64,000 nucleotides of DNA from Candidatus Latescibacterota bacterium (GCA_963791045.1 CAWBQK010000018.1:96001-160000); one strand, 5' to 3'; counted from the first letter of the stretch, positions 1-64,000 are shown. The notes: generated by a model not told the origin, from the sequence alone. Numbers and translations are program-made.

Positions 1-2
1 AC

Positions 3-182
3 ATTCCCGCGGCCGTCCTGACCGATATTCAACTGGCGTCTTTGCGCCCGGACTACTTGATTCGTCCAGAACTTGACCCCGACTTGAAGCTCGAGGATTT
101 CAGGCGGATCGATGAAGCGGTGGATGCCGGATATGAGGCGGCCGTCGCGGTCCTCGATTCGCGCCCTCCGGGCAACGGCTGA
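3..182 (+). CDS. 3' end of probable patatin-like phospholipase (partial, runs off window start)
   Basis: Manual translation from base 3 gives IPAAVLTDIQLASLRPDYLIRPELDPDLKLEDFRRIDEAVDAGYEAAVAVL...NG*. The PDxLIRP...DF.RIDEA...GYEAA pattern resembles C-termini of RssA/patatin proteins. Confidence 0.5.
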   Translation: MPAAVLTDIQLASLRPDYLIRPELDPDLKLEDFRRIDEAVDAGYEAAVAVLDSRPPGNG

Positions 183-435
183 GCCGTCGATCGATGTGTT
201 CAGGCCATGTGTCCTTCGCCACCTCCTGTTGCGCTGAGCCTATCACCATAATTTGCTCATTGGCGGGTGTTTAAAGCATTTTTGCGCGCAACGGCCGGGG
301 GTTTTTGTGGCGGCCCCGGTCGTGTTTGCGGTAGAATTTCCACCTGCACTCTACTGTCTGTCTCAGGTCAATCGAATCGTCTGGACACTGGGGAAACGGT
401 GACTCAACACCGTCCCCGCAAGGAGGAGTTTCTTT

Positions 436-1764
436 ATGCGAATGCTCATGTTGTCGCTGTTCGTTGTGGCGGCCCTGGGATCATCCGTCGCGGCGGAAGA
501 TTTCTTCCCGTTTGCGTTTGAGAACTATACGCTGGACAACGGGTTTAAGACCGTGCTGATTCCCGTCAAGGGAAGCGGTCTGGTTGCTTACTATACTGTT
601 GTGCGCACCGGAAGCCGTGATGAAGTCGAAGCGGGCAAGACCGGGTTCGCCCACTTTTTTGAACACATGATGTTTCGCGGGACGGAAAAGTACCCCGCGG
701 ATGTGTACAACCGGCTGGTGAGCGAGATTGGGGCCGACGCCAACGCGTACACCAGCGACGATATCACCTGCTACTACATGGTGATTCCCAGCAAGCAGCT
801 CAAGACGGCGATGGACCTCGAAAGCGACCGTTTCCAGAATCTCCACTACGAGGAAGGCCCGTTCAGAACCGAAGCGGGCGCAGTGTACGGGGAGTACCGT
901 AAGAATCTCACGAGCCCGTTCCGTGTGGCCTACGAAAAAATGCTCGATACGGCTTTCGATGTACACACATACAAACATACGACGATGGGGTTCGAAGCGG
1001 ACATCAAACAGATGCCCGAGCAGTATGAATTCAGCAAAGAATTCTTCAACCGCTTTTATCGGCCGGAAAACTGCGTTCTTCTCCTCGTTGGTGATTTCGA
1101 CCCGGCGACGGTCAAGCCGATGATCAAGAATTATTACGGCGCATGGGAACGCGGTTATGAAGCTCCCGTCGTCAAGCCCGAGCCGCCGCAGACCGGCGAA
1201 CGATCGGTGGACGTTGCCTACAGCGGACGCACGCTTCCATTGGTGTGGATGGCGTACAAGGGAGACGCGTTCGATCCCGCCGACAAGATGGTCGTTTCGG
1301 CGTTCCTGCTCGCCGATCTTGCCTACGGCGAGAACAGCGATCTGTACAAGCGGCTAGTGATCCGTGAGCAGAAGGTCCAGTGGGTGGCCGGTGATTTTGG
1401 TTTCAGCCGTGATCCCAAACTCTACGATGTCTACACACGGGTGAATGACGAAGCGGATATCTCATACGTGGTCGATGAAATCGACAAAACCGCGGAGAAA
1501 TTCAAAACGGATCTCGTGACCGTAGAGGATCTCGAGAACATCAAGAAGAGGACGCGTTACAGCTACCTGATGGCCCTGGATACGCCGGATAACGTCGCAT
1601 CGAGACTGGCGCGGATGGTCGCGCTGACCGGCGGGATCGAGGCTGTTAATACGCTGTACGAGACGATGTCGACGATCGGTCCGGAAGACATCCGGGACGC
1701 GGCGAACAAATATCTCCAGAAAGACCGTCGAACCGTCCTGGTTCTGAAAGGAGAGCAGTCATGA
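436..1764 (+). CDS. M16B (pitrilysin/insulinase family) zinc peptidase, catalytic subunit, exported
   Basis: Inverted zinc motif HFFEH in GFAHFFEHMMFRGT, NAYTS motif, signal peptide, AAGGAGGAG RBS. Confidence 0.93.
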   Translation: MRMLMLSLFVVAALGSSVAAEDFFPFAFENYTLDNGFKTVLIPVKGSGLVAYYTVVRTGSRDEVEAGKTGFAHFFEHMMFRGTEKYPADVYNRLVSEIGADANAYTSDDITCYYMVIPSKQLKTAMDLESDRFQNLHYEEGPFRTEAGAVYGEYRKNLTSPFRVAYEKMLDTAFDVHTYKHTTMGFEADIKQMPEQYEFSKEFFNRFYRPENCVLLLVGDFDPATVKPMIKNYYGAWERGYEAPVVKPEPPQTGERSVDVAYSGRTLPLVWMAYKGDAFDPADKMVVSAFLLADLAYGENSDLYKRLVIREQKVQWVAGDFGFSRDPKLYDVYTRVNDEADISYVVDEIDKTAEKFKTDLVTVEDLENIKKRTRYSYLMALDTPDNVASRLARMVALTGGIEAVNTLYETMSTIGPEDIRDAANKYLQKDRRTVLVLKGEQS

Positions 1765-3257
1765 GAACACTTATCTACGCTTTTTGTGCCTGCGCATTTT
1801 TGATAGGCGCCACGACGGTGACGGCGAAGGACAACATCGTTCTGATGCCCGTGGCCGACGATCCGACCGTTTCGTTCCGCATCCTTTTTAACGTCGGCTC
1901 GCAGAATGATCCCGACGGCAAGGAAGGGCTTGCCGCCCTTACCGCGTCCCTGATCACGGAGGGATCGACGACGAGGCATTCGTACGAAGAAGTCACAGCG
2001 CTCCTTTATCCGATGGCAGCGTCGATCTCCGACCAGGTGGATAAGGAGATGACCGTGTTTTCGGGGCGGACTCATGTGGACAACCTGGATGCCTACTATG
2101 CGCTTTTCAAGGAAGTCCTTCTCGAGCCCGCATTCAGCGAGGATGATTTCAAACGGGTCAAGAATGACTATCTCAATTATATAAAGACGACGATCCGCTA
2201 CTCGCAGGACGAAGAACTTGGCAAAGAGGTTCTCTACGAGTTCGTTTTCAACGGAACGCCGTACCAGCACAACGAAGAGGGTTGGGTCAAGAGCCTCGAG
2301 TCCATCACTCTCGACGATGTGAAATCGTTTTATGCGGCGAATTATTCGCAGGCCAATCTCGTCATCGGTTTGGGAGGCGGTTTTGACAAGAAATTCGCCA
2401 AAACGATAGCCAGTGATTTTGGCGCCCTTCCGAAGGGACAGGCAGCAAAGCTCTCCGCGCCGGCTGCGCCCGCAATCAGCGGACTCGAGATCGAGATTGT
2501 TGAGAAGGACGCCCAGTCGACGGCGATCAGCTTTGGTTTCCCGATCGGCGTGGCCCGCGGCGAAAAGGACTTCTATGCGCTCGCGTTTGCAACCGCATGG
2601 CTTGGCGAGCACAGGAACAGCTTTTCGCACCTGTATCAGGTTATAAGGGAAGCCCGCGGGCTGAACTACGGGGACTACGCTTATATCGAGCATTTTCCCC
2701 GCGGTTACCGCAGACAGTTTCCGCCGGCCAATGTCGCGCGGAGCAGCCAGATATTCCAGGTGTGGCTCCGCCCCGTGCCGAACGACGCGCGTGTGTTCGC
2801 CTTCCGCGCGGCTGTGCGTGAGCTCGAGAGTCTTATAAATGATGGAATGTCGCAGGAAGATTTCGATTTGACGAAGAAATTCCTGAAGGGGTACATCCTC
2901 CATTACGCGCCGACCACAAGCATGAAGCTTGGTTACGCGCTCGACGACCGGTATTACGGAATTAAAAATGGGCACTGGGCCACATATGCGAAGATGCTTG
3001 ACGAGCTGACGCGCGATGACATAAACGCGGCGCTCAAAAAGCACCTTAGTTTCGAAAACATGAAAGTGGTGTTTATCACCGCCGACGCCGAGGGTCTCAA
3101 GAAAACACTCGTGTCCAATGAGCCGTCGCCGATAACGTACCCATCCGAGAAACCCGCGGAAGTTCTTGAGGAGGACAAGATCATTTCCACCTACCCTCTG
3201 GTTATCAAGCCCGAGAAGGTGAGAATCAGGAAGATCGAGGAAGTATTCGAGGGGTAG
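1761..3257 (+). CDS. M16B peptidase, non-catalytic partner subunit, exported
   Basis: M16 fold motifs (GSQNDP..GLAALTA) without HxxEH, retains the substrate-binding R/Y pair (IREARGLNY), signal peptide, 4-nt ATGA overlap with the catalytic subunit. Confidence 0.88.
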   Translation: MRTLIYAFCACAFLIGATTVTAKDNIVLMPVADDPTVSFRILFNVGSQNDPDGKEGLAALTASLITEGSTTRHSYEEVTALLYPMAASISDQVDKEMTVFSGRTHVDNLDAYYALFKEVLLEPAFSEDDFKRVKNDYLNYIKTTIRYSQDEELGKEVLYEFVFNGTPYQHNEEGWVKSLESITLDDVKSFYAANYSQANLVIGLGGGFDKKFAKTIASDFGALPKGQAAKLSAPAAPAISGLEIEIVEKDAQSTAISFGFPIGVARGEKDFYALAFATAWLGEHRNSFSHLYQVIREARGLNYGDYAYIEHFPRGYRRQFPPANVARSSQIFQVWLRPVPNDARVFAFRAAVRELESLINDGMSQEDFDLTKKFLKGYILHYAPTTSMKLGYALDDRYYGIKNGHWATYAKMLDELTRDDINAALKKHLSFENMKVVFITADAEGLKKTLVSNEPSPITYPSEKPAEVLEEDKIISTYPLVIKPEKVRIRKIEEVFEG

Positions 3258-3296
3258 CTGCCGTCTCGGCAGAGGATTGTCCTTGTGGTCATCGAC

Positions 3297-3336
3297 AAAA
3301 CGACCGCCGGACCCATATGGCTCCGGCGGTCGTTTT
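3297..3336. terminator. Bidirectional intrinsic terminator
   Basis: Perfect 15-bp inverted repeat AAAACGACCGCCGGA / TCCGGCGGTCGTTTT between convergent genes. Confidence 0.8.
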
Positions 3337-3382
3337 CTGTTCAGCGAGTCAGTTTCTGGTTTCCCTCACGGGTCTGCCCGCG

Positions 3383-5782
3383 CTATTTGAGCATCACCGC
3401 CTTGCGGGTCATTTCAAATGTTGCCGCTTTGACTTGAATCAGATAGATGCCGGTTGCGATCTCGATGCCGTGCTGATCCCTTCCGTCCCACGCGAGCTGA
3501 TGCAGGCCTTCCGAAAGGGAGCCGTTTTCAAGTTCCCGAACAAGTGTGCCGCGCACATCGTAAACACGGACACTCACGGTCTGTCGGGCAGAAAGCTCGA
3601 AAGACACGGTTGTTGTCGGGTTGAATGGATTCGGGTAGACCGAGAGATTTGCCGGAACCGCCACGGGTCGGTCATTGGCATCATTACCGCCCCCCAACTG
3701 TATCTGAATCGATCCGTCGACGATTGCCACCGGCGTGCCGAGTTCGAAGATATTCGCGACGAGATATTCGGCGCCGTCCCTCGTTTCAAAATGGAGCCCG
3801 ATGGGGCCGTGGGGACTGCGTTTCTTGATCTTGTCTTTGCCTGAATTGTCGACGCTCATCACGGAGCGTATAGCCTCGAGATCGGCGACATCGTAGAAAA
3901 CGGCAAGATCTTCGAGCCCGTCACCATTGATGTCGATCTCGCGACTATCGATCGGCCGGATCGTTCCTAGCCCGTTTCCGACATAGATGTGATGAAGGTC
4001 AATCTCGGTCGCCTTAAAGCCGTCGCGGGTGACGACAAATGTCCGATTATCGCCCACTTCGATGATTCCCAGTTGGCTTGGAATCACCACGGCAAACGAT
4101 TCGCTGGCGCCATCCAGCTCTGATCCATCACTTGAATAGCCGCCGGAGCAGAATGCGATTCCCGAATGGTCGTGGGGAACGCGTACCGCCACGGTCATTG
4201 TCGACGAGTTGCCGGAAGCGTCCGTGGCCACATAAACGACGTGGTATTCCCGTCCGAATGAGTTGCCTTTCCGTTCGGCTCGAAGGCTGAAACACAGGTC
4301 GTCCGTACCAAAGTTCGCATTCTGAATATCATCGACGGTGTTGCCGTCGCCTGTGCCGTTGTCCGGTTCGTTGCTCGTGATGGAAGCCAACACGAATGTG
4401 GGCGCCGGATCGGAGTTGTCGGTCACCACTACCGTTGCGCATACCTCCACCATCTTGTGGTTCGGCGGCCACAGCACGGTTCGATCCAGGTCAACCGTAA
4501 TTACCGGTGGCGTCGTATCGGCTACAGGCTGGTTTTCAGCATTAGGCGTGTTGTAGGCCTCACCGTATTCCGGCGTTCCGATGAAGCCGGGCAGCCCTTC
4601 GCCGTCATAGTCGTTCCGGACCCAGTCGGCTACGGAGTCGGTGTCGGTTCCATTGGGAATCCGTGATGCGCCGCCCGGCGTGTATGTTCCACCGTCAAAA
4701 TCCGCCGTGAGCGCGACGGGCGAATACACCCAGTCGGTTGGACCTCCATTCAGTATACCGACGCTATCGACAATGCGACTGAACGGGAGTTCCTCAGGAA
4801 TTCCATCGTTGTTGGGATCGAGGTCCTGCCCCACAAAACCGACGAAATTCTCGACGACAAGCAGTGTCATCGTTCCGTTTTCGATAACGTTGTTGAAGTA
4901 ACCGATGGTCCAAAATCCGTCCGCATTCGTCATTCCAAGACGATGAACATAATCGATCCGCCCCGCGTTCAGGCCATCGCCTTCAATTTCGATAAGGTAG
5001 AAGCTGGTGTAAATGGTGTTCGGCTCTCCGAATATTTCGATGAACTCGTGGGTATCGATCCCCGTATGGTTCGCGACGAACTCATTGATAATCGGGTCCG
5101 GCGTCGGAATGACCGGTTGGTTGGTGTTGCCCGGTGTGTTGAGAGCTTCGCCGACCGATGGTGTGCCCGCAAAGCCCGGCAGCCCATCACCGTCGAAATC
5201 GTTGCGCATCCAATCGCTGACCCCGTCGGTATCCGTGGCGTCCGGAATTCTCGAGGCACCGCCACAGGTATACGAAATCCCATCGAAGCCCGGGGCAAGC
5301 GTTGTCGCGGCGTACGTACGGTCGCTCGACCCTCCGTCACTCACGGCTATATCGTCGAACACCATGAGCCACGGCGTCGTGTCAAAAGTGCCGTCATTGT
5401 CGGTGTCGAGATCGTCCCCAACGTTACCGGTAAAATTGTACACCAGAAGCAGCGTGACCGTACCATTCTCGACAATGTTGTTGAAAAATCCGGTCGTCCA
5501 GTATCCGTTGGCGTCGGTTGTTCCAACGGGGAAAACACCGTCGATCGTTCCGGCAACGGTGGCGTCACCATCGATTTCGAGGATTGTGAGATCCGACAAG
5601 TCGGTGTTCGGGTCGCCCCACACCTCGACAAATTCGTGCGAGTCGGTGCCCGTGTGGTTGAACACAAACTCGTTTATCAAAGCATTTATAGATGACATGG
5701 CTGGAGCTGGCTGCCAGAGTGACAGACAGACGACGGCCGCCACGAGACAAAAATGAGCCAGACTGGCCGAAAGCCTGTTCAT
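3383..5782 (-). CDS. Secreted multidomain protein: two lamin-tail-like domains, LWPPNH Ig-like domain, FlgD/T9SS-like C-terminal domain
   Basis: Start reassigned to MNRLSASLAHF at 5782 (AAGGGGG RBS, signal peptide). Two INEF..NHTG.D.HEF.E repeats, LWPPNHKMV motif, DINGDGLEDL Ca-binding-like loop, VYPNPFNPTTT...TRKAVMLK tail. Confidence 0.8.
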   Translation of the reverse strand: MNRLSASLAHFCLVAAVVCLSLWQPAPAMSSINALINEFVFNHTGTDSHEFVEVWGDPNTDLSDLTILEIDGDATVAGTIDGVFPVGTTDANGYWTTGFFNNIVENGTVTLLLVYNFTGNVGDDLDTDNDGTFDTTPWLMVFDDIAVSDGGSSDRTYAATTLAPGFDGISYTCGGASRIPDATDTDGVSDWMRNDFDGDGLPGFAGTPSVGEALNTPGNTNQPVIPTPDPIINEFVANHTGIDTHEFIEIFGEPNTIYTSFYLIEIEGDGLNAGRIDYVHRLGMTNADGFWTIGYFNNVIENGTMTLLVVENFVGFVGQDLDPNNDGIPEELPFSRIVDSVGILNGGPTDWVYSPVALTADFDGGTYTPGGASRIPNGTDTDSVADWVRNDYDGEGLPGFIGTPEYGEAYNTPNAENQPVADTTPPVITVDLDRTVLWPPNHKMVEVCATVVVTDNSDPAPTFVLASITSNEPDNGTGDGNTVDDIQNANFGTDDLCFSLRAERKGNSFGREYHVVYVATDASGNSSTMTVAVRVPHDHSGIAFCSGGYSSDGSELDGASESFAVVIPSQLGIIEVGDNRTFVVTRDGFKATEIDLHHIYVGNGLGTIRPIDSREIDINGDGLEDLAVFYDVADLEAIRSVMSVDNSGKDKIKKRSPHGPIGLHFETRDGAEYLVANIFELGTPVAIVDGSIQIQLGGGNDANDRPVAVPANLSVYPNPFNPTTTVSFELSARQTVSVRVYDVRGTLVRELENGSLSEGLHQLAWDGRDQHGIEIATGIYLIQVKAATFEMTRKAVMLK
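4522..5677 (-). repeat. Tandem duplication of a ~196-aa lamin-tail-like domain within the CDS
   Basis: INEFVFNHTGTDSHEFVE...GGASRIPDATDTD...ALNTPG and INEFVANHTGIDTHEFIE...GGASRIPNGTDTD...AYNTPN, 588-nt period. Confidence 0.8.
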
Positions 5783-6091
5783 ACAAGTCCCCCTTTTGAA
5801 AAAAAACACAATCGCGATGACGGACAGGTTTGTCCGAATGTCAGGAATGAGAGAGATGAGGTTTGATCGATGGATGCTGCGCCAGTGGCGATTAGTATAC
5901 GCTAAATTGCTTGTATTTTCAAGGAGTATGAACGGTTTAGGCAGGCCAAAGTCGGTTTGAAAGCGAGGTGTTGACGGCGAAACTGGCGGCGTGCAATTTT
6001 GACCAAAGTTCGATACAATTCGGTGCATGGCGAAATGTTGGGGGCAGCCACGAGGAAACTGCGGCCGAATGAAATGCACAAAGGAGCGGGT

Positions 6092-7030
6092 ATGAACAGA
6101 ACGGGTCGAGAGTCCGCCGGACGGTGGGGAAGAATCGCCGTCGCGTTTGTCTTCTGGATCGTCATGGCATCTGCTGTATGGGCGGCCGAAGAGGCCGCAG
6201 GGAACAAACCACCGGGTGTCATGGACATCCTTCTCCTCCCCCGGGTGTGGGTTGGGATCGTCTTTTGTGTGATAGGCCTGGTGTTGTTGATTTCGTCGAA
6301 AGCGACCCGGGGGGTTCGTCTGGCGATATTGCCGATTATCTTCTTTGTGTTTGGCGTACTCGCGATTCTTCCCCTCGGTAGTTTTGCCCGCGGAATGGGT
6401 CTCCACCCCAGTCCCGTGTGCGCGATAACGCGCCCATTTCAATTTGTCTATAATGACAGGTCGATTCCCGTAATGTTTTTTGCCATCCTGGGCGTGATCG
6501 GGGTGTTGTCGATTGCGGGAAACAAGTTGTTTTGTGGTTGGGTGTGTCCGCTCGGGGCTATCCAGGAGATCTTCCACCGCATACCGGTGCCGAAGCGTTT
6601 CAAAGTAATCCTTCCGTTCAGGGCGACCAACGCGATCAGAGTGCTTGTGTTTGCCGTGTTTCTCGTCGTTGTTTTTGTCGGCGGAACGAGTATTTATGAC
6701 TACTTCAACCCGTTCGAGTTTTTCCACTGGTCGTTCGAACTGGTCGCTGGCATAGCGCTCTTCGTTGCGTTGCTGATTTCGCTCGCCGTGTTCAGGCCGT
6801 TCTGCTATCTCGTGTGTCCGATCGGACTCGCGACATGGATCCTCGAACATTTTTCGATTGTGAGAATTCGCCTGGATAAGGACGCGTGCACGGATTGCGA
6901 TGTGTGCGTCAAGAAGGGGCCGTGCCCGGCCATCAAGCCGATTCTCGAGGGCAAGAGATCTCGCCCCGATTGTCACGCGTGCGGCGATTGCATCTCGATA
7001 TGCCCCAAGGGCGCTCTGAAATTCAAATAG
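6092..7030 (+). CDS. Membrane 4Fe-4S binding protein (NapH/MauN/YccM-like polyferredoxin)
   Basis: FCGWVCPLG and FCYLVCPIG motifs, several TM helices, CTDCDVC and CHACGDCISICP ferredoxin motifs, AAGGAG RBS before ATG 6092. Confidence 0.88.
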   Translation: MNRTGRESAGRWGRIAVAFVFWIVMASAVWAAEEAAGNKPPGVMDILLLPRVWVGIVFCVIGLVLLISSKATRGVRLAILPIIFFVFGVLAILPLGSFARGMGLHPSPVCAITRPFQFVYNDRSIPVMFFAILGVIGVLSIAGNKLFCGWVCPLGAIQEIFHRIPVPKRFKVILPFRATNAIRVLVFAVFLVVVFVGGTSIYDYFNPFEFFHWSFELVAGIALFVALLISLAVFRPFCYLVCPIGLATWILEHFSIVRIRLDKDACTDCDVCVKKGPCPAIKPILEGKRSRPDCHACGDCISICPKGALKFK

Positions 7031-7094
7031 GCGGCAACCCGTTGGCGCCGACGTTCACGTGTCGTTCGCCACGAGCAAAAGGGAGAGGATTGTC

Positions 7095-8567
7095 TTGAGC
7101 AATTCGGTGGCTATATCCGCATTGATGGACGAGAGCGGTGTCAAGTTCGGCACCAGCGGCGCGCGAGGGCTTGTGACGGACATGACCGATGCGGTGTGTT
7201 ACGCGTACACACTGGGTTTTCTCAAATATCTCGAGGGTGTGGGGGAGCTCCCGCGAAAGGACAGGCGCGTGGCCATCGCCGGCGATAATCGCAACAGCAC
7301 CGACCGTATCATGACGGCCGCTTCGCGGGCAGTCCTCGATGGCGGATATCAACCCGTCAATTGCGGCAAGATACCGTCTCCCGCCGTTGCGCTTCTTGGC
7401 ATGCGGGAAGGAATCCCCGCGGTCATGGTGACGGGGAGCCACATACCCGATGACAGGAACGGAATCAAGTACAACAAGGCTACCGGTGAGATACTCAAAA
7501 AGGACGAAAAAGGGATAAAGGAGCAGACGGTAACGCTACCTGAGCTTTTTGACGATGCGGGCATGTTTAAGGATCAACAATCGCTCCCGCCGGTTGACGG
7601 CGAAGCCGCCGAAATCTATGTGAAACGATGGCTCGATGCCTTTGGCCGCGGCTGCCTGGCGGGAAAGCACATCGGGCTCTACGAACACTCGGCTGTCGGC
7701 AGGGATCTTCTGTATGAAATCTACACCGGCCTCGGCGCCGAGGTCACACGCCTTGCGCGTTCGGAAGCGTTCATTCCAGTCGATACCGAGGCAATCCGTC
7801 CCGAAGATGTCCGCCTCGCGCAAGAGTGGGCGAAGGAGTACGAGTTCGACACGATAGTATCGACGGACGGCGACAGCGATCGGCCGCTCATGAGCGACGA
7901 GAAGGGTCAATGGCTGCGTGGGGATGTGGCGGGGATCGTGACGGCGAAGTTTCTTGGAGCCGATATTGTCGTGACTCCCGTGAGTTGTAACACGGCGGTG
8001 GAAAAGAGTGGGTATTTCGAGCGGGTGCACCGGACGCGAATCGGTTCACCGTTTGTAATCGAACAGATGCTTGCCGCGGTGGAGGAAGGTGGTCGTTGCG
8101 TTGTCGGCTATGAGGCCAACGGTGGGTTTCTCACAGCCTCACCGGTAACGCTCGACGGCGGTGTGCTGGACCCGCTGCCCACGCGCGATCCCGTGATCGT
8201 TCACCTCGGAATTCTGATCCAGTCCATCCGCGAAAATGTTTCCGTGTCGCGGTTGTTCGAATCGCTTCCGCAGCGTTTCACGGCGAGCGGTCGCCTGAAG
8301 GAATTTCCCGTCGAAAAAAGCAAGACGCGTATCGCCGAATTGATCGCCGCGGGCAAAGAGGGGATCGGGGAAACGTTCCCCGCATTCGGAAATGTCAAAC
8401 ACACGGATACGACCGACGGACTCAGGATCACCTTCGAGAACGACGAGATTCTCCACCTGCGCCCATCGGGGAACGCGCCCGAATTGAGGTGCTACACGGA
8501 AGCGTCGACTGAGAAGCGGGCGTGGGAAATCAACGAGATGGGCGTGAAAGTGCTCCGGACGTGGTAG
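7095..8567 (+). CDS. manB: Phosphomannomutase (alpha-D-phosphohexomutase)
   Basis: KFGTSGARG, catalytic TGSHIP, metal loop DGDSDRP, GYEANGG, HLRPSGNAPELRCY. TTG start after GGAGAGG. Confidence 0.88.
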   Translation: MSNSVAISALMDESGVKFGTSGARGLVTDMTDAVCYAYTLGFLKYLEGVGELPRKDRRVAIAGDNRNSTDRIMTAASRAVLDGGYQPVNCGKIPSPAVALLGMREGIPAVMVTGSHIPDDRNGIKYNKATGEILKKDEKGIKEQTVTLPELFDDAGMFKDQQSLPPVDGEAAEIYVKRWLDAFGRGCLAGKHIGLYEHSAVGRDLLYEIYTGLGAEVTRLARSEAFIPVDTEAIRPEDVRLAQEWAKEYEFDTIVSTDGDSDRPLMSDEKGQWLRGDVAGIVTAKFLGADIVVTPVSCNTAVEKSGYFERVHRTRIGSPFVIEQMLAAVEEGGRCVVGYEANGGFLTASPVTLDGGVLDPLPTRDPVIVHLGILIQSIRENVSVSRLFESLPQRFTASGRLKEFPVEKSKTRIAELIAAGKEGIGETFPAFGNVKHTDTTDGLRITFENDEILHLRPSGNAPELRCYTEASTEKRAWEINEMGVKVLRTW

Positions 8568-8649
8568 CCAGTCTGTTGCCGTATCGCACATAATAACAAA
8601 GCTATAGGGGTATTAGTTCGAGTTCTGCTTCTGCTTCTCTCGAAGAGGA

Positions 8650-8760
8650 CGGTGCGGGCTTTCGAAAGGCCCTTTCGCGGGAGCGAGCGAGAATCCACCG
8701 TCGGCGTAGCCGGCGGTTAGTCGAGCGAAGCGGAGCGAGGGCCAGAGAAAGATCGCACCG
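8650..8760. repeat. Nested palindromic element (REP/MITE-like or structured RNA)
   Basis: Outer arms CGGTGCGGGCTTTC / GAAAGATCGCACCG, then GGCCCT / AGGGCC, inner ACCGTCGGC-GTA-GCCGGCGGT hairpin, and GCGAGC/GCGAAGC mini-hairpin motifs on both arms. Confidence 0.5.
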
Positions 8761-8776
8761 GTCGACCCGCGCCGAA

Positions 8777-11542
8777 TCAATTATCTTGAGGCCCTGGGAA
8801 TGGGGCGTCGGGCTGAACATCCAGATCGATCCACGAATTTGAGTCGAGGCTTGAGAGATACGCCGTACGCGCGGCGCGGCGCTCCGTCGCGAGCGGACGA
8901 ATTCCCACTATCCATACGTTGTCACCATCGAAGCCGAGGTCGAGAACTACGGGTGAGTGCGTCGAACTCCCGGTGAACCTGCGAAGCTCGGAACGAACCA
9001 CCGAGACGAGATGTCGGAAAGCAAGGCGTCCGGTCGTTCCCGTCATCTCATTCATTTCACGCGTGTAGCCAACACCAAGCCCGCCGCCCGCGGAGAGAAC
9101 CGAATACTCGAGCTGTCTGACCGGCGACAACAGCACATCCGTTCCGTCCGCTTTCAGAAGCGAGGTCTCGCGGCTGTGATCGTCGTTCGCGACGCCCCAG
9201 CCAATCGAAACAGTTATGTCCTCGGGTTCACTGTTGACGAGCCCGGTCGTAATTATTACGCCGGACTTCTCGAAGTTGATGGCGCGTTGAATCAGAATCG
9301 AAGCGTAGAGTTTCTCTGGGTCGTTAAGTTGCCGCTGGCGGGCGTGGTAGCTTGCGTCTAAAAAAACGGAGGCCCAGGCGTCCAGGATCGCCCTGTGTAT
9401 GGTGGATTCGCTCGTGAGGTTGTAATGAATGGGATTGTTGAAATCCATAACGGCCTCAAGACCGGATGCGTTCGTGTGGGTGACAAGATTGACGGGGGCC
9501 GTTCCAATCGGCATCTCGAAGACTTGCGCGAATGTCGTGGACAAGTTACTTCGAAACTCGGGCGTGAGCGGCATCGATTGCAGCATTTCGCGAAGCTGCG
9601 CAAAACGCAGCAATACAATGTGGTCGATTACGCTTTCGAGTTCGCCGTCTTCCCGCCATTCGCGCGCCTTTTCGAATGTTTCTTCCACAAAGTCCCAGTA
9701 GGTCCGGTCGGTGCCGGGCTGGCTTTGATCGAAGTGATCTCGAAACACGCCGAACGGTATCACAAACCCTTTGGGAACTGCGTCGGGGAAACGGGTCGAG
9801 AGAACACCGATGGCGGATGCGCGGTCGCCACAGACCCGGCCGAAACCCATCGCGGCAATAGAGGTCATGGGAATGCAATTGGTTTCATCAAGGTCGATGC
9901 CGTCGGTTCGAATCATATTATCGTCGATATCGGGAACCGACACGCCGATGAGCCGTGACTCGTCTTCGGTTGCATCGGCGGCCGGTTTGAAAACAACCCG
10001 GCCCTGCGGCGACACCGCATAGAACATCGCCGTTCCATTTGCTGAATCGATAACGGCGAATGCGCCGGTTGATACGATCGATACGGGAAACCGGAGAGCC
10101 GACGCGTGAGGCCATACAAACGAGCCGGCGCGGACGCTGTCGGGGCTCATATATGCGCTGGCCGCGCGGGCGTCCGGCAGTCGGGGAAGCACATAAATCG
10201 TATCGGCGGAGAAGGAAACGATTGTGTCGGTAACGGCGGCAAAACGCAGAACGCCACCGGTCACTCCCGGACTCATTCCCCTGAAATGCGATTGAATCGA
10301 ATCGGCGAGTGCCTTGTTGTCAGGCGCGGTCAGTCCGGCGAGGTATAATTGTGTTTCACCCACCGCGACACTCATTTCTTCGAGAAGCGTCGACCGCATA
10401 CGGTGATTGATGAACCCCGCGGCGAGCGGTTCGAACCCCGAGAAAAGATCCTCGACAGTCCGGTAGTGCGCGGCGAACATCGCCGTTCCCCCGTCAAAAG
10501 CCCGGCGGGCCGCGGCCGAATAGGAATCGATCGGTATAGGTGCGCGGCTCATCCCGTCATCATCGACCGCCAACGATGGCGATATTTTTCCCCACTCCCA
10601 GAGCCCGATGTACCCACACCCCGTCAGCGCGCGCGCCAGGGTATAATTCTTGTTCAGCGCTTCGACGACTGTTTTTGGGCGCCACTGCGCCGCGCGCTCG
10701 ATGAGGATTTCTTCGAGATACAGTGACAGGTCGATGGCGTTGAGCCGCCACGCCGGTTCCACGGTAAGAATGTTTTCTCGAATGTCGAAGAGAATGCCCC
10801 CAATGATCGCGGATGATTCAGCCGGCGATGGTTGGGTTTCGATCAAGGTGTTGAGCCCATTCCATACGGTGGTCCCTTCCGGTGTAAGCGCGAGATACCG
10901 CTCGAGCGACTCCTGCGGTGGTCCGGTAAGGCTGTCGGCTTCGGTGCGGGGCTCGGATGGCCGGTCGTGCGGTATGTCGCGGGCAAACTCGCGGACAACA
11001 AAATAATGTTTGGAAATCATATCGTCGCGTTCGCAAAGCGATGACATGAAGCCCAGGCCCCACTGTGCTTCGGCAACCGAATCCACAAGCCCGGGGGTGA
11101 AACGGGCGGTCCGCATGATCCAACCATCATCGACCTCCCGCAGGTACTTTTCGACCTGGTACTGTTTTGCCCGCGAGAAAATCCTGTCATAGTCGAGGAA
11201 CACTTCGTATTGGGTCGCGTTGAGGATCTGGCCGATATAGATCCCCCGGTGCCGTCCGATTTCATCGACGAAATTCTTTGGCAGTCCGTGCCTGATACCC
11301 CCGATCGAATCGCAGGGCTCATCCCCGGGGCGTACCGAACCATCGTCGCACAACCAGTACACGCCGTCGTAGGGACCCAGCGAATCCGCTTTGATCTCGG
11401 TTACGAACCCGGCGAGCCGCTGGTCCTCTGGGCTTGTTTCGCCGTTTTCGCCCGATACGTGGGTCGGCGCACAAAAAAAGAGAAGGAAGGCCGCCGCCAT
11501 CCATACAACGTATCTGGCCTGTGTATGTATATAATGAGACAT
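8777..11542 (-). CDS. Exported PEP/pyruvate-binding (PEP synthase/PPDK N-terminal ATP-grasp-like) domain protein, apparently degenerate
   Basis: Signal-peptide-like N-terminus. The C-terminal half has VPKGFVIP, AILDAWASVF and ILIQRAI...SGVIIT, typical of the PPDK_N domain, but the catalytic motifs are altered. Confidence 0.72.
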   Translation of the reverse strand: MSHYIHTQARYVVWMAAAFLLFFCAPTHVSGENGETSPEDQRLAGFVTEIKADSLGPYDGVYWLCDDGSVRPGDEPCDSIGGIRHGLPKNFVDEIGRHRGIYIGQILNATQYEVFLDYDRIFSRAKQYQVEKYLREVDDGWIMRTARFTPGLVDSVAEAQWGLGFMSSLCERDDMISKHYFVVREFARDIPHDRPSEPRTEADSLTGPPQESLERYLALTPEGTTVWNGLNTLIETQPSPAESSAIIGGILFDIRENILTVEPAWRLNAIDLSLYLEEILIERAAQWRPKTVVEALNKNYTLARALTGCGYIGLWEWGKISPSLAVDDDGMSRAPIPIDSYSAAARRAFDGGTAMFAAHYRTVEDLFSGFEPLAAGFINHRMRSTLLEEMSVAVGETQLYLAGLTAPDNKALADSIQSHFRGMSPGVTGGVLRFAAVTDTIVSFSADTIYVLPRLPDARAASAYMSPDSVRAGSFVWPHASALRFPVSIVSTGAFAVIDSANGTAMFYAVSPQGRVVFKPAADATEDESRLIGVSVPDIDDNMIRTDGIDLDETNCIPMTSIAAMGFGRVCGDRASAIGVLSTRFPDAVPKGFVIPFGVFRDHFDQSQPGTDRTYWDFVEETFEKAREWREDGELESVIDHIVLLRFAQLREMLQSMPLTPEFRSNLSTTFAQVFEMPIGTAPVNLVTHTNASGLEAVMDFNNPIHYNLTSESTIHRAILDAWASVFLDASYHARQRQLNDPEKLYASILIQRAINFEKSGVIITTGLVNSEPEDITVSIGWGVANDDHSRETSLLKADGTDVLLSPVRQLEYSVLSAGGGLGVGYTREMNEMTGTTGRLAFRHLVSVVRSELRRFTGSSTHSPVVLDLGFDGDNVWIVGIRPLATERRAARTAYLSSLDSNSWIDLDVQPDAPFPGPQDN

Positions 11543-11788
11543 TGTTCGCAATCTTTGTTTGCAGGTGGGGGGAAAAGAACCTCGATGGCCCCTTCCGACA
11601 AATACTGATTTACATTTGCGCGCACATCCCTATACGCTATGTTCGACTCAGAACCAGAGGGTAAGAAACAATCGGGCGAATTACAAGAGGTCATCGACCG
11701 CCGCCTGCGGTTTCATCGTATTCGGAGATTCCCGACAGGGCTCGCCTGGTGCCGGTGACGGGTATATGCTTTTCCCAAGGAGGTCCGC

Positions 11789-12175
11789 ATGGGGCGGCCA
11801 GTAGTGTTTTTCGATATCGGATGTGAGGACACAAAAAAGACAGCCGAATTCTATTCGAAGGTCTTTGACTGGGGAACGGAAGAGGCCAGCCCGCACTCGG
11901 TCACAGTGGATACCGAGTCGGACGAGGGAATCAACGGAGCGATAACCTCGCTGGGGCAGGAACCACACAACTATATAATGATCTACATCGAAGTAGAGGA
12001 CATGAACGCTTATCTGGACAAAATCGAAGAGAACGGCGGGGAAGTCCTCATTCCAACGACGGACGTGGAAGGCGAAGGGCTGTTCGCGTTGTTTGCGGAT
12101 CCTGAGGGAAACAAGATGGGTATGTGGCAGAGGGAAGAAGAGGAGATCGAGTTAGAGATGGAGGACGACGGATAG
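11789..12175 (+). CDS. VOC family (glyoxalase/bleomycin resistance) protein
   Basis: VVFFDIGCED...FYSKVFDW, GINGAI, YIEVEDM, FALFADPEGN. AAGGAGG RBS. Confidence 0.9.
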   Translation: MGRPVVFFDIGCEDTKKTAEFYSKVFDWGTEEASPHSVTVDTESDEGINGAITSLGQEPHNYIMIYIEVEDMNAYLDKIEENGGEVLIPTTDVEGEGLFALFADPEGNKMGMWQREEEEIELEMEDDG

Positions 12176-12189
12176 CGGCGGCCTCGATA

Positions 12190-13491
12190 TCAGCGGATAT
12201 ACCCCAGGCTCCTAAGTTTTCGGGTCAGGCTCTCGTCTATTTTCACTTCACGGACGGGAGCCTTTTCCGTTGAGAAATGAAGGGCCAGGGCTTTCATCAG
12301 GCGTCTTGCCCGCGGGTCGGTCTCTATATATATGTTGTTTTCCTCGCGCGGGTCCGCGACCAGATCAAACATGTAAATCCCAGGTTTGACATTCTTTATT
12401 ATCGTGGATGTCTTTCGGCTCTTTTCGGGGAGCTTTTTGACATCCTTTCCCTCGACGACGACGAGTTTGTGCCGGCCATGTACGATTCCACGCTGGCTTG
12501 CCTTGGGGGGTCTGTCTCGCTCGAGAAAAACCGGCGCGTTGTCCTCTCCCGAATCGAGCAGGTTTCTCCCCGGGAGGTTCAATCCAGGCGCGGGTTCGAT
12601 GTCGAGCATGCCGAGGAGAGTGGGAACGAGATCGGTTTGTTCGACTACCGAGTCGTCGATTCCGGGTTTGATGAACGGGGCCCAGATGACGAGCGGGACC
12701 CTTATCACTTCATCATAGAGGGTGTAGTGGTACTGGCCCCGGTGATCGCCGAACTCCTCACCGTGGTCGGACGTGAACACTATAATCGTCCTGTCCATCA
12801 CGCCCTTTTTTTCGAGCGCGGCGATGACACGCCCGATGTGTCTGTCCGTGTGCGCGATTTCCTGATCGTAACGGTCGAGATCGGTCGTGCCCCAGTCGCC
12901 CCACTCCTCGTGCCAGATATATAGATAGTGGGGGTCAAAATAGTGGGACCACATAAAGAATGGCTCGCGAAGGGTATCGAGGTCCGCCACAACGAGGTCG
13001 GTGAGCTGCTCCGCCGTGGCGACATTGTGCGGATACCCGACATCGAGAACGGATATGTCATATTTGTCGAATCCGCGGTTGAGCCCGTACTTGGGTGTCA
13101 GGATCACGTGGCTGACAAAAGCGCTCGTGGTATATCCATGATCTTTGAGTATCGAGGGAAGCGTGGGAACGTCGTCCGCCATCGCCCAGTGGAAATCGGT
13201 CGCTCCATGATCGCGCGGGTATCGGCCCGACAGCAGTGTGGCCATCGATGGCAGAGTCCATCCCGACACACTGTAGCAGTTGGTATAGGTGATGCCCTCG
13301 TACGCGATCTTGTCAATGACCGGGCTCGTCTCGCGTTCATAGCCATGGTAGGTCAGGTGGTCGGGACGGAGTGTGTCGACGCTTATGAACAACACATTGT
13401 ACGGTCCATCGTATCCGCGGGGCACGATTGCCCAAATGCCGATTGCCACGATGACGACCACTGCGAGGACTGTTGCCAATTTCTTGTTCAT
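12190..13491 (-). CDS. Membrane-anchored sulfatase-like hydrolase/transferase (alkaline phosphatase superfamily)
   Basis: N-terminal TM anchor, NVLFISVDTLRPDHL, WTLPSMATLLSGRYP, HYFDPH, FTSDHGEEF, C-terminal LRSLGYI. Confidence 0.88.
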   Translation of the reverse strand: MNKKLATVLAVVVIVAIGIWAIVPRGYDGPYNVLFISVDTLRPDHLTYHGYERETSPVIDKIAYEGITYTNCYSVSGWTLPSMATLLSGRYPRDHGATDFHWAMADDVPTLPSILKDHGYTTSAFVSHVILTPKYGLNRGFDKYDISVLDVGYPHNVATAEQLTDLVVADLDTLREPFFMWSHYFDPHYLYIWHEEWGDWGTTDLDRYDQEIAHTDRHIGRVIAALEKKGVMDRTIIVFTSDHGEEFGDHRGQYHYTLYDEVIRVPLVIWAPFIKPGIDDSVVEQTDLVPTLLGMLDIEPAPGLNLPGRNLLDSGEDNAPVFLERDRPPKASQRGIVHGRHKLVVVEGKDVKKLPEKSRKTSTIIKNVKPGIYMFDLVADPREENNIYIETDPRARRLMKALALHFSTEKAPVREVKIDESLTRKLRSLGYIR

Positions 13492-13611
13492 GCGAACCAG
13501 TTGCGCCTCTGCCGGTTCGGCGCATATTTAAAGGCTAATATAAATCCATGTGAAATCACTTCCGAGCGATCCCTATTATAGAGGCATCCTCGATTCAATC
13601 CACAATAATTC

Positions 13612-15513
13612 TTACGGGTCCGTCATATCGTCAATCGCGTCGAGCATTATCGTTGGCGGATCCAGACGGCGGCAGTCAGCGAACGCCTTCGCCGCTCTTT
13701 CCGGAAATCCCTCTCCCCGATACGCGACACCGAGATAGTAATGATAGTAGGGATTTTCGGAATTGAGTTCGATGCCGGCCACGCAGACACGGATCACTTC
13801 CGGCATATTGTCCGTTCGAACGAGCGCTTCAATATAGACCTCGCGGGCGAGATCGTATTCCGGATTTGCATCGAGGTACGATTTCAATGTGGAGGTGGCC
13901 CGTTCGATTTCGCCGGACCGAAGCCGGGCCGAACAAGCCGATACAAGGTGGCGGGGATTGCCCGATACGGCGTATGCCTTGTCGTAGGTGATCGCTTTGC
14001 CGGCGAAATCGCCACGGTCTTCGAAGTGCATGGCCAGAATCTCGTAGCCGTATCCCGCGTCTATGCTCTCGAGATCGAGGATCGACCGGTACCGATCCAC
14101 CGATCTGGTTTCGTTCGCGTTTATTCCCACCCAGGGGATCACTATCGCGAGGCCGGTCACCACAGCGGGGGCAAGAAAGCGCGACAAACAGGCTCGAACT
14201 TCGGCGTGGTCGACGGCACGGCGCGCGAGGACGAGCAGTGGAAGAGCCGCCCCGAATGCCGGGCTCGCAAAGAGGTCCCAGTCCCGAGCCATTCCCAGTT
14301 CGGGCAGAAAGGCGATTAAAAACAGAAAGCACGGAACATGAATTGTAACAGCGAACGCGAGATCCCTCGCTCCGGCGGGCTCATCGGATGCGCCGGGGCA
14401 GTGACGCTCCGGATCGGCATCCGAGGTCCGTCCCGCGATCCTGCCCGCCACTGCCAACGCCACCAGGAGAGGAGCGATCGGAACGATCAACAACACCTCG
14501 TTCGCGATGTCGGCAATGTGCGCCGGATCAAGAACACCGGATGTGCTTTCTCCCGAAAAGAGGGGCAAGAAAAAGCCACCCCATCCCGGTATGCGGGACG
14601 CCACAACGGCGGCGGTTACGGTAGCGCCGCAAATCGCGGCGCTAAGCGTCCGTCGGCCGCGCACGCCGATACGGGTGAGAAGGATAAATATGAAAGAGGG
14701 GCCGAGAAGCAGCGCCTGGTAATGAAACAGAACGGCGAGAACGAAAAGAGCGCAGGGGATCAACACGTGTTTGCGCCCGTGAAGATGTTCGAATGCCGTC
14801 GCGATGTAAAGAGTGACGAGGACGACCATCGGCGCATAGGTTTCGATGTAGCCAAAGAAGAGTTGAATGCCGCCCGATACAAAAAGGGCTGCTGGAAGGA
14901 GAACCAGGAATTCAACTCGCGCGCGGCTTCTGTATACGATTCCAATTGCGGCCAGAACAAAGAGGCAACCAAGCAGTCCATTTAGAAATCGCCAGGCCGA
15001 TAGGGGATCGCTAGCGCCTGAGAGCTTTGCTGCCGCGTAAACAAGAAGATTTGTGGCGGGGGCCATCGAATCATCGAGAACGGTTCGCGCGAAATAACCG
15101 AAGGTCACGTCGCCGCTGCCGGCCATCCGGACGAGGAGCTTTGACTGGAGCTGTCCGTCGCCGAGAAGCTCCGTGGATGCCTGGAAAGCGATGAACAAAC
15201 CCAGCGCCGAGAGAACGGCCGCGCCGGCAAAGATCCCGCGCCGGGCGGAAGTGGCGTTTATAAACTCGAAAGCGGATATCCAGCGGTTGTACAGCCATTC
15301 TCCCGCACCGGGAAGAAGGGTCAGCGCGGCGACAAAGAGGGCCCCCAGGCGGACGAACGGCGGAAAGTACGAGAGATGATCGACACCCCACAGCCGCAAG
15401 TGTGGAACGAACGAGCCGGCCGCGACCAGGGCGAGCAGCAGACCGTTGGCGACGAGAAAAACAAAATCCAGTTTTGATTCCGAGTGGGTTTCCGCGGGCA
15501 TGGGCGGTTTCAC
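13612..15513 (-). CDS. Polytopic membrane protein with C-terminal TPR repeats (GT-C glycosyltransferase-like architecture)
   Basis: About 12 hydrophobic segments, LLGDG, FFGYIETY and RDWDLF loop motifs, TPR-like C-terminus (NPYYHYYLGVAY). GAGGAG RBS before the GTG start. Confidence 0.65.
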   Translation of the reverse strand: MKPPMPAETHSESKLDFVFLVANGLLLALVAAGSFVPHLRLWGVDHLSYFPPFVRLGALFVAALTLLPGAGEWLYNRWISAFEFINATSARRGIFAGAAVLSALGLFIAFQASTELLGDGQLQSKLLVRMAGSGDVTFGYFARTVLDDSMAPATNLLVYAAAKLSGASDPLSAWRFLNGLLGCLFVLAAIGIVYRSRARVEFLVLLPAALFVSGGIQLFFGYIETYAPMVVLVTLYIATAFEHLHGRKHVLIPCALFVLAVLFHYQALLLGPSFIFILLTRIGVRGRRTLSAAICGATVTAAVVASRIPGWGGFFLPLFSGESTSGVLDPAHIADIANEVLLIVPIAPLLVALAVAGRIAGRTSDADPERHCPGASDEPAGARDLAFAVTIHVPCFLFLIAFLPELGMARDWDLFASPAFGAALPLLVLARRAVDHAEVRACLSRFLAPAVVTGLAIVIPWVGINANETRSVDRYRSILDLESIDAGYGYEILAMHFEDRGDFAGKAITYDKAYAVSGNPRHLVSACSARLRSGEIERATSTLKSYLDANPEYDLAREVYIEALVRTDNMPEVIRVCVAGIELNSENPYYHYYLGVAYRGEGFPERAAKAFADCRRLDPPTIMLDAIDDMTDP

Positions 15514-15790
15514 GTCTGAGACTCCTCATTTTGACGATTTGATTCGTTGGATTGTAACAGCAGGGGGGGTAAAATTCCATCGCGACACGCCCCACCGAAG
15601 ACAGAGGATGGCTCGCAAATTGCTCGATCGAAGGGTTGGATCGCTCTATGTACAGGGCGAAGCGTCTCCGGCGAGGGTGGTATCCATCACCGGGAGGCAG
15701 CGGCGTCGGAACGGAAACCGTCGCCGGTATCGGTCAAAGTACGAGATCCAGGCCGGCGACCAGGTCGCCGGTCACACCCGGGAGTCGATA

Positions 15791-16315
15791 ATGCGTGTGC
15801 TTGCTGGTTTGATTTTCGTCCTGAGTTTTGTGTTTGCAACCCCATCGTTTGGGCAAAACACCGCGCCATCGTGTTCGACCATGGTCGGAGTCCCCGGCGT
15901 GGCGATCTACGTGGACTCGCTTTCCGCCGAAATGATCGAAAAGGGAATGACCGAGAATGTCTTTGCCGTCGAGATCGAGCGGCTTCTTCTGGAGGCAGGG
16001 GTGCCGATTCTGCACCCCACCGTCAATGAGGAGGACTTCGAAGTACCCGGAAGCCCGACTCTTTATGTCGGAATCACGACGGTGTTCCAGCTTGGAGACT
16101 CACAGTGTCTCTATGGTATACGTGTGGAATTCACTCAAACGGTTCGCCTGGAGAGGAACCCAGAATATGCCGTCGAGCATGTTCCGACATGGGGCGTGGG
16201 GGGAATAGGCGTGTACGCCGCCGGTTGGCGGGAGGCGATTCTCGAAGACGTCCGGGAATTCACGAGACAGTTCATTGACGCTTACGCGAAGGTTAATCCC
16301 GTTGTCGAAAAGTAG
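15791..16315 (+). CDS. Exported hypothetical protein
   Basis: GGAG RBS, signal peptide MRVLAGLIFVLSFVFATPSFG, globular alpha/beta-like composition. Confidence 0.75.
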   Translation: MRVLAGLIFVLSFVFATPSFGQNTAPSCSTMVGVPGVAIYVDSLSAEMIEKGMTENVFAVEIERLLLEAGVPILHPTVNEEDFEVPGSPTLYVGITTVFQLGDSQCLYGIRVEFTQTVRLERNPEYAVEHVPTWGVGGIGVYAAGWREAILEDVREFTRQFIDAYAKVNPVVEK

Positions 16316-16763
16316 CTTCTTTGACCGTTTGTTCAAGCTTTCCGCCCTAAAGGACGAGCCCTCGGACCCGACGCCGGTTCCCCGTGACGATATTGCTGTC
16401 GGCCGGGAGAAAGAAGACACGCTGGAAGCGTTCAATGTTACAAAGAACAGAATTGTTGCCCGTCGAGTCGACTGGTCCGGCAGCAGCGCGACCCGCCGCA
16501 AGGGTCTTCTGGGGCGTGATCGGATTGACGATGATGAGGGAATGTACATCGTGCCCACACAGTGGATTCATATGTTCGGGATGCGCTTTCCGATTGACGT
16601 GGCGTTTCTCGACGGAGATGGGCGGGTCATCCATATTCATCACCGCTTGAAGCCGAACCGTTTGTCTCGAATCGTGTGGCGAGCCGAGGGAGCGCTCGAA
16701 CTGGCCGCCGGCGTCCTCGAGGCAACTGAAACCACAATCGGGGATTTTATCGAACTCCGGTAA
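16302..16763 (+). CDS. DUF192 domain protein
   Basis: RRKGLLGR, GMYIVP..WIHMFGMRFPIDVAFLD, ALELAAG. Start codon uncertain (16275 or 16302). Confidence 0.85.
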   Translation: MSKSSFFDRLFKLSALKDEPSDPTPVPRDDIAVGREKEDTLEAFNVTKNRIVARRVDWSGSSATRRKGLLGRDRIDDDEGMYIVPTQWIHMFGMRFPIDVAFLDGDGRVIHIHHRLKPNRLSRIVWRAEGALELAAGVLEATETTIGDFIELR

Positions 16764-17087
16764 ACTTTGCGCACTCACCGTCACTCATTCTGCAAACCCC
16801 ACGTGTCAAAAAACCTTTCCACTTGAGTATCACCATACCGGCGCGCCGGGAATGATTAACCCTCTTGTGAACGTATGAGGAACAATGGGGAACATTTCTG
16901 GGACAAGCCCGAAAATTGCATAGGCACTGTTGGTATTTCCCCAGCTTGTTGTGGGTAGATCCCCGAAAAAGCGGGGATTCACGGGGATGCCGCCAAGGAT
17001 CCGATTGAAGACAAAGACTGATTTCAGCCATAAAATACAACAGGTTAGCAGCAAATGTTGCCGCTTGTAATTGATGGCACCGGATTT

Positions 17088-17102
17088 TGGCGTAGGAATT
17101 GC
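17088..17102 (+). promoter_or_regulatory. Sigma-54 (-24/-12) promoter for the flp/tad operon
   Basis: TGGCGTAGGAATTGC fits TGGC-N7-TTGC with GG-N10-GC spacing, ~96 nt upstream of the flp ATG. Confidence 0.6.
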
Positions 17103-17197
17103 CTTACGGTTATTGCCGCGCAACAAATACTGGTTTTTGCGGCGTTTCTAAATCGGCAGCTTTCTCAAGAAATTTTCATCGTCGAAAGGAAAAATCG

Positions 17198-17371
17198 ATG
17201 AATTACCTGAAGAGAATCCTGCGGGAAGAAAATGGACAGGACATGGTCGAGTACGGTCTTCTGGCTGCTTTTATCTCGATCGTTGCTATTGCCGCCCTCC
17301 AGGCGATCGGCCCCCTCGTCAGCGCGATCTACACATCGATCCAGAACGCTTTGACGACACCGGCGTCCTAA
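17198..17371 (+). CDS. flp: Flp family type IVc pilin (major)
   Basis: MNYLKRILREENG|QDMVEYGLLAAFISIVAIAAL: Flp motif G|xxxxEY. AAGGA RBS. Confidence 0.93.
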   Translation: MNYLKRILREENGQDMVEYGLLAAFISIVAIAALQAIGPLVSAIYTSIQNALTTPAS

Positions 17372-17433
17372 GAAGAGTGTGAATGGAAAGGTTTGTTGGG
17401 GATACGTAGAACCCATGAGGAGATTTTGATAAC

Positions 17434-18018
17434 GTGAGCCATACGCCTTTAACAATATGGTGCATAGTCCTGACTATCGTCGTGGTTGCCATGGCGGTCA
17501 TAACGGATCTGCTGTGGCGGCGTATCCCCAACCTCCTCACCTTTCCCGCTCTCGGTTTGGCCATTGCTTTACGCATAGCATTTCAGGGGTGGGTCGGCCT
17601 CGGGCTGGCCCTTGCAGGCGCATTCCTTGCGCCGACCCTGCTCCTGGTCATGCACGGAGGCAAGGGTCTCGGAATGGGTGATCTAAAACTCGCCGCCGCG
17701 ATCGGAGCCATCCTGGGTCCTGCACTCGCGGTCGCTTCAATGCTTTTAGCAGCCGTCGCCGGTGGAATACTCGGTATCGTTATGATGCTGAAGCCGGGCG
17801 GCGCTCTCAGAAATTTTATTAGCGTAATTTCAATTGGACTCCCGTTTCGTAAGAAAACGGGAAATGACGAGCCGGCGCCAGATGATTCGCCGGCCGTATT
17901 AACAATGCCGTATGGTGTCGCCATCGGTGCTGGATCACTCATGACTCTGGCGGTGTACTGGTGGACAGGAAACGAAAACTGGTTTCTTTCGTTCGTAGGA
18001 ATCGCGGGCAAGCTGTAA
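17434..18018 (+). CDS. cpaA: Prepilin peptidase CpaA/TadV (A24)
   Basis: TDLLWRRIPN, GMGDLKL, MPYGVAI aspartic peptidase motifs, hydrophobic. Confidence 0.92.
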   Translation: MSHTPLTIWCIVLTIVVVAMAVITDLLWRRIPNLLTFPALGLAIALRIAFQGWVGLGLALAGAFLAPTLLLVMHGGKGLGMGDLKLAAAIGAILGPALAVASMLLAAVAGGILGIVMMLKPGGALRNFISVISIGLPFRKKTGNDEPAPDDSPAVLTMPYGVAIGAGSLMTLAVYWWTGNENWFLSFVGIAGKL

Positions 18019-18377
18019 TTGAGTTCGCTCTGGTTCTTCCTCTGCTCCTTGTGATTTTGTTTGGCATCGTTGAGTTCGCAAGGGCCTGGATGACAATGAG
18101 TGTTCTGACATCGGCAGCTCGCGAAGGCGCGCGTCTGGCGGCTGTGACAGCTCCGGATGTGTCGGCCGTGACCACGCGGGTCAATGAAGTATGCAATTCC
18201 GCGGGTCTAACAGTTAAAGGTGTGACGGTGACGGCGCCTGATTCAGAAGATCCGACCCGCCGGTTGTCCGTCACGGTAGAAACTGATTTTACGGTCCTCC
18301 TGGGGAGACTCCTGGGGACTTTTAATGGAACGATACCATTGCGTGCCACGTCTGTGATGCGCCATGAGAGTGTCTGA
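17961..18377 (+). CDS. tadE: TadE-like pseudopilin
   Basis: RG|QAVIEFALVLPLLL...GIVEF...AAREGARLA. Confidence 0.9.
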   Translation: MDRKRKLVSFVRRNRGQAVIEFALVLPLLLVILFGIVEFARAWMTMSVLTSAAREGARLAAVTAPDVSAVTTRVNEVCNSAGLTVKGVTVTAPDSEDPTRRLSVTVETDFTVLLGRLLGTFNGTIPLRATSVMRHESV

Positions 18378-18400
18378 TATTTTGGCTGGGGAGGTCAAAA

Positions 18401-19276
18401 ATGGATAAGAAAGGTGTCGCATTTCTGCTCGTAGCGACAATGTTGGCAGCCGCCGCTGGTGGGGCCGTTTATCTCTATCTAAAGGGGATGCCGGTTGCCC
18501 AGGCGGAAGCGCCCGAGACAATTCCCGTCGTCGTCGCGACGAAGGACATGACGTTCGGAACGACACTTGGTGATGAACACCTCAGAGTTGTGCCGTTCCC
18601 GAAAGAATCGGTCCCCCCGGGATCGTATTCCTCGGTAGACAGCGTGTTTCTGCAGACCACGAAGGTCTTCCTTGCAGAAGGCGAACCGGTCCTCGCGTCC
18701 AAACTCTCCGCGATCGGCGGTGGGTTGTCGGTGCGCGTTTCGGAGAACATGCGCGCCATGAGCCTCAATGTGAACGACGTCACCGGTGTGAGCGGCTTCG
18801 TTCTCCCGGGTGACCGTGTCGATGTTCTCGTGACCGTCAACAACGCGGCGGGCTCGAATGTCGCCGTCACAAAGACGATTCTCCAGAATATCGAAGTTCT
18901 TGCGGCGGGAGCCAAAACCGAGAACAAGGGCAGCCAACACATTACCGTGCAAACGGTGACATTGCTCGTCGAACCCGACGGAGCCGAAAAACTCGCCCTC
19001 GGTGTTGATCAGGGCAAGGTCCACCTCGCGTTGAGAAACCCGGTGGATCATGTAGTTGTCGACGCCAAATCCCAGAACACAAAAACGGTCCTTGGACTCA
19101 ACAGCTCGAAGAAGGCTACGCGCCGCCGTACGACGCCGCGGAAGCCTACGATCACGACAACCAAAAAGGAACCCGTTGAGATCGACCCGACCTTTACCGT
19201 CATCCGCGATGGAAAGATCCTCAAGCAGGAATCCCCCACGGGGAAGTCGGACGATGAAGATTCGGAGAAAAAGTAA
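18401..19276 (+). CDS. cpaB: Flp pilus assembly protein CpaB/RcpC
   Basis: SAF domain, GVSGFVLPGDRVDVL, TILQNIEVLA, VTLLVEP, LALRNP. Confidence 0.93.
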   Translation: MDKKGVAFLLVATMLAAAAGGAVYLYLKGMPVAQAEAPETIPVVVATKDMTFGTTLGDEHLRVVPFPKESVPPGSYSSVDSVFLQTTKVFLAEGEPVLASKLSAIGGGLSVRVSENMRAMSLNVNDVTGVSGFVLPGDRVDVLVTVNNAAGSNVAVTKTILQNIEVLAAGAKTENKGSQHITVQTVTLLVEPDGAEKLALGVDQGKVHLALRNPVDHVVVDAKSQNTKTVLGLNSSKKATRRRTTPRKPTITTTKKEPVEIDPTFTVIRDGKILKQESPTGKSDDEDSEKK

Positions 19277-19331
19277 CCGCTCTCCGTCAGTGAGCGGAGA
19301 GTACGAAGAGGTAATCAGGTAGTTTTCTCGA

Positions 19332-20471
19332 ATGGAGTTCCAGATGTCGTTCCTAAATCAAAAAAATAGAGTATGGCTGCTCGCCGTCGCCGCAGTATTG
19401 ATAGTCTCATTCCTCCCCAGCACCTCTGCGGCGAAGAACGAAAAGCTTCAGGTAACGGTTGGGCAGTCGATGACTCACAAACTTGGCAACACGGTTAAGA
19501 CCGTTTCGATCGCCAACTCTGATGTCGCCGACGTAATCGTCGCCGGTCCCCGGGAAGTATTGATAAACGGCAAGAGCATCGGTCTGACCACTCTTGTCAT
19601 CTGGGATCAGAACAATGTGTCGAACGTATTCGACGTTGTGGTTCGCGGTCCGTTCAGCGATCAAAAGATCGAACTCCGGGTGAAGGTTGCCGAGATCAAT
19701 CGCACCAGGGCGTTCGAGCTTGGATTTGATTTCCTGTATGCGACCGAGCACAATGGTGACCAGTATCTCGGCGGCACGTTCGGCGGCTCCGTTTCCGAAC
19801 CCTCTGTCCCGTTGTCGATCTTTGACGGCATACCCACGCCGGACGCCCAGGGGATATTTCGTTGGATATCGGGAAGCAGTGAGTTTCAGACGATGATCAA
19901 TGCGGCGGTGTCAAACGGCGTGCTGCACGTCCTCTCGGAACCGAATGTTATAGCCGCTAGTGGTGAGAAAGCTGAATTCCTCTCCGGCGGTGAGATACCG
20001 GTCCCCATCGCGTCGGCCGGAGCTCAGGGCGGATCGACGGTGACCATTGAATGGAAAGAATTCGGTACGAAGGTCGTATTCATTCCGACGATCGTTGACT
20101 CTAACGTCATAAACCTCCACGTGGCCCCCGAAGTGAGCAGCCTCGACTACAGCAATGGTGTCGAGATCAGCGGCTTCACCATCCCTTCGCTTCGCACGCG
20201 CAGGGCCGAAACCACCGTTGAGCTCAGAGATCAGGAGACCCTGGTAATCGGCGGGTTGATAACGGAGGAAACGATTAAGGTCCGGACGCGGATTCCGCTC
20301 CTCGGCCACATTCCTTTGCTTGGTTATCTGTTCAGCGATATTGAAAACAGGACGACTGAAAGCGAACTCGTTATCGTCGTCACGCCTCATTTGGTACGGG
20401 CGCTTCCGCCCGGAACGGAAGTCGAGTTGCCCCAGATCGACGAAGAGGGCAAGGACAAGAGAACAAAATAG
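19332..20471 (+). CDS. cpaC: Flp pilus secretin CpaC/RcpA (short form, no obvious BON domain)
   Basis: Pilus-formation N-domain, LSEPNVIAASGEKAEFLSGGEIPVP, PEVSSLDY, IPLLGHIPLLGYLF, ELVIVVTP. Confidence 0.92.
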   Translation: MEFQMSFLNQKNRVWLLAVAAVLIVSFLPSTSAAKNEKLQVTVGQSMTHKLGNTVKTVSIANSDVADVIVAGPREVLINGKSIGLTTLVIWDQNNVSNVFDVVVRGPFSDQKIELRVKVAEINRTRAFELGFDFLYATEHNGDQYLGGTFGGSVSEPSVPLSIFDGIPTPDAQGIFRWISGSSEFQTMINAAVSNGVLHVLSEPNVIAASGEKAEFLSGGEIPVPIASAGAQGGSTVTIEWKEFGTKVVFIPTIVDSNVINLHVAPEVSSLDYSNGVEISGFTIPSLRTRRAETTVELRDQETLVIGGLITEETIKVRTRIPLLGHIPLLGYLFSDIENRTTESELVIVVTPHLVRALPPGTEVELPQIDEEGKDKRTK

Positions 20472-20539
20472 CACCACGAGGTATTACAAGCATGTCCGCT
20501 CAAAAAAATATCAGGATGGAGAAGGGACGCGACTGGGCG

Positions 20540-21622
20540 ATGAAGACGCTCAAGTGTCAAAAAGGCAGCGTGATCATCATGGTCGTGGTGACCCTGATCG
20601 CTCTGTTCGCGTTTGCCGTCGTCGCGATTGATGGCGCGGTTCTCGTCACATCCAAAGCCCAGCTTCAATCCGCCGCCGATGCCGCCGCACTTGCCGGCGC
20701 GTCGGGCCTGGTCGAAGGCTCGGACGATCTTGCTGTTGAGCGGGCCATCGCCTACGCATCCTATAACACCGCGGTTGAGAGGCATCAGACTCCGGTGATC
20801 ATCGACGCCGGGGATGTGACCTTCCCCGATATAGATGTGTGCCGGGTTCGGACGCACCGGACCGAGGCGACGGGCGATGCCCTGAGAACATATTTTCTCC
20901 AGGTCATCACGCCCGGCAGGGACAGCGGGGACATGGCGGCCGTGGCCGCTGCTCGCGCGTTCGACGTCTGTGGTTCAAAGTGTCTCAAGCCGTGGGCGAT
21001 TCCCGACCGCTGGGATGACGCGAACGGCAACGACGCCTGGGACGAGGGAGAACTTTACGATCCCGACGCTACGGGTTATATCGCGCCCTACGATGTTGGA
21101 GCCCGGATCGTTCTTAAAGTTGGCAACCCGCACACGACGGTTGCACCTGGCATCTTTTATCCGGTCGACTTTCCGCCGTTGAACAACGATCTGGGAATGA
21201 AGCCGGAAACCGGCGCCTCGGTATACGAGTCGTGGATCGCCGGTTGTTCGCCTTATATGATCGAGGAGGGTGACCAACTCCAGCTCGAACCTGGAAACAT
21301 GGTGGGCCCGACCGCTCATGGAATGGAAGATCTTATTGCCCAGGATCCGGGCGCCCGCTGGGATCCCGGCACGAAATCGATCGTTGGCTCGGCATACGGC
21401 TCGAGTCCTCGAGTCGGACTGGTGCCGTTTTTTGATCCTACGTTGTCGCCGGAGTCCGGCCGCAACTACGTGACGGTTGCAAAAATTGGCGCGTTCTTTA
21501 TAGAAGACATTGGTGGCGGTGGGGAAGTCACCGGGCGGTTTATTCAAATAACCACGTCCGGTGTACCGTGTGGATACGGACTTGGAACATCGTTGGTAAA
21601 AGGCATTTTGTTGGTCGAGTAG
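20540..21622 (+). CDS. tadG: TadG-like pilus assembly/tip protein
   Basis: KG|SVIIMVVV leader, AIDG...LQSAADAAALAGA, large C-terminal domain with DANGNDAWD Ca-binding-like loop. Confidence 0.8.
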   Translation: MKTLKCQKGSVIIMVVVTLIALFAFAVVAIDGAVLVTSKAQLQSAADAAALAGASGLVEGSDDLAVERAIAYASYNTAVERHQTPVIIDAGDVTFPDIDVCRVRTHRTEATGDALRTYFLQVITPGRDSGDMAAVAAARAFDVCGSKCLKPWAIPDRWDDANGNDAWDEGELYDPDATGYIAPYDVGARIVLKVGNPHTTVAPGIFYPVDFPPLNNDLGMKPETGASVYESWIAGCSPYMIEEGDQLQLEPGNMVGPTAHGMEDLIAQDPGARWDPGTKSIVGSAYGSSPRVGLVPFFDPTLSPESGRNYVTVAKIGAFFIEDIGGGGEVTGRFIQITTSGVPCGYGLGTSLVKGILLVE

Positions 21623-21635
21623 TAAAGGAGAGGGA

Positions 21636-22823
21636 ATGGCTTCGTCGAATGGTAATCGCCCGCTTAGGCTTATCGTTGTCGACAGTGACAGGGGTTCGCG
21701 ACTCTACATCAAACGCAGATTGAACGGAAACGGTGTTCGCGTTATTGGCGAGGCGGACAACGGCCAGGCCGGTTTGCGGCTCGTCCGAGGTCTCCAGCCC
21801 GACGTCGTGCTCCTCGAGCTCGAAGCGATCCCGGATCACACACTCGATCTCGTCAAGAGCATCCGTGATGAGCTTCCCGACACGGGGATCATACTGAGTT
21901 CGCACGAAACGTCACCCCAGCTGATACTCAATTGTATCAGGGCCGGGGCACAGGAGTTCGTGTCGAGACCGATGGACATCGCAGAGCTCGAGAAGGCGTT
22001 CGACCACGTTCGCAAGCTCCTCGAGAGAACGGTGCCCAACGGCAAGAAGCGGGGCAAGGTAGTCTCGGTATTCGCCGCCAAGGGCGGGATCGGAACGACA
22101 TCGACGGTGACCAACCTCGGCGTGGCTCTCGCGAGCCGGCCGGAAACAAAGACCGTGGTCGTGGACTTGAGCTTTCATATGGGTGATCTGGGTCTCATGC
22201 TCGATCAACCGCCGAGATACAGTCTCAACGACGCTTTCGACGAAGAGGGCGCCGTCGATTCGTCGAAGCTTCCATCGATTATCAGTCAGCATGACTCCGG
22301 GCTCTACCAGGTGACCGTTGCGGCGAGCCCCGAAGTAAGCGACGAGATTTCGGCCAGCCATATGGTCGAGTTGTTTGGATACCTCAACGCGATGTTTGAC
22401 TACGTCGTCGTGGATCTGGGCCGGCATCTCGATGACAGGACCATTGAAGTATTGACACTGTCGGACGCGGTGCTGTTCCTCTCGTGCCTGGATCTGCCAT
22501 CCATTAGAAATGTCAAACGCTATCTGGAAATTTTCGAAGAACTGGAGATCGAGAGCGACCAGATCCACCTGGTCGTAAACCGGTTTCACAAGAAGAGCCG
22601 TCTTACATTGAGCGATCTCGAGACGGCCGTTGGACTCGAGACATTCTGGACAATACCAAATGATTTCGCACCGGTAAGCCTCGGTATCGACCGCGGCAAT
22701 CCCGCAGTGCTCGAGGCTCCCAAATCGAAGGTGTCTCAAAATATCAAAGATCTGGCCGAGTGTGTCTGCGAACTGTACAGCGTTGAGTCCGCAGAAAACT
22801 CGATGGAAACGGCCACGAACTGA
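21636..22823 (+). CDS. cpaE: CpaE/TadZ pilus localisation ATPase with atypical receiver domain
   Basis: N-terminal REC-like domain, deviant Walker A AKGGIGTTS, YVVVDLG, VVNRF, IPND. Confidence 0.9.
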   Translation: MASSNGNRPLRLIVVDSDRGSRLYIKRRLNGNGVRVIGEADNGQAGLRLVRGLQPDVVLLELEAIPDHTLDLVKSIRDELPDTGIILSSHETSPQLILNCIRAGAQEFVSRPMDIAELEKAFDHVRKLLERTVPNGKKRGKVVSVFAAKGGIGTTSTVTNLGVALASRPETKTVVVDLSFHMGDLGLMLDQPPRYSLNDAFDEEGAVDSSKLPSIISQHDSGLYQVTVAASPEVSDEISASHMVELFGYLNAMFDYVVVDLGRHLDDRTIEVLTLSDAVLFLSCLDLPSIRNVKRYLEIFEELEIESDQIHLVVNRFHKKSRLTLSDLETAVGLETFWTIPNDFAPVSLGIDRGNPAVLEAPKSKVSQNIKDLAECVCELYSVESAENSMETATN

Positions 22824-22849
22824 ACCCACTGACCTGAGGAGATAGAACA

Positions 22850-24258
<1,409 letters not shown>

Positions 24259-24259
<1 letters not shown>

Positions 24260-25230
24260 TGGATTTCCAGCTTCTCATACCGAGTATCGGTGCGTTCCTG
24301 GCAGTGGTGTGTTTTGCCACGGGCGTGCTGTTCGTCGCGAGAGCCCAGGCCAACAGGCGGGTTCGCGACAGATTACAGGATGTAATTCTGCTCGGTGAGG
24401 GTGAACAAGGCGCCAAGGCGGTTATTCTCCGCGACATGGAATTGAGCACGATACCGTTTCTGAACGATCTGCTCAAGCATGCCAAATGGGCTCAGAAATT
24501 GGACAACCTCCTCGTGCAGGGTGACCTTCCGCTGCGCCTGGGGACTTTCCTCTCCCTTATGGGATTTCTGGGGGCCGCAGGCATTTTCGTGACCGCCGGG
24601 TTTTTTCATCGGCCGTTTATAGCGCTACCCGTCGGCCTGCTGGCCGCGTCGGTGCCGCTCATCTATGCAAAACAAAGGAAAGCCAAACGCCTTCGCCAGT
24701 TTGAACAACAGTTCCCCGATGCGCTCGATATGCTCAACCGCGCCCTCCGAGCGGGGCTTGCCATGAACGGAGCGATTCAGATCGTTGCCGATGAAGCTCC
24801 CGACCCGGTGGCGCAAGAGTTCCGCGTGCTGTTTGAAGAAAACAGGCTCGGACTCGACCTGAGGGAAGCATTGAAGAAACTCGCCGGGCGAGTCGAAAGC
24901 TCCGAGCTTCATCTCTTTGTGACGGCCGTCATTCTCCAGAGGGAAACGGGTGGTAACCTTGCGGAGATCCTCGAGAGAACAGCGGAGATTATCCGCGATC
25001 GTTTCCGGATTCTTGGAGACGTGCGGACGCTGACCGCGCAGGCGCGAATGTCGGGATTCATTCTGACAATCCTGCCGCTTGCCATGGCCGGCATAATCAT
25101 GTTCGTCGCGCCGGATTATCTCAAGGGAATGCTCGCTGACCCGGTAGGACGCTACCTGGCCGTTACGGCGGTAGTGTTACAGATCATAGGTTTCCTGGTT
25201 ATGCGGAAGATCGTCAACATAAAGGTGTAG
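24259..25230 (+). CDS. tadB: TadB type II secretion F-family membrane protein
   Basis: FEQQFPDALD...LRAG, QRETGGNLAEIL, LTAQARMS. Confidence 0.93.
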
Positions 25231-25233
25231 GTC

Positions 25234-26172
25234 ATGATTCTGTATCTTGTTCCCATTCTTACCGCTCTTACGTTACTGGCCGCCGCCGCCGCGTTCTATC
25301 AGATCCAGCTCCGCAGGGGCGACGTGTCCGAACGCTTGAAGCGAGTCGTCGACGGGTCAGGGACGCACGAGCCCCAGGCTGCAACCGTAGACTCGGCGGA
25401 TTCGCCGCTTCCGATCTATCTGAGACTGGTGACGTTCTTCTCATGGCTTATGCCGGGTCATATCTATTCTGAGACCCTTCAGTGGGAACTCGCGCAGGCG
25501 GGACACGGTCACATGGAAGCGCGAAAGGTGTTCGCCGGATCGCGTGTCATATCGATCATCGTCTTTGGACTCGCGACATTTATAACCGTCTGGACTTTTC
25601 ACCTGGCGCCGCAGGAGATTCTGATTATCACCGGAGTTGGAACCCTTTTTGGTTTCTTCCTTCCGATGATGGTCCTCCGTTATCAGCAGAACAAGCGGCA
25701 GTGGGCGATTACGCTGGCGCTCCCCGATGCGCTCGACCTCCTTGTCATTTGCGTCGAGGCCGGGCAGGGGCTGAACGCGGCGCTCTTGAAAGTGGGCCGT
25801 GAATCCGAACACCAGGCAAAAGAGCTTTCCTACGAATTGAGGACAGTTAATAACGAAATGCGGGCGGGTATTGCACGGACGCAGGCTCTTCGAAATTTCG
25901 CACTTCGCACGGGTGTGGATGAGATCCGGGCTCTCGTCGCCGTCATGATTCAGAGTGACAGATTCGGTACGAGCATCGCCACCGCGCTTCGGACACATGC
26001 CGAATCGCTTCGTATCCGCCGGCGTCAGCGGGCGGAAGGGGCCGCGCGAAAAGCGCCCGTAAAACTTGTATTTCCTTTGGTATTTTGCATTTTTCCCGAG
26101 CTACTTGTCGTGATTCTTGCACCTGGAATGCTCGAACTATTCCGGGCGCTGTCCAAAATGGTAGCGAACTAA
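25234..26172 (+). CDS. tadC: TadC type II secretion F-family membrane protein
   Basis: LPDALDLLVICVEAGQGL, QSDRFGTSIA..LR, KLVFPLVFCIFP. Confidence 0.93.
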   Translation: MILYLVPILTALTLLAAAAAFYQIQLRRGDVSERLKRVVDGSGTHEPQAATVDSADSPLPIYLRLVTFFSWLMPGHIYSETLQWELAQAGHGHMEARKVFAGSRVISIIVFGLATFITVWTFHLAPQEILIITGVGTLFGFFLPMMVLRYQQNKRQWAITLALPDALDLLVICVEAGQGLNAALLKVGRESEHQAKELSYELRTVNNEMRAGIARTQALRNFALRTGVDEIRALVAVMIQSDRFGTSIATALRTHAESLRIRRRQRAEGAARKAPVKLVFPLVFCIFPELLVVILAPGMLELFRALSKMVAN

Positions 26173-26227
26173 CTAATAACGGAGCGAGATTGCGGTTAGT
26201 CAATTAGTGAGAGAGAGGAGGTCAGAT

Positions 26228-26344
26228 ATGTCGTTCAACATGATTCTTCTGATTCTTGGCGTCGTGTTTGGTATCGCTTACTTCGCCAAGCGCAGCCATC
26301 GCAAACAAAAGGATATGAAGATGCGCGCAAAGCGGAGCGCATAA
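26228..26344 (+). CDS. Small (38 aa) single-TM protein with basic tail, absent from the ORF track
   Basis: GAGAGGAGG RBS followed by MSFNMILLILGVVFGIAYFAKRSHRKQKDMKMRAKRSA*, then a hairpin. Confidence 0.7.
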   Translation: MSFNMILLILGVVFGIAYFAKRSHRKQKDMKMRAKRSA

Positions 26345-26366
26345 GCACGAAAATGAAATTGGGGCG

Positions 26367-26393
26367 GGGGCGGTCCTTTGGTCGCACCGCCCC
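26367..26393 (+). terminator. Possible terminator/stabilising hairpin after the small ORF
   Basis: GGGGCGGT...ACCGCCCC 8-bp stem with only a weak U-tail. Confidence 0.4.
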
Positions 26394-26452
26394 TGTTCAA
26401 CCGACTAACGGTTCGGGAACCTCAACTGAATATAGCAACACAGGAGGAACCG

Positions 26453-26680
26453 TTGAAAAGGTTAAAGAAATTAATTCGCGGACAAAGCGGACAGGATATG
26501 GTCGAGTACGGCTTGCTCGCCGCGACCATTTCTCTGGTTGCCGTATCCGCGCTTTTGTATTTCAGCCCCGTGCTCAAACCGATCTACTACAGCGTCCAGG
26601 ACGCCGTACGCCGTGCCGCAAACTCCAACCCCGGGAACCCCGGTGATGGCGGACGTGGCGGCGACAGACCCACCTCGTAA
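26453..26680 (+). CDS. flp: Second Flp pilin with Gly/Pro-rich C-terminal extension
   Basis: AGGAGG RBS and TTG start: MKRLKKLIRGQSG|QDMVEYGLLAATISLVAV...NPGNPGDGGRGGDRPTS. Confidence 0.85.
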   Translation: MKRLKKLIRGQSGQDMVEYGLLAATISLVAVSALLYFSPVLKPIYYSVQDAVRRAANSNPGNPGDGGRGGDRPTS

Positions 26681-26849
26681 TTCGCATCCACTGCTTCGAG
26701 AATAGGACCATGCGGCCTGAGCACCGGACAAATCGGATGCGCCGCTTTATGGGTAGCCTTCGATCCAATCCTTGTTAGATCAATATGATATAATTATATT
26801 GTCATCGAGACCCCACATCGAGCACACAAACGACCGATGGAGGCCCGGC

Positions 26850-28697
26850 ATGCGTATCCGCCGTCTGTTTCTTCCCGCCATCTTGCCAGTTGCGATTATT
26901 TCGTTCTTGATTACTCCGTCGCCGGTGGTTTCCGCAGAGGGTGATGCCGCCAAAGTCCGGTCGAGATCGTTGAGCGAGATGCCTTCGGATCCTCCCGCTA
27001 GTTTGAAGGAGATTCGCCTCGAGTCCGCTCCCGCCGCTCCGATTCAATTCGCTTCATTTACCATCACACAGGTGAACGTGGCCGCGGGCGGAGCCAACGT
27101 CCTTTTCGACGCTGCGAACGAACCATCGATCGCCGTCGACCCAACCTTCCCGAACAAGATGGCGATTGGGTGGCGTCAGTTTAACAGTACCTCCTCTAAC
27201 TTTCGCATGGCGGGATGGGCGTACACGGTGGATGGCGGGCGGACGTGGACTTTTCCCGGGGTGCTCGAACCGGGAGTGTTTCGAAGCGATCCGGTGCTCG
27301 GTTTTGATTCGCTGGGAAACTTCTATTACTCGAGCCTTCATGTTGCGAATAGCGTGTTCTCGATCGATTTCTTCAAATCCTGGGATGGCGGAATGACATG
27401 GGGCGAGAAGATCCCCGCGTACGGCGGAGACAAGCAGTGGTTTACGGTTGATCGTACGGGTGGCCAGGGGGACGGGAATATCTATCACGCATGGAGTCAG
27501 GCGGCGGTGCTATGTTGTGACGACAGCACGTTCAACAGATCCGTCGACGGCGGCACTCGGTTTTCGTACCCGCAGGCGATGCCGGCTCTTCCCGTGTGGG
27601 GAACTCTAACCGTCGACCCCGACGGCGCGCTGTACATTGCGGGAACCGATATCGACGATCATTCGCTGTTTTACGTGGTCAAGTCGACCAACGCACAAAA
27701 CGCCTCGATAGCGCCGGTGTTTGATTCCTACACCGTGGTGGATATGGGTGGAAGCCTCTCGGCGCTTACAGGGGGGGCTACTCCCAACCCGGACGGTCTA
27801 CTTGGGCCCGTATGGATCGATGCCGACCATTCGGGTGGACCCTACGACGGGTATATCTACATGCTCGCGTCGGTGACCCCGCCGGGGGATGACCCGCTGG
27901 ACATTCACTTCGTCCGGAGCGTTGACGGCGGTGCAAACTGGAGCACACCCGTTCGTGTCAATGACGATGGCGCGACGAACGCGTGGCAATGGTTCGGAAC
28001 GATGTCCGTTGCGCCAAACGGACGGATCGACGCCATATGGAACGACACGCGAAACACAGGATTGTACCGGCAAAGCCAGCTTTTCTACGCGTACTCGACG
28101 GACGCCGGCGCCACATGGTCGACCAACGAAGCGGCGAGCCCTGTTTTTGACAGCCAGATTGGTTGGCCCAACCAGAACAAGATTGGCGATTACTACGACA
28201 TGGTCTCCGACGATGTCGGAGCGAATCTCGCGTGGGCGGCGACATTCAACGGTGAACAGGATGTGTACTACACGCGGATTGGCGATTACGACTGCAACAC
28301 AAACGGGATCGGCGACGCGATTGACATCGGCGCGGGAACAAGTCTGGATATCGACATGAACGGAATCCCCGACGAGTGCGAGGACTTTGTGACCGCAGCG
28401 TCCCCGGCCGACATGCCGTCGTACGCGCTTTACCAGAACGTTCCCAATCCCTTCAACCCCAGTACGACGATCCGGTTCGATGTGCCTCCGGGCGGCGGCC
28501 ACGTCCGGATTCAGATTTTCGATGTTGGCGGCCGTTTGATGACCACGCTCATTGATCGCGATGAAACCGCCGGGTTGAAAACGGTCGCGTGGAACGGCAA
28601 GGGGAGAGATGGGCACACCGTGCCTTCGGGTCTCTACTTCTATCGGCTCGAAGCGCCCCGCTTTTCCCAGACTCGGAAAATGCTTTTCATAAAATAG
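26850..28697 (+). CDS. Secreted BNR/Asp-box (sialidase-fold) protein with FlgD/T9SS-like C-terminal domain
   Basis: Asp-boxes TVDGGRTW, SWDGGMTW, SVDGGTRF, SVDGGANW, STDAGATW. DCNTNGIGD/DMNGIPDECE Ca-binding-like repeats. QNVPNPFNPST...TRKMLFIK tail. Signal peptide. Confidence 0.85.
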   Translation: MRIRRLFLPAILPVAIISFLITPSPVVSAEGDAAKVRSRSLSEMPSDPPASLKEIRLESAPAAPIQFASFTITQVNVAAGGANVLFDAANEPSIAVDPTFPNKMAIGWRQFNSTSSNFRMAGWAYTVDGGRTWTFPGVLEPGVFRSDPVLGFDSLGNFYYSSLHVANSVFSIDFFKSWDGGMTWGEKIPAYGGDKQWFTVDRTGGQGDGNIYHAWSQAAVLCCDDSTFNRSVDGGTRFSYPQAMPALPVWGTLTVDPDGALYIAGTDIDDHSLFYVVKSTNAQNASIAPVFDSYTVVDMGGSLSALTGGATPNPDGLLGPVWIDADHSGGPYDGYIYMLASVTPPGDDPLDIHFVRSVDGGANWSTPVRVNDDGATNAWQWFGTMSVAPNGRIDAIWNDTRNTGLYRQSQLFYAYSTDAGATWSTNEAASPVFDSQIGWPNQNKIGDYYDMVSDDVGANLAWAATFNGEQDVYYTRIGDYDCNTNGIGDAIDIGAGTSLDIDMNGIPDECEDFVTAASPADMPSYALYQNVPNPFNPSTTIRFDVPPGGGHVRIQIFDVGGRLMTTLIDRDETAGLKTVAWNGKGRDGHTVPSGLYFYRLEAPRFSQTRKMLFIK

Positions 28698-28754
28698 AGC
28701 TATGGCCGGGGCCGGCGATCCGGCTCCGGCCCGACACCCCCTCCTGCTGGATGG

Positions 28755-28780
28755 GAAACTTTTCCGGCAATAATCCCGTA
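28755..28780 (+). promoter_or_regulatory. Candidate ECF sigma promoter upstream of the tricorn gene
   Basis: GAAAC-N17-CGTA. Confidence 0.4.
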
Positions 28781-29017
28781 GAAACAGACATGGTGAAACA
28801 CGGGGGCGGATCGTGGTATATCGACGACGCGGCCGACACCTTGTCGCTGGAGTGAGGAGGTGGTATCCTCACCGCCGGGGGAAGACGGAGGTACGGTGGG
28901 TCCGGCCTTTCTCAATCAGCGGTTCCGCGTATTTTCATGTTTTTGCAGTGCTTGAAGTGTGGCCTGTATGGTGTTGCTATATAGGTAGATGTGGGCTTTG
29001 TCGTAAGGAGTGGTGAG

Positions 29018-32000
29018 ATGCAAAGGATTTCCGCACCGTGGCGCCATGTTGTCACGGCTGGGTTGTGCGTGATCGCGTTGGTGTTCATTCTCGGCGTTAT
29101 TGAGACCGCCCAGGCGGCGGACAAACGGCCGCTGATGAGATTTCCCGACGTTCAGGGCGAGACAATCGTATTCGTGCACAGTGAAGATATCTGGTCCGTG
29201 CCCGTGACGGGAGGAGTCGCGACCAGGCTCACGATACACGATGGCGAAGAACGATTTCCGAGGTTTTCGCCCGGGGGCGAGTGGATTGCCTTTACCGGTG
29301 AGTACGATGGGAACGCCGACGTATTCGTGATGAGCGTCCACGGCGGGGACATCACGCGTGTGACATTCAGCCCGTCCTACGACGAAGTCGTCGGGTGGCA
29401 TCCCACCAAGAATAAGATCCTGTTTGCGTCGACACGCAACAGTTTTAACCGGTTCAGACGTTTGTTCCTCATCAGCCCCGATGGCACCGGGCTCGAGGAA
29501 TTGATAATGCACGAGGCGGTACAGGGAAGCTACTCGCCCGACGCGACCAAGATTGCATACAACAGGGAGACACGTGAATTCAGGACGTGGAAACGCTACA
29601 AAGGTGGCGACGTGCAGAATATCCACGTGTTCGATTTCTCGAAAAACGAGGATAGCGAAGGTGGCCAGTTTCGAAGGCACCGACCGTTTACCGATGTGGA
29701 TCGGTGACAAAATCTTTTTTACGTCGGACAGGGATCGTGTCCTCAATATTTATTCGTACGATACAAACACCGGCGACGTGGAGCAGGTTACTCGGCACAA
29801 GGAATACGATGTCCGCCGGCCGAGCGACGGCGGCGGCAAGATCGTTTACGAACTCGGGGGATCGCTGTGGCTGCTCGATACGGCGACGGGAAACTCCGCG
29901 GAGGTTCCGGTTGAGATCCTTGCCGATTCGCCGGAGGTTCGACCCTATATCAAATCCGTCGAAGACTATGTCACGGGATTTGACTGCTCGCCATCGGGTA
30001 AGCGGGCCGTTGTGACGGCTCGCGGCGAGGTGTTCACCGTGCCGGCAAAAGACGGACCGACGCGCAATCTCACGCAGGACGCGGGAGCCCGCGATAAAAA
30101 CGCCGTGTGGTCGCCCGACGGCAAAACCATTGCCTATATATCGGACACAAACGGCGAGTACAACATATATACGATAGATTCAAAAGGCGCCGGTGATGCT
30201 GTAAGACTCACAAACTTCAAAGACGGCTATCGGCACACGCCTCGCTGGTCGCCGGACAGCAAGAAAATCGCGTTCGCCGATCAGACTCTGCGCTGCTATT
30301 ACATCGATGTTGAAAGCAAAAAAGTGGTTGAGATCGACAAGGCGGACTTCGAAAACATCGACGTCTCTCTCGACGTCAAACCCATCTATGATTACGCATG
30401 GTCGCCGGACAGCCGTTTTGTCGCGTATTCAAAAATGGACGAGGATCTCGTATTCAAGGTTTACATGTATTCCCTGGATACGGGGAATATCCACTGCGTC
30501 AGCAGAGGGATCTTTAATGATTTCAATCCCGCGTTTTCGGCGGACGGAAAACACCTCTTGTTTGTGTCGAACAGGCGTTTTGACCCGACGCTGTGTGACT
30601 TCGAATGGGAGATGGTTTACAAGAACGTCGCCGGTGTCTATGCGCTGACGCTCGAGAAGGACGGGGCTCCGCTCCTGCCGTTCGAAAGCGACGAGGAAGC
30701 CATCGAGGTGGAAGAGGCTTCGGACAAGAAAGACGAGGGCGATGAAGAGGTCAAGGTTGTCATCGATTTCGAAGGTGTAGAGGAGAGAATCGAACATCTG
30801 CCGTTTGCGCGCGGCAACTTCCGCTATCTAAACGCGACGGAAAAAGCGATTTTCTATCTCAACAAGGATCAGGGCGATTTTAACCGGTTCGAATTCCGCA
30901 GCAGCGGCCCGATGGATCTGCATCGGTTCTCGCTCGAAGATCGTGAAGACGCGACCGTGATCAAAGCGATAGACGGGTATCGGCTCTCGGCGGATGGCAA
31001 AAAGATCGTCTACCGGCAGGGAAACTCGGTAGGAATTATCGACGCTTCGGCGACGGATTCCCCAGGGAAATCCCTGGATCTTTCGGACATGAAGATGAAC
31101 TTCGATCCGCTGGCCGAGTGGACGCAGATATTCAATGAAGCCTGGCGATGGAAAGGGATTTCTATTACGACCCGAATATGCACGGCCTGGACTGGGACGC
31201 GTTGAAGGAGAAGTACGGGGTTCTTATCCCGTATCGCCTCGTGCCGGCAGGACATTCGTTTTATCATCGGCGAGTTGATCGGCGAGCTCAACACGTCGCA
31301 CACGTATGTTTATGGAGGTGACAGGCAGCGGCGCGCGCACCGAGTCAACGTCGGTATGCTCGGCGTCGACTGGAAGTGGATTCAAAGGCCAACAGTATCG
31401 GTTCGAGAAGATCTATCGTGTCACCGATTGGACGAGGGAGATTCTTCCGCCGCTCGCTCGCCCCGGAGTGCGTGTCAAGGCGGGGGATTATCTCATCAGG
31501 TCAACGGACAGGAAGTCACGGCCGACCGGAATATCTACAGTTATTTCCAGGGCCTTGCCGGCAAACAGGTCACGATTGTCGTCAACGACAAGCCGAACGA
31601 CAAGGGCGCGCGGGAATACACCGTCGAACCGATCAGGGGCGAGTACACGCTTCGTTATCTCGATTGGGTCGAGCACAACCGCAAGGTGTGCGCGGAAGCA
31701 TCCAACGGTGAGATCGGCTACATTCATCTGCCCGATACATATCTCGGGTCGGCACGCGAATTTCCCGAAGTATTTTTATTCGCAGACTTAGAAAGAAGGG
31801 AATCATCGTCGACGGTCGTTTCAATGGCGGCGGACTCGATCCCGACATCTTTCTCCAGCGTCTCGACAAACCGATCCTCGCTTACTGGACGAGGCGGTAC
31901 TCGCACGATCAGACCAACCCCGCCATCGCGACGCGCGCGCACCTCGTCTGTCTGACCAACCGTCAGGCGGGTTCGGGCGGCGACATGCTTCCGATGGAGT

Positions 32001-32311
32001 TCCAGATGAAGAAAATGGGCCCCGTGATCGGTACACGTACGTGGGGCGGTCTCGTCGGCGTGTCGATGTTCATCCCCATGATCGACGGCGGTGGGCTGAC
32101 CGCGCCCGATTACCGGATCTACGGCCCCGATGGGAAATGGATCGTCGAGAACACCGGAGTTACTCCGGACATACAGGTCGATCTCGATCCTGCTGAAATG
32201 GCAAGGGGTTACGACGCACAGTTAATGAAGGGCATTGAGGTCCTGCTCGAGCAGATCAAGGCCGATCCGCTCAAGTGGCCCAAGCACGAAGCAATCCCGG
32301 TCGACCGCTAG
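29018..32311 (+). CDS. Tricorn protease homolog (S41), exported; interrupted by about 6-7 frameshifts (probably assembly errors)
   Basis: LMRFPDV, PD40-type propeller repeats (FSPGG, WSPDG), WR/MERDFYYDPNMHG.DW, IGELNTSH, PDZ, IGYIHLPD, DGRFNGGG, catalytic GSGGD, GTRTWGGLVG. Pieces lie in different frames. Confidence 0.9.
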
Positions 32312-32336
32312 GCCGACCCTGGAAACCGGATCAGCG

Positions 32337-32371
32337 AGGGGCGATGCCCGTGAGGTGTCGCCCCTTTCTTT
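32337..32371 (+). terminator. Intrinsic terminator after tricorn
   Basis: AGGGGCGATGCC / GGTGTCGCCCCT stem followed by TTCTTT. Confidence 0.7.
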
Positions 32372-32387
32372 ATGGTGGGGTGCCCCC

Positions 32388-32413
32388 GCAACAAATTGTC
32401 CGATTCCCACGTA
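32388..32413 (+). promoter_or_regulatory. Candidate ECF sigma promoter upstream of the DUF4097 gene
   Basis: GCAAC-N17-CGTA directly after the terminator. Confidence 0.5.
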
Positions 32414-32505
32414 TTTATGGTTAAGCACACGGCGATCCGACCAATCACCGGGTGCGGGATTCATGCCCTCGTTGGGCGCACGATTCTCTCGGAAGGAGAA
32501 TGCAG

Positions 32506-33492
32506 ATGCGCAAGATTTATGTACTGGCTGTGGTGTGCGCCATTATCGGCGCCTGGGTGGTGGCGTCCGCGGAAGATTCGGACCAGACCTGGAGTTTTTC
32601 AGATGCCGACGCGATCCGAATCGACGGCGTGTCCGGCGACGTGGTGATCCTGCCCGCGGAGGACGGAAAGGGACGGATCGAGCTTTACGAGGATGTCCGG
32701 CCGAGCGATTCATTTGGAGTCCAGGTAAGCAATGACGACGGAACATTGAGATTGAAGGAGCGATGGTATGGAGGGAGTTCCAGCGGCGAAGTGAGATGGA
32801 CCATCTATCTTCCGAGTGGGAAAAACGCTCCGGCGGTGAAGGTGTCTACGGCGTCGGGTAGTCTCAAATGCAAAGACGTCGAAGTGGAAATCAGGTTCAA
32901 AACGGCGAGCGGCGACATCGATCTCTCAGGCGTCGACCTCAAAGAGGACTCCGATTTCAGCACGGCGAGCGGCGACTTCGAGATCGAACACATGACGATC
33001 CGCGATGACATCGAATTCAGTACGGCGAGCGGTGACATGGAACTTCTGGATCTCAAGATCGGCGAAGACTGCAGTTTCTCGACCGCCTCGGGTGACGTTG
33101 TCGTGTCCGATTGCGATTGCGAGAACGACGTTCATTTTAGTTCGGCCAGCGGCGATGTCACAGTCAAGAATTCAAACATCAAGGGTGAAGGCAAATTCTC
33201 CTCCGCTTCGGGTAACGTGGCAGTATACCTCGACAAAATGCCGAAAGACAACCTGGAGGCAGCCTCTGCGTCGGGAAATGTGACATTCGATGTCAAAGAC
33301 TACGGCGATGATTTTACGCTCATTCTCATAAAGAGAAAGGACAAGGGGCGGATATCATGCCCGTTCGATTACACCGAAGAAGATGAGTTCTGGGATCATC
33401 ACGAATACGAAAGAAAGATAGTCAAGCGCGGTTCCGGCAGGCCCACCATCGAGCTTCGCACCGCGTCCGGTAAGGTAGTTGTGCGAAAGTAG
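32506..33492 (+). CDS. DUF4097 beta-strand repeat protein, exported
   Basis: Signal peptide and about nine S/T-ASG(D/N) repeats at ~20-aa spacing. AAGGAG RBS. Confidence 0.85.
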   Translation: MRKIYVLAVVCAIIGAWVVASAEDSDQTWSFSDADAIRIDGVSGDVVILPAEDGKGRIELYEDVRPSDSFGVQVSNDDGTLRLKERWYGGSSSGEVRWTIYLPSGKNAPAVKVSTASGSLKCKDVEVEIRFKTASGDIDLSGVDLKEDSDFSTASGDFEIEHMTIRDDIEFSTASGDMELLDLKIGEDCSFSTASGDVVVSDCDCENDVHFSSASGDVTVKNSNIKGEGKFSSASGNVAVYLDKMPKDNLEAASASGNVTFDVKDYGDDFTLILIKRKDKGRISCPFDYTEEDEFWDHHEYERKIVKRGSGRPTIELRTASGKVVVRK

Positions 33493-33534
33493 TGTGTGCC
33501 GGGCCGGGAAGGCCGATCAATCCCACACACTCGT

Positions 33535-33572
33535 CAAACGGGGAACGGCTTGCACCGTTCCCCGTTTGTTTT
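33535..33572. terminator. Bidirectional intrinsic terminator
   Basis: 14-bp inverted repeat CAAACGGGGAACGG / CCGTTCCCCGTTTG plus T-tract, between convergent genes. Confidence 0.75.
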
Positions 33573-33602
33573 GGGTGTGTTCAGCAGCCCAGGAAAACTT
33601 GT

Positions 33603-36364
33603 TTATCGAAGAAGCACCATCTTCTTGGTCGCCGTATTTTGACCCGCGATGATCCTGTAGAAGTAGACGCCCGAGGCGACTCCGCTGCCGCTGCTGTTTT
33701 TGCCGTCCCACAAGACCTTGTGATCTCCCGCCTCCATATCCTTCGACACGAGCGTGCGGATGTGACGTCCCGAGACGTCGTACACCTTCATGTCAACGAG
33801 CCCTTTTGACGGCACGGTGAAGGGGATCGTCGTGACCGGGTTGAATGGGTTGGGGTGGTTCTGTTCGAGCGCGAGCGCAAGCGCCGGAGTTTCGGTTTGT
33901 ATGCCCGTCGGGTGGTACGGCTCGTTGAACAACGATCCGAGATATGAACTCGACATTGGCGCGACACTCATTGTGAGCCCAGCGATACGGCCGTCCGCTT
34001 ATCAACGCAAAACGGGCGCCGTCCTCGCGGTGGGTCCCTCCGCCCGCGGGGACGCGGATGACGCCGATCCCCCTGTCGGTACTGAAATTCAACGTCTCTT
34101 TGAAGAGAAGATGGCTCTCCGTCGTGGCGAGCGATGTGTCAAAGACCGCGGCGTAGGTACTTCCGTCACCGGTCAAGGGCATGTCCACGAGCCCGGGAAA
34201 CGTGGATATGCAATCGTCGAGAGTGTTGAGCGGCGCCGTTTCTCTTTCCCGCCAGGTGATTCCGAGATAATCCCGAAGCGTCTCATCAATAAAAGCGTTT
34301 GCCCACCTCGTCATGAGAAGTACATTTCCGCCCGCTTCGATATACCCGCGGATGGGTGTTTCGAGCCAGTTTGTCAGATCGCCGTTATAGTTGTTTCCCA
34401 CCCAAACGACCGATGAGAACTGCTTGAGTGTGTCGGCGGGGATGGACCCGTGGCCGAGAGGCGCGGGGAGATTGGCCGGGTAGCCCAGGCCCGTCTCATC
34501 GAAGCAATCCCAGAAGGTCATGTCATAGTCGCCCCAGAAGATACTATCCTCGTACGCCGGCCAGATTTGCGGAATGTAGTTTGGGTAGTCGAGGTCCACA
34601 CCGTTGACAACGAGGATGCCGCGGTGGAAAGTCGGATCCGCGATGCCGGGGACAACGGTCCGGAGGATCCAGTTGTCCTTGTCGATCGCGATTTCGAGCG
34701 GCTCGTCGTCGATGGAGAGTGTGAAATCTTGTGTGGCGAGACTGTCCCATACAACGAATGTGGTGTCACCGAGCGCGGTGGTGACGGTGATGTCGATGGG
34801 CATCTTGAAAATATGGTTGGTCTGCAGCTGATCGATCGAAAGCGACACGTCATAGCCGCCGCCATTTGGGGTCGACGACCATGTGTATTGGTACTTGGGG
34901 TAATACTCCTCATAGATCCATTGCTGGAAAAACCAGTCGAGATCCATTCCCGAAACGTCTTCGCACAGATCCCTGAATTCTTCGGTGGTGGCGGTGCCGT
35001 ACTGATAGCGCGAATCGGCGTAGTAAGTGGTCAGGATGTTAAAAAACATGGTATCCCCGACCACATGCCGAAGCATGTGAGGCACCCACGAGCCCTTGTT
35101 GTAGGAGAGATTCGAATCGAAAATCCTGTTGAAATCGTTGGGGTCTGAGACAAAGATAGTGCCCGGACCAAAGTACTTCGCGTATGCCATGTCCTGGTGG
35201 TACTGAGCAACACCGTATTTTTGCTCCGACCACAATGCCTCCGAGTACGTGGCGAAACCCTTCGTTGAGCCAGATGTGGTGAAAACTGTCGCAGGTGATC
35301 ATGTCGCCCCACCACATGTGTGCCAGCTCGTGCACGATCAGATACTCGCTGGCCGTATTGCAGTAAAGGCTGGTCATGGTCTGATGCTCCATGCCGCCGC
35401 CGCCACAGAAACTGGGCGTGTCCGTACTTTTCTTCGATAAAGGGGTACTCGCCAAAGAGCGACGCGAACACTTCGATCATCTCAGCGGTTTTTCGCATAG
35501 TTGGCCTCGACGAGCGTGTATTTGTCGGGGAAAGACATAGAACTGGATTTCCATCGAGTCGGTGGGGGAGTAGACGTACCAGTCCGAGTAGGTCGTGTAG
35601 GGATGAATCGCAACCGAAACCAGATAGGTGGTGATGGGGTAGCCCTCGTGCCAGTGATACGTCTTGTCGGGCCCGTTGATGGTTTCGCTTACCAGATTGC
35701 CGTTCGAAGCGACGATCAAGTCGCTGGGAACGGTAATATGGATGTCCACCGAGTCGGCCTTGTCGGAGGGGACGTCCTTGCACGGCCACCAGGTCCTGGC
35801 GCCGTAGGGCTCGCTCAGACTCCAGATCATCGGCTCGGTGCTATACGTATCAAATCCGAAAGCGCCCCATTGGGTGTTCGGCGTCCCCGAGTAAACCACC
35901 GTGAACTCGAACATCTCGCCCTGGATGTATGTGCGGTCGAGTGTGACGGTGAGAATGTCGCTGATGTGGGAATATGCTAGTGACCCTCCCGACCACGTCA
36001 CAGCGTTGACCAGCATGTTGCTGAGCAGGTTCAGTTCAATTGTCGAGAGAGACGCGCCCGTGATTTCACCCGTGACGGTTACCGACCCGGATACGATCGA
36101 AGTCACGGGATCCAAATCGAGATCGAGTTCGTAGTACACCACATCGTAGTCGTCCTGGTTTGCCGTTTGTGCCTGATCGGCCATGTACAGCCCGGCGAAA
36201 CGGTCGGCTTTTTGACGAGCGAGATCCTTGCGAAAATCGCGAGGCATCTCCTCCTCCTGCGCGGTGACGTAGGCAGGCGTAAATAGGAGACCGGCGATGA
36301 TCAAGAGAACAAACAATCGGCCGCATGCGAGGGCAAAGACACGAGTTGCACGATGACTCAGCAT
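33603..36364 (-). CDS. Secreted M1 family aminopeptidase with FlgD/T9SS-like C-terminal domain; frameshifted (probably assembly errors)
   Basis: YDVVYYELDL, SEPYGARTWWPCKD, GGMEHQT, HELAHMWWGD...WLNEG (HExxH-18-E), SYNKGSWV, QNHPNPFNP tail. Split over at least four ORFs. Confidence 0.88.
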
Positions 36365-36567
36365 GAAGTCACTCCCTGGTTGGTAACGTTGTCGGACTGT
36401 ATATGTGCCAGTTTTCGAGCGGCCTCGCCGCTGTTAATTCCATAGCATAACATATTAGTGCATTTATTTCAACGAGTTATGGCGCAATTGTTAGGTCTGC
36501 CGAACGCCCCGGCGGACGTAGTCGCCGAACGGGTGTCATGACTCGGGTTTGGCCCCTTCCGGTTTGG

Positions 36568-36596
36568 TTGACGGTTTGGAGATAACTGTTTAAACT
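36568..36596 (+). promoter_or_regulatory. Sigma-70-type promoter for LOG-pfkA
   Basis: TTGACG-N17-TAAACT, ~65 nt upstream of the ATG. Confidence 0.55.
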
Positions 36597-36661
36597 ACTC
36601 CACCGCATGGAATAATAAGGGTCCATCAGCATCTCGGACATTCGATCGAAAGGACAGGGCT

Positions 36662-37378
36662 ATGCCCGCCCCAAAAAGATACAAGAAATACTCGATGTCA
36701 CTCCTCGAACAGGTGAGCGGCGTCGAAAAACATTTTCTCTCCGGCAAGAGAGACCGGGGCGCGGATCTCGAAAGTGCCACACGGATATTTCTCGAATTCC
36801 TCCACGGGTTCGAATCTTTTAATTTTGATGGTCCGTGTGTCACGGTTTTCGGCTCTGCCCGGTTCAATGAAGATCACGAATACTATGTTATGGCGCGCGC
36901 GCTCGGAAAGCGCCTGGCAGAGGAGGGGTATGCGGTGATGACGGGGGGAGGTCCCGGCATAATGGAAGCGGCCAACCGCGGGGCCAAAGAGGGTGGGGGC
37001 TTAAGTCTCGGCTGCAACATCGAACTTCCGATGGAGCAGGATCCCAACGAGTACATGGATCACTTTATCGAATTCGATCACTTCTTTGTCCGCAAAGTAA
37101 TGCTTGTGAAGTTTTCCAGCGCGTTTGTGGTTTTGCCCGGCGGGTTCGGCACGCTCGACGAGACATTTGAAACACTGACTTTGATTCAGACCAAAAAAAT
37201 TGAACGCTTCCCAATTGTTGGAATGGGGACCAAATTCTGGGACAATATAAAGAAATTTATTGGCGAGTCGCTTGTCGCCGCGGAAACCATTGACCCTGAA
37301 GATCTCAATCTTTTTAAGGTGACGGACTCGATAGACGAGGCTCTGGGTTTGGTCCGGAACGGTTGGGACAAAAAATAG
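36662..37378 (+). CDS. LOG family (TIGR00730) nucleotide phosphoribohydrolase
   Basis: VTVFGSAR, TGGGPGIMEAANRGA, HFFVRKVML, PGGFGTLDE. Confidence 0.92.
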   Translation: MPAPKRYKKYSMSLLEQVSGVEKHFLSGKRDRGADLESATRIFLEFLHGFESFNFDGPCVTVFGSARFNEDHEYYVMARALGKRLAEEGYAVMTGGGPGIMEAANRGAKEGGGLSLGCNIELPMEQDPNEYMDHFIEFDHFFVRKVMLVKFSSAFVVLPGGFGTLDETFETLTLIQTKKIERFPIVGMGTKFWDNIKKFIGESLVAAETIDPEDLNLFKVTDSIDEALGLVRNGWDKK

Positions 37379-37414
37379 AGTTACGATTCGTCGATTCGAT
37401 TAAGGAGAACACCA

Positions 37415-38398
37415 ATGGCAAAAACGTTAAAAAAAATCGGGGTATTGACGAGTGGCGGGGATTCGCCAGGAATGAACGCGTGTATCCGGGCCGTGACGAG
37501 GACCGCCCTCTATCACGAGATCGAAGTTGTCGGTTTTCGATTTGGATACAGAGGTGTTCTCGAAATGGATTTCCGGCCGATGGGAAGCCGGTCGGTATCG
37601 AATATTATTCAACGAGGCGGGACGATACTTGGGAGTTCCCGGTGCAAGGACTTTGAAACCGAAGCGGGTTTGTACAAGGCGGGGGAAAACTTGAGGGAAA
37701 TAGGTGTGGACGGGCTGATGGTGATCGGGGGCAATGGGTCGCTCAAGGGCGCGGATGCGTTGATGAAATTCTGGGATGGCCAGGTCATAGGCCTCCCCGG
37801 GACGATTGACAACGATCTCGGCGGCACGGATTTCACGATCGGTTATTTCACCGCAGTAGACACGGGGCTCGATGCGATCGACAAAATTCGCGACACGGCT
37901 GAGGCGTTTGACCGGATTTTCATCGTCGAGGTAATGGGAAGAAAATCCGGAGATATCGCCATGGGGGTGGGTATCTCCGGTGGCGCAGAAGAAATCCTGG
38001 TGCCCGATAATTCCGAAAGCCTCGAGGCGGTTGCGAAGCGAATCATCGACGCAAAGCAGCGCGGCAAGGTCAGCTACATCATGGTCGTGGCCGAGGGGTA
38101 CTGTGAAGGGGGCGCTTTTGAAGTGTCACGACGGCTGAAGGAGATCACGTCCTTCGATTGCAAGCCTTGTGTTCTCGGGCACATTCAACGCGGCGGTTCT
38201 CCGATCGCCCACGACAGGTACATGGGCACGCGTCTCGGCGCGCACGCAGTGATTGCCGCCATGGACGGCGCGAACGGTGTTCTTGTCGGCGTGTGCAAAG
38301 GTGAGGTGAAGTTGACACCGTTCAAAGAAATCGATGCCGACAAGCACGCGTTCAAAACGGAGTACTGGTTGAAGATCAATGAAATGCTCACGCGGTGA
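37415..38398 (+). CDS. pfkA: ATP-dependent 6-phosphofructokinase
   Basis: LTSGGDSPGMNA, GGTILGSSR, GGNGS, PGTIDND, VEVMGR, LGHIQRGG. Confidence 0.95.
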   Translation: MAKTLKKIGVLTSGGDSPGMNACIRAVTRTALYHEIEVVGFRFGYRGVLEMDFRPMGSRSVSNIIQRGGTILGSSRCKDFETEAGLYKAGENLREIGVDGLMVIGGNGSLKGADALMKFWDGQVIGLPGTIDNDLGGTDFTIGYFTAVDTGLDAIDKIRDTAEAFDRIFIVEVMGRKSGDIAMGVGISGGAEEILVPDNSESLEAVAKRIIDAKQRGKVSYIMVVAEGYCEGGAFEVSRRLKEITSFDCKPCVLGHIQRGGSPIAHDRYMGTRLGAHAVIAAMDGANGVLVGVCKGEVKLTPFKEIDADKHAFKTEYWLKINEMLTR

Positions 38399-38465
38399 CC
38401 TTCGTGAACGCGATGGCCGCTTGGGTTTCTTCTTGGGTTGGCTTGTCGTTTTGTGGGGCTTGACT

Positions 38466-39910
38466 CTAATCGAGTTCGTGGACGACGATCAGATTGTGCC
38501 GTGACACGCGTAGCCCGGTGCCCGCTATCATGACGATGCGGTCGCCGCCGCCGAGATACCCCGCCTCACGCGCACGTGCGACGACAAAATCAAGAATCCG
38601 TTCCGGTTTATCGGTCGGGCTCCCCGCGAGCGGCTGAACTCCCCAATACAGACACATCTTCCTGAGTGTGGCCGGTGACTCGCTGACACCAACTGTCGGA
38701 ATTTTGAGACGCCTGTTGGAGACGGCCCGCGCCGTTGCGCCGCTCTTGCTTGCCACCACGATGACCTTGGCGTCGATCGATTCGGCGAGCTCGCCCGCCG
38801 CCCGCACGACTCCGCGCGTTATATCCGGGACATCGGTTGTGCCGTCGCCGTCGCCGCCGCCGATGTCTTATAGGTTTCTTCGGTTGCCATCGCGATACGT
38901 GCCATCATCTCGACCGTCATCCGCGGATAGGCGCCGATTGCCGTTTCACCCGAGAGCATACATGCGTCCGCACCGTCGAGAATAGCGTTGGCCACGTCGG
39001 TCGCCTCGGCGCGCGTCGGCACGCGGGAATGCTGCATGCTGTCGAGCATCTGTGTCGCGACGATGACCGGTTTATGAAAACGCCTGCACATGGAGATAAT
39101 CTGTTTCTGGACGACAGGCACCCGAGCGATATCGATTTCTACCCCGAGGTCGCCGCGCGCGATCATAATCCCATCGGCGGTTTTTACAATGGCGTCAAGA
39201 TCGTCGAGCGCCTCCGGTTTCTCGATTTTTGCGATAGCGTGCGTGTTCGCCCCTTCCGTCTCGATTAGTGTTTTGAGCTCCGCGACATCGCCCGCCGAAC
39301 GAACAAAACTCAAACCGATATAATCAATGTCGTTCTGTGCCGCCCAGAGCGCGTGTTCGCGGTCCTGGCTCCCAAGCGTGGGAACACTCAATTTGAGTCC
39401 GGGGAGGTTGACACCCTGTCCGCTGCGGACGATCCCCGACTGGATCACCCGGCAGACGGCGGAATCTTTTTCCAGGCTTTCAACCTCGAGAACGACGGTC
39501 CCGTCGGCCAGCATCACCAGCCGCCCGACTTCCAGTTCGTCGATGAGTGGGGCATAGGTGGTCACGAGCTTTGCCGGATCGGACGACTCCTCGCCACGGA
39601 CAAAACGAATGATCGCGTCCGCCGCGCATTCGATCTTGCCGCCGGGTACGGCGCCGAGCCGGATCTTGGGTCCCGCGAGATCGACGAGTATGGCGATCTG
39701 ACGCGCCGACTCGTCCGCGGCCTTCCTGATCATCGCCAGGTGATCTTCATGTTCGGCGCGGTTGCCGTGTGCCATGTTGATACGAAAAACGTTCACACCG
39801 GCGAGAATGAGCTCTTTGATTCCGTCGCCGTCTCCGCACGCTGGCCCGACGGTGGCGATGATTTTTGTGTGACGTAGACGCGCCGACGGCGAGAGTTTGT
39901 TTTCGGGCAT
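38466..39910 (-). CDS. pyk: Pyruvate kinase; one frameshift near 38850 (probably assembly error)
   Basis: TKIIATVGPA, GPKIR, AKIEK, MIARGDLGVE, ATQMLDSM, MLSGETA. The C-terminal domain (SKSGATAR...CLYWGV) is in another frame. Confidence 0.93.
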
Positions 39911-39917
39911 AGGTCCT

Positions 39918-41384
39918 TTAACCTCGTTTCAAGTTTTCAAGAAGTTCGGGGAGGGATACGAGCGCAATTGTAGTCACCATGTCGCTCATTGCATATGGAA
40001 TTATGAGGGTGTCATTGTGGAGCATCGCTCCGCAGGTATAAGCGACGTTGGGTACGTACCCAACGCGCTCCTCTCCGGTCGGGACAATAAGCGGTTCTCG
40101 GGTCTGACCGATGAGCCGCGATGGATCGTCCCGGTCCAGCAATGCGGCGCCGATACAGTACTGCCGCATCGGGCCCACGCCATGTGTCAAAAGAAGCCAC
40201 CCTTCGTCGGTTTCGATGGGAGACCCACAGTTGCCGATTATGACCATTTCCCACCAGTATTTCGGCGTCTGGACAAGCCGCCCCTCGTCCCACACCCTCA
40301 CGTTATCCGATTCGAGAATAAAGAGGTTCTCGCCGTCGAGACGGCCCGACATTACGTATTTGCCCCGGATTCTCTTTGGAAACAAGGCCATGCCCTTGTT
40401 CTTCGCATAGCGCCCATACATCGTTCGGATGTCGATTTTGTCCTGGGAGGCCGATAGCGCGAGTAGCGTCGGGAATGTAGCATAACCGTTGAAGGCCGTG
40501 TACGTGCCGTAAAGACATTCCGACCCATCGTCCTCGGTGAACCTGACCAGTCTTACGTCCTCGATCCCACGGCTTTCGTTCTCGGAAGACGGGAAAATAA
40601 CGATTTCGGACGCGTATACGTCGTCGGGGAGGAGAAGCTTATAGTTGGAACGGGCCAGGTAGAGCATGTTCTCCGCGCACTCCGCGGTGTCGGTCGCCGC
40701 GGGACAGGAGGCGTTTTCATTTTCGATCTCGCTACTGAGTTCATCATAGGTGAACCGATCACCGAGTTTTGCGAGTACCTTTCTGGATACATCATTGATT
40801 GCGCCGATATCGGTCAGGGTTTTTGTAAAGGTTTCGGTGACGTACTCGAAATCATTCACTTTCTTTAGCGGACGGCTGACGGGGCTGTTCATCTCAACAA
40901 TAATGTGGTTGTCCGTATCGATTACGCCGCGGCGAAACACGATTGACGACACGTGTCCTTCGCCGGTCGCGCGCAAACTCATCAGAAACCGTGTCGAGCC
41001 GGCCGGCAAATCACCCTGGTCGAGCGCCTGGACCATCGACGGGTTGAACAGCGCCGCCGATTCGATCGCATACTCCATTGTAAAAAACGCACCGATCAGT
41101 AGCCGTTGTTTTGTCGTGATTTCAACGTTGAGTGGAACCGTGTGCCGGATGTGATCGTAGTGCTCCACCCACACATCGGCGATGTCAGGATGCTGCGTCC
41201 GGAACTGCTTCTCGAGATCCAGAACTATAGCGGACACCTGTACTTCCGTCAGTGTCAGAACGCGCTCGATTGTCCGGCGTGCCCGCTTGTCGTCTCCCGG
41301 AGAAAAAAAGCGGGGAATCACCCGGGTCGGGTCGGGTTCAATCCGGATCGGGTGCCGCGTGACCTCAATCTTTGACTGTCTCAC
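39918..41384 (-). CDS. Glycoside hydrolase family 130 protein (mannoside phosphorylase/hydrolase-like)
   Basis: EYAIESAALFNPS, SLRATGEGHVSSI, GIEDVRLVRF, YTAF, NKGMALFP, GNCGSPI, HGVGPMR, GYVPNV. GTG start after GGGAG. Confidence 0.88.
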   Translation of the reverse strand: MRQSKIEVTRHPIRIEPDPTRVIPRFFSPGDDKRARRTIERVLTLTEVQVSAIVLDLEKQFRTQHPDIADVWVEHYDHIRHTVPLNVEITTKQRLLIGAFFTMEYAIESAALFNPSMVQALDQGDLPAGSTRFLMSLRATGEGHVSSIVFRRGVIDTDNHIIVEMNSPVSRPLKKVNDFEYVTETFTKTLTDIGAINDVSRKVLAKLGDRFTYDELSSEIENENASCPAATDTAECAENMLYLARSNYKLLLPDDVYASEIVIFPSSENESRGIEDVRLVRFTEDDGSECLYGTYTAFNGYATFPTLLALSASQDKIDIRTMYGRYAKNKGMALFPKRIRGKYVMSGRLDGENLFILESDNVRVWDEGRLVQTPKYWWEMVIIGNCGSPIETDEGWLLLTHGVGPMRQYCIGAALLDRDDPSRLIGQTREPLIVPTGEERVGYVPNVAYTCGAMLHNDTLIIPYAMSDMVTTIALVSLPELLENLKRG

Positions 41385-41550
41385 TTTTTGTCTCCCTCGC
41401 TGAAGCCCGGCGCTTGAATTTCGAGCTGCTTTTGGTTTCATCTTGTTGGCCTGCAATCACTATAGGTATGGTTGCTCGGTCGCGCAAGCCCCGAGAAACG
41501 GCCCACGGGCCGAACGGGGGCACTGGCAGCTGTTAACTCAATACAAAACA

Positions 41551-41565
41551 TGGCATTGGAATTGC
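41551..41565 (+). promoter_or_regulatory. Candidate sigma-54 promoter facing the GT4 gene
   Basis: TGGCATTGGAATTGC fits TGGC-N7-TTGC, but it lies ~350 nt from the start codon. Confidence 0.35.
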
Positions 41566-41707
41566 GTCATAAGAAAATGTGCTCAAAGACTAGACAGTTT
41601 CTGGCCATCCAGATCAAAGTTCGACCGTTCGGCGGGTGCTTTTTGTGAAAAGTGTCGCAAGGATTTGACACCAAAATCGGTCGAATTGAACAGTTTTAAT
41701 CAGGCAC

Positions 41708-41737
41708 TTGACACGGCTGCACATCCGGTATTATAAA
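41708..41737 (+). promoter_or_regulatory. Sigma-70-type promoter for the GT4 gene
   Basis: TTGACA-N18-TATAAA. Confidence 0.5.
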
Positions 41738-41915
41738 TAGAATATTGGGTGCGGTTGGGCGGTTTTCGAGTCGATTCCTTACTTCTTTTGCTCTTCATTC
41801 AGCCCCGGAAACATTTTCTTCGCCCGCTGCGCATCATGGCGCCCCGCCGGCTATCAGCCACCGAGGACCTCGCCCAAAGATTGTTCGCCGGATTCCGAAC
41901 AGAAAGGAACCACCG

Positions 41916-43148
41916 GTGTTTGAAATCGGCGCGAAAAGCGACAAAATGAAGATGATAGGCGTCATCGGTAACTACCTTCCACGCCGTTGTGGGATCGCAA
42001 CCTTTACATACGATTTAACCGAAGCGATGGTGCGTGAGGCGGATAGAGGGCAGCGCGTTCTCCTCGCGGCGATGAACGACTGCGTTGATGGGTACGCGTA
42101 CCCCCCGCAGGTCGACATCGAAGTTCAACAAGACTCGACACATGAATATGTGCGGCTCGCTCATATGTTTAACTCGCGATGCCGTGTAGTCAATCTTCAG
42201 CATGAATTTGGTATATTCGGAGGGCCGGAGGGCGATAAGGTTCTGAAAATCCTCGATAATTTGCGCATACCACTTGTGGTTACATGTCATACCGTTCTCG
42301 GGGAACCGACTCCGCAGCAGGAAAAGGTGTTCAAACGAATCGTCGATCGCGCGGACAAACTCGTCGTCATGAATTGCAAAGCGATAGAGTACCTGGAGAA
42401 AATTTACAAAGCGCGGCGCGAACAGATCGTCCACATTTGCCACGGTATTCACGACATGCCGTTTGTCGAACCACCATACGTGAAGGAATCGTTTGGTTTG
42501 AGCGGGCGTGTGCTTCTCACCTTCGGTTTGCTCCACCGGAACAAAGGGCTTGAGATCATGGTGGACGCCATGGCGCGGGTGGTTCGGTCGCGGCCGGATA
42601 CGACGTATGTGATTGCCGGACAAACCCATCCGGCCATCGTGCGGGAGGAAGGGGAAGCCTACCGGAGGAGTCTCGAAGCGCGGGCCGCCAGGCTTGGGGT
42701 CGAAAAGAACGTGTTGTTTCTGGACCATTTCGCCGATTTGTCAGATCTGATGCGTTACCTGTCCGAGACGGACATATTCGTGGCACCGTATCTGAATCTC
42801 GATCAGATGACGAGTGGCGCGCTTGCGTACGCCGTTGGTGCGGGAAAAGCGACGGTTGCGACGCCGTTTCTTCATGCCGAGGAACTGCTGGGAGGCGGCC
42901 GCGGAACCCTCGTCCCGGTGGGCGATTCGAATGCGCTGGCGGACGCCGTTATTGATCTGCTCGAAAACGAGGCTGCGATGGCGGAGATGCGCAGAAAGGC
43001 CTATCAACATACGCGGAAAATGGTTTGGCAGGCAGTCGCCCGAGAGTATCTGGATCTCTTTGACCGCACGGCGACAGGCGCACAGGCGCACCTCTCGCTC
43101 GAGCCTCGCTTGTCGGTAACAACGGAACACCAGGCGCACGGCCTCTGA
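41916..43148 (+). CDS. Glycosyltransferase family 4
   Basis: GNYLPRRCGIATFT, QHEFGIFGG, TFGLL..NKGLE, GQTHP, TSGALAYAVGAGK. Confidence 0.9.
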   Translation: MFEIGAKSDKMKMIGVIGNYLPRRCGIATFTYDLTEAMVREADRGQRVLLAAMNDCVDGYAYPPQVDIEVQQDSTHEYVRLAHMFNSRCRVVNLQHEFGIFGGPEGDKVLKILDNLRIPLVVTCHTVLGEPTPQQEKVFKRIVDRADKLVVMNCKAIEYLEKIYKARREQIVHICHGIHDMPFVEPPYVKESFGLSGRVLLTFGLLHRNKGLEIMVDAMARVVRSRPDTTYVIAGQTHPAIVREEGEAYRRSLEARAARLGVEKNVLFLDHFADLSDLMRYLSETDIFVAPYLNLDQMTSGALAYAVGAGKATVATPFLHAEELLGGGRGTLVPVGDSNALADAVIDLLENEAAMAEMRRKAYQHTRKMVWQAVAREYLDLFDRTATGAQAHLSLEPRLSVTTEHQAHGL

Positions 43149-43224
43149 CATAGAGCCGGATGTCATCCGGAAAACTTTGACGGGGAAGTGATCGCTGGAT
43201 GGCGCGAAGTTCGGTGGAGTTCAA

Positions 43225-46200
43225 TCAGGAACGGGCGCCCAGTGATTTCTTCAAAATCGGGAATGTCGTATTCTCGTGAAAAACCGCGATCCTCTCGAGT
43301 TCCTTGAGGATCTCGGTTTTCTTTTCGCCGGACACACGATAACTCATGTCGACAATCTCCGACCCCTGGATCTCTTCGCCTCCGAGGAACGTGCCGCCCA
43401 TGACGAGCATGTAGTCGGGAAGCGAATCGATCCGGTTGGCCGCCGCCCACATCCTGCACCACGCCTGCGCGGTTGTTTTCTCGTCGTACCCGCCCCCACC
43501 GAGAAGCAGCAGATGGTTGCTGTATTCTCTGATCAGAGTGAGAGCGGTTTCCATACCGTTGTTGGTCAGGCTCAATTGGGCAAGCGGGTCCGCCTTGTGG
43601 GTGTCTGCTCCAATTACGGCGACAACGACGGATGGAGAAAACATCTCGACGGCGGGTGTAACGACACGTTTGAAGATTCGTTCGAAAGCTTCGTCATCCG
43701 TGTTTTCGGGGAGAGGGACGTTCACCGTGTAGCCCTGTCCGATGCCCTCGCCGATTTCGTTCTCGAAACCGGACCACGGGTAGAGTGTTTTGCCTGTTTG
43801 ATGGAGCGACACGGTGAGCACCCGGTCGTCGTTGTAATAGGCGTCCTGGACGCCGTTCCCGTGGTGGGCGTCGATATCGATGTAGGCGACCCTGAAACCC
43901 TTCGCGAGAAACATGTCGATGGCGACGATGGCGTCGTTTACATAACAGAAACCCTCGGCATGTGTGCGGCTCGAATGGTGAAAACCACCGAGTGGGTTGA
44001 AAACAATATTGGCGTTTTCCTTGGTGATTAGATCGACGCCGGTAATCGTCGCGGATGAATAAAGCAGGACGTAATCGAATATGCCTTTGAAGATGGGGCA
44101 ATCCTCAACACCGAGATTGAAGTTAATAAACCTGTCCTGCCACTCGCCTGAATTCGCTTGCTCGAGCGCATCGATGAACTCCGGGGCGTGGGATTCGATA
44201 AGCCTCTGTTTTGAAATCATCATCGGCTCTTCGACCCGCATCCACGGTTCGTTCAGGTATCCCTGCTGATTAATAATCTTGAGAGACGTTCGTGCGCGCC
44301 CCGGATTATACGGGTGCTCATCTCCGTATGAAAAGTCCGCGTAACGTCCCGAGTAAACGACGATGCTGTCCTTTGGTTTTTCAATGTCTCGCGTAGGGAA
44401 GCGCACGGTAAATACGCACATCCCCGAGTCGTAGGACTTTTCGGATGTCGGCCAGGCTCTGTTGAGCAGCGCGATCGTTGAAGCGTTTTCCGGGATCACG
44501 TCGGAATAGACCCCCGTCAAACCCCTCGCATATGCGATCTTGTTGAGGTAATTGGCGAGAAAAGTCCCGATGCCGTGGCCGCGATAGTCCTCGCGGACGA
44601 CGATGTCGAACTCTCCCATATTGTTCGACGGATTGTAGGTGTACCGCCCCTCGGCGACAATCTCGGGATTCCGCGGCGATCCGACAAGACCGACAATCGC
44701 CATGTCCTGGCTGTAGTCGATCGAGGCGAGCTTTTGGGCGCTTTCGGTCGAGAGGGTTTTTATGGATCCGTGATAACGGAGACGAATTGTCTCCGGTGTC
44801 AGCGCGTAGAACAGCCGCTGCAGGCGGCGCGCATCGTCCGGTTTGATCGCGCGAAAGAAGAGTTCCGTTCCGTCGGGAAAGGTGTGGCTGAATTCATAAT
44901 GGTGCGGATACACCCCTCCGCCCTCGGGCGGTAAGACGTGTCGCTCAGTGACATACTTGAGTCTCTTTGCCTCGTCGAGCAGTTGTTGCCGGAATTTTGG
45001 ATGTGCAATCGATATCAATGCGATCGCGCGTTCGCGCACGGAACGCCCGTAAAGATTGGCCGATCCGTACTCGGTGACGACGTAGTCGACTTTCGCACGG
45101 TTGAAAGCAACTCCACGGCCGACGCTCGATGCAACAATCCTCGAATGCGCCCCGTCCGGTGTCGTCGAGGGGGTTGCCATTACGGTGAATCCGTTCGTCG
45201 AGCAGTGCGCCCCGTCGATAAAGTCCATACTGCTTGGAAGAGTCCGTTTGAGCGAAACATGCTCGGTGTCCGCCCTGGCCATTCCAGTCAATTCGATCTC
45301 CTGAACCGAATGAATCGATACCATGTTTTCGTTCTGCGAGATCAGAGAGGGATTGCTCACCACATCGATTGGCAAAAGAGAGATATAGGGGTTGCTCGTC
45401 ACATCCCAGTAGAGTTTCTCCGATCCCATGACCATCGTGGCTACGGTTTTGCCCCTGTGTGTGGTTTTGTGTCGGTTCGTCACCGCGCCGGAATTGATAA
45501 GGCGCATTAGATCGTCGGTGATAATATCAGTGTGAATTCCGAGGTTCTTTCGTGTGTCCAGATACCTCATGGTCGAAGCGCCAATAGTCCCGCCACCAAA
45601 ATGAAGTGTCATCCCATCGGTGATCAAGTTGGCGATGTAACGGCCGATGGTAAGAGAGACGGGGTCGAGTGCCGGAGACGGAACCGTGGCGAGCGGAGTA
45701 TCGCCGACGACGAAGTAGTCAATTTTATCGGCGGGAATTATTGAATCCCCAAGGGTGGTCGGCATGTTCTTGTTGACCTGGGCGACAACGAGCCGGGCGT
45801 TGTCAACCGCCGCCTGTGTGGCGTCGACCGACACTCCGAGGCTGCACATCCCCAGCGAATCGGGGGGCGATACATGTATGAGTGCGACGTCGATCGGGAC
45901 CACGCCGTCCGCGATTGCTTTCGGCAGTTCGCTGACGTTCATCGGGGTATAATCAGTAAGAGTACCTTTTTCGAACGAATCGCCGTGCCGTCCGACATAA
46001 AACGCGTTGTAACGAAAACTTCCCGTGAGCTCAGACCGGGCGAGTTTGGGCTCTTCGTCGGCGGTCGCAAGCTGGATGACTTCGAGGTCGTAGAACTGCC
46101 TGGCCATTTCATCGAGTGTGTCTGTCAAAAGCCGAGGCTCTCCGGCGCCGGATCCGACAAAGATAGTCTGGCCGTTACGAAGATGGGCGAGGGCGTCTTG

Positions 46201-46251
46201 CGCCGTTGCCACTTTGCCGGCAAATCTTTTTTGCCACGATGCGTTTGCCAT
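43225..46251 (-). CDS. Triple fusion: acetyl-CoA hydrolase/transferase-like domain + GNAT acetyltransferase + histone deacetylase (AcuC-like) domain
   Basis: ACH motifs (DVALIHVSPPD..G.CSLGVSVD, AQVN..MP.T.GD, VDYVVTEYG, ERAIALISIAHPKFR). GNAT motif A VREDYRGHGIGT. HDAC motifs GGFHH, GFCYVND, IDIDAHHGNG, SLHQ, GADTH, GGGGY. One uninterrupted ORF, GGAG RBS before MANASW. Confidence 0.92.
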   Translation of the reverse strand: MANASWQKRFAGKVATAQDALAHLRNGQTIFVGSGAGEPRLLTDTLDEMARQFYDLEVIQLATADEEPKLARSELTGSFRYNAFYVGRHGDSFEKGTLTDYTPMNVSELPKAIADGVVPIDVALIHVSPPDSLGMCSLGVSVDATQAAVDNARLVVAQVNKNMPTTLGDSIIPADKIDYFVVGDTPLATVPSPALDPVSLTIGRYIANLITDGMTLHFGGGTIGASTMRYLDTRKNLGIHTDIITDDLMRLINSGAVTNRHKTTHRGKTVATMVMGSEKLYWDVTSNPYISLLPIDVVSNPSLISQNENMVSIHSVQEIELTGMARADTEHVSLKRTLPSSMDFIDGAHCSTNGFTVMATPSTTPDGAHSRIVASSVGRGVAFNRAKVDYVVTEYGSANLYGRSVRERAIALISIAHPKFRQQLLDEAKRLKYVTERHVLPPEGGGVYPHHYEFSHTFPDGTELFFRAIKPDDARRLQRLFYALTPETIRLRYHGSIKTLSTESAQKLASIDYSQDMAIVGLVGSPRNPEIVAEGRYTYNPSNNMGEFDIVVREDYRGHGIGTFLANYLNKIAYARGLTGVYSDVIPENASTIALLNRAWPTSEKSYDSGMCVFTVRFPTRDIEKPKDSIVVYSGRYADFSYGDEHPYNPGRARTSLKIINQQGYLNEPWMRVEEPMMISKQRLIESHAPEFIDALEQANSGEWQDRFINFNLGVEDCPIFKGIFDYVLLYSSATITGVDLITKENANIVFNPLGGFHHSSRTHAEGFCYVNDAIVAIDMFLAKGFRVAYIDIDAHHGNGVQDAYYNDDRVLTVSLHQTGKTLYPWSGFENEIGEGIGQGYTVNVPLPENTDDEAFERIFKRVVTPAVEMFSPSVVVAVIGADTHKADPLAQLSLTNNGMETALTLIREYSNHLLLLGGGGYDEKTTAQAWCRMWAAANRIDSLPDYMLVMGGTFLGGEEIQGSEIVDMSYRVSGEKKTEILKELERIAVFHENTTFPILKKSLGARS

Positions 46252-46473
46252 TAGATTCGTCTCCGTATTGCCCCGTCTGATGCCACCCGCGCCTATTGAT
46301 TGGATTCGGCATTCGATAATCGGTGTGGGAGTCAAGAGTAGGGGGAAATCGCGTAAACGTCAAGTGGCTATTGAGTTTGACGTGATTTTTGGCTTGGGAT
46401 GAAATGGTTGGTGGAGTACGATGGAATGGCCGCTTGTCGCACAATCCGACAAAACGAACCGGACACGGACATC

Positions 46474-47319
46474 ATGACATTGAGAAAGATGACAGCCGAC
46501 GACATAGAATTTGCCGCTGCAGTGGTTGCGGCGGAGGGGTGGCTTGGCGAGACGCCGGGTGTGTTCGAGGGCTTCGTCGAGCGGGACCCGGACGGCTGCC
46601 TGGTCGCCGCCTGTGATGAGCGTCCCGTTGGCATGTGCATTGCCACCGCGTACGGAGCGTGCGGATTTATCGGTGAACTTATTGTTGAAGAAAAGCTGCG
46701 AGGCCGAGGTTTCGGAAAGCAGCTGTTTGAGGCGGCGTTGGAATATCTCGATTTGTCGGGGGCGGGCGATGTCTATCTGGACGCCGACCCGTCCGCCGTT
46801 TCATTTTACGAACGAAATGGATTTCGAAAGATTTGCCGTTCGTTGCGGTTTGTGGGCAAGATCGTGCCTCGCAAACATGCGTCTGTCAGACAGGCAACAC
46901 AAGACGACGTGGAAACGATTTTGATTCTCGACAAGAATCGTTTTGGCGCGGACAGATCGTTTTTTCTTAAGCGACGCCTTCGCGTATTTCCGGCGCTGTG
47001 TCATGTTCTTGTCGTGGATGGCGAGCTCGCCGGATACATTATGGCGCAACCGGGAATCGGCGTGATTTCGGTCGGTCCCTGGCTGGTGCGCGGTGGGGAT
47101 AAGCACGCCGGGACGCTAATCGAGGCGCTGGCCTCAAAGACAAAAGACATTCCGCTGCGTATCGGAGTACTTGAATCCAACCAGAACGCCGTGGAACTGA
47201 TCCGGTCGTTCAAAAAGTTTCAGGAGCACGCTCCGTGCTGGCGAATGGTTCGTGGAAATGGAGAAGGCCTTGGTTTCCACGACGATTTGTATGCGATCGG
47301 ATCGGCGGCGAAGGGGTAA
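46474..47319 (+). CDS. GNAT family N-acetyltransferase (two-domain, YitH/HolE-like)
   Basis: FIGELIV...RGRGFGKQL, FYERNGF, FGADRS, VGPW. Start uncertain (46399-46474). Confidence 0.85.
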   Translation: MTLRKMTADDIEFAAAVVAAEGWLGETPGVFEGFVERDPDGCLVAACDERPVGMCIATAYGACGFIGELIVEEKLRGRGFGKQLFEAALEYLDLSGAGDVYLDADPSAVSFYERNGFRKICRSLRFVGKIVPRKHASVRQATQDDVETILILDKNRFGADRSFFLKRRLRVFPALCHVLVVDGELAGYIMAQPGIGVISVGPWLVRGGDKHAGTLIEALASKTKDIPLRIGVLESNQNAVELIRSFKKFQEHAPCWRMVRGNGEGLGFHDDLYAIGSAAKG

Positions 47320-47394
47320 TTTTGATTTTGATCGCGAAGTATTGTTGTTCTGACGACAATAGATATCCCGCTGTTGCGGAGGAGGAGTCCGGAA

Positions 47395-48228
47395 ATGCCG
47401 ACAAATAGAATGATCGCGCTCGTTCAACAATCCGCCGATGAGGATCGTGAGGCGAACCGGCGGCGTGGACTTGAAGCGGTGAGAACGGCCGCGGGTCGGG
47501 GCGCCAATATTGTTTGTTTTTCCGAGTTGGCCTTCGAGAGGTTCTATCCGCAGGAACAAGCCACGGCCGAAACACTTGCTGTTGCCGAGCCGGTTCCCGG
47601 CGAGACTACGGAAAGATTTACCGCTTTGGCCGCGGAACTCGGTGTGGTTATCGTGCTCAACCTTTTCGAACGAGATGGAGATTTTACATTCGATACGTCG
47701 CCGGTTATTGATGCGGACGGATCGATTCTCGGCAAGACGCGCATGGTCCACATAACAGATTACGAATGTTTTTATGAAAAAGGATATTACCGCCCGGGAG
47801 ATCACGGCGTGCCGGTATTCGATACGGCGTTTGGCCGGATCGGAGTGGCGATATGTTACGATCGACACTACCCCGAGTACATGCGCGCGTTGGCTTTAAA
47901 TGGCGCGGAGATTGTGGTGGTGCCCCAGGCGGGTGCCGTGGGGGAATGGCCTGAAGGACTCTACGAAGCGGAGATGCGTGTCGCCGCGTTTCAAAACGGG
48001 TATTTTGCTGCTCTGTGCAACCGGGTTGGTCCTGAAGCGAAACTCACGTTCGCCGGGGAGTCCTTTATTTGCGATCCCGGCGGCGTTGTTTTTGCGCGTG
48101 CCGGAGAAGGAACCGAAGAAATTCTTTACGGAGAACTCGATCTCGAACGATGCGGCGAATCGCACGCGCGAAAATTGTTTCTGCGTGACAGGCGCCCTGA
48201 ACTTTATTCCGAGTGGCTTTCAAAGTAG
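47395..48228 (+). CDS. Carbon-nitrogen hydrolase (nitrilase superfamily; N-carbamoylputrescine amidase/beta-ureidopropionase-like)
   Basis: CFSELAF, FYEKGYYRPGD, GVAICYDRHYPE, NRVG.E, FAGES, RDRRPELY. GGAGGAG RBS. Confidence 0.9.
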   Translation: MPTNRMIALVQQSADEDREANRRRGLEAVRTAAGRGANIVCFSELAFERFYPQEQATAETLAVAEPVPGETTERFTALAAELGVVIVLNLFERDGDFTFDTSPVIDADGSILGKTRMVHITDYECFYEKGYYRPGDHGVPVFDTAFGRIGVAICYDRHYPEYMRALALNGAEIVVVPQAGAVGEWPEGLYEAEMRVAAFQNGYFAALCNRVGPEAKLTFAGESFICDPGGVVFARAGEGTEEILYGELDLERCGESHARKLFLRDRRPELYSEWLSK

Positions 48229-48237
48229 ACGACGAAC

Positions 48238-49737
48238 TTGATAACACTTCTCTGTCGCAGCCCAATTAGAGCTTGCCGCGCGAGCGTCCTCGTGTTGCTC
48301 CTGGTGTTCCTGTCGGTCTCCGTCGCCGTTCCCGCCGCTCTTTGCGTCGACAGGGAGTGTTTTATGATCCTTGTGGGGAAGGACGCTACGACGGACGGCT
48401 CGGTCCTGCTGGCTCACAACAACGACCTCTCGGGCACCGAGGTTTCACTCGTGGAGAAGCACCCGCGCCGCGAACACGCCCTCGGTGAAACCGTGGTATT
48501 TCCAACAGGACTCGAAATACCCGAATCACCCATGACGTTTGAATGGCTCGTCCTCAGAATCGCAGTGGGTTTTGACGAGGGTGATGCCGTTGCTATCAAT
48601 GAACACCAGGTTGCGATCGCCGGCGGTGTCGCGCTGGGCCGTGACCGTCTCAAACGTGCGGAGAAGGCTGATCCTCTTGTTACGGGTGGGTTGACGGGGG
48701 GTGTGCGCTATATCGCGCTCCAGCGTTCCAAAACGGCGCGTGAGTGCGTGGAAATGGTGGGTCGCTGGTACACCCGGTATGGCGTGACGTATCCGAGCGG
48801 CTTTGGCGTCGCGGATCCTGATGAAATCTGGTACATCGAGTCGGGAGGAGGGCGCAGTTGGGCTGCGGTTCGAATTCCGGACGACTGTTACTGGATCCAG
48901 GCCAACGGGTATCGTATCGGTGTTATCGATCCATCGGACACACTGAATGTGATTACGTCGCCGGGTCTTCTCGATTTTTGCAAGACGCAACGTTTGTGGA
49001 ATCCCGAAGAGGGACCGTTCAGTTTCAAAACGGCTTTCGGCGGAAAATACAACAGCACGCCGGGAAAGGTCAGATACAACACCCGCCGTGTCTGGAGGGG
49101 TATGGACATTTTGAGCCCCTCGCTTGATCTCGACCCTGATGCGGATGAGTTTCCGATGACGGCCCGCCCCGATCTCCCCGTCTCCATAGAGACGCTTGCT
49201 GGTATTCTAAGGGATCATTATGAGGGTACGCCCTTCGACGGTTATCCCGCCGACGGACATGGTTCAGGAGAGCGTTTGATATGTTCTCCCACGTGTGTTC
49301 ATACCGATGTGATCCAACTGCGTCGAAGTCTGCCGGCGGACATCGGTGCTGTGATGTGGGTGGGGTTGAGCCGGCCCGACGCGGCCATTTACGTTCCGTT
49401 CTATTTCGGGATCGATGAAGTGCCGGAACGGTACGGGTGTGCGGATGAGGCGTGTGGTTCCGCGTTCAAAAGCTTTGAACGTCTCTCCAACCTGGTGCTT
49501 GCAAATTACTCGTTAGGCAGTTCGAAAGTAATTCGAGGACGCGAGCATCTGGAAGCCGGCGCGTTCTCGCTACAGAGTACAATTGACGAATCCGCGTCCG
49601 AATTGTACGAGAAGGATCCCTCTCTTGCCCGGGCGTTTCTTTCAACTTATGTCGGGGGGCTTTGCGCTGAATCGCTGGACCTGGCGGCCCGCCTGATTCG
49701 AGAACTGGAGACTGTATCCGGCGCGAGTCATGAATGA
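48238..49737 (+). CDS. C69 family dipeptidase (Ntn hydrolase), exported
   Basis: Signal peptide, then nucleophile CFMILVGKDATTDGSVLLAHN, INEHQVAI, ALQRSKTARE, DPDEIWYIE, YNTRRVW, LRDHYEGT. Confidence 0.88.
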   Translation: MITLLCRSPIRACRASVLVLLLVFLSVSVAVPAALCVDRECFMILVGKDATTDGSVLLAHNNDLSGTEVSLVEKHPRREHALGETVVFPTGLEIPESPMTFEWLVLRIAVGFDEGDAVAINEHQVAIAGGVALGRDRLKRAEKADPLVTGGLTGGVRYIALQRSKTARECVEMVGRWYTRYGVTYPSGFGVADPDEIWYIESGGGRSWAAVRIPDDCYWIQANGYRIGVIDPSDTLNVITSPGLLDFCKTQRLWNPEEGPFSFKTAFGGKYNSTPGKVRYNTRRVWRGMDILSPSLDLDPDADEFPMTARPDLPVSIETLAGILRDHYEGTPFDGYPADGHGSGERLICSPTCVHTDVIQLRRSLPADIGAVMWVGLSRPDAAIYVPFYFGIDEVPERYGCADEACGSAFKSFERLSNLVLANYSLGSSKVIRGREHLEAGAFSLQSTIDESASELYEKDPSLARAFLSTYVGGLCAESLDLAARLIRELETVSGASHE

Positions 49738-49825
49738 CCGGCGAGTGGGGAAGGAGCCTGCCGGCTCATACGGAAAAGAGAGCCGGGCGTTAGAGGATTG
49801 ATACGACCTTCAAGAATCTCCCAGA

Positions 49826-50419
49826 CTACCTTACGATCCAGTTTAGCGCTCCGCGATGGAACACACGCCACAACGTTGACGTCAGCCGTGCCATGGTGTC
49901 GCCGGTTTGAACGTGCTCGCGGGCGGCCTTGAATCTGTCGGGAAGCACGATACGAAACGAAATGTCCATACCGCTTTCATGCCAATTCTCAGTGCCCGTC
50001 GTTTGAATCTTCACATCCTTGCCGCTGCGAGTGACCTGGATGTTGATCGGTTCCGCGGGAGAACTCTTGAGACCGCCGCGTGTCACGCGTTTTGTCTTCT
50101 TCACGATTACGAGCACTTCGTCGCCGTCCCATGTCTCAATTTTTACGTCAGTCGTCGGCGAATCGACATCGATCACGCCGCCCTCCTCGAGATCTATCGA
50201 CATGGTTACCGACTCAACCTCGGTATCGTATTCCGTCTGGTCCGGGTTCTCACAAACCTGTTCTTCGGACGCGCACGCGTCGGCGTTGCACGAAGCGCCG
50301 TACGAGTAGCCGATCGTCCAAACCAGAACGATGAGCACAAGCGCGATGAAAGATAAGAACAGGGGAACCCGCGATTCCACCGGACGGGCGACTGCGGTGG
50401 TGAGCGATTTCTTTTTCAT
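49826..50419 (-). CDS. Membrane-anchored hypothetical protein with DUF4097-like N-terminal beta domain
   Basis: GGAG RBS, one TM segment, DVKIETWDGDEVLV...DISFRIVLP pattern like DUF4097 proteins. Confidence 0.6.
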   Translation of the reverse strand: MKKKSLTTAVARPVESRVPLFLSFIALVLIVLVWTIGYSYGASCNADACASEEQVCENPDQTEYDTEVESVTMSIDLEEGGVIDVDSPTTDVKIETWDGDEVLVIVKKTKRVTRGGLKSSPAEPINIQVTRSGKDVKIQTTGTENWHESGMDISFRIVLPDRFKAAREHVQTGDTMARLTSTLWRVFHRGALNWIVR

Positions 50420-50632
50420 CGTCCGCTCCAAACTGTGGGGATAGGTGAAAATGTTTTTCCCCGGGGGGGAACACCTCGACAACGCTCCCAACCTGCGGGT
50501 GTTCGAGCAAAGAGGTGAGGCAGGGTCAGACGGCCGGTTGCAGAAGTTAATCTTAAGATCGTTGATGAGATTCTTTTTGTCAATACCTGCAACTCGCCTT
50601 TTTTGAATGATTTTGCGCTGTCTTACCCTTTA

Positions 50633-50658
50633 GACGCCCGAGCCATGAATATGGTTGC
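50633..50658 (-). promoter_or_regulatory. Candidate ECF sigma promoter
   Basis: The minus strand reads (T)GCAAC-N17-CGTC(TA), facing the 50419 gene. Confidence 0.5.
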
Positions 50659-50835
50659 AAGTTTTTTTTATAGCTGACAAAAATCAATGAAATTATTGAT
50701 AAATGTCAATAACGCTAATGTTTTGGTGGGGCGAAAGGCAATTTACCGGGCTTGAAACCTCGGGTAGGTCCGATGTACAATTATGACGGCCGGTTTGCGG
50801 GTGTCCTTTCTGGTACGAACTCGGATTGGAGCGCA

Positions 50836-51420
50836 ATGAAAACTCTCGGAATCTTGCTTGCCGTGCTGACGGCGGCGATAATCTGCCCGGTCTCAGACGT
50901 TTTTGCCTCGGAAGGTCATGAGGCAAAAAGGGAGAGTTTTGTGGTCGGCTTCGGCGCCGGTTGGGGGAATGCGGGAGCCGATTTGACGACCGTTGAAGAA
51001 GTCGATCGGCAAAACGGAGTCGTCGGTAATTTGCGACTGGGTTGGGCGGTGAAAAACGAGATGGTGTTCGGCGTCGATTTCGATATCTGGTCGGAGCTAT
51101 CCGGGGATACACGTTGGATTTTCAATCTGAGCGCGGCAACGTTCACGTATTTTCCGTTCAATAAGAATGCGTTCATCATCGGTGGAGTTGGAATCGGAAC
51201 TTCTCGAGTGGAAGTGGCTGGAGGGGGGACCGTTGAATATCAGGACCAGGCAGGTCCCGGTTACTTTGTTGGCGCGGGATACGAGTGGTGGGTAGTGGAT
51301 GAAGTCGCGGTGGGTGCGCAGACAAAGTGGGCGTATCTCGATATGGATGGCGACGTCACGAAGAGTGCGGACTATTTTTCAATTATGTTGCAGCTGACCT
51401 GGTATAAGCCAAAGAACTGA
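50836..51420 (+). CDS. Outer membrane beta-barrel protein (8-stranded OmpA/OmpW-like)
   Basis: Signal peptide, alternating amphipathic strands, GAGYEW, terminal QLTWY strand. Confidence 0.8.
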   Translation: MKTLGILLAVLTAAIICPVSDVFASEGHEAKRESFVVGFGAGWGNAGADLTTVEEVDRQNGVVGNLRLGWAVKNEMVFGVDFDIWSELSGDTRWIFNLSAATFTYFPFNKNAFIIGGVGIGTSRVEVAGGGTVEYQDQAGPGYFVGAGYEWWVVDEVAVGAQTKWAYLDMDGDVTKSADYFSIMLQLTWYKPKN

Positions 51421-51508
51421 CCGGGTTCACAGCACCGAATCATGATCCGGCCAGGCGGCGGCGAATCCGAGGATCCGGCGGAAACATTCCGCCGGGTTTT
51501 TTGAAGCT

Positions 51509-52276
51509 ATGAGTAAAACAAAGAAAACAATTCTGGGAGTATTTGCCCACCCGGACGACGAATCGATGGGGCCCGGGGGGACTTTGGCGAAGTATGCGGC
51601 TGAGGGCCACACGGTAAAATTCATTTCGGCAACCGACGGCGGCGCCGGTCGTCTTTACGAGGAACGCCCCGTGGATAACACGGCGCTCCGGGACGCACGC
51701 AGGCAAGAAACTATTGCCGCCGCCGGAATTCTCGGTGTCGAATGTCTCGGATTTCTGGGGTGGGAAGACGGAAAGCTCGCTGGGTTGGACATACTTGATG
51801 TCGAGCTGCGGATCGCGGAATTGATCCGGCGGGAAAAACCGGATGTTGTTATCACGTTCCACGCGTCAGGGATCTCTTATCATCCCGACCACAGGGTCAT
51901 CGCGCTCGCCCTGATGGGCGCGTTTTGTGGAGCGGGGCACGAGGGCTGGTACGCGGATCCGGTAGTCGAAGGCGTTCCTCCGCACGCCGCATCGAAACTC
52001 TACTTTTTCACGCTTGTTCGGTCACAGATAGACAGGGTCGAATGGCCCCGGGAAGTTTACGCCTCACCCGACAATGAAGTGACGACCGCTATAGATACGA
52101 GCGGGACCGCGGAGGTCAGATGGCGGGCGATACAGGCGCACAAGACGCAGAGGAACGGACCGCCGTTCGAGGCGCTGTACAGCGCGGGCATCTTTGACCA
52201 GGAATCATTTGTCAGGATTTTCCCGACCCCTTGTCCCGGCGACGCGTTGGAAGACGATCTTTTGGCCGGGCTCTGA
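51509..52276 (+). CDS. PIG-L/LmbE family N-acetyl deacetylase (BshB/MshB-like)
   Basis: FAHPDDE, RRQE..AA..ILG, YHPDH, AHKTQ. Confidence 0.9.
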   Translation: MSKTKKTILGVFAHPDDESMGPGGTLAKYAAEGHTVKFISATDGGAGRLYEERPVDNTALRDARRQETIAAAGILGVECLGFLGWEDGKLAGLDILDVELRIAELIRREKPDVVITFHASGISYHPDHRVIALALMGAFCGAGHEGWYADPVVEGVPPHAASKLYFFTLVRSQIDRVEWPREVYASPDNEVTTAIDTSGTAEVRWRAIQAHKTQRNGPPFEALYSAGIFDQESFVRIFPTPCPGDALEDDLLAGL

Positions 52277-52303
52277 CCCTTCGAAACATCTTCGAAACAC
52301 AAG

Positions 52304-53434
52304 CTACCGATTCTCGAGAGTTGATAACGTGTAGACGGCAAACGAGGCGAGCCAGTGCTCGCCTTCATAGTTGCCGCTCGTAATGTGCGCGAGCGCATCG
52401 GCGGCATGACGTTCAGCTGAGGCGGCAAGGGTGTTTCTTGCCGGGCTTTCGGCCGGCAACGCGGACACGATCCCGGCCATACACCAGGCGCGGCTGAGGT
52501 TGAGACCATCGAGATGCACGATCTTGGGATCGGTCCGATCCGCGACGGTTGCCGGAGTGATTATCTCTTCGGGGATTGTGGGCAAGAATCCATCGAACCA
52601 TTCGGCGAATTCCGCGGGACCGAGCACGCGGCGCATCAAGTCGGCCTCCATCAAGGCCGGAGAGAAAAAGTCTTCTCCGCCCGGCTCCCAGTTCGCCGGA
52701 TAATCTGTGTCAGACGCGAAATATTTTTTGCCGCGCTCGACAAGAACCGTTTCGAGCTCCTCGTTCCCGGTTGTTCGAGCGAAATCCAATGCGAACGCGA
52801 TTCCGAACGCTGTATTTGGGTGGACGCCGGTCCGGATCGGATACGTTTGTCTCGGTAAAAAATCGATGTATCGCGATGCCAGCAGCTGGATGAGTGGGTC
52901 GAGACTCGCATACCATTGTTTTCCATCCGGGTCATCCCACGTATAAAGTTCCTCGCCGAGTTTTAGCAACCATGCCCAACCGTACGTGCGTTCGAACGAT
53001 TTGCGATTTGGTTCTTCGAAGTACGCTACTTCCTTCTCAATGTTTTCCGGCGTGAGATTGTGATTCAGGGCCGCCCTGATCGGTGCGTCCGTCTCGATGT
53101 CGGGGAAAAGCTTGAGAACTCGAACGAGCATCCAGTGTCCGTGGACGGCCGAATGCCAGTCAAAACACCCGTAAAAAGCGGGATGAAGCACCTGGGGGTT
53201 CTGGACTTCGTCTTCGTCGTTCAATACGTGCGACGGTTTGTTTGGATATTCGCGTTGAACACAACCGAGCGCGAGCTCCGAAAGTCCGGCGGCAACTTCG
53301 GATGTCAGCGCCGGCGTGCCTGAGATATGGGAGGTTGGATCGGGCTCCGCGTTGGTGCCCGTTTCAACAAGCACACCGAGAACAAAACCGAGCGCCGTAA
53401 CTGCTACTACGAGTGCGATGAATATCTTGCCCAT
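52304..53434 (-). CDS. DUF2891 domain protein, exported
   Basis: REYPNK, LHPAFYGCFDWHSAVHGHW, FERTYGWAW, HLDGLNLSRAW, YEGEHWLASFA. Confidence 0.88.
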   Translation of the reverse strand: MGKIFIALVVAVTALGFVLGVLVETGTNAEPDPTSHISGTPALTSEVAAGLSELALGCVQREYPNKPSHVLNDEDEVQNPQVLHPAFYGCFDWHSAVHGHWMLVRVLKLFPDIETDAPIRAALNHNLTPENIEKEVAYFEEPNRKSFERTYGWAWLLKLGEELYTWDDPDGKQWYASLDPLIQLLASRYIDFLPRQTYPIRTGVHPNTAFGIAFALDFARTTGNEELETVLVERGKKYFASDTDYPANWEPGGEDFFSPALMEADLMRRVLGPAEFAEWFDGFLPTIPEEIITPATVADRTDPKIVHLDGLNLSRAWCMAGIVSALPAESPARNTLAASAERHAADALAHITSGNYEGEHWLASFAVYTLSTLENR

Positions 53435-53655
53435 GGGCCCTCCCCGATTGATGAAGTGTTGATGTTCGGGTTTATTTAACCATTCCTGTCTGGATATCGA
53501 TAACCAAAATTTCAAGGTTCGTCTGCAAACCTTTATCCCATGGATATCGGGGTCTGGGGGACGGTGCAAACCTGCGCTATCCGGCCTATACTATGGGTGA
53601 TGGGAGAGGTTGGGGAGGGGCTCACCGAAGCACGAGTCCAGGGAAAGGAGAGGTT

Positions 53656-54120
53656 ATGAAAGTGTCCGATATCATGAACCGCCGCCCCGTGACAGTGGAT
53701 CCGGAGACAATGCTTCGCGATGTCGTACAAATAATGCTGAGATTTCACCTGAACGATGTCCTCGTCGTTGACGAGCAGCGGTTGTTGGGGATCGTCACCT
53801 ACAAGGATATTTTCCGGAAGCTGCTTCCCGGCGACAGTGAAGTTACACAGCACGCGACGCGGTGGACCGATCCCGAGGCGATAGAGGATCGGCTGCTCGC
53901 CGTGGCGAGGATGCCCGCGCGGGAAATCATGACCACACGACTCCACACCGTCGATTCAAATTCGACTGCGATTCGCGCCGGATCCACGATGAATCTCCGC
54001 AGCGTCAAGCAGCTTCCCGTTGTCGACGACGGCCAGTTGGTTGGCATCGTGAGCTATACCGACATCACCTGGGGACTGATGGTTAAGTATTACAAGGGGT
54101 CGTACTACCGATCGTCTTGA
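53656..54120 (+). CDS. CBS domain pair protein
   Basis: MKVSDIM..PVTV, LLGIVT..D, REIMT, LPVVD.GQLVGIVS..D. AAGGAGAGG RBS. Confidence 0.9.
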   Translation: MKVSDIMNRRPVTVDPETMLRDVVQIMLRFHLNDVLVVDEQRLLGIVTYKDIFRKLLPGDSEVTQHATRWTDPEAIEDRLLAVARMPAREIMTTRLHTVDSNSTAIRAGSTMNLRSVKQLPVVDDGQLVGIVSYTDITWGLMVKYYKGSYYRSS

Positions 54121-54129
54121 CCGGCGCTT

Positions 54130-54717
54130 TTACGCGTCGTTCCAGAGATCCTGGGCCTCGCGGCGTTTCTGATCCTCTTCGGCCGCTCGAATTTCGGATC
54201 TGAGAAAAATACCCTTTCGTACCAGCGAGCGGTACCTGTCGATCAGAGTCGTCAACGATTCAGGCCATTCGTTCGGGTCGGGGACGTCGGAGTCGAATTT
54301 GTCCGATGCGGGTAGGTAACCGTGGCGTTTGAGGATCGGCTTGATTTCATTGGCGACGGTAAGTATTGATGCTACGAGTTCCTTGGGCGGGCCCTTGGCA
54401 AAATCCACGTTACTCCATTGATCTCCCTGGGACCTGTGTGTCCAGAAGTTCGCCGCGCCGATCATTCGAACCACGAGTCCGTTCGTGTTGTCGTCGATTC
54501 TTTTGAGTTCAACTTTCATCTGGGCGAGCGAGGAAGGGCCCAGACTCCTCGTGTGATCGTAGTACTTCATCACATAAAATTCGCCGCACCTCCAATACCA
54601 GCTCTTCACGAACTTCTCGACTTCAGTCAAGAACGCGAGCGTGACGAATTCCATTTCTTGAAGAAGTTTCTTCAGTTCGGTGGTGGAATTCACGGGCGTT
54701 TCAGTCGGCTGCGGCAT
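54130..54717 (-). CDS. Hypothetical alpha-helical cytoplasmic protein
   Basis: AAGGAG RBS before MPQPTE, coiled-coil-like composition, no recognised motif. Confidence 0.65.
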   Translation of the reverse strand: MPQPTETPVNSTTELKKLLQEMEFVTLAFLTEVEKFVKSWYWRCGEFYVMKYYDHTRSLGPSSLAQMKVELKRIDDNTNGLVVRMIGAANFWTHRSQGDQWSNVDFAKGPPKELVASILTVANEIKPILKRHGYLPASDKFDSDVPDPNEWPESLTTLIDRYRSLVRKGIFLRSEIRAAEEDQKRREAQDLWNDA

Positions 54718-54801
54718 CGATGGTTGCTCCTTTTGACGATATGCGGTTGAGCCTCGACCCGGAGGGGACTGGGCCGGGCGCAGTGTGGCGTCAAGGAATG
54801 T

Positions 54802-54816
54802 GCGAGAAGCGTGCCA
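54802..54816 (-). promoter_or_regulatory. Candidate sigma-54 promoter for the 54717 gene
   Basis: The minus strand reads TGGCACGCTTCTCGC: a consensus -24 box and GC at -12, ~85 nt upstream of the ATG. Confidence 0.5.
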
Positions 54817-54951
54817 CAAATCGAACCTGGCCCGGTTGGCGTAACTGTTGTGGACGTTATATTTTATGCCGTGTGTCGTGCTGCGTTGACACGTGGGAGG
54901 AAGGCGCTTTCGAGGTGAATCTGCAAGCGTCGTGCGAGAACGCAGGCGGTA

Positions 54952-57114
54952 TCAGTTTTTTTTCTTCCCGGCGACACCCATGAATATGTCCTGGGCGGCG
55001 CGGTGAGGTTCGTCGTTTTCCGGTATACGTTTTGTGTAGGCGCCATCCGGATTGCAGTCCCATGCCGAACAATTGTCGTTGTCATAAACGTCGAGTATTT
55101 CCGAAAGCTCTTTTTTTGTATGACCGTCGAGCACCGGAGTGATGGTTTCGACACGACGGTCGAGATTTCTTCGCATCCAGTCCGCCGACCCGATAAAATA
55201 TTCGGAATCCCCTTCGTTGGCAAACTCGAATATCCGGCTGTGTTCGAGGAAACGACCGACGATGGCGACCACGCGAATGTTGTCGGACAGCCCCTTGACC
55301 CCCGGCCTGAGACAACACAAACCTCGGACATGCAAAGTGACGGGCACACCGGCCTGACTCGCTTTGTAGAGCTCGCGAATAACTCCCTGATCCTGGATCT
55401 GGTTCATTTTCGCGCGGATCCCCGAAGTTTTACCCGCCTTCGCGTTTTCCGCCTCGCGTCGAATCAGTGAAACAAATTTGTCCCGCATATAAACGGGCGC
55501 CACGAGGAGTTTCTGATAGTCGGTGTGCGGCGTCGCGCCGGTCAGCGCGTTGAATACCGCTGCCGCATCGTCGCAGATCTCCGGGTCGCAGGTCAGAATT
55601 CCAACGTCTTCGTAAATCCTGGCCGTACCCGTGTGGTAATTGCCCGTGCCCACGTGGACATAGCGCTTAACCTCTCCGCCTTCTTCGCGAACGACGAGCG
55701 CGAGTTTGACGTGTGTTTTGAGCCGTTCGACACCGTAAGCGACATGAACCCCTTCTTTTTCCAGGTATTCGCCCCACGCGATGTTAGGCGCCTCGTCAAA
55801 GCGAGCCGTTACTTCGACGAGCACTGCTACTTGTTTGCCGCGCCGGACGGCATCGACGAGCGCCGTGACGATCGGGGAGCCGGGACTAGTTCGATAAATG
55901 GTGATCTTGATGGCGAGGACGGTTGGATCCTCCGCCGCGGATTCGATAAAACGCAGCACCGACGTGTCGAAGCTGTGATAAGGATGATGGAGAAGAACAT
56001 CACCGCGGCGAACCTCGTCGAAAATGGCGGACGGATTGTCTTCTTCAATCTCCAAAAGGCGTGGGTGGGTCACAGGTTCATGGGTCGGATAAAGGAGATC
56101 TTCGTGCCCGGGGACGTCAAATTTGAGGAAATCGCTAAGCCGGGTTATCGGGCCTAGAGGATATATGTCCTCGTTGTCGACACCGAGTTGTGCGGCGAGC
56201 CACTTGAGTCGTTTCTTCGGCATGCGCTGGTCTACCTGGAGTCTGACAATCCCGGCAAAACGGCGCGCCTTTAGTTCGTTGGAAACCAGGCGTATGATGC
56301 TCCCAGGCTCCTTGAGTGTTTCCTCGAAGGCGCCGTTCGCGTCGGTCGAAGGATCGCCTTCAGCGCCCCTTGTAACGCGAAACAGATAAGTTGCGCGGGC
56401 TTCCGCCGCTGGAAACATAAGATCGAGATTTGACGAGATGACCTGCTCTATCGGAACGAAGCCGGTATCGTCGGGCAAAGGCACCCAACGCGGCCGATTG
56501 GCGGGTATCTTGATCCGAATAAACCGTTCCCGGTTATTCGGCTCGTCCGTTACAAGAACGGCGATGTTTATCCCATGGTTGCTGATAAAAGGGAACGGAT
56601 GCTCCGCGTCGACGGCCAACGGCGTCAGAATCGGCTGGACCGATTGTTTAAAATAATTTCGCAGGTGTTTTTTTGATTTCTTGTCGAGATCGTCATATTC
56701 GACGAGCGGGATGCCGTGTTTTTTCAGTTCGACGCGGAGGCTGTCATCGATGACTCGTGTCAACGCCTCCGCTTGATCGGCCAGCTCACTCCTGCAGGCG
56801 TCAAATTGTTCTCGCGGCGTCCGTCCGTCGACGGCGGTCTTCTTCGATCCTTTTCTGATCTGTCTTTTGAGTCCGCTCATCCTCTTCATGAAAAACTCAT
56901 CATGGAGCGTTCCCATGATTCCCGCAAACTTGATCCTCTCGAGGATGGGCAGCTCGCCGTCTTCGACAAGCGCGAGCACACGGCGGGCAAAGCTCAGCCA
57001 GCTCAACTCCCGGTTGATGTACGCTTCCGGAGAGTCCGGGGCGATCGATGGTCCTTTTTGCGTTTTCTCTTTCATTTCGGTCGTATGGGCTTCGGTTACG
57101 GTATGGGTCTGCAT
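54952..57114 (-). CDS. ppk1: Polyphosphate kinase 1
   Basis: YINRELSWL, DEFFMKR, LTPLAVD..HPFPFIS, LLHHPYHSF, ARFDE, LKTHVK (phospho-His), GTGNY, GRFLEHSR, SADWMRRNLDRRVE. Confidence 0.96.
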   Translation of the reverse strand: MQTHTVTEAHTTEMKEKTQKGPSIAPDSPEAYINRELSWLSFARRVLALVEDGELPILERIKFAGIMGTLHDEFFMKRMSGLKRQIRKGSKKTAVDGRTPREQFDACRSELADQAEALTRVIDDSLRVELKKHGIPLVEYDDLDKKSKKHLRNYFKQSVQPILTPLAVDAEHPFPFISNHGINIAVLVTDEPNNRERFIRIKIPANRPRWVPLPDDTGFVPIEQVISSNLDLMFPAAEARATYLFRVTRGAEGDPSTDANGAFEETLKEPGSIIRLVSNELKARRFAGIVRLQVDQRMPKKRLKWLAAQLGVDNEDIYPLGPITRLSDFLKFDVPGHEDLLYPTHEPVTHPRLLEIEEDNPSAIFDEVRRGDVLLHHPYHSFDTSVLRFIESAAEDPTVLAIKITIYRTSPGSPIVTALVDAVRRGKQVAVLVEVTARFDEAPNIAWGEYLEKEGVHVAYGVERLKTHVKLALVVREEGGEVKRYVHVGTGNYHTGTARIYEDVGILTCDPEICDDAAAVFNALTGATPHTDYQKLLVAPVYMRDKFVSLIRREAENAKAGKTSGIRAKMNQIQDQGVIRELYKASQAGVPVTLHVRGLCCLRPGVKGLSDNIRVVAIVGRFLEHSRIFEFANEGDSEYFIGSADWMRRNLDRRVETITPVLDGHTKKELSEILDVYDNDNCSAWDCNPDGAYTKRIPENDEPHRAAQDIFMGVAGKKKN

Positions 57115-57346
57115 GGAACAGTCTCCGGTCCTGGGGGCGATCCGACTCTGAATTAAGCGATGACGGGTTGTCGCAAAGCGTTGGCCGCAGGAACTCCAGA
57201 CTGTGAGTTTTGGTGGATGAGCGTTGCAGGAATTGTACCGCAAATCACGAGGTGGCCGCAACCAGGTTCGCAATCGTGTGCTGAGAAGGTGAATAGGGAG
57301 CAAGATCGGGCAAAAACAGTGAGCAGACAAAAATGTGCTTGGTCTC

Positions 57347-57375
57347 TCGACACCCGGCGGTTTGCTTGCTATAAT
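57347..57375 (+). promoter_or_regulatory. Strong sigma-70 promoter (extended -10)
   Basis: TCGACA-N17-TATAAT with TG immediately upstream (TGcTATAAT). Confidence 0.75.
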
Positions 57376-57381
57376 ATGAAC

Positions 57382-57489
57382 AGAGAGCCGTGATACCGGC
57401 TCAGTGGCATTATCGAAGTAGTGAAGATGTTTCAAAGTTCCGATAATGCCGTCCTCCCCCCACGAAAGCGCGTGGGGGGAGATTTTTTT
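57382..57489 (+). ncRNA. Candidate small structured RNA (sRNA or attenuator), family not recognised
   Basis: Lies between the promoter and terminator. Hairpins GAGCCG/CGGCTC and GGCATTATCG/CGATAATGCC. No credible ORF. Confidence 0.6.
57454..57489 (+). terminator. Intrinsic terminator
   Basis: Perfect 11-bp stem CTCCCCCCACG / CGTGGGGGGAG followed by ATTTTTTT. Confidence 0.85.
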
Positions 57490-57678
57490 CCGTAAACCGT
57501 ATAGTGTTTGCTTAGCTTTTGCGGTCGCTTCGGTTGCGGCGGTTTTTGCCCCCGAATGCCTGATGAACTCGCTCGCCGGTTGCGGGCGTTGTGACGCCTG
57601 ATTTTGAGCTCCTGAAAATATTTTGTTTTTGTTCCCAAATCGCTTAGTGTACTAGGCCAATCGGCCGAGGTTTCCGGT

Positions 57679-59028
57679 GTGACCGGTATATGTGATTTAT
57701 TTCGGGTGGTTTGTAAGGTATTGCCAGTATATGACTTACATGATTATGCGAGGCGCCGTCCGCGGGTCTATTTACTTCCCCTGGTCGTCGCTCTTATCTG
57801 GGCCTGCACGGGGCTTTCCGTGGATGTGAGTCTTCCGCGTTTGGGGACGAACCTGTGGCGAATGGGCTGGCTCGATATCACGGCCAATATCGTGCTGTAC
57901 GTGCCGCTGGGTATTGCACTACGGCGGTCTCGATTCCTGGTTTGTGTCGCCGCGGCACTGATTCTATCTCTGTGTGTGGAAACGGTTCAGCTGTTTTACC
58001 CCGACCGGTTTACCGCCTTGTCGGACGTCGTTGCAAATGTTGCGGGCGCGACCCTGGGTTACGCGGCGACGCGGTTGTTTGGCGGAAATTCGGCCGGTGG
58101 CCTGGATCCGTTTGACCTCGGTGCGGGTGTTGGTATTTTCTCGGTTACTCTTTTTTTCGTGTTTATGGTTGTTTTAGCGATTCCGGGGCGCCCGTCTGAT
58201 TTTTCGACGTGGGACAGGGAATGTCAGCTCATCGTTGGCGACGAACTCACAAGGGATCGGCCGTGGAAAGGAACGATCGACAGGCTCATGATTTTTGATT
58301 CTTGTTTTGGCGCCGACACGATTGAGCGTGTCGCTCAAGATGGGGAAGTCGGTGGGCACGCGATTTTTATCGCGCAGGCACCGATGCCGATGGATTCAAT
58401 CCGTGGTCTCCCGCTTCTTGATGAATCCGCTAAAGATGCGTTCTTCGACACACTCTCGGCGCGCCGAACATTGACGATTCTGGTCTGGTTCAAAACTGAA
58501 ACGAACGATCAGGGCGGCCCGGCGCGGATCGTCGGCTTTTCGAAGTCGCCGTGGGACCAAAACTTTTCGTTGGGCCAGGAGCAGCGTGAATTAATATTCA
58601 GGCTTCGTACGCCGACGACGACCGCCGGCGGGTACAACCCCCAGACAAAATCGAGGGATTTGCTCGAGCCGAATAAGCGGACGTTTGTTGCTGTGACCTT
58701 CGACAGCCGGAATACGAGAGTGTATGTGGATGGACGTCAGGAGTCGCGTCTCAATCTCTGCGCCCACGGAAGGCTTTCTTCATTTTTGTCCGACAGCGGG
58801 TTGCCCGCGGCGGCGACGCTTCTTGGCGCGGCGCTCGCGATTGGAATCCTTGGGTTGAGTGGATGTGGTATGGTGTGGCGGCGGTGGCTGATTGGCGGGG
58901 CGGCCGGACTTGCGGCGTCGGTTTTGTTTATCGCGGCCGGAGGCGTCGGAGCGCTTCCCGAACTCATACCGCTGGTGCCGCTCTTTGGAATTTTCGGCGG
59001 CGTTTCCGCCGCTGCGGCTACCGGTTGA
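57679..59028 (+). CDS. VanZ-like membrane protein fused to a LamG/concanavalin-like domain
   Basis: DITANIVLYVPLG, SLCVETVQLFYPDR...SDVVANVAG (VanZ). GPARIVGFS, NFSLGQ, FRLRTP, FVAVTFD..RVYVDG (LamG-like). Start uncertain. Confidence 0.8.
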   Translation: MTGICDLFRVVCKVLPVYDLHDYARRRPRVYLLPLVVALIWACTGLSVDVSLPRLGTNLWRMGWLDITANIVLYVPLGIALRRSRFLVCVAAALILSLCVETVQLFYPDRFTALSDVVANVAGATLGYAATRLFGGNSAGGLDPFDLGAGVGIFSVTLFFVFMVVLAIPGRPSDFSTWDRECQLIVGDELTRDRPWKGTIDRLMIFDSCFGADTIERVAQDGEVGGHAIFIAQAPMPMDSIRGLPLLDESAKDAFFDTLSARRTLTILVWFKTETNDQGGPARIVGFSKSPWDQNFSLGQEQRELIFRLRTPTTTAGGYNPQTKSRDLLEPNKRTFVAVTFDSRNTRVYVDGRQESRLNLCAHGRLSSFLSDSGLPAAATLLGAALAIGILGLSGCGMVWRRWLIGGAAGLAASVLFIAAGGVGALPELIPLVPLFGIFGGVSAAAATG

Positions 59029-59087
59029 CAGCCGTAAAGTCTCTCAACTATCTTACACAGATATCAACCGGAGTGGAGCGAGTACGG

Positions 59088-60470
59088 ATGATTCAAATAC
59101 CAAAAGGAAATCTGCTTTTTAGTGTCGCGGGTGCGCGGGGCATCGTTGGGCACGGGTTCACCGTGGATGTGGCGGCGAGACTGACCCTTGCTTTTTGCTC
59201 GAATTTGCCGGCGGGACCCGTCGTGGTCGGACGGGATACAAGACCCTCCGGCGAATCGATCAAGTTCGCCGTGATGGGAGCGATAACGGCCACCGGGCAT
59301 GATTGTATAGACATCGGTATCGCCACGACACCCACCGTGGAAATGATGGTCGAATCGCATGGAGCGGCCGGCGGAATCATCGTGACGGCAAGTCACAACC
59401 CCGTCGAGTGGAACGCGCTCAAGTTTCTCGACTCGAGGGGAGTTTTCATTCCGAAGGCGCTCGGCGACTCGATCCACGATGACTACAAGAACGAACGATT
59501 TAATTTCGTGGACGCGCTGTCGACCGGGCGAATCTCGCGTTATCATCAGTCCGCACGGGACCACATCGACGCGATACTCGCTTTGGACGCGATTGACGTC
59601 GACCTCATTCGCAAACGCGGATTCCGAGTCGTTATCGATTCGATCAACGGCGCCGGGAGCGTGATTGCGCCGGATCTATTGAGGGAACTCGGCGCGACCG
59701 CGGTAGCGGTGAACTGCAAGACGGATGGGGACTTTTACCGCGACCCGGAACCACGGGCCGCTCATCTCGGAGAGCTTGCAGAACGGGTCGGCGATGAAAA
59801 AGCTGACATAGGTTTCGCGCTCGACCCCGACGCGGACAGACTTGCGCTCGTTGACGATCAGGGTGTCGCGATCAGCGAGGAATACACCCTGGCACTCGCG
59901 ATCGACCATATCCTCGCGGCGGGAAGAGGGGGCCCGGTTGTCGTCAACGTGAGCACGACGGCACTCATCGACTGGGTGGCTGGGCGCCACGGCGCGACGG
60001 TGTTGCGAACTCCGGTGGGGGAAGCCCATGTTGTTGACGCGATGCTCGGCGCGAATGCGCCGATTGGCGGCGAGGGAAACGGTGGGGTGATTTACCCCGA
60101 CTTGCACCCGGGGCGGGATGGGATGCTCGGTATGGCCCTCATCTTGCAACTGCTCGCGTCAAGGGATAAGACGTTAAGTCAACAAGTTGGAGAATATCCT
60201 TCATTTCACATGTCCAAGACAAAGGTGGATTTGGACGGCGAGTTCTCGTCGGACGGGATTTCCCGCTTAATCGAGGGTCTCGGCCTGCTAGAATCGACAC
60301 TCAGGACGGAGTGAAGGCGATATTCGAGGACGGGTGGTTTCATATCCGCGTTTCGAATACCGAAGGGGTTGTGCGGGTCATGGCGGAATCGATGAGCGGA
60401 AGACCGGACGCAAGTATTATTGAACTCGGCTCGCGAGGTTCTGGCCCAATCCTGGGGTTCCGCGGGCTGA
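59088..60470 (+). CDS. glmM: Phosphoglucosamine mutase; frameshifted near 60290 (3' end approximate)
   Basis: SVAGARG, GRDTR, TPT, catalytic TASHNP, DPDADR, PVGE, GGEGNGG. The C-terminal DGVK...WFHIRVSNTE is in another frame. Directly upstream of glmS. Confidence 0.82.
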
Positions 60471-60518
60471 CAAAAAAACGACGATCGTGGCGCGCCGGCG
60501 CGCGCCGGGAGATGCAAC

Positions 60519-62351
60519 ATGTGCGGAATTATTGGTTACATCGGAAAGAACCAGGCCCTTCCCATTCTCGTGGAAGGTCTGAAACGGCTCGAGTACCGCG
60601 GGTATGATTCCGCGGGCGTCGCGATCATTGAAAACGGCAACATGCTCGATCGAGAAAACCAAGGGCAAGATCTCGCGGCTTGAGAAGCACCTCGCCGGCA
60701 AGGAATGCAAGGGTGTAACGGGTATCGCGCACACACGTTGGGCTACCCACGGTGAGCCCAACACCGGAGAATGCCCACCCGCACATCGATTGTACGGGGA
60801 CGATAGCCATCGCCCACAACGGAATCATCGAAAACTACCAATTCTCAAGAAGCGACTCAGGAAAAGGGCCACAAGTTTACGACCGAGACGGACACCGAAG
60901 TCATCGCCCACCTGATCGAGGATTTTTATACGGGTACATTGGAAGATGCCGTTCAAAAGGCCGTTCAACAACTGGAGGGAACCTACGGAATCGTTATCCT
61001 TTCGAAGAAGGAACCGGAAAAACTCATCGGCGTTCGCAACGGAAGTCCGCTGGTAGTCGGCGTTGCGGACAACGAGTATTTTCTTGCGTCGGACGTGTCG
61101 GCCATTCTCAAACACACGCGGCAGGTTATTTATCTCGACGACAAGGAAATGGCGATCGTGACAGCCGAACGGGTTTCAAGACAACGACCATCGAGAACGT
61201 GACGGTCGAACAAAGAAGTCGAGAAAGTCGATTGGGATCTCGACATGATCGAGAAGGGCGGATTCCCGCACTTCATGCTCAAGGAGATCTTCGAACAGCC
61301 CGAGACGATCCGCAACGCGACGCGCGGCCGGCTTGTATACGAAACCGGCGAGGCGCATCTCGGCGGGCTCGATCAGCGTGATGGCCAAACTCCGAGAATC
61401 AACCGGATCGTGCTTCTCGCCTGCGGCACGAGCTGGCACGCCGGGTTTGATCGGCGAGTACATGATAGAGGAACACGCGCGCGTGCCCGTCGAAGTGGAG
61501 TACGCTTCCGAGTTCCGCTACCGGAACCCGATCATCGAACGGGACACGGTAACCGTGGCGATCAGCCAGTCGGGCGAGACGATCGATACGCTGGAAGCGA
61601 TGCGGGAAGCCAAGCGAAAGGGGTCGACGGTGCTCGGCATCTGCAATGTCGTTGGGAGCACGATTGCCCGCGAGAGCGAGAGCGGTGTTTATATTCATGC
61701 CGGTCCCGAGATCGGCGTGGCGTCCACAAAGGCGTTTACGACACAGATAACCGTTTTGGCGCTCTGGGCGCTCCTCCTTGGGCGGATGCGTGTGATGTCC
61801 AAAGCGCAAGGGCCAGGAGATCATCCAGGCGCTGCACAAGATGCCCGAACAGGTCCAGAAGATTCTGGATCAGAACGACCAGATCTACGAGATGGCGAAA
61901 GAGTACTGCAACGATACCAATTTCCTCTATCTGGGCCGGGGAGACGAATTTCCCCGTCGCTCTGGAGGGAGCTCTCAAACTGAAGGAGATCTCGTACGTC
62001 CACGCGGAGGGATATCCGGCCGCTGAGATGAAGCACGGGCCGATCGCGCTGATCGACAAAAACATGCCGGTCGTCGTCATTTGTCCCGAAAGACAACGCG
62101 TACAAAAAAATCCTCGGGAATATCGCCGAGGTCAAGGCCAGAAAAGGGCGGTTGATCGTGATCGCGAACGAAGGCGACTCGAAGCGAGCAAGGTTGCCGA
62201 CAGCGTCATCACGATCCCGAAGACACTGGATATGCTGTACCCGATCCTGACTGTGATCCCGCTCCAGCTTCTCGCGTATCACATCGCGGTTCTTCGCGGT
62301 TGCGACGTCGATCAACCAAGGAATCTGGCAAAGAGTGTAACGGTGGAGTGA
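60519..62351 (+). CDS. glmS: Glutamine--fructose-6-phosphate aminotransferase; multiple frameshifts (probably assembly errors)
   Basis: [96 protein letters not shown]. Confidence 0.95.
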
Positions 62352-62354
62352 GCG

Positions 62355-62733
62355 ATGAAAAAGATTATTAGCACGGACAAGGCCCCCGCGGCGATCGGCC
62401 CTTATAGCCAGGCATCGACACGGGTGACTCTCGTTTTTGTCGCGGGGCAGATTCCCGTCGATCCCGCCCAGGGTAAGATCGTGGAAGGGGATATCGCCGG
62501 TCAGACGCGCCAGGTCGCTCGAAAACGTAAAGGCGATTCTAGCCGAGGCGGGGTTGGGTATGGAGAACGTTGTGAAGGCGACGGTGTTTCTGGCGTCGAT
62601 GGATGATTTCAAAGCGATGAACAAGGTTTACGCGGAGTACTTCGCCAGCGAGCCCCCCGCAAGGGCGGCGTTCGAAGTCGCCGCACTCCCTCTGGGCGCG
62701 CGGGTCGAAATCGAGGCGATTGCCAGCCGCTGA
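62355..62733 (+). CDS. ridA: RidA/YjgF/UK114 reactive intermediate deaminase; frameshifted
   Basis: [16 protein letters not shown], then in another frame [19 protein letters not shown]...[16 protein letters not shown]. Confidence 0.9.
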
Positions 62734-62791
62734 CGGTGTTGCATATTCTAACAAGTTGTTAAGCTCTCCGAAATCGATTATCTTGCCACGT

Positions 62792-62891
62792 GGGAATGGA
62801 TGGGTCCTGGTGGGTCCCGGGGACTTCAAATCCCTCTGTCGGGCGTTCAAAAGACGGTCGAGGTGGGTTCGATTCCCACACATTCCCGCCA
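62792..62891 (+). tRNA. selC: tRNA-Sec (UCA)
   Basis: GGGAATG/CATTCCC acceptor with G discriminator and CCA, 6-bp D stem with TGGT loop, anticodon loop CTTCAAA (TCA at 62826-62828), long variable arm, GGTTCGATTCC T arm, 100 nt. Confidence 0.95.
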
Positions 62892-62920
62892 GTTTTTTTC
62901 TGCCGAAATGCGGATTTAGA

Positions 62921-63524
62921 ATGAAAAGCGTCGTGCTTTTGTTTATTTTGGCGGTGTTCACGGCCGGGGCCCTGACCATCGCGGCCGCGGCGCCTCAGGA
63001 GTTTTCCGAGGCGGCCGGCGACAGTGTCGGCCAGGCTACGCCGGAGCAAGGCCCCAGCCGGCAGGAAATCAAGGACGAGATGGCGCGGATTGGCACTAAC
63101 CGAAGTTCCCGGTGATACGCAGTGGGAGCGGGGGAAGTCGGCCAGGACCGCGACCCTCTGCAGCATGGTGCTCCCGGGACTTGGGCAGCTTTACAACGGC
63201 CGACGATTAAAGGTAGTCCTCGCGGCGGGTGGATTCGGCTACCTCATTACGCGCGCATGGCTCGAGAACAAGCAGGCCCAGGAGTACCTCGCGGTGAGGG
63301 ATGAGTCCGACCCGGGGTCGATCGATTACCAGAACGCGGATATTCTGTACAATTTTCACAAGGATAACTCGATAACATTTGTGTGGTGGTCCGGCGCCGT
63401 GTGGCTCATCCAGGTGCTCGACGCATTCGTCGACGCCCATCTCTACGACGTGCGGGCGGTGACCCCGACCGTCATGCGGGGAACCGACAATACCCAGTAC
63501 CTCGCGCTGTCGTTCGATTTTTAA
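62921..63524 (+). CDS. DUF5683-like exported/membrane protein; frameshift near 63090
   Basis: Signal peptide MKSVVLLFILAV in one frame. KSARTATLCSMVLPGLGQLYNG...QVLDAFVDAHL...LSFDF in the next. Confidence 0.72.
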
Positions 63525-63559
63525 CCCTGAAAAGAAGAATACTTTTTGAATGATAATCG

Positions 63560-64000
63560 ATGAACGTGTCTCAACATCGAATAAGAAATTTTTGTATTAT
63601 CGCGCATATCGATCACGGTAAGTCGACTCTTGCCGACCGTTTTCTCGATATTACCGGCGCCGTGGACAAAAAACTCATGCGGGAACAGGTGCTCGACACG
63701 ATGGATCTCGAGCGCGAGCGCGGGATTACGATCAAGAGCCACCCCATCCGGATGGATTACAAGGCCGCGGACGGGGAGACCTACCTGTTCAACCTCATCG
63801 ACACGCCCGGTCACGTGGATTTTACATACGAGGTGTCGCGAAGCCTCTCTGCCTGCGAGGGGGCGCTTCTCGTGGTGGACGCCGTCCAGGGCGTCCAGGC
63901 GCAGACGATTTCAAATCTCTATCTCGCCATGGAAAACGATCTGGAGATCATCCCGGTCATTAACAAGATCGACCTTCGAAATGCGAGGGTCGGAATATGT
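63560..64000 (+). CDS. lepA: Elongation factor 4 (partial, runs off window end)
   Basis: [63 protein letters not shown]. Confidence 0.95.

Follow-up and report, generated by a model that had tools for sequence, protein, structure and literature searches.

A three-domain protein of Candidatus Latescibacterota carries a remodelled CoA-transferase-like domain, a Pat-type acetyltransferase and a class I deacetylase on one chain and may control lysine acetylation

Introduction

Could a single polypeptide both acetylate and deacetylate lysine? The question is raised by a gene in a 64,000-nucleotide stretch of DNA (the window; GCA_963791045.1, CAWBQK010000018.1:96001-160000) from Candidatus Latescibacterota bacterium, which encodes a protein of 1008 aa with a CoA-transferase-like (CoAT) domain, a GNAT acetyltransferase domain and a zinc-dependent histone deacetylase-type (HDAC) domain. 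Reversible lysine acetylation of acetyl-CoA synthetase (Acs) is the textbook form of bacterial acetylation control, and to our knowledge the writer and the eraser are separate proteins in every studied bacterial acetylation-control system. For other covalent modifications both activities lie on one polypeptide, as in GlnE, GlnD, AceK and HPr kinase/phosphorylase, with which the present protein would share the one-chain logic of opposing activities, and to which it is unrelated in fold and chemistry. Such an arrangement would call for reciprocal control by metabolites.

Results and Discussion

The gene encodes one continuous protein

The longest ORF covered 43225-46335 on the minus strand (1036 aa, TTG start). 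The ATG at 46251 is the likely start, since a GGAG lies 9 nt upstream of it and the alignments of homologs begin at residues 1-6 of the resulting protein; translation from this codon gave 1008 residues without an internal stop, as the original prediction of one uninterrupted ORF of about 1008 aa had stated. The features of the locus are as follows.

43225-46251, minus strand, whole gene, 1008 codons plus the TGA stop (43225-43227)
44938-46239, minus strand, 4-hydroxybutyrate/butyryl-CoA:acetate CoA-transferase-like domain with remodelled active site, residues 5-438
44386-44910, minus strand, Pat-type GNAT acetyltransferase domain, residues 448-622
43432-44370, minus strand, class I zinc-dependent deacetylase domain, residues 628-940
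43228-43431, minus strand, C-terminal tail, residues 941-1008, with a long terminal helix (976-1005) in the predicted model
46399-47319, plus strand, GNAT gene, upstream and divergent
41745-43148, plus strand, glycosyltransferase gene, downstream and convergent

The gene is apparently monocistronic. The Pfam boundaries agreed within a few codons with the three domains originally proposed, and every motif named in that proposal was found at its position by codon check. In the region 42900-46600, promoter-like sites (3 versus 1.7 expected) and terminator-like sites (2 versus 4.2 expected) were both at chance level. Among the sequencing runs listed, at most 0.16 of the sampled words occurred in any run, and none of these was an RNA run. 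Other neighbours in the window were genes for a nitrilase-type hydrolase, a C69 peptidase, a GH130 protein, pyruvate kinase and PFK, and a PIG-L deacetylase gene was located a few kb away.

The earlier suggestion that database homologs may exist is now settled, as there are hundreds. All 120 homologs listed had the same three-domain architecture and, the window's own entry aside, were 56-77% identical to the protein. In species MAGs, 32 three-domain loci were found in Myxococcota, Planctomycetota, Thermoplasmatota and other phyla, and every carrier found is uncultured. Catalytic columns were counted in 116 full-length homolog rows. In an alignment of 34 sequences the catalytic columns of GNAT and HDAC were invariant or nearly so. 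The mean column conservation was similar across the three domains (0.69-0.77), and the interdomain linkers were conserved. AlphaFold2, run with 34 sequences, modelled the whole chain with pLDDT 85.6 and pTM 0.86. When the full model was compared with the PDB by Foldseek, only single-domain matches were obtained (4HB-CoA transferases, then class I HDACs), with no solved multi-domain analogue.

An assembly or gene-calling artefact, in which two or three adjacent genes are read as one, might be suspected in a MAG that is 81% complete and has frame problems elsewhere (its Acs is read in two frames, and a CoAT paralog contains an in-frame TAA). However, the ORF is uninterrupted, the linkers are conserved, and the same continuous architecture recurs across many independent assemblies, in 119 further protein clusters among those listed and at the 32 loci of species genomes, which leaves this explanation a negligible probability. 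The fusion is confirmed as a real single polypeptide.

The N-terminal domain has a CoA-transferase fold with a rebuilt active site

The two-lobed AcetylCoA_hydro plus AcetylCoA_hyd_C fold was present (Pfam, residues 13-190, 3.9e-25, and residues 276-428, 1e-42, respectively). Five solved enzymes aligned over residues 5-438, solved 4HB-CoA transferases matched at E values from 5e-94 to 2e-68, and the N-domain of the model gave Foldseek TM scores of 0.87-0.93 (on target) to these enzymes. The N-domain is descended from a 4-hydroxybutyrate/butyryl-CoA:acetate CoA-transferase. It shares its fold and 30-38% identity over about 430 residues with AbfT (3gk7) and the P. gingivalis (3eh7), Shewanella (2oas) and Yersinia RipA (3qli) proteins, from which it differs at the Glu nucleophile and the GGQ loop.

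45526-45528, minus strand, Asp242 replacing the catalytic Glu (GIHTD)
45226-45237, minus strand, P339-S-S-M342 replacing the G-G-Q loop

Both assignments come from alignment to the solved enzymes and a codon check; AlphaFold confidence is low in the region of the loop (329-339). Asp242 aligned with the Glu of the GIH(T/S)E motif of 3eh7, 9vag, 2oas, 3d3u and 3gk7, and the titles of PDB entries for the RipA mutants E249D and E249A mark the equivalent residue. Position 242 was Asp in 104 of the 116 full-length rows, Glu in 7 and non-acidic (L, A, G or I) in 5. The segment L-P-S-S-M-D-F aligned with GGQxDF of the five solved 4-hydroxybutyrate CoA-transferases, and GGQ of the GxGGQxDF loop was kept by none of the members inspected, including the 7 with Glu at position 242. 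Overall, 47 of 66 canonical CoA-transferase positions were retained and 19 altered, with Q217, G219, P224, Q324 and R346 of the canonical enzymes changed to other conserved residues. The NCBIfam equivalog for 4HB/butyryl CoA-transferase scored 181 bits against a cut-off of 675, and no NCBIfam equivalog was found for the 1008-aa protein, every match lying far below its cut-off.

Since the Glu nucleophile and the GGQ loop are both gone, the known mechanism implies that the N-domain would be incapable of the covalent transferase cycle. The original prediction had called the domain disabled. The family-wide loss of Glu and GGQ agrees with this; the word itself may be too strong, because 104 of 116 rows share the Asp at position 242 and a Glu-to-Asp change yields CoA-ester hydrolases. 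In the available text of PMC12400318, this change is described for family I CoA-transferases (citing Mack & Buckel 1997), and the CtfAB E46D mutant functioned as a hydrolase. Three active enzymes could then share the chain, the N-domain being an acyl-CoA (acetyl-CoA) hydrolase in which Asp242 activates water and thioester hydrolysis is coupled with acetylation and deacetylation. A carboxylate at position 242 in 111 of the 116 rows and an N-domain conserved as strongly as the catalytic domains are in line with such an enzyme. The engineered hydrolases, however, had the rest of their site intact, whereas here the loop is missing in every member, even in those with Glu, 19 of 66 canonical positions are altered and position 242 is occupied by L, A, G or I in five members; across the wider CoAT-GNAT family the site is free to decay, and an acidic residue is missing from it in 19 of 73 representatives. 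We regard a hydrolase as unlikely and favour an N-domain that has lost its ancestral reaction.

The GNAT domain is of Pat type

Acetyltransf_1 was matched by Pfam at residues 525-596 (6.9e-9). The top solved match of the GNAT domain was PatZ/Pat 9it0 (5.8e-15), and the only solved matches were 9it0, 9isq, S. lividans PatA 4nxy, Sulfolobus Pat 3f8k and mycobacterial Pat 4ava/4oll. The NCBIfam Pat model gave 52 bits (below cut-off), and the alignment to Pat also covered the Pat-specific N-terminal segment.

44611-44613, minus strand, Glu547, putative general base
44566-44583, minus strand, acetyl-CoA motif A, R557-G-H-G560-I-G562

The GEFDIVV strand aligned with AEFAVLV of Pat, and Glu547 aligned with the Glu of that strand, which we take from the Pat literature to be the general base; this position was Glu in 103 rows and Asp in 13. 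Motif A, predicted earlier to be intact, was present by codon check and alignment and conserved as (Q/R)-x-x-G-x-(G/A), with R/Q557 in 111, G560 in 115 and G/A562 in 116 of the 116 rows. Judged by these residues, the GNAT looks catalytically intact.

The NDP-forming acyl-CoA-synthetase-like regulatory domain of Pat types I/II was absent from the protein, and the CoA-transferase-like N-domain stands in its place. In the available text of PMC6456759 and PMC11254643, the classified GNAT regulatory domains are only NDP-forming synthetase-like, ACT, cAMP-binding and NADP-binding. On sequence grounds the N-domain would be a new type of regulatory domain for Pat-type GNATs.

The deacetylase domain belongs to class I

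Hist_deacetyl was matched at residues 646-937 (1.2e-77), and the best 60 solved matches comprised HDAC2 (5e-65), HDAC1, HDAC3, HDAC8, Rpd3, Clr6 and HDLP.

44101-44103, minus strand, Asp717 of EDCP
43975-43980, minus strand, His758-His759 dyad (GGFHH)
43864-43872, minus strand, Asp794-Ala-His796, two zinc ligands (within D792-I-D794-A-H796)
43603-43605, minus strand, Asp883, third zinc ligand
43486-43488, minus strand, catalytic Tyr922 (GGGGY922)

H758, H759, D794, H796, D883 and Y922 aligned with the HDAC2/HDAC1 motifs. The expected catalytic set was thus retained across the family, with His758 and Tyr922 each in 115 rows and His759, D794, H796 and D883 each in all 116. Position 717, presumably the residue that holds the peptide backbone, was Asp in 78 and Glu in 38 rows. 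The zinc deacetylase looks catalytically intact, and the solved-structure matches together with the available text of PMC11532494, in which B. subtilis AcuC is grouped with class I enzymes, assign it to class I. Membership of an AcuC-like group was considered and dropped, the JGI name being a generic COG label, and our claim is limited to the class I type. The C-terminal tail is common to the closest stand-alone deacetylases, the matches of which extend to residues 999-1007.

A metabolic relay or small-molecule chemistry has also to be weighed, in which acetate released by the HDAC from an N-acetylated compound is re-activated by the CoAT and passed by the GNAT to another amine (polyamine, amino acid or sugar amine). 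On paper the reactions of the three domain types do link up, product to substrate, a second GNAT, the nitrilase-type hydrolase and the PIG-L deacetylase are encoded in the window, and the CoAT part of a related split operon (genome G038, below) retains GLHTE and GIGGQVDF. The CoAT nucleophile and loop are nevertheless lost in the 1008-aa protein and its whole clade, the solved relatives of the GNAT are Pat-type protein acetyltransferases with the Pat-specific N-terminal segment included, and the HDAC is of class I, retains the EDCP Asp/Glu and had no acetylpolyamine amidohydrolase among its best solved matches. A relay is quite unlikely on this evidence, and action on protein lysine is the reading we pursue.

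Split and two-domain relatives

In genome G038 (same class), genes for a CoAT-GNAT protein (621 aa), an HDAC (390 aa) and an Acetate_kinase-like plus PTA_PTB protein follow one another on one strand. P0134 joins CoAT and GNAT to an HDAC of class II type in an independent fusion, and P0209 is a GNAT-HDAC fusion. Together these three cases give Rosetta-stone evidence for a bifunctional acetylation/deacetylation regulator.

Two-domain CoAT-GNAT proteins of about 620 aa form an uncharacterised family, of which the best 150 representatives fall into 73 clusters at 50% identity. Their names say no more than 'GNAT family N-acetyltransferase' or 'acyl-CoA hydrolase/GNAT'. They are directly related to residues 1-620 of the 1008-aa protein (30-41% identity) and, unlike it, have no deacetylase domain. 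They often occur in the same genomes as the three-domain gene and adjoin acetate/acetyl-CoA genes in L086 and G038. Among the 73 representatives the CoAT site had Glu in 40 (Glu plus GGQ in 15), Asp in 14 and no acidic residue in 19, whereas an acidic GNAT base and the motif-A Gly were each kept in 69. As the GNAT residues are so much better kept than Glu plus GGQ, the GNAT appears to be the selected catalytic part and the CoAT active site dispensable.

Gene neighbourhood suggests a link to the acetate/acetyl-CoA node

Of the 32 three-domain loci, 3 had an acs gene immediately upstream in the same orientation (L010 and L016, 19-nt gap; L012, 260-nt gap), and these three occupy two separate subclades in a quick tree used for coarse statements only. 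True Acs was found in the flank of 9 of 47 loci of the closest stand-alone HDACs; the enrichment of acs was judged against a rough expectation, not a computed control. The motif PKTRSGKIMRR was present in all these adjacent Acs and in the Acs of the source genome, which lies on a different contig. The link to Acs control, at first proposed by analogy with AcuA/AcuC, has thereby gained genomic support from the fusions, the stand-alone HDACs and the G038 operon. Against it stand the adjacency in just 3 of 32 loci, the absence of Acs among the neighbours in the window and the varied contexts of other three-domain loci, with LarA, Ldh, aldehyde dehydrogenase and Nuo51-like genes. The specific role of the fusion is also less certain because the source genome encodes separate GNAT and HDAC paralogs.

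Comparison with known systems and proposed function

Pat/PatZ (YfiQ; Salmonella, E. coli; type I GNAT), represented by 9it0, is the closest solved GNAT relative. Like the 1008-aa protein, it has a large N-domain from a CoA-ester enzyme that has lost the ancestral reaction, and its known target Acs is encoded beside some three-domain members. The N-domain of Pat has the NDP-forming acyl-CoA synthetase fold, whereas that of the present protein has the family I CoA-transferase fold; Pat lacks a deacetylase domain and is opposed by a separate sirtuin, CobB, whereas the present protein carries an eraser domain of its own.

AcuA/AcuC of B. subtilis (with AcsA) follow, in the literature excerpts available, the same logic of a GNAT writer and a class I-type zinc deacetylase acting on acetyl-CoA synthetase and encoded beside acs. 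They are nevertheless separate proteins without a CoA-transferase-like domain, AcuA is a single-domain GNAT not of Pat type, and control is exerted, according to the same excerpts, via AcuB or adaptor proteins.

Our preferred explanation, to which we give somewhat better than even chances on sequence, gene context and analogy, is that the protein would both acetylate and deacetylate lysines and so regulate the acetate/acetyl-CoA node, with the former transferase as regulatory or scaffold module. The Pat-type GNAT would move acetyl from acetyl-CoA onto a target lysine, and the class I zinc deacetylase would hydrolyse acetyl-lysine to acetate. The gene neighbourhood and the known actions of Pat and AcuA/AcuC suggest enzymes of this node as the likeliest targets, foremost AMP-forming acetyl-CoA synthetase, which would be modified on the lysine within PKTRSGKIMRR. 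The N-domain pocket, rebuilt with new conserved residues, may bind acyl-CoA, CoA or a carboxylate and set the balance between acetylation and deacetylation, as the inactive acyl-CoA-synthetase-like domain of Pat does for acetylation. Without reciprocal control, the two activities would run a futile cycle burning acetyl-CoA. In the available text of PMC3195501 and bioRxiv 10.1101/2024.11.12.623305, acetyl-CoA on the non-catalytic domain of Pat/PatZ drives cooperativity and activity. By analogy we infer that ligand binding to the N-domain might select writing or erasing, the Pat/PatZ precedent covering the writer half alone.

Alternatively, only one of the opposing activities would matter and the other domain would be a docking module; the GNAT, for instance, would merely keep Acs in place for the deacetylase, or the deacetylase would do so for the GNAT. 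AcuA of B. subtilis reportedly forms a stable complex with AcsA, and a GNAT of Pat type would already be suited to binding Acs. Pure docking would not, however, require the catalytic residues that both domains keep in 115-116 of 116 rows, and we hold it to be very unlikely.

A bolder form of the bifunctional regulator is possible though doubtful. The protein would be the first natural single-chain lysine acetyltransferase-deacetylase, whose pseudo-CoA-transferase, by analogy, reads the acyl-CoA/CoA (or acetate) state and flips acetylation and deacetylation of acetyl-CoA synthetase and related enzymes; the design would have more than one origin, involving a class I deacetylase in one case and a class II deacetylase in another, and would have passed between bacteria and archaea. 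The earlier statement that no characterised protein is known to have this architecture agrees with the literature searched (subscription journals and supplements were outside its scope), where no description of a CoA-transferase-like, GNAT and deacetylase combination was found, the available parts of PMC8556138 and the PatZ preprint included.

If this switch is true, it would be the acetylation counterpart of GlnE/GlnD/AceK. If both activities are real, the family would offer a compact natural system for studying how opposing acetylation activities avoid futile cycling. The former CoA-transferase would then be a new kind of regulatory domain for Pat-type acetyltransferases, bringing in the large uncharacterised CoAT-GNAT family, and would show how an active site can decay while its domain probably becomes a sensor, intermediate states having survived in nature (Glu plus GGQ in 15 of 73, Asp in 14 and a non-acidic residue in 19).

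Reading frame and domain composition

The three-domain gene was found as a single open frame, in agreement with the uninterrupted ORF of about 1008 residues in the original prediction, whose domain coordinates and motifs were all right after checking of the codons and comparison with the Pfam domains. The gene and its domains were as follows.

Three-domain gene: 43225-46251, minus strand, single open frame of 1008 residues from ATG at 46251, no stop
AcetylCoA_hydro: residues 13-190 (Pfam, E 3.9e-25)
AcetylCoA_hyd_C: residues 276-428 (Pfam, E 1e-42)
Acetyltransf_1: residues 525-596 (Pfam, E 6.9e-9)
Hist_deacetyl: residues 646-937 (Pfam, E 1.2e-77)

The maximal ORF extends to a TTG at 46335; the ATG at 46251 is preceded by GGAG 9 nt upstream, and alignments with homologs start at its first residues. 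The NCBIfam search gave sub-threshold matches only, including the butyryl-CoA:acetate CoA-transferase model (181 bits, cut-off 675) and the mycobacterial Pat model (52 bits, cut-off 460). An AlphaFold2 model built on a 34-sequence alignment had a mean pLDDT of 85.6 and a pTM of 0.86, with low confidence at residues 86-98, 329-339 (the former GGQ loop), 824-836 and 951-965, and the matches obtained with this model in Foldseek were all single-domain. The three-domain architecture is solid.

GNAT and deacetylase domains

The sole solved relatives of residues 448-622 (GNAT) were Pat-type protein acetyltransferases, namely PatZ/Pat (9it0, 9isq), Streptomyces lividans PatA (4nxy), Sulfolobus Pat (3f8k) and mycobacterial Pat (4ava, 4oll). 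The alignment takes in the Pat-specific N-terminal segment, and the Pat strand AEFAVLV corresponds to GEFDIVV, which contains Glu547. For residues 628-940 (HDAC), the best solved relatives were class I enzymes: human HDAC2 (5e-65), HDAC1, HDAC3, HDAC8, yeast Rpd3 and Aquifex HDLP. B. subtilis AcuC is also placed with the class I enzymes in the available text of a recent survey (PMC11532494). Conservation was counted in 116 family rows of at least 950 aa, in which the protein of the window is present twice (P0001 and P0002).

Conservation of key positions in 116 rows of the three-domain family
Position 242 (CoA-transferase-like): D 104, E 7, L 2, A 1, G 1, I 1
Position 547 (GNAT): E 103, D 13
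Position 557 (GNAT, R/Q): 111
G560 (GNAT): 115
Position 562 (GNAT, G/A): 116
Position 717 (HDAC, EDCP): D 78, E 38
H758 (HDAC): 115
H759, D794, H796, D883 (HDAC): 116 each
Y922 (HDAC): 115

At the level of primary structure, the GNAT and the deacetylase domain each retain all the residues that catalysis needs. Mean column conservation was alike across all parts of the protein (0.69-0.77).

N-terminal CoA-transferase-like domain

Five solved 4-hydroxybutyrate CoA-transferases align end to end with residues 5-438 (E 5e-94 to 2e-68). In these enzymes the Glu of GIH(T/S)E, which is Glu238 in 3gk7 by our own count, aligns with Asp242, and their GGQxDF aligns with P-S-S-M-D-F; the residue equivalent to Asp242 is marked by the RipA mutants E249D and E249A (PDB titles). 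The replacement of the catalytic Glu (GIHTD) and the loss of the GGQ loop had been proposed for the protein of the window, and both were borne out by the solved enzymes and by the family rows, since Asp occupies the Glu site in 104 of 116 rows and the loop was missing from all rows inspected, the seven Glu-keeping rows included. By sequence, the N-terminal domain is shown to be without the nucleophile and the loop of the transferase cycle, and the protein falls outside the definition of a family I CoA-transferase, since both of these defining features are missing.

The canonical CoA-transferase set was defined as the 66 positions conserved in at least 90% of 20 Glu-type stand-alone representatives; the three-domain family kept 47 of them and changed 19. 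The main alternative is that Asp242 turns the N-terminal domain into an acyl-CoA hydrolase, which it may do because family I transferases become CoA-ester hydrolases on exchange of Glu for Asp, according to the available text of PMC12400318, although the absence of the GGQ loop throughout the three-domain family, the 19 changed positions and the non-acidic residues that some members and many two-domain relatives tolerate at 242 argue against it. The changed positions carry new conserved residues, such as H217 (112 rows), D219 (108) and P339 (100), and the pocket of the three-domain family was remodelled instead of being left to decay.

Among 30 stand-alone CoA-transferase relatives of 415-455 aa, 9 have Gly at the catalytic Glu site (GIHSG or GVHSG) and keep a GG(Q)-type loop. 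The window's own genome (G000) carries a stand-alone CoA-transferase paralog at C6:90486-91634, with 38% identity to residues 53-435 and one in-frame TAA.

Family, relatives and origin

Of 7999 candidates scored in a word-indexed search, 466 proteins reached E <= 0.001. Recurrence of the fusion among homologs was the test named with the original prediction, and AcetylCoA_hyd_C and Hist_deacetyl occurred together in 120/120 family proteins listed; the 119 homologs other than the window's own entry were 56-77% identical and 820-1103 aa long. HMMER was run exhaustively against 1.84 billion representatives (50% identity); the whole class I-type three-domain family fell into one cluster (P0065), and the next best matches were a large family of CoAT-GNAT proteins of about 620 aa, which lack the deacetylase (30-41% identity). 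Among the other 149 representatives listed, 78 were 580-670 aa long and 73 of these aligned through the GNAT domain. The Glu site of these 73 held E in 40, D in 14 and another residue or a gap in 19, and only 15 kept both Glu and GGQ, while the acidic GNAT base and the motif-A Gly were each present in 69. The nearest two-domain relative (P0122, 41% identity) already has GIHTD.

Other domain combinations were also observed among the representatives. P0134 is made up of CoAT, GNAT and HDAC, with Gly replacing the Glu of the CoAT part; it is an independent fusion using a class II-type deacetylase, as the best solved matches of its HDAC were HDAC6, HDAH, HdaH and HDAC4. P0209 combines GNAT with a class I-type HDAC, and P0148 a receiver domain with an HDAC (47% identity to the HDAC part of the three-domain protein). 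In P0125 and P0128, CoAT-GNAT is preceded by an Fe-S-containing N-terminal extension of about 340 aa with 4Fe-4S dicluster motifs, and Val or Gln occupies the Glu site. Database names for the three-domain family and its relatives were generic only.

The three-domain gene was present in 32 loci with one genome per species (L007-L036, L043, L076), all of them MAGs of uncultured carriers. Their labels are Myxococcota/Deltaproteobacteria, Planctomycetota, Nitrospirales, Fibrobacterota, Aminicenantes, Thermoplasmatota and others. The window's genome is a 3.66-Mb MAG of 21 contigs, 81% complete. Its family has full-length copies in 3 of 13 genomes (own included) and a sister family in 3 of 23, with fragments in 2 more. 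A quick tree was built from 27 three-domain rows, with 2 two-domain rows as outgroups. In this tree the three-domain clade had a support of 99, the window clustered with L007, L036/L008/L009 and L012, and archaeal rows appeared at two places. We infer a single fusion and later transfer across phyla and domains, a history that fits this pattern.

Gene neighbourhood and a possible link to Acs

In the window, the three-domain gene is isolated, flanked by a GNAT gene that diverges from it and a glycosyltransferase gene that converges on it. The divergent run (46399-49737, plus strand) encodes a 306-aa GNAT (Acetyltransf_1 and Acetyltransf_18), a nitrilase-type CN_hydrolase and a C69 dipeptidase. 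Homologs at other loci have none of the three as neighbours. Elsewhere in the window (33793-36364, minus strand), a peptidase M1 catalytic part (33793-35235) and an M1 N-terminal domain (35477-36364) are two ORFs on the same strand; an aminopeptidase N gene may have been split or frameshifted here.

Acs (ACAS_N and AMP-binding) was found directly upstream on the same strand in 3/32 three-domain loci: L010 and L016 (19-nt gap), where a convergent CoAT-GNAT paralog is also present, and L012 (260-nt gap). Flanks are short in several of the 32 loci. If a genome has one to three acs genes, acs would by our rough estimate lie within 6 kb by chance in about 1% of cases. Remaining neighbours were varied (LarA, Ldh, aldehyde dehydrogenase, Nuo51-like and PFK genes). 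Among the 47 closest stand-alone HDAC loci (39-51% identity to residues ~625-1000), 9 carried in their flank a true Acs with 61-72% identity to that of L010; it directly adjoins the HDAC in L064, L078 and L082, and the HDAC gene lies opposite a convergent MFS-Acs pair in L055, L067, L074, L075, L081 and L083. In L075, L081 and L083, histidine kinase and response regulator genes stand ahead of HDAC. This cluster, with L078 as a variant, is conserved in Deltaproteobacteria/Thermodesulfobacteriota MAGs and comprises a Cache-PAS histidine kinase, a single-domain response regulator and HDAC, opposite an MFS transporter and Acs; together with the receiver-HDAC fusion P0148, it suggests two-component control of Acs deacetylation in loci of this type.

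PKTRSGKIMRR was present in all Acs neighbouring these loci and in the Acs of the window's own genome, which lies outside the window at C3:68972-70871 in two frames. The latter matches in two pieces (query residues 6-228 and 225-651), the C-terminal one keeping PKTRSGKIMRR, and their differing frames suggest a frameshift or an assembly error.

A relative of the same class (G038) has a split operon on one strand, with genes in this order for a 621-aa CoAT-GNAT (GLHTE and GIGGQVDF intact), a 390-aa HDAC (39% identity to the HDAC part of the three-domain protein) and an 810-aa Acetate_kinase-like and PTA_PTB protein. The last gene (L095 3758-6190, minus strand, G038:C11) is directly downstream of the pair, with Acetate_kinase-like at residues 259-415 and PTA_PTB at 581-797. 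In a Spirochaetota MAG (L086, 7875-11023, plus strand), the gene 18 nt downstream of a CoAT-GNAT gene encodes an ADP-forming acyl-CoA synthetase (709 aa), and the next one a DRTGG and AAA_26 protein.

Proposed function

In its predicted activities, the three-domain protein resembles Pat plus AcuC joined in one chain. Its GNAT is Pat-type, whereas a CoA-transferase-like regulatory domain is absent from the classifications in the available text of PMC6456759 and PMC11254643, which give NDP-forming synthetase-like, ACT, cAMP-binding and NADP-binding domains. The original prediction named no characterised protein of this architecture, and a literature search outside subscription journals and supplements gave no description of a CoA-transferase-GNAT-HDAC protein or of a natural prokaryotic acetyltransferase-deacetylase fusion.

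[quoted passage not shown] From the gene context and the Pat and AcuA/AcuC paradigms, the substrates would be enzymes of the acetate/acetyl-CoA node, with Acs first as a moderately supported target. By analogy, the three-domain protein may be a ligand-gated switch, in which the N-terminal domain would bind acyl-CoA, CoA or carboxylate and tilt the enzyme to writing or erasing.
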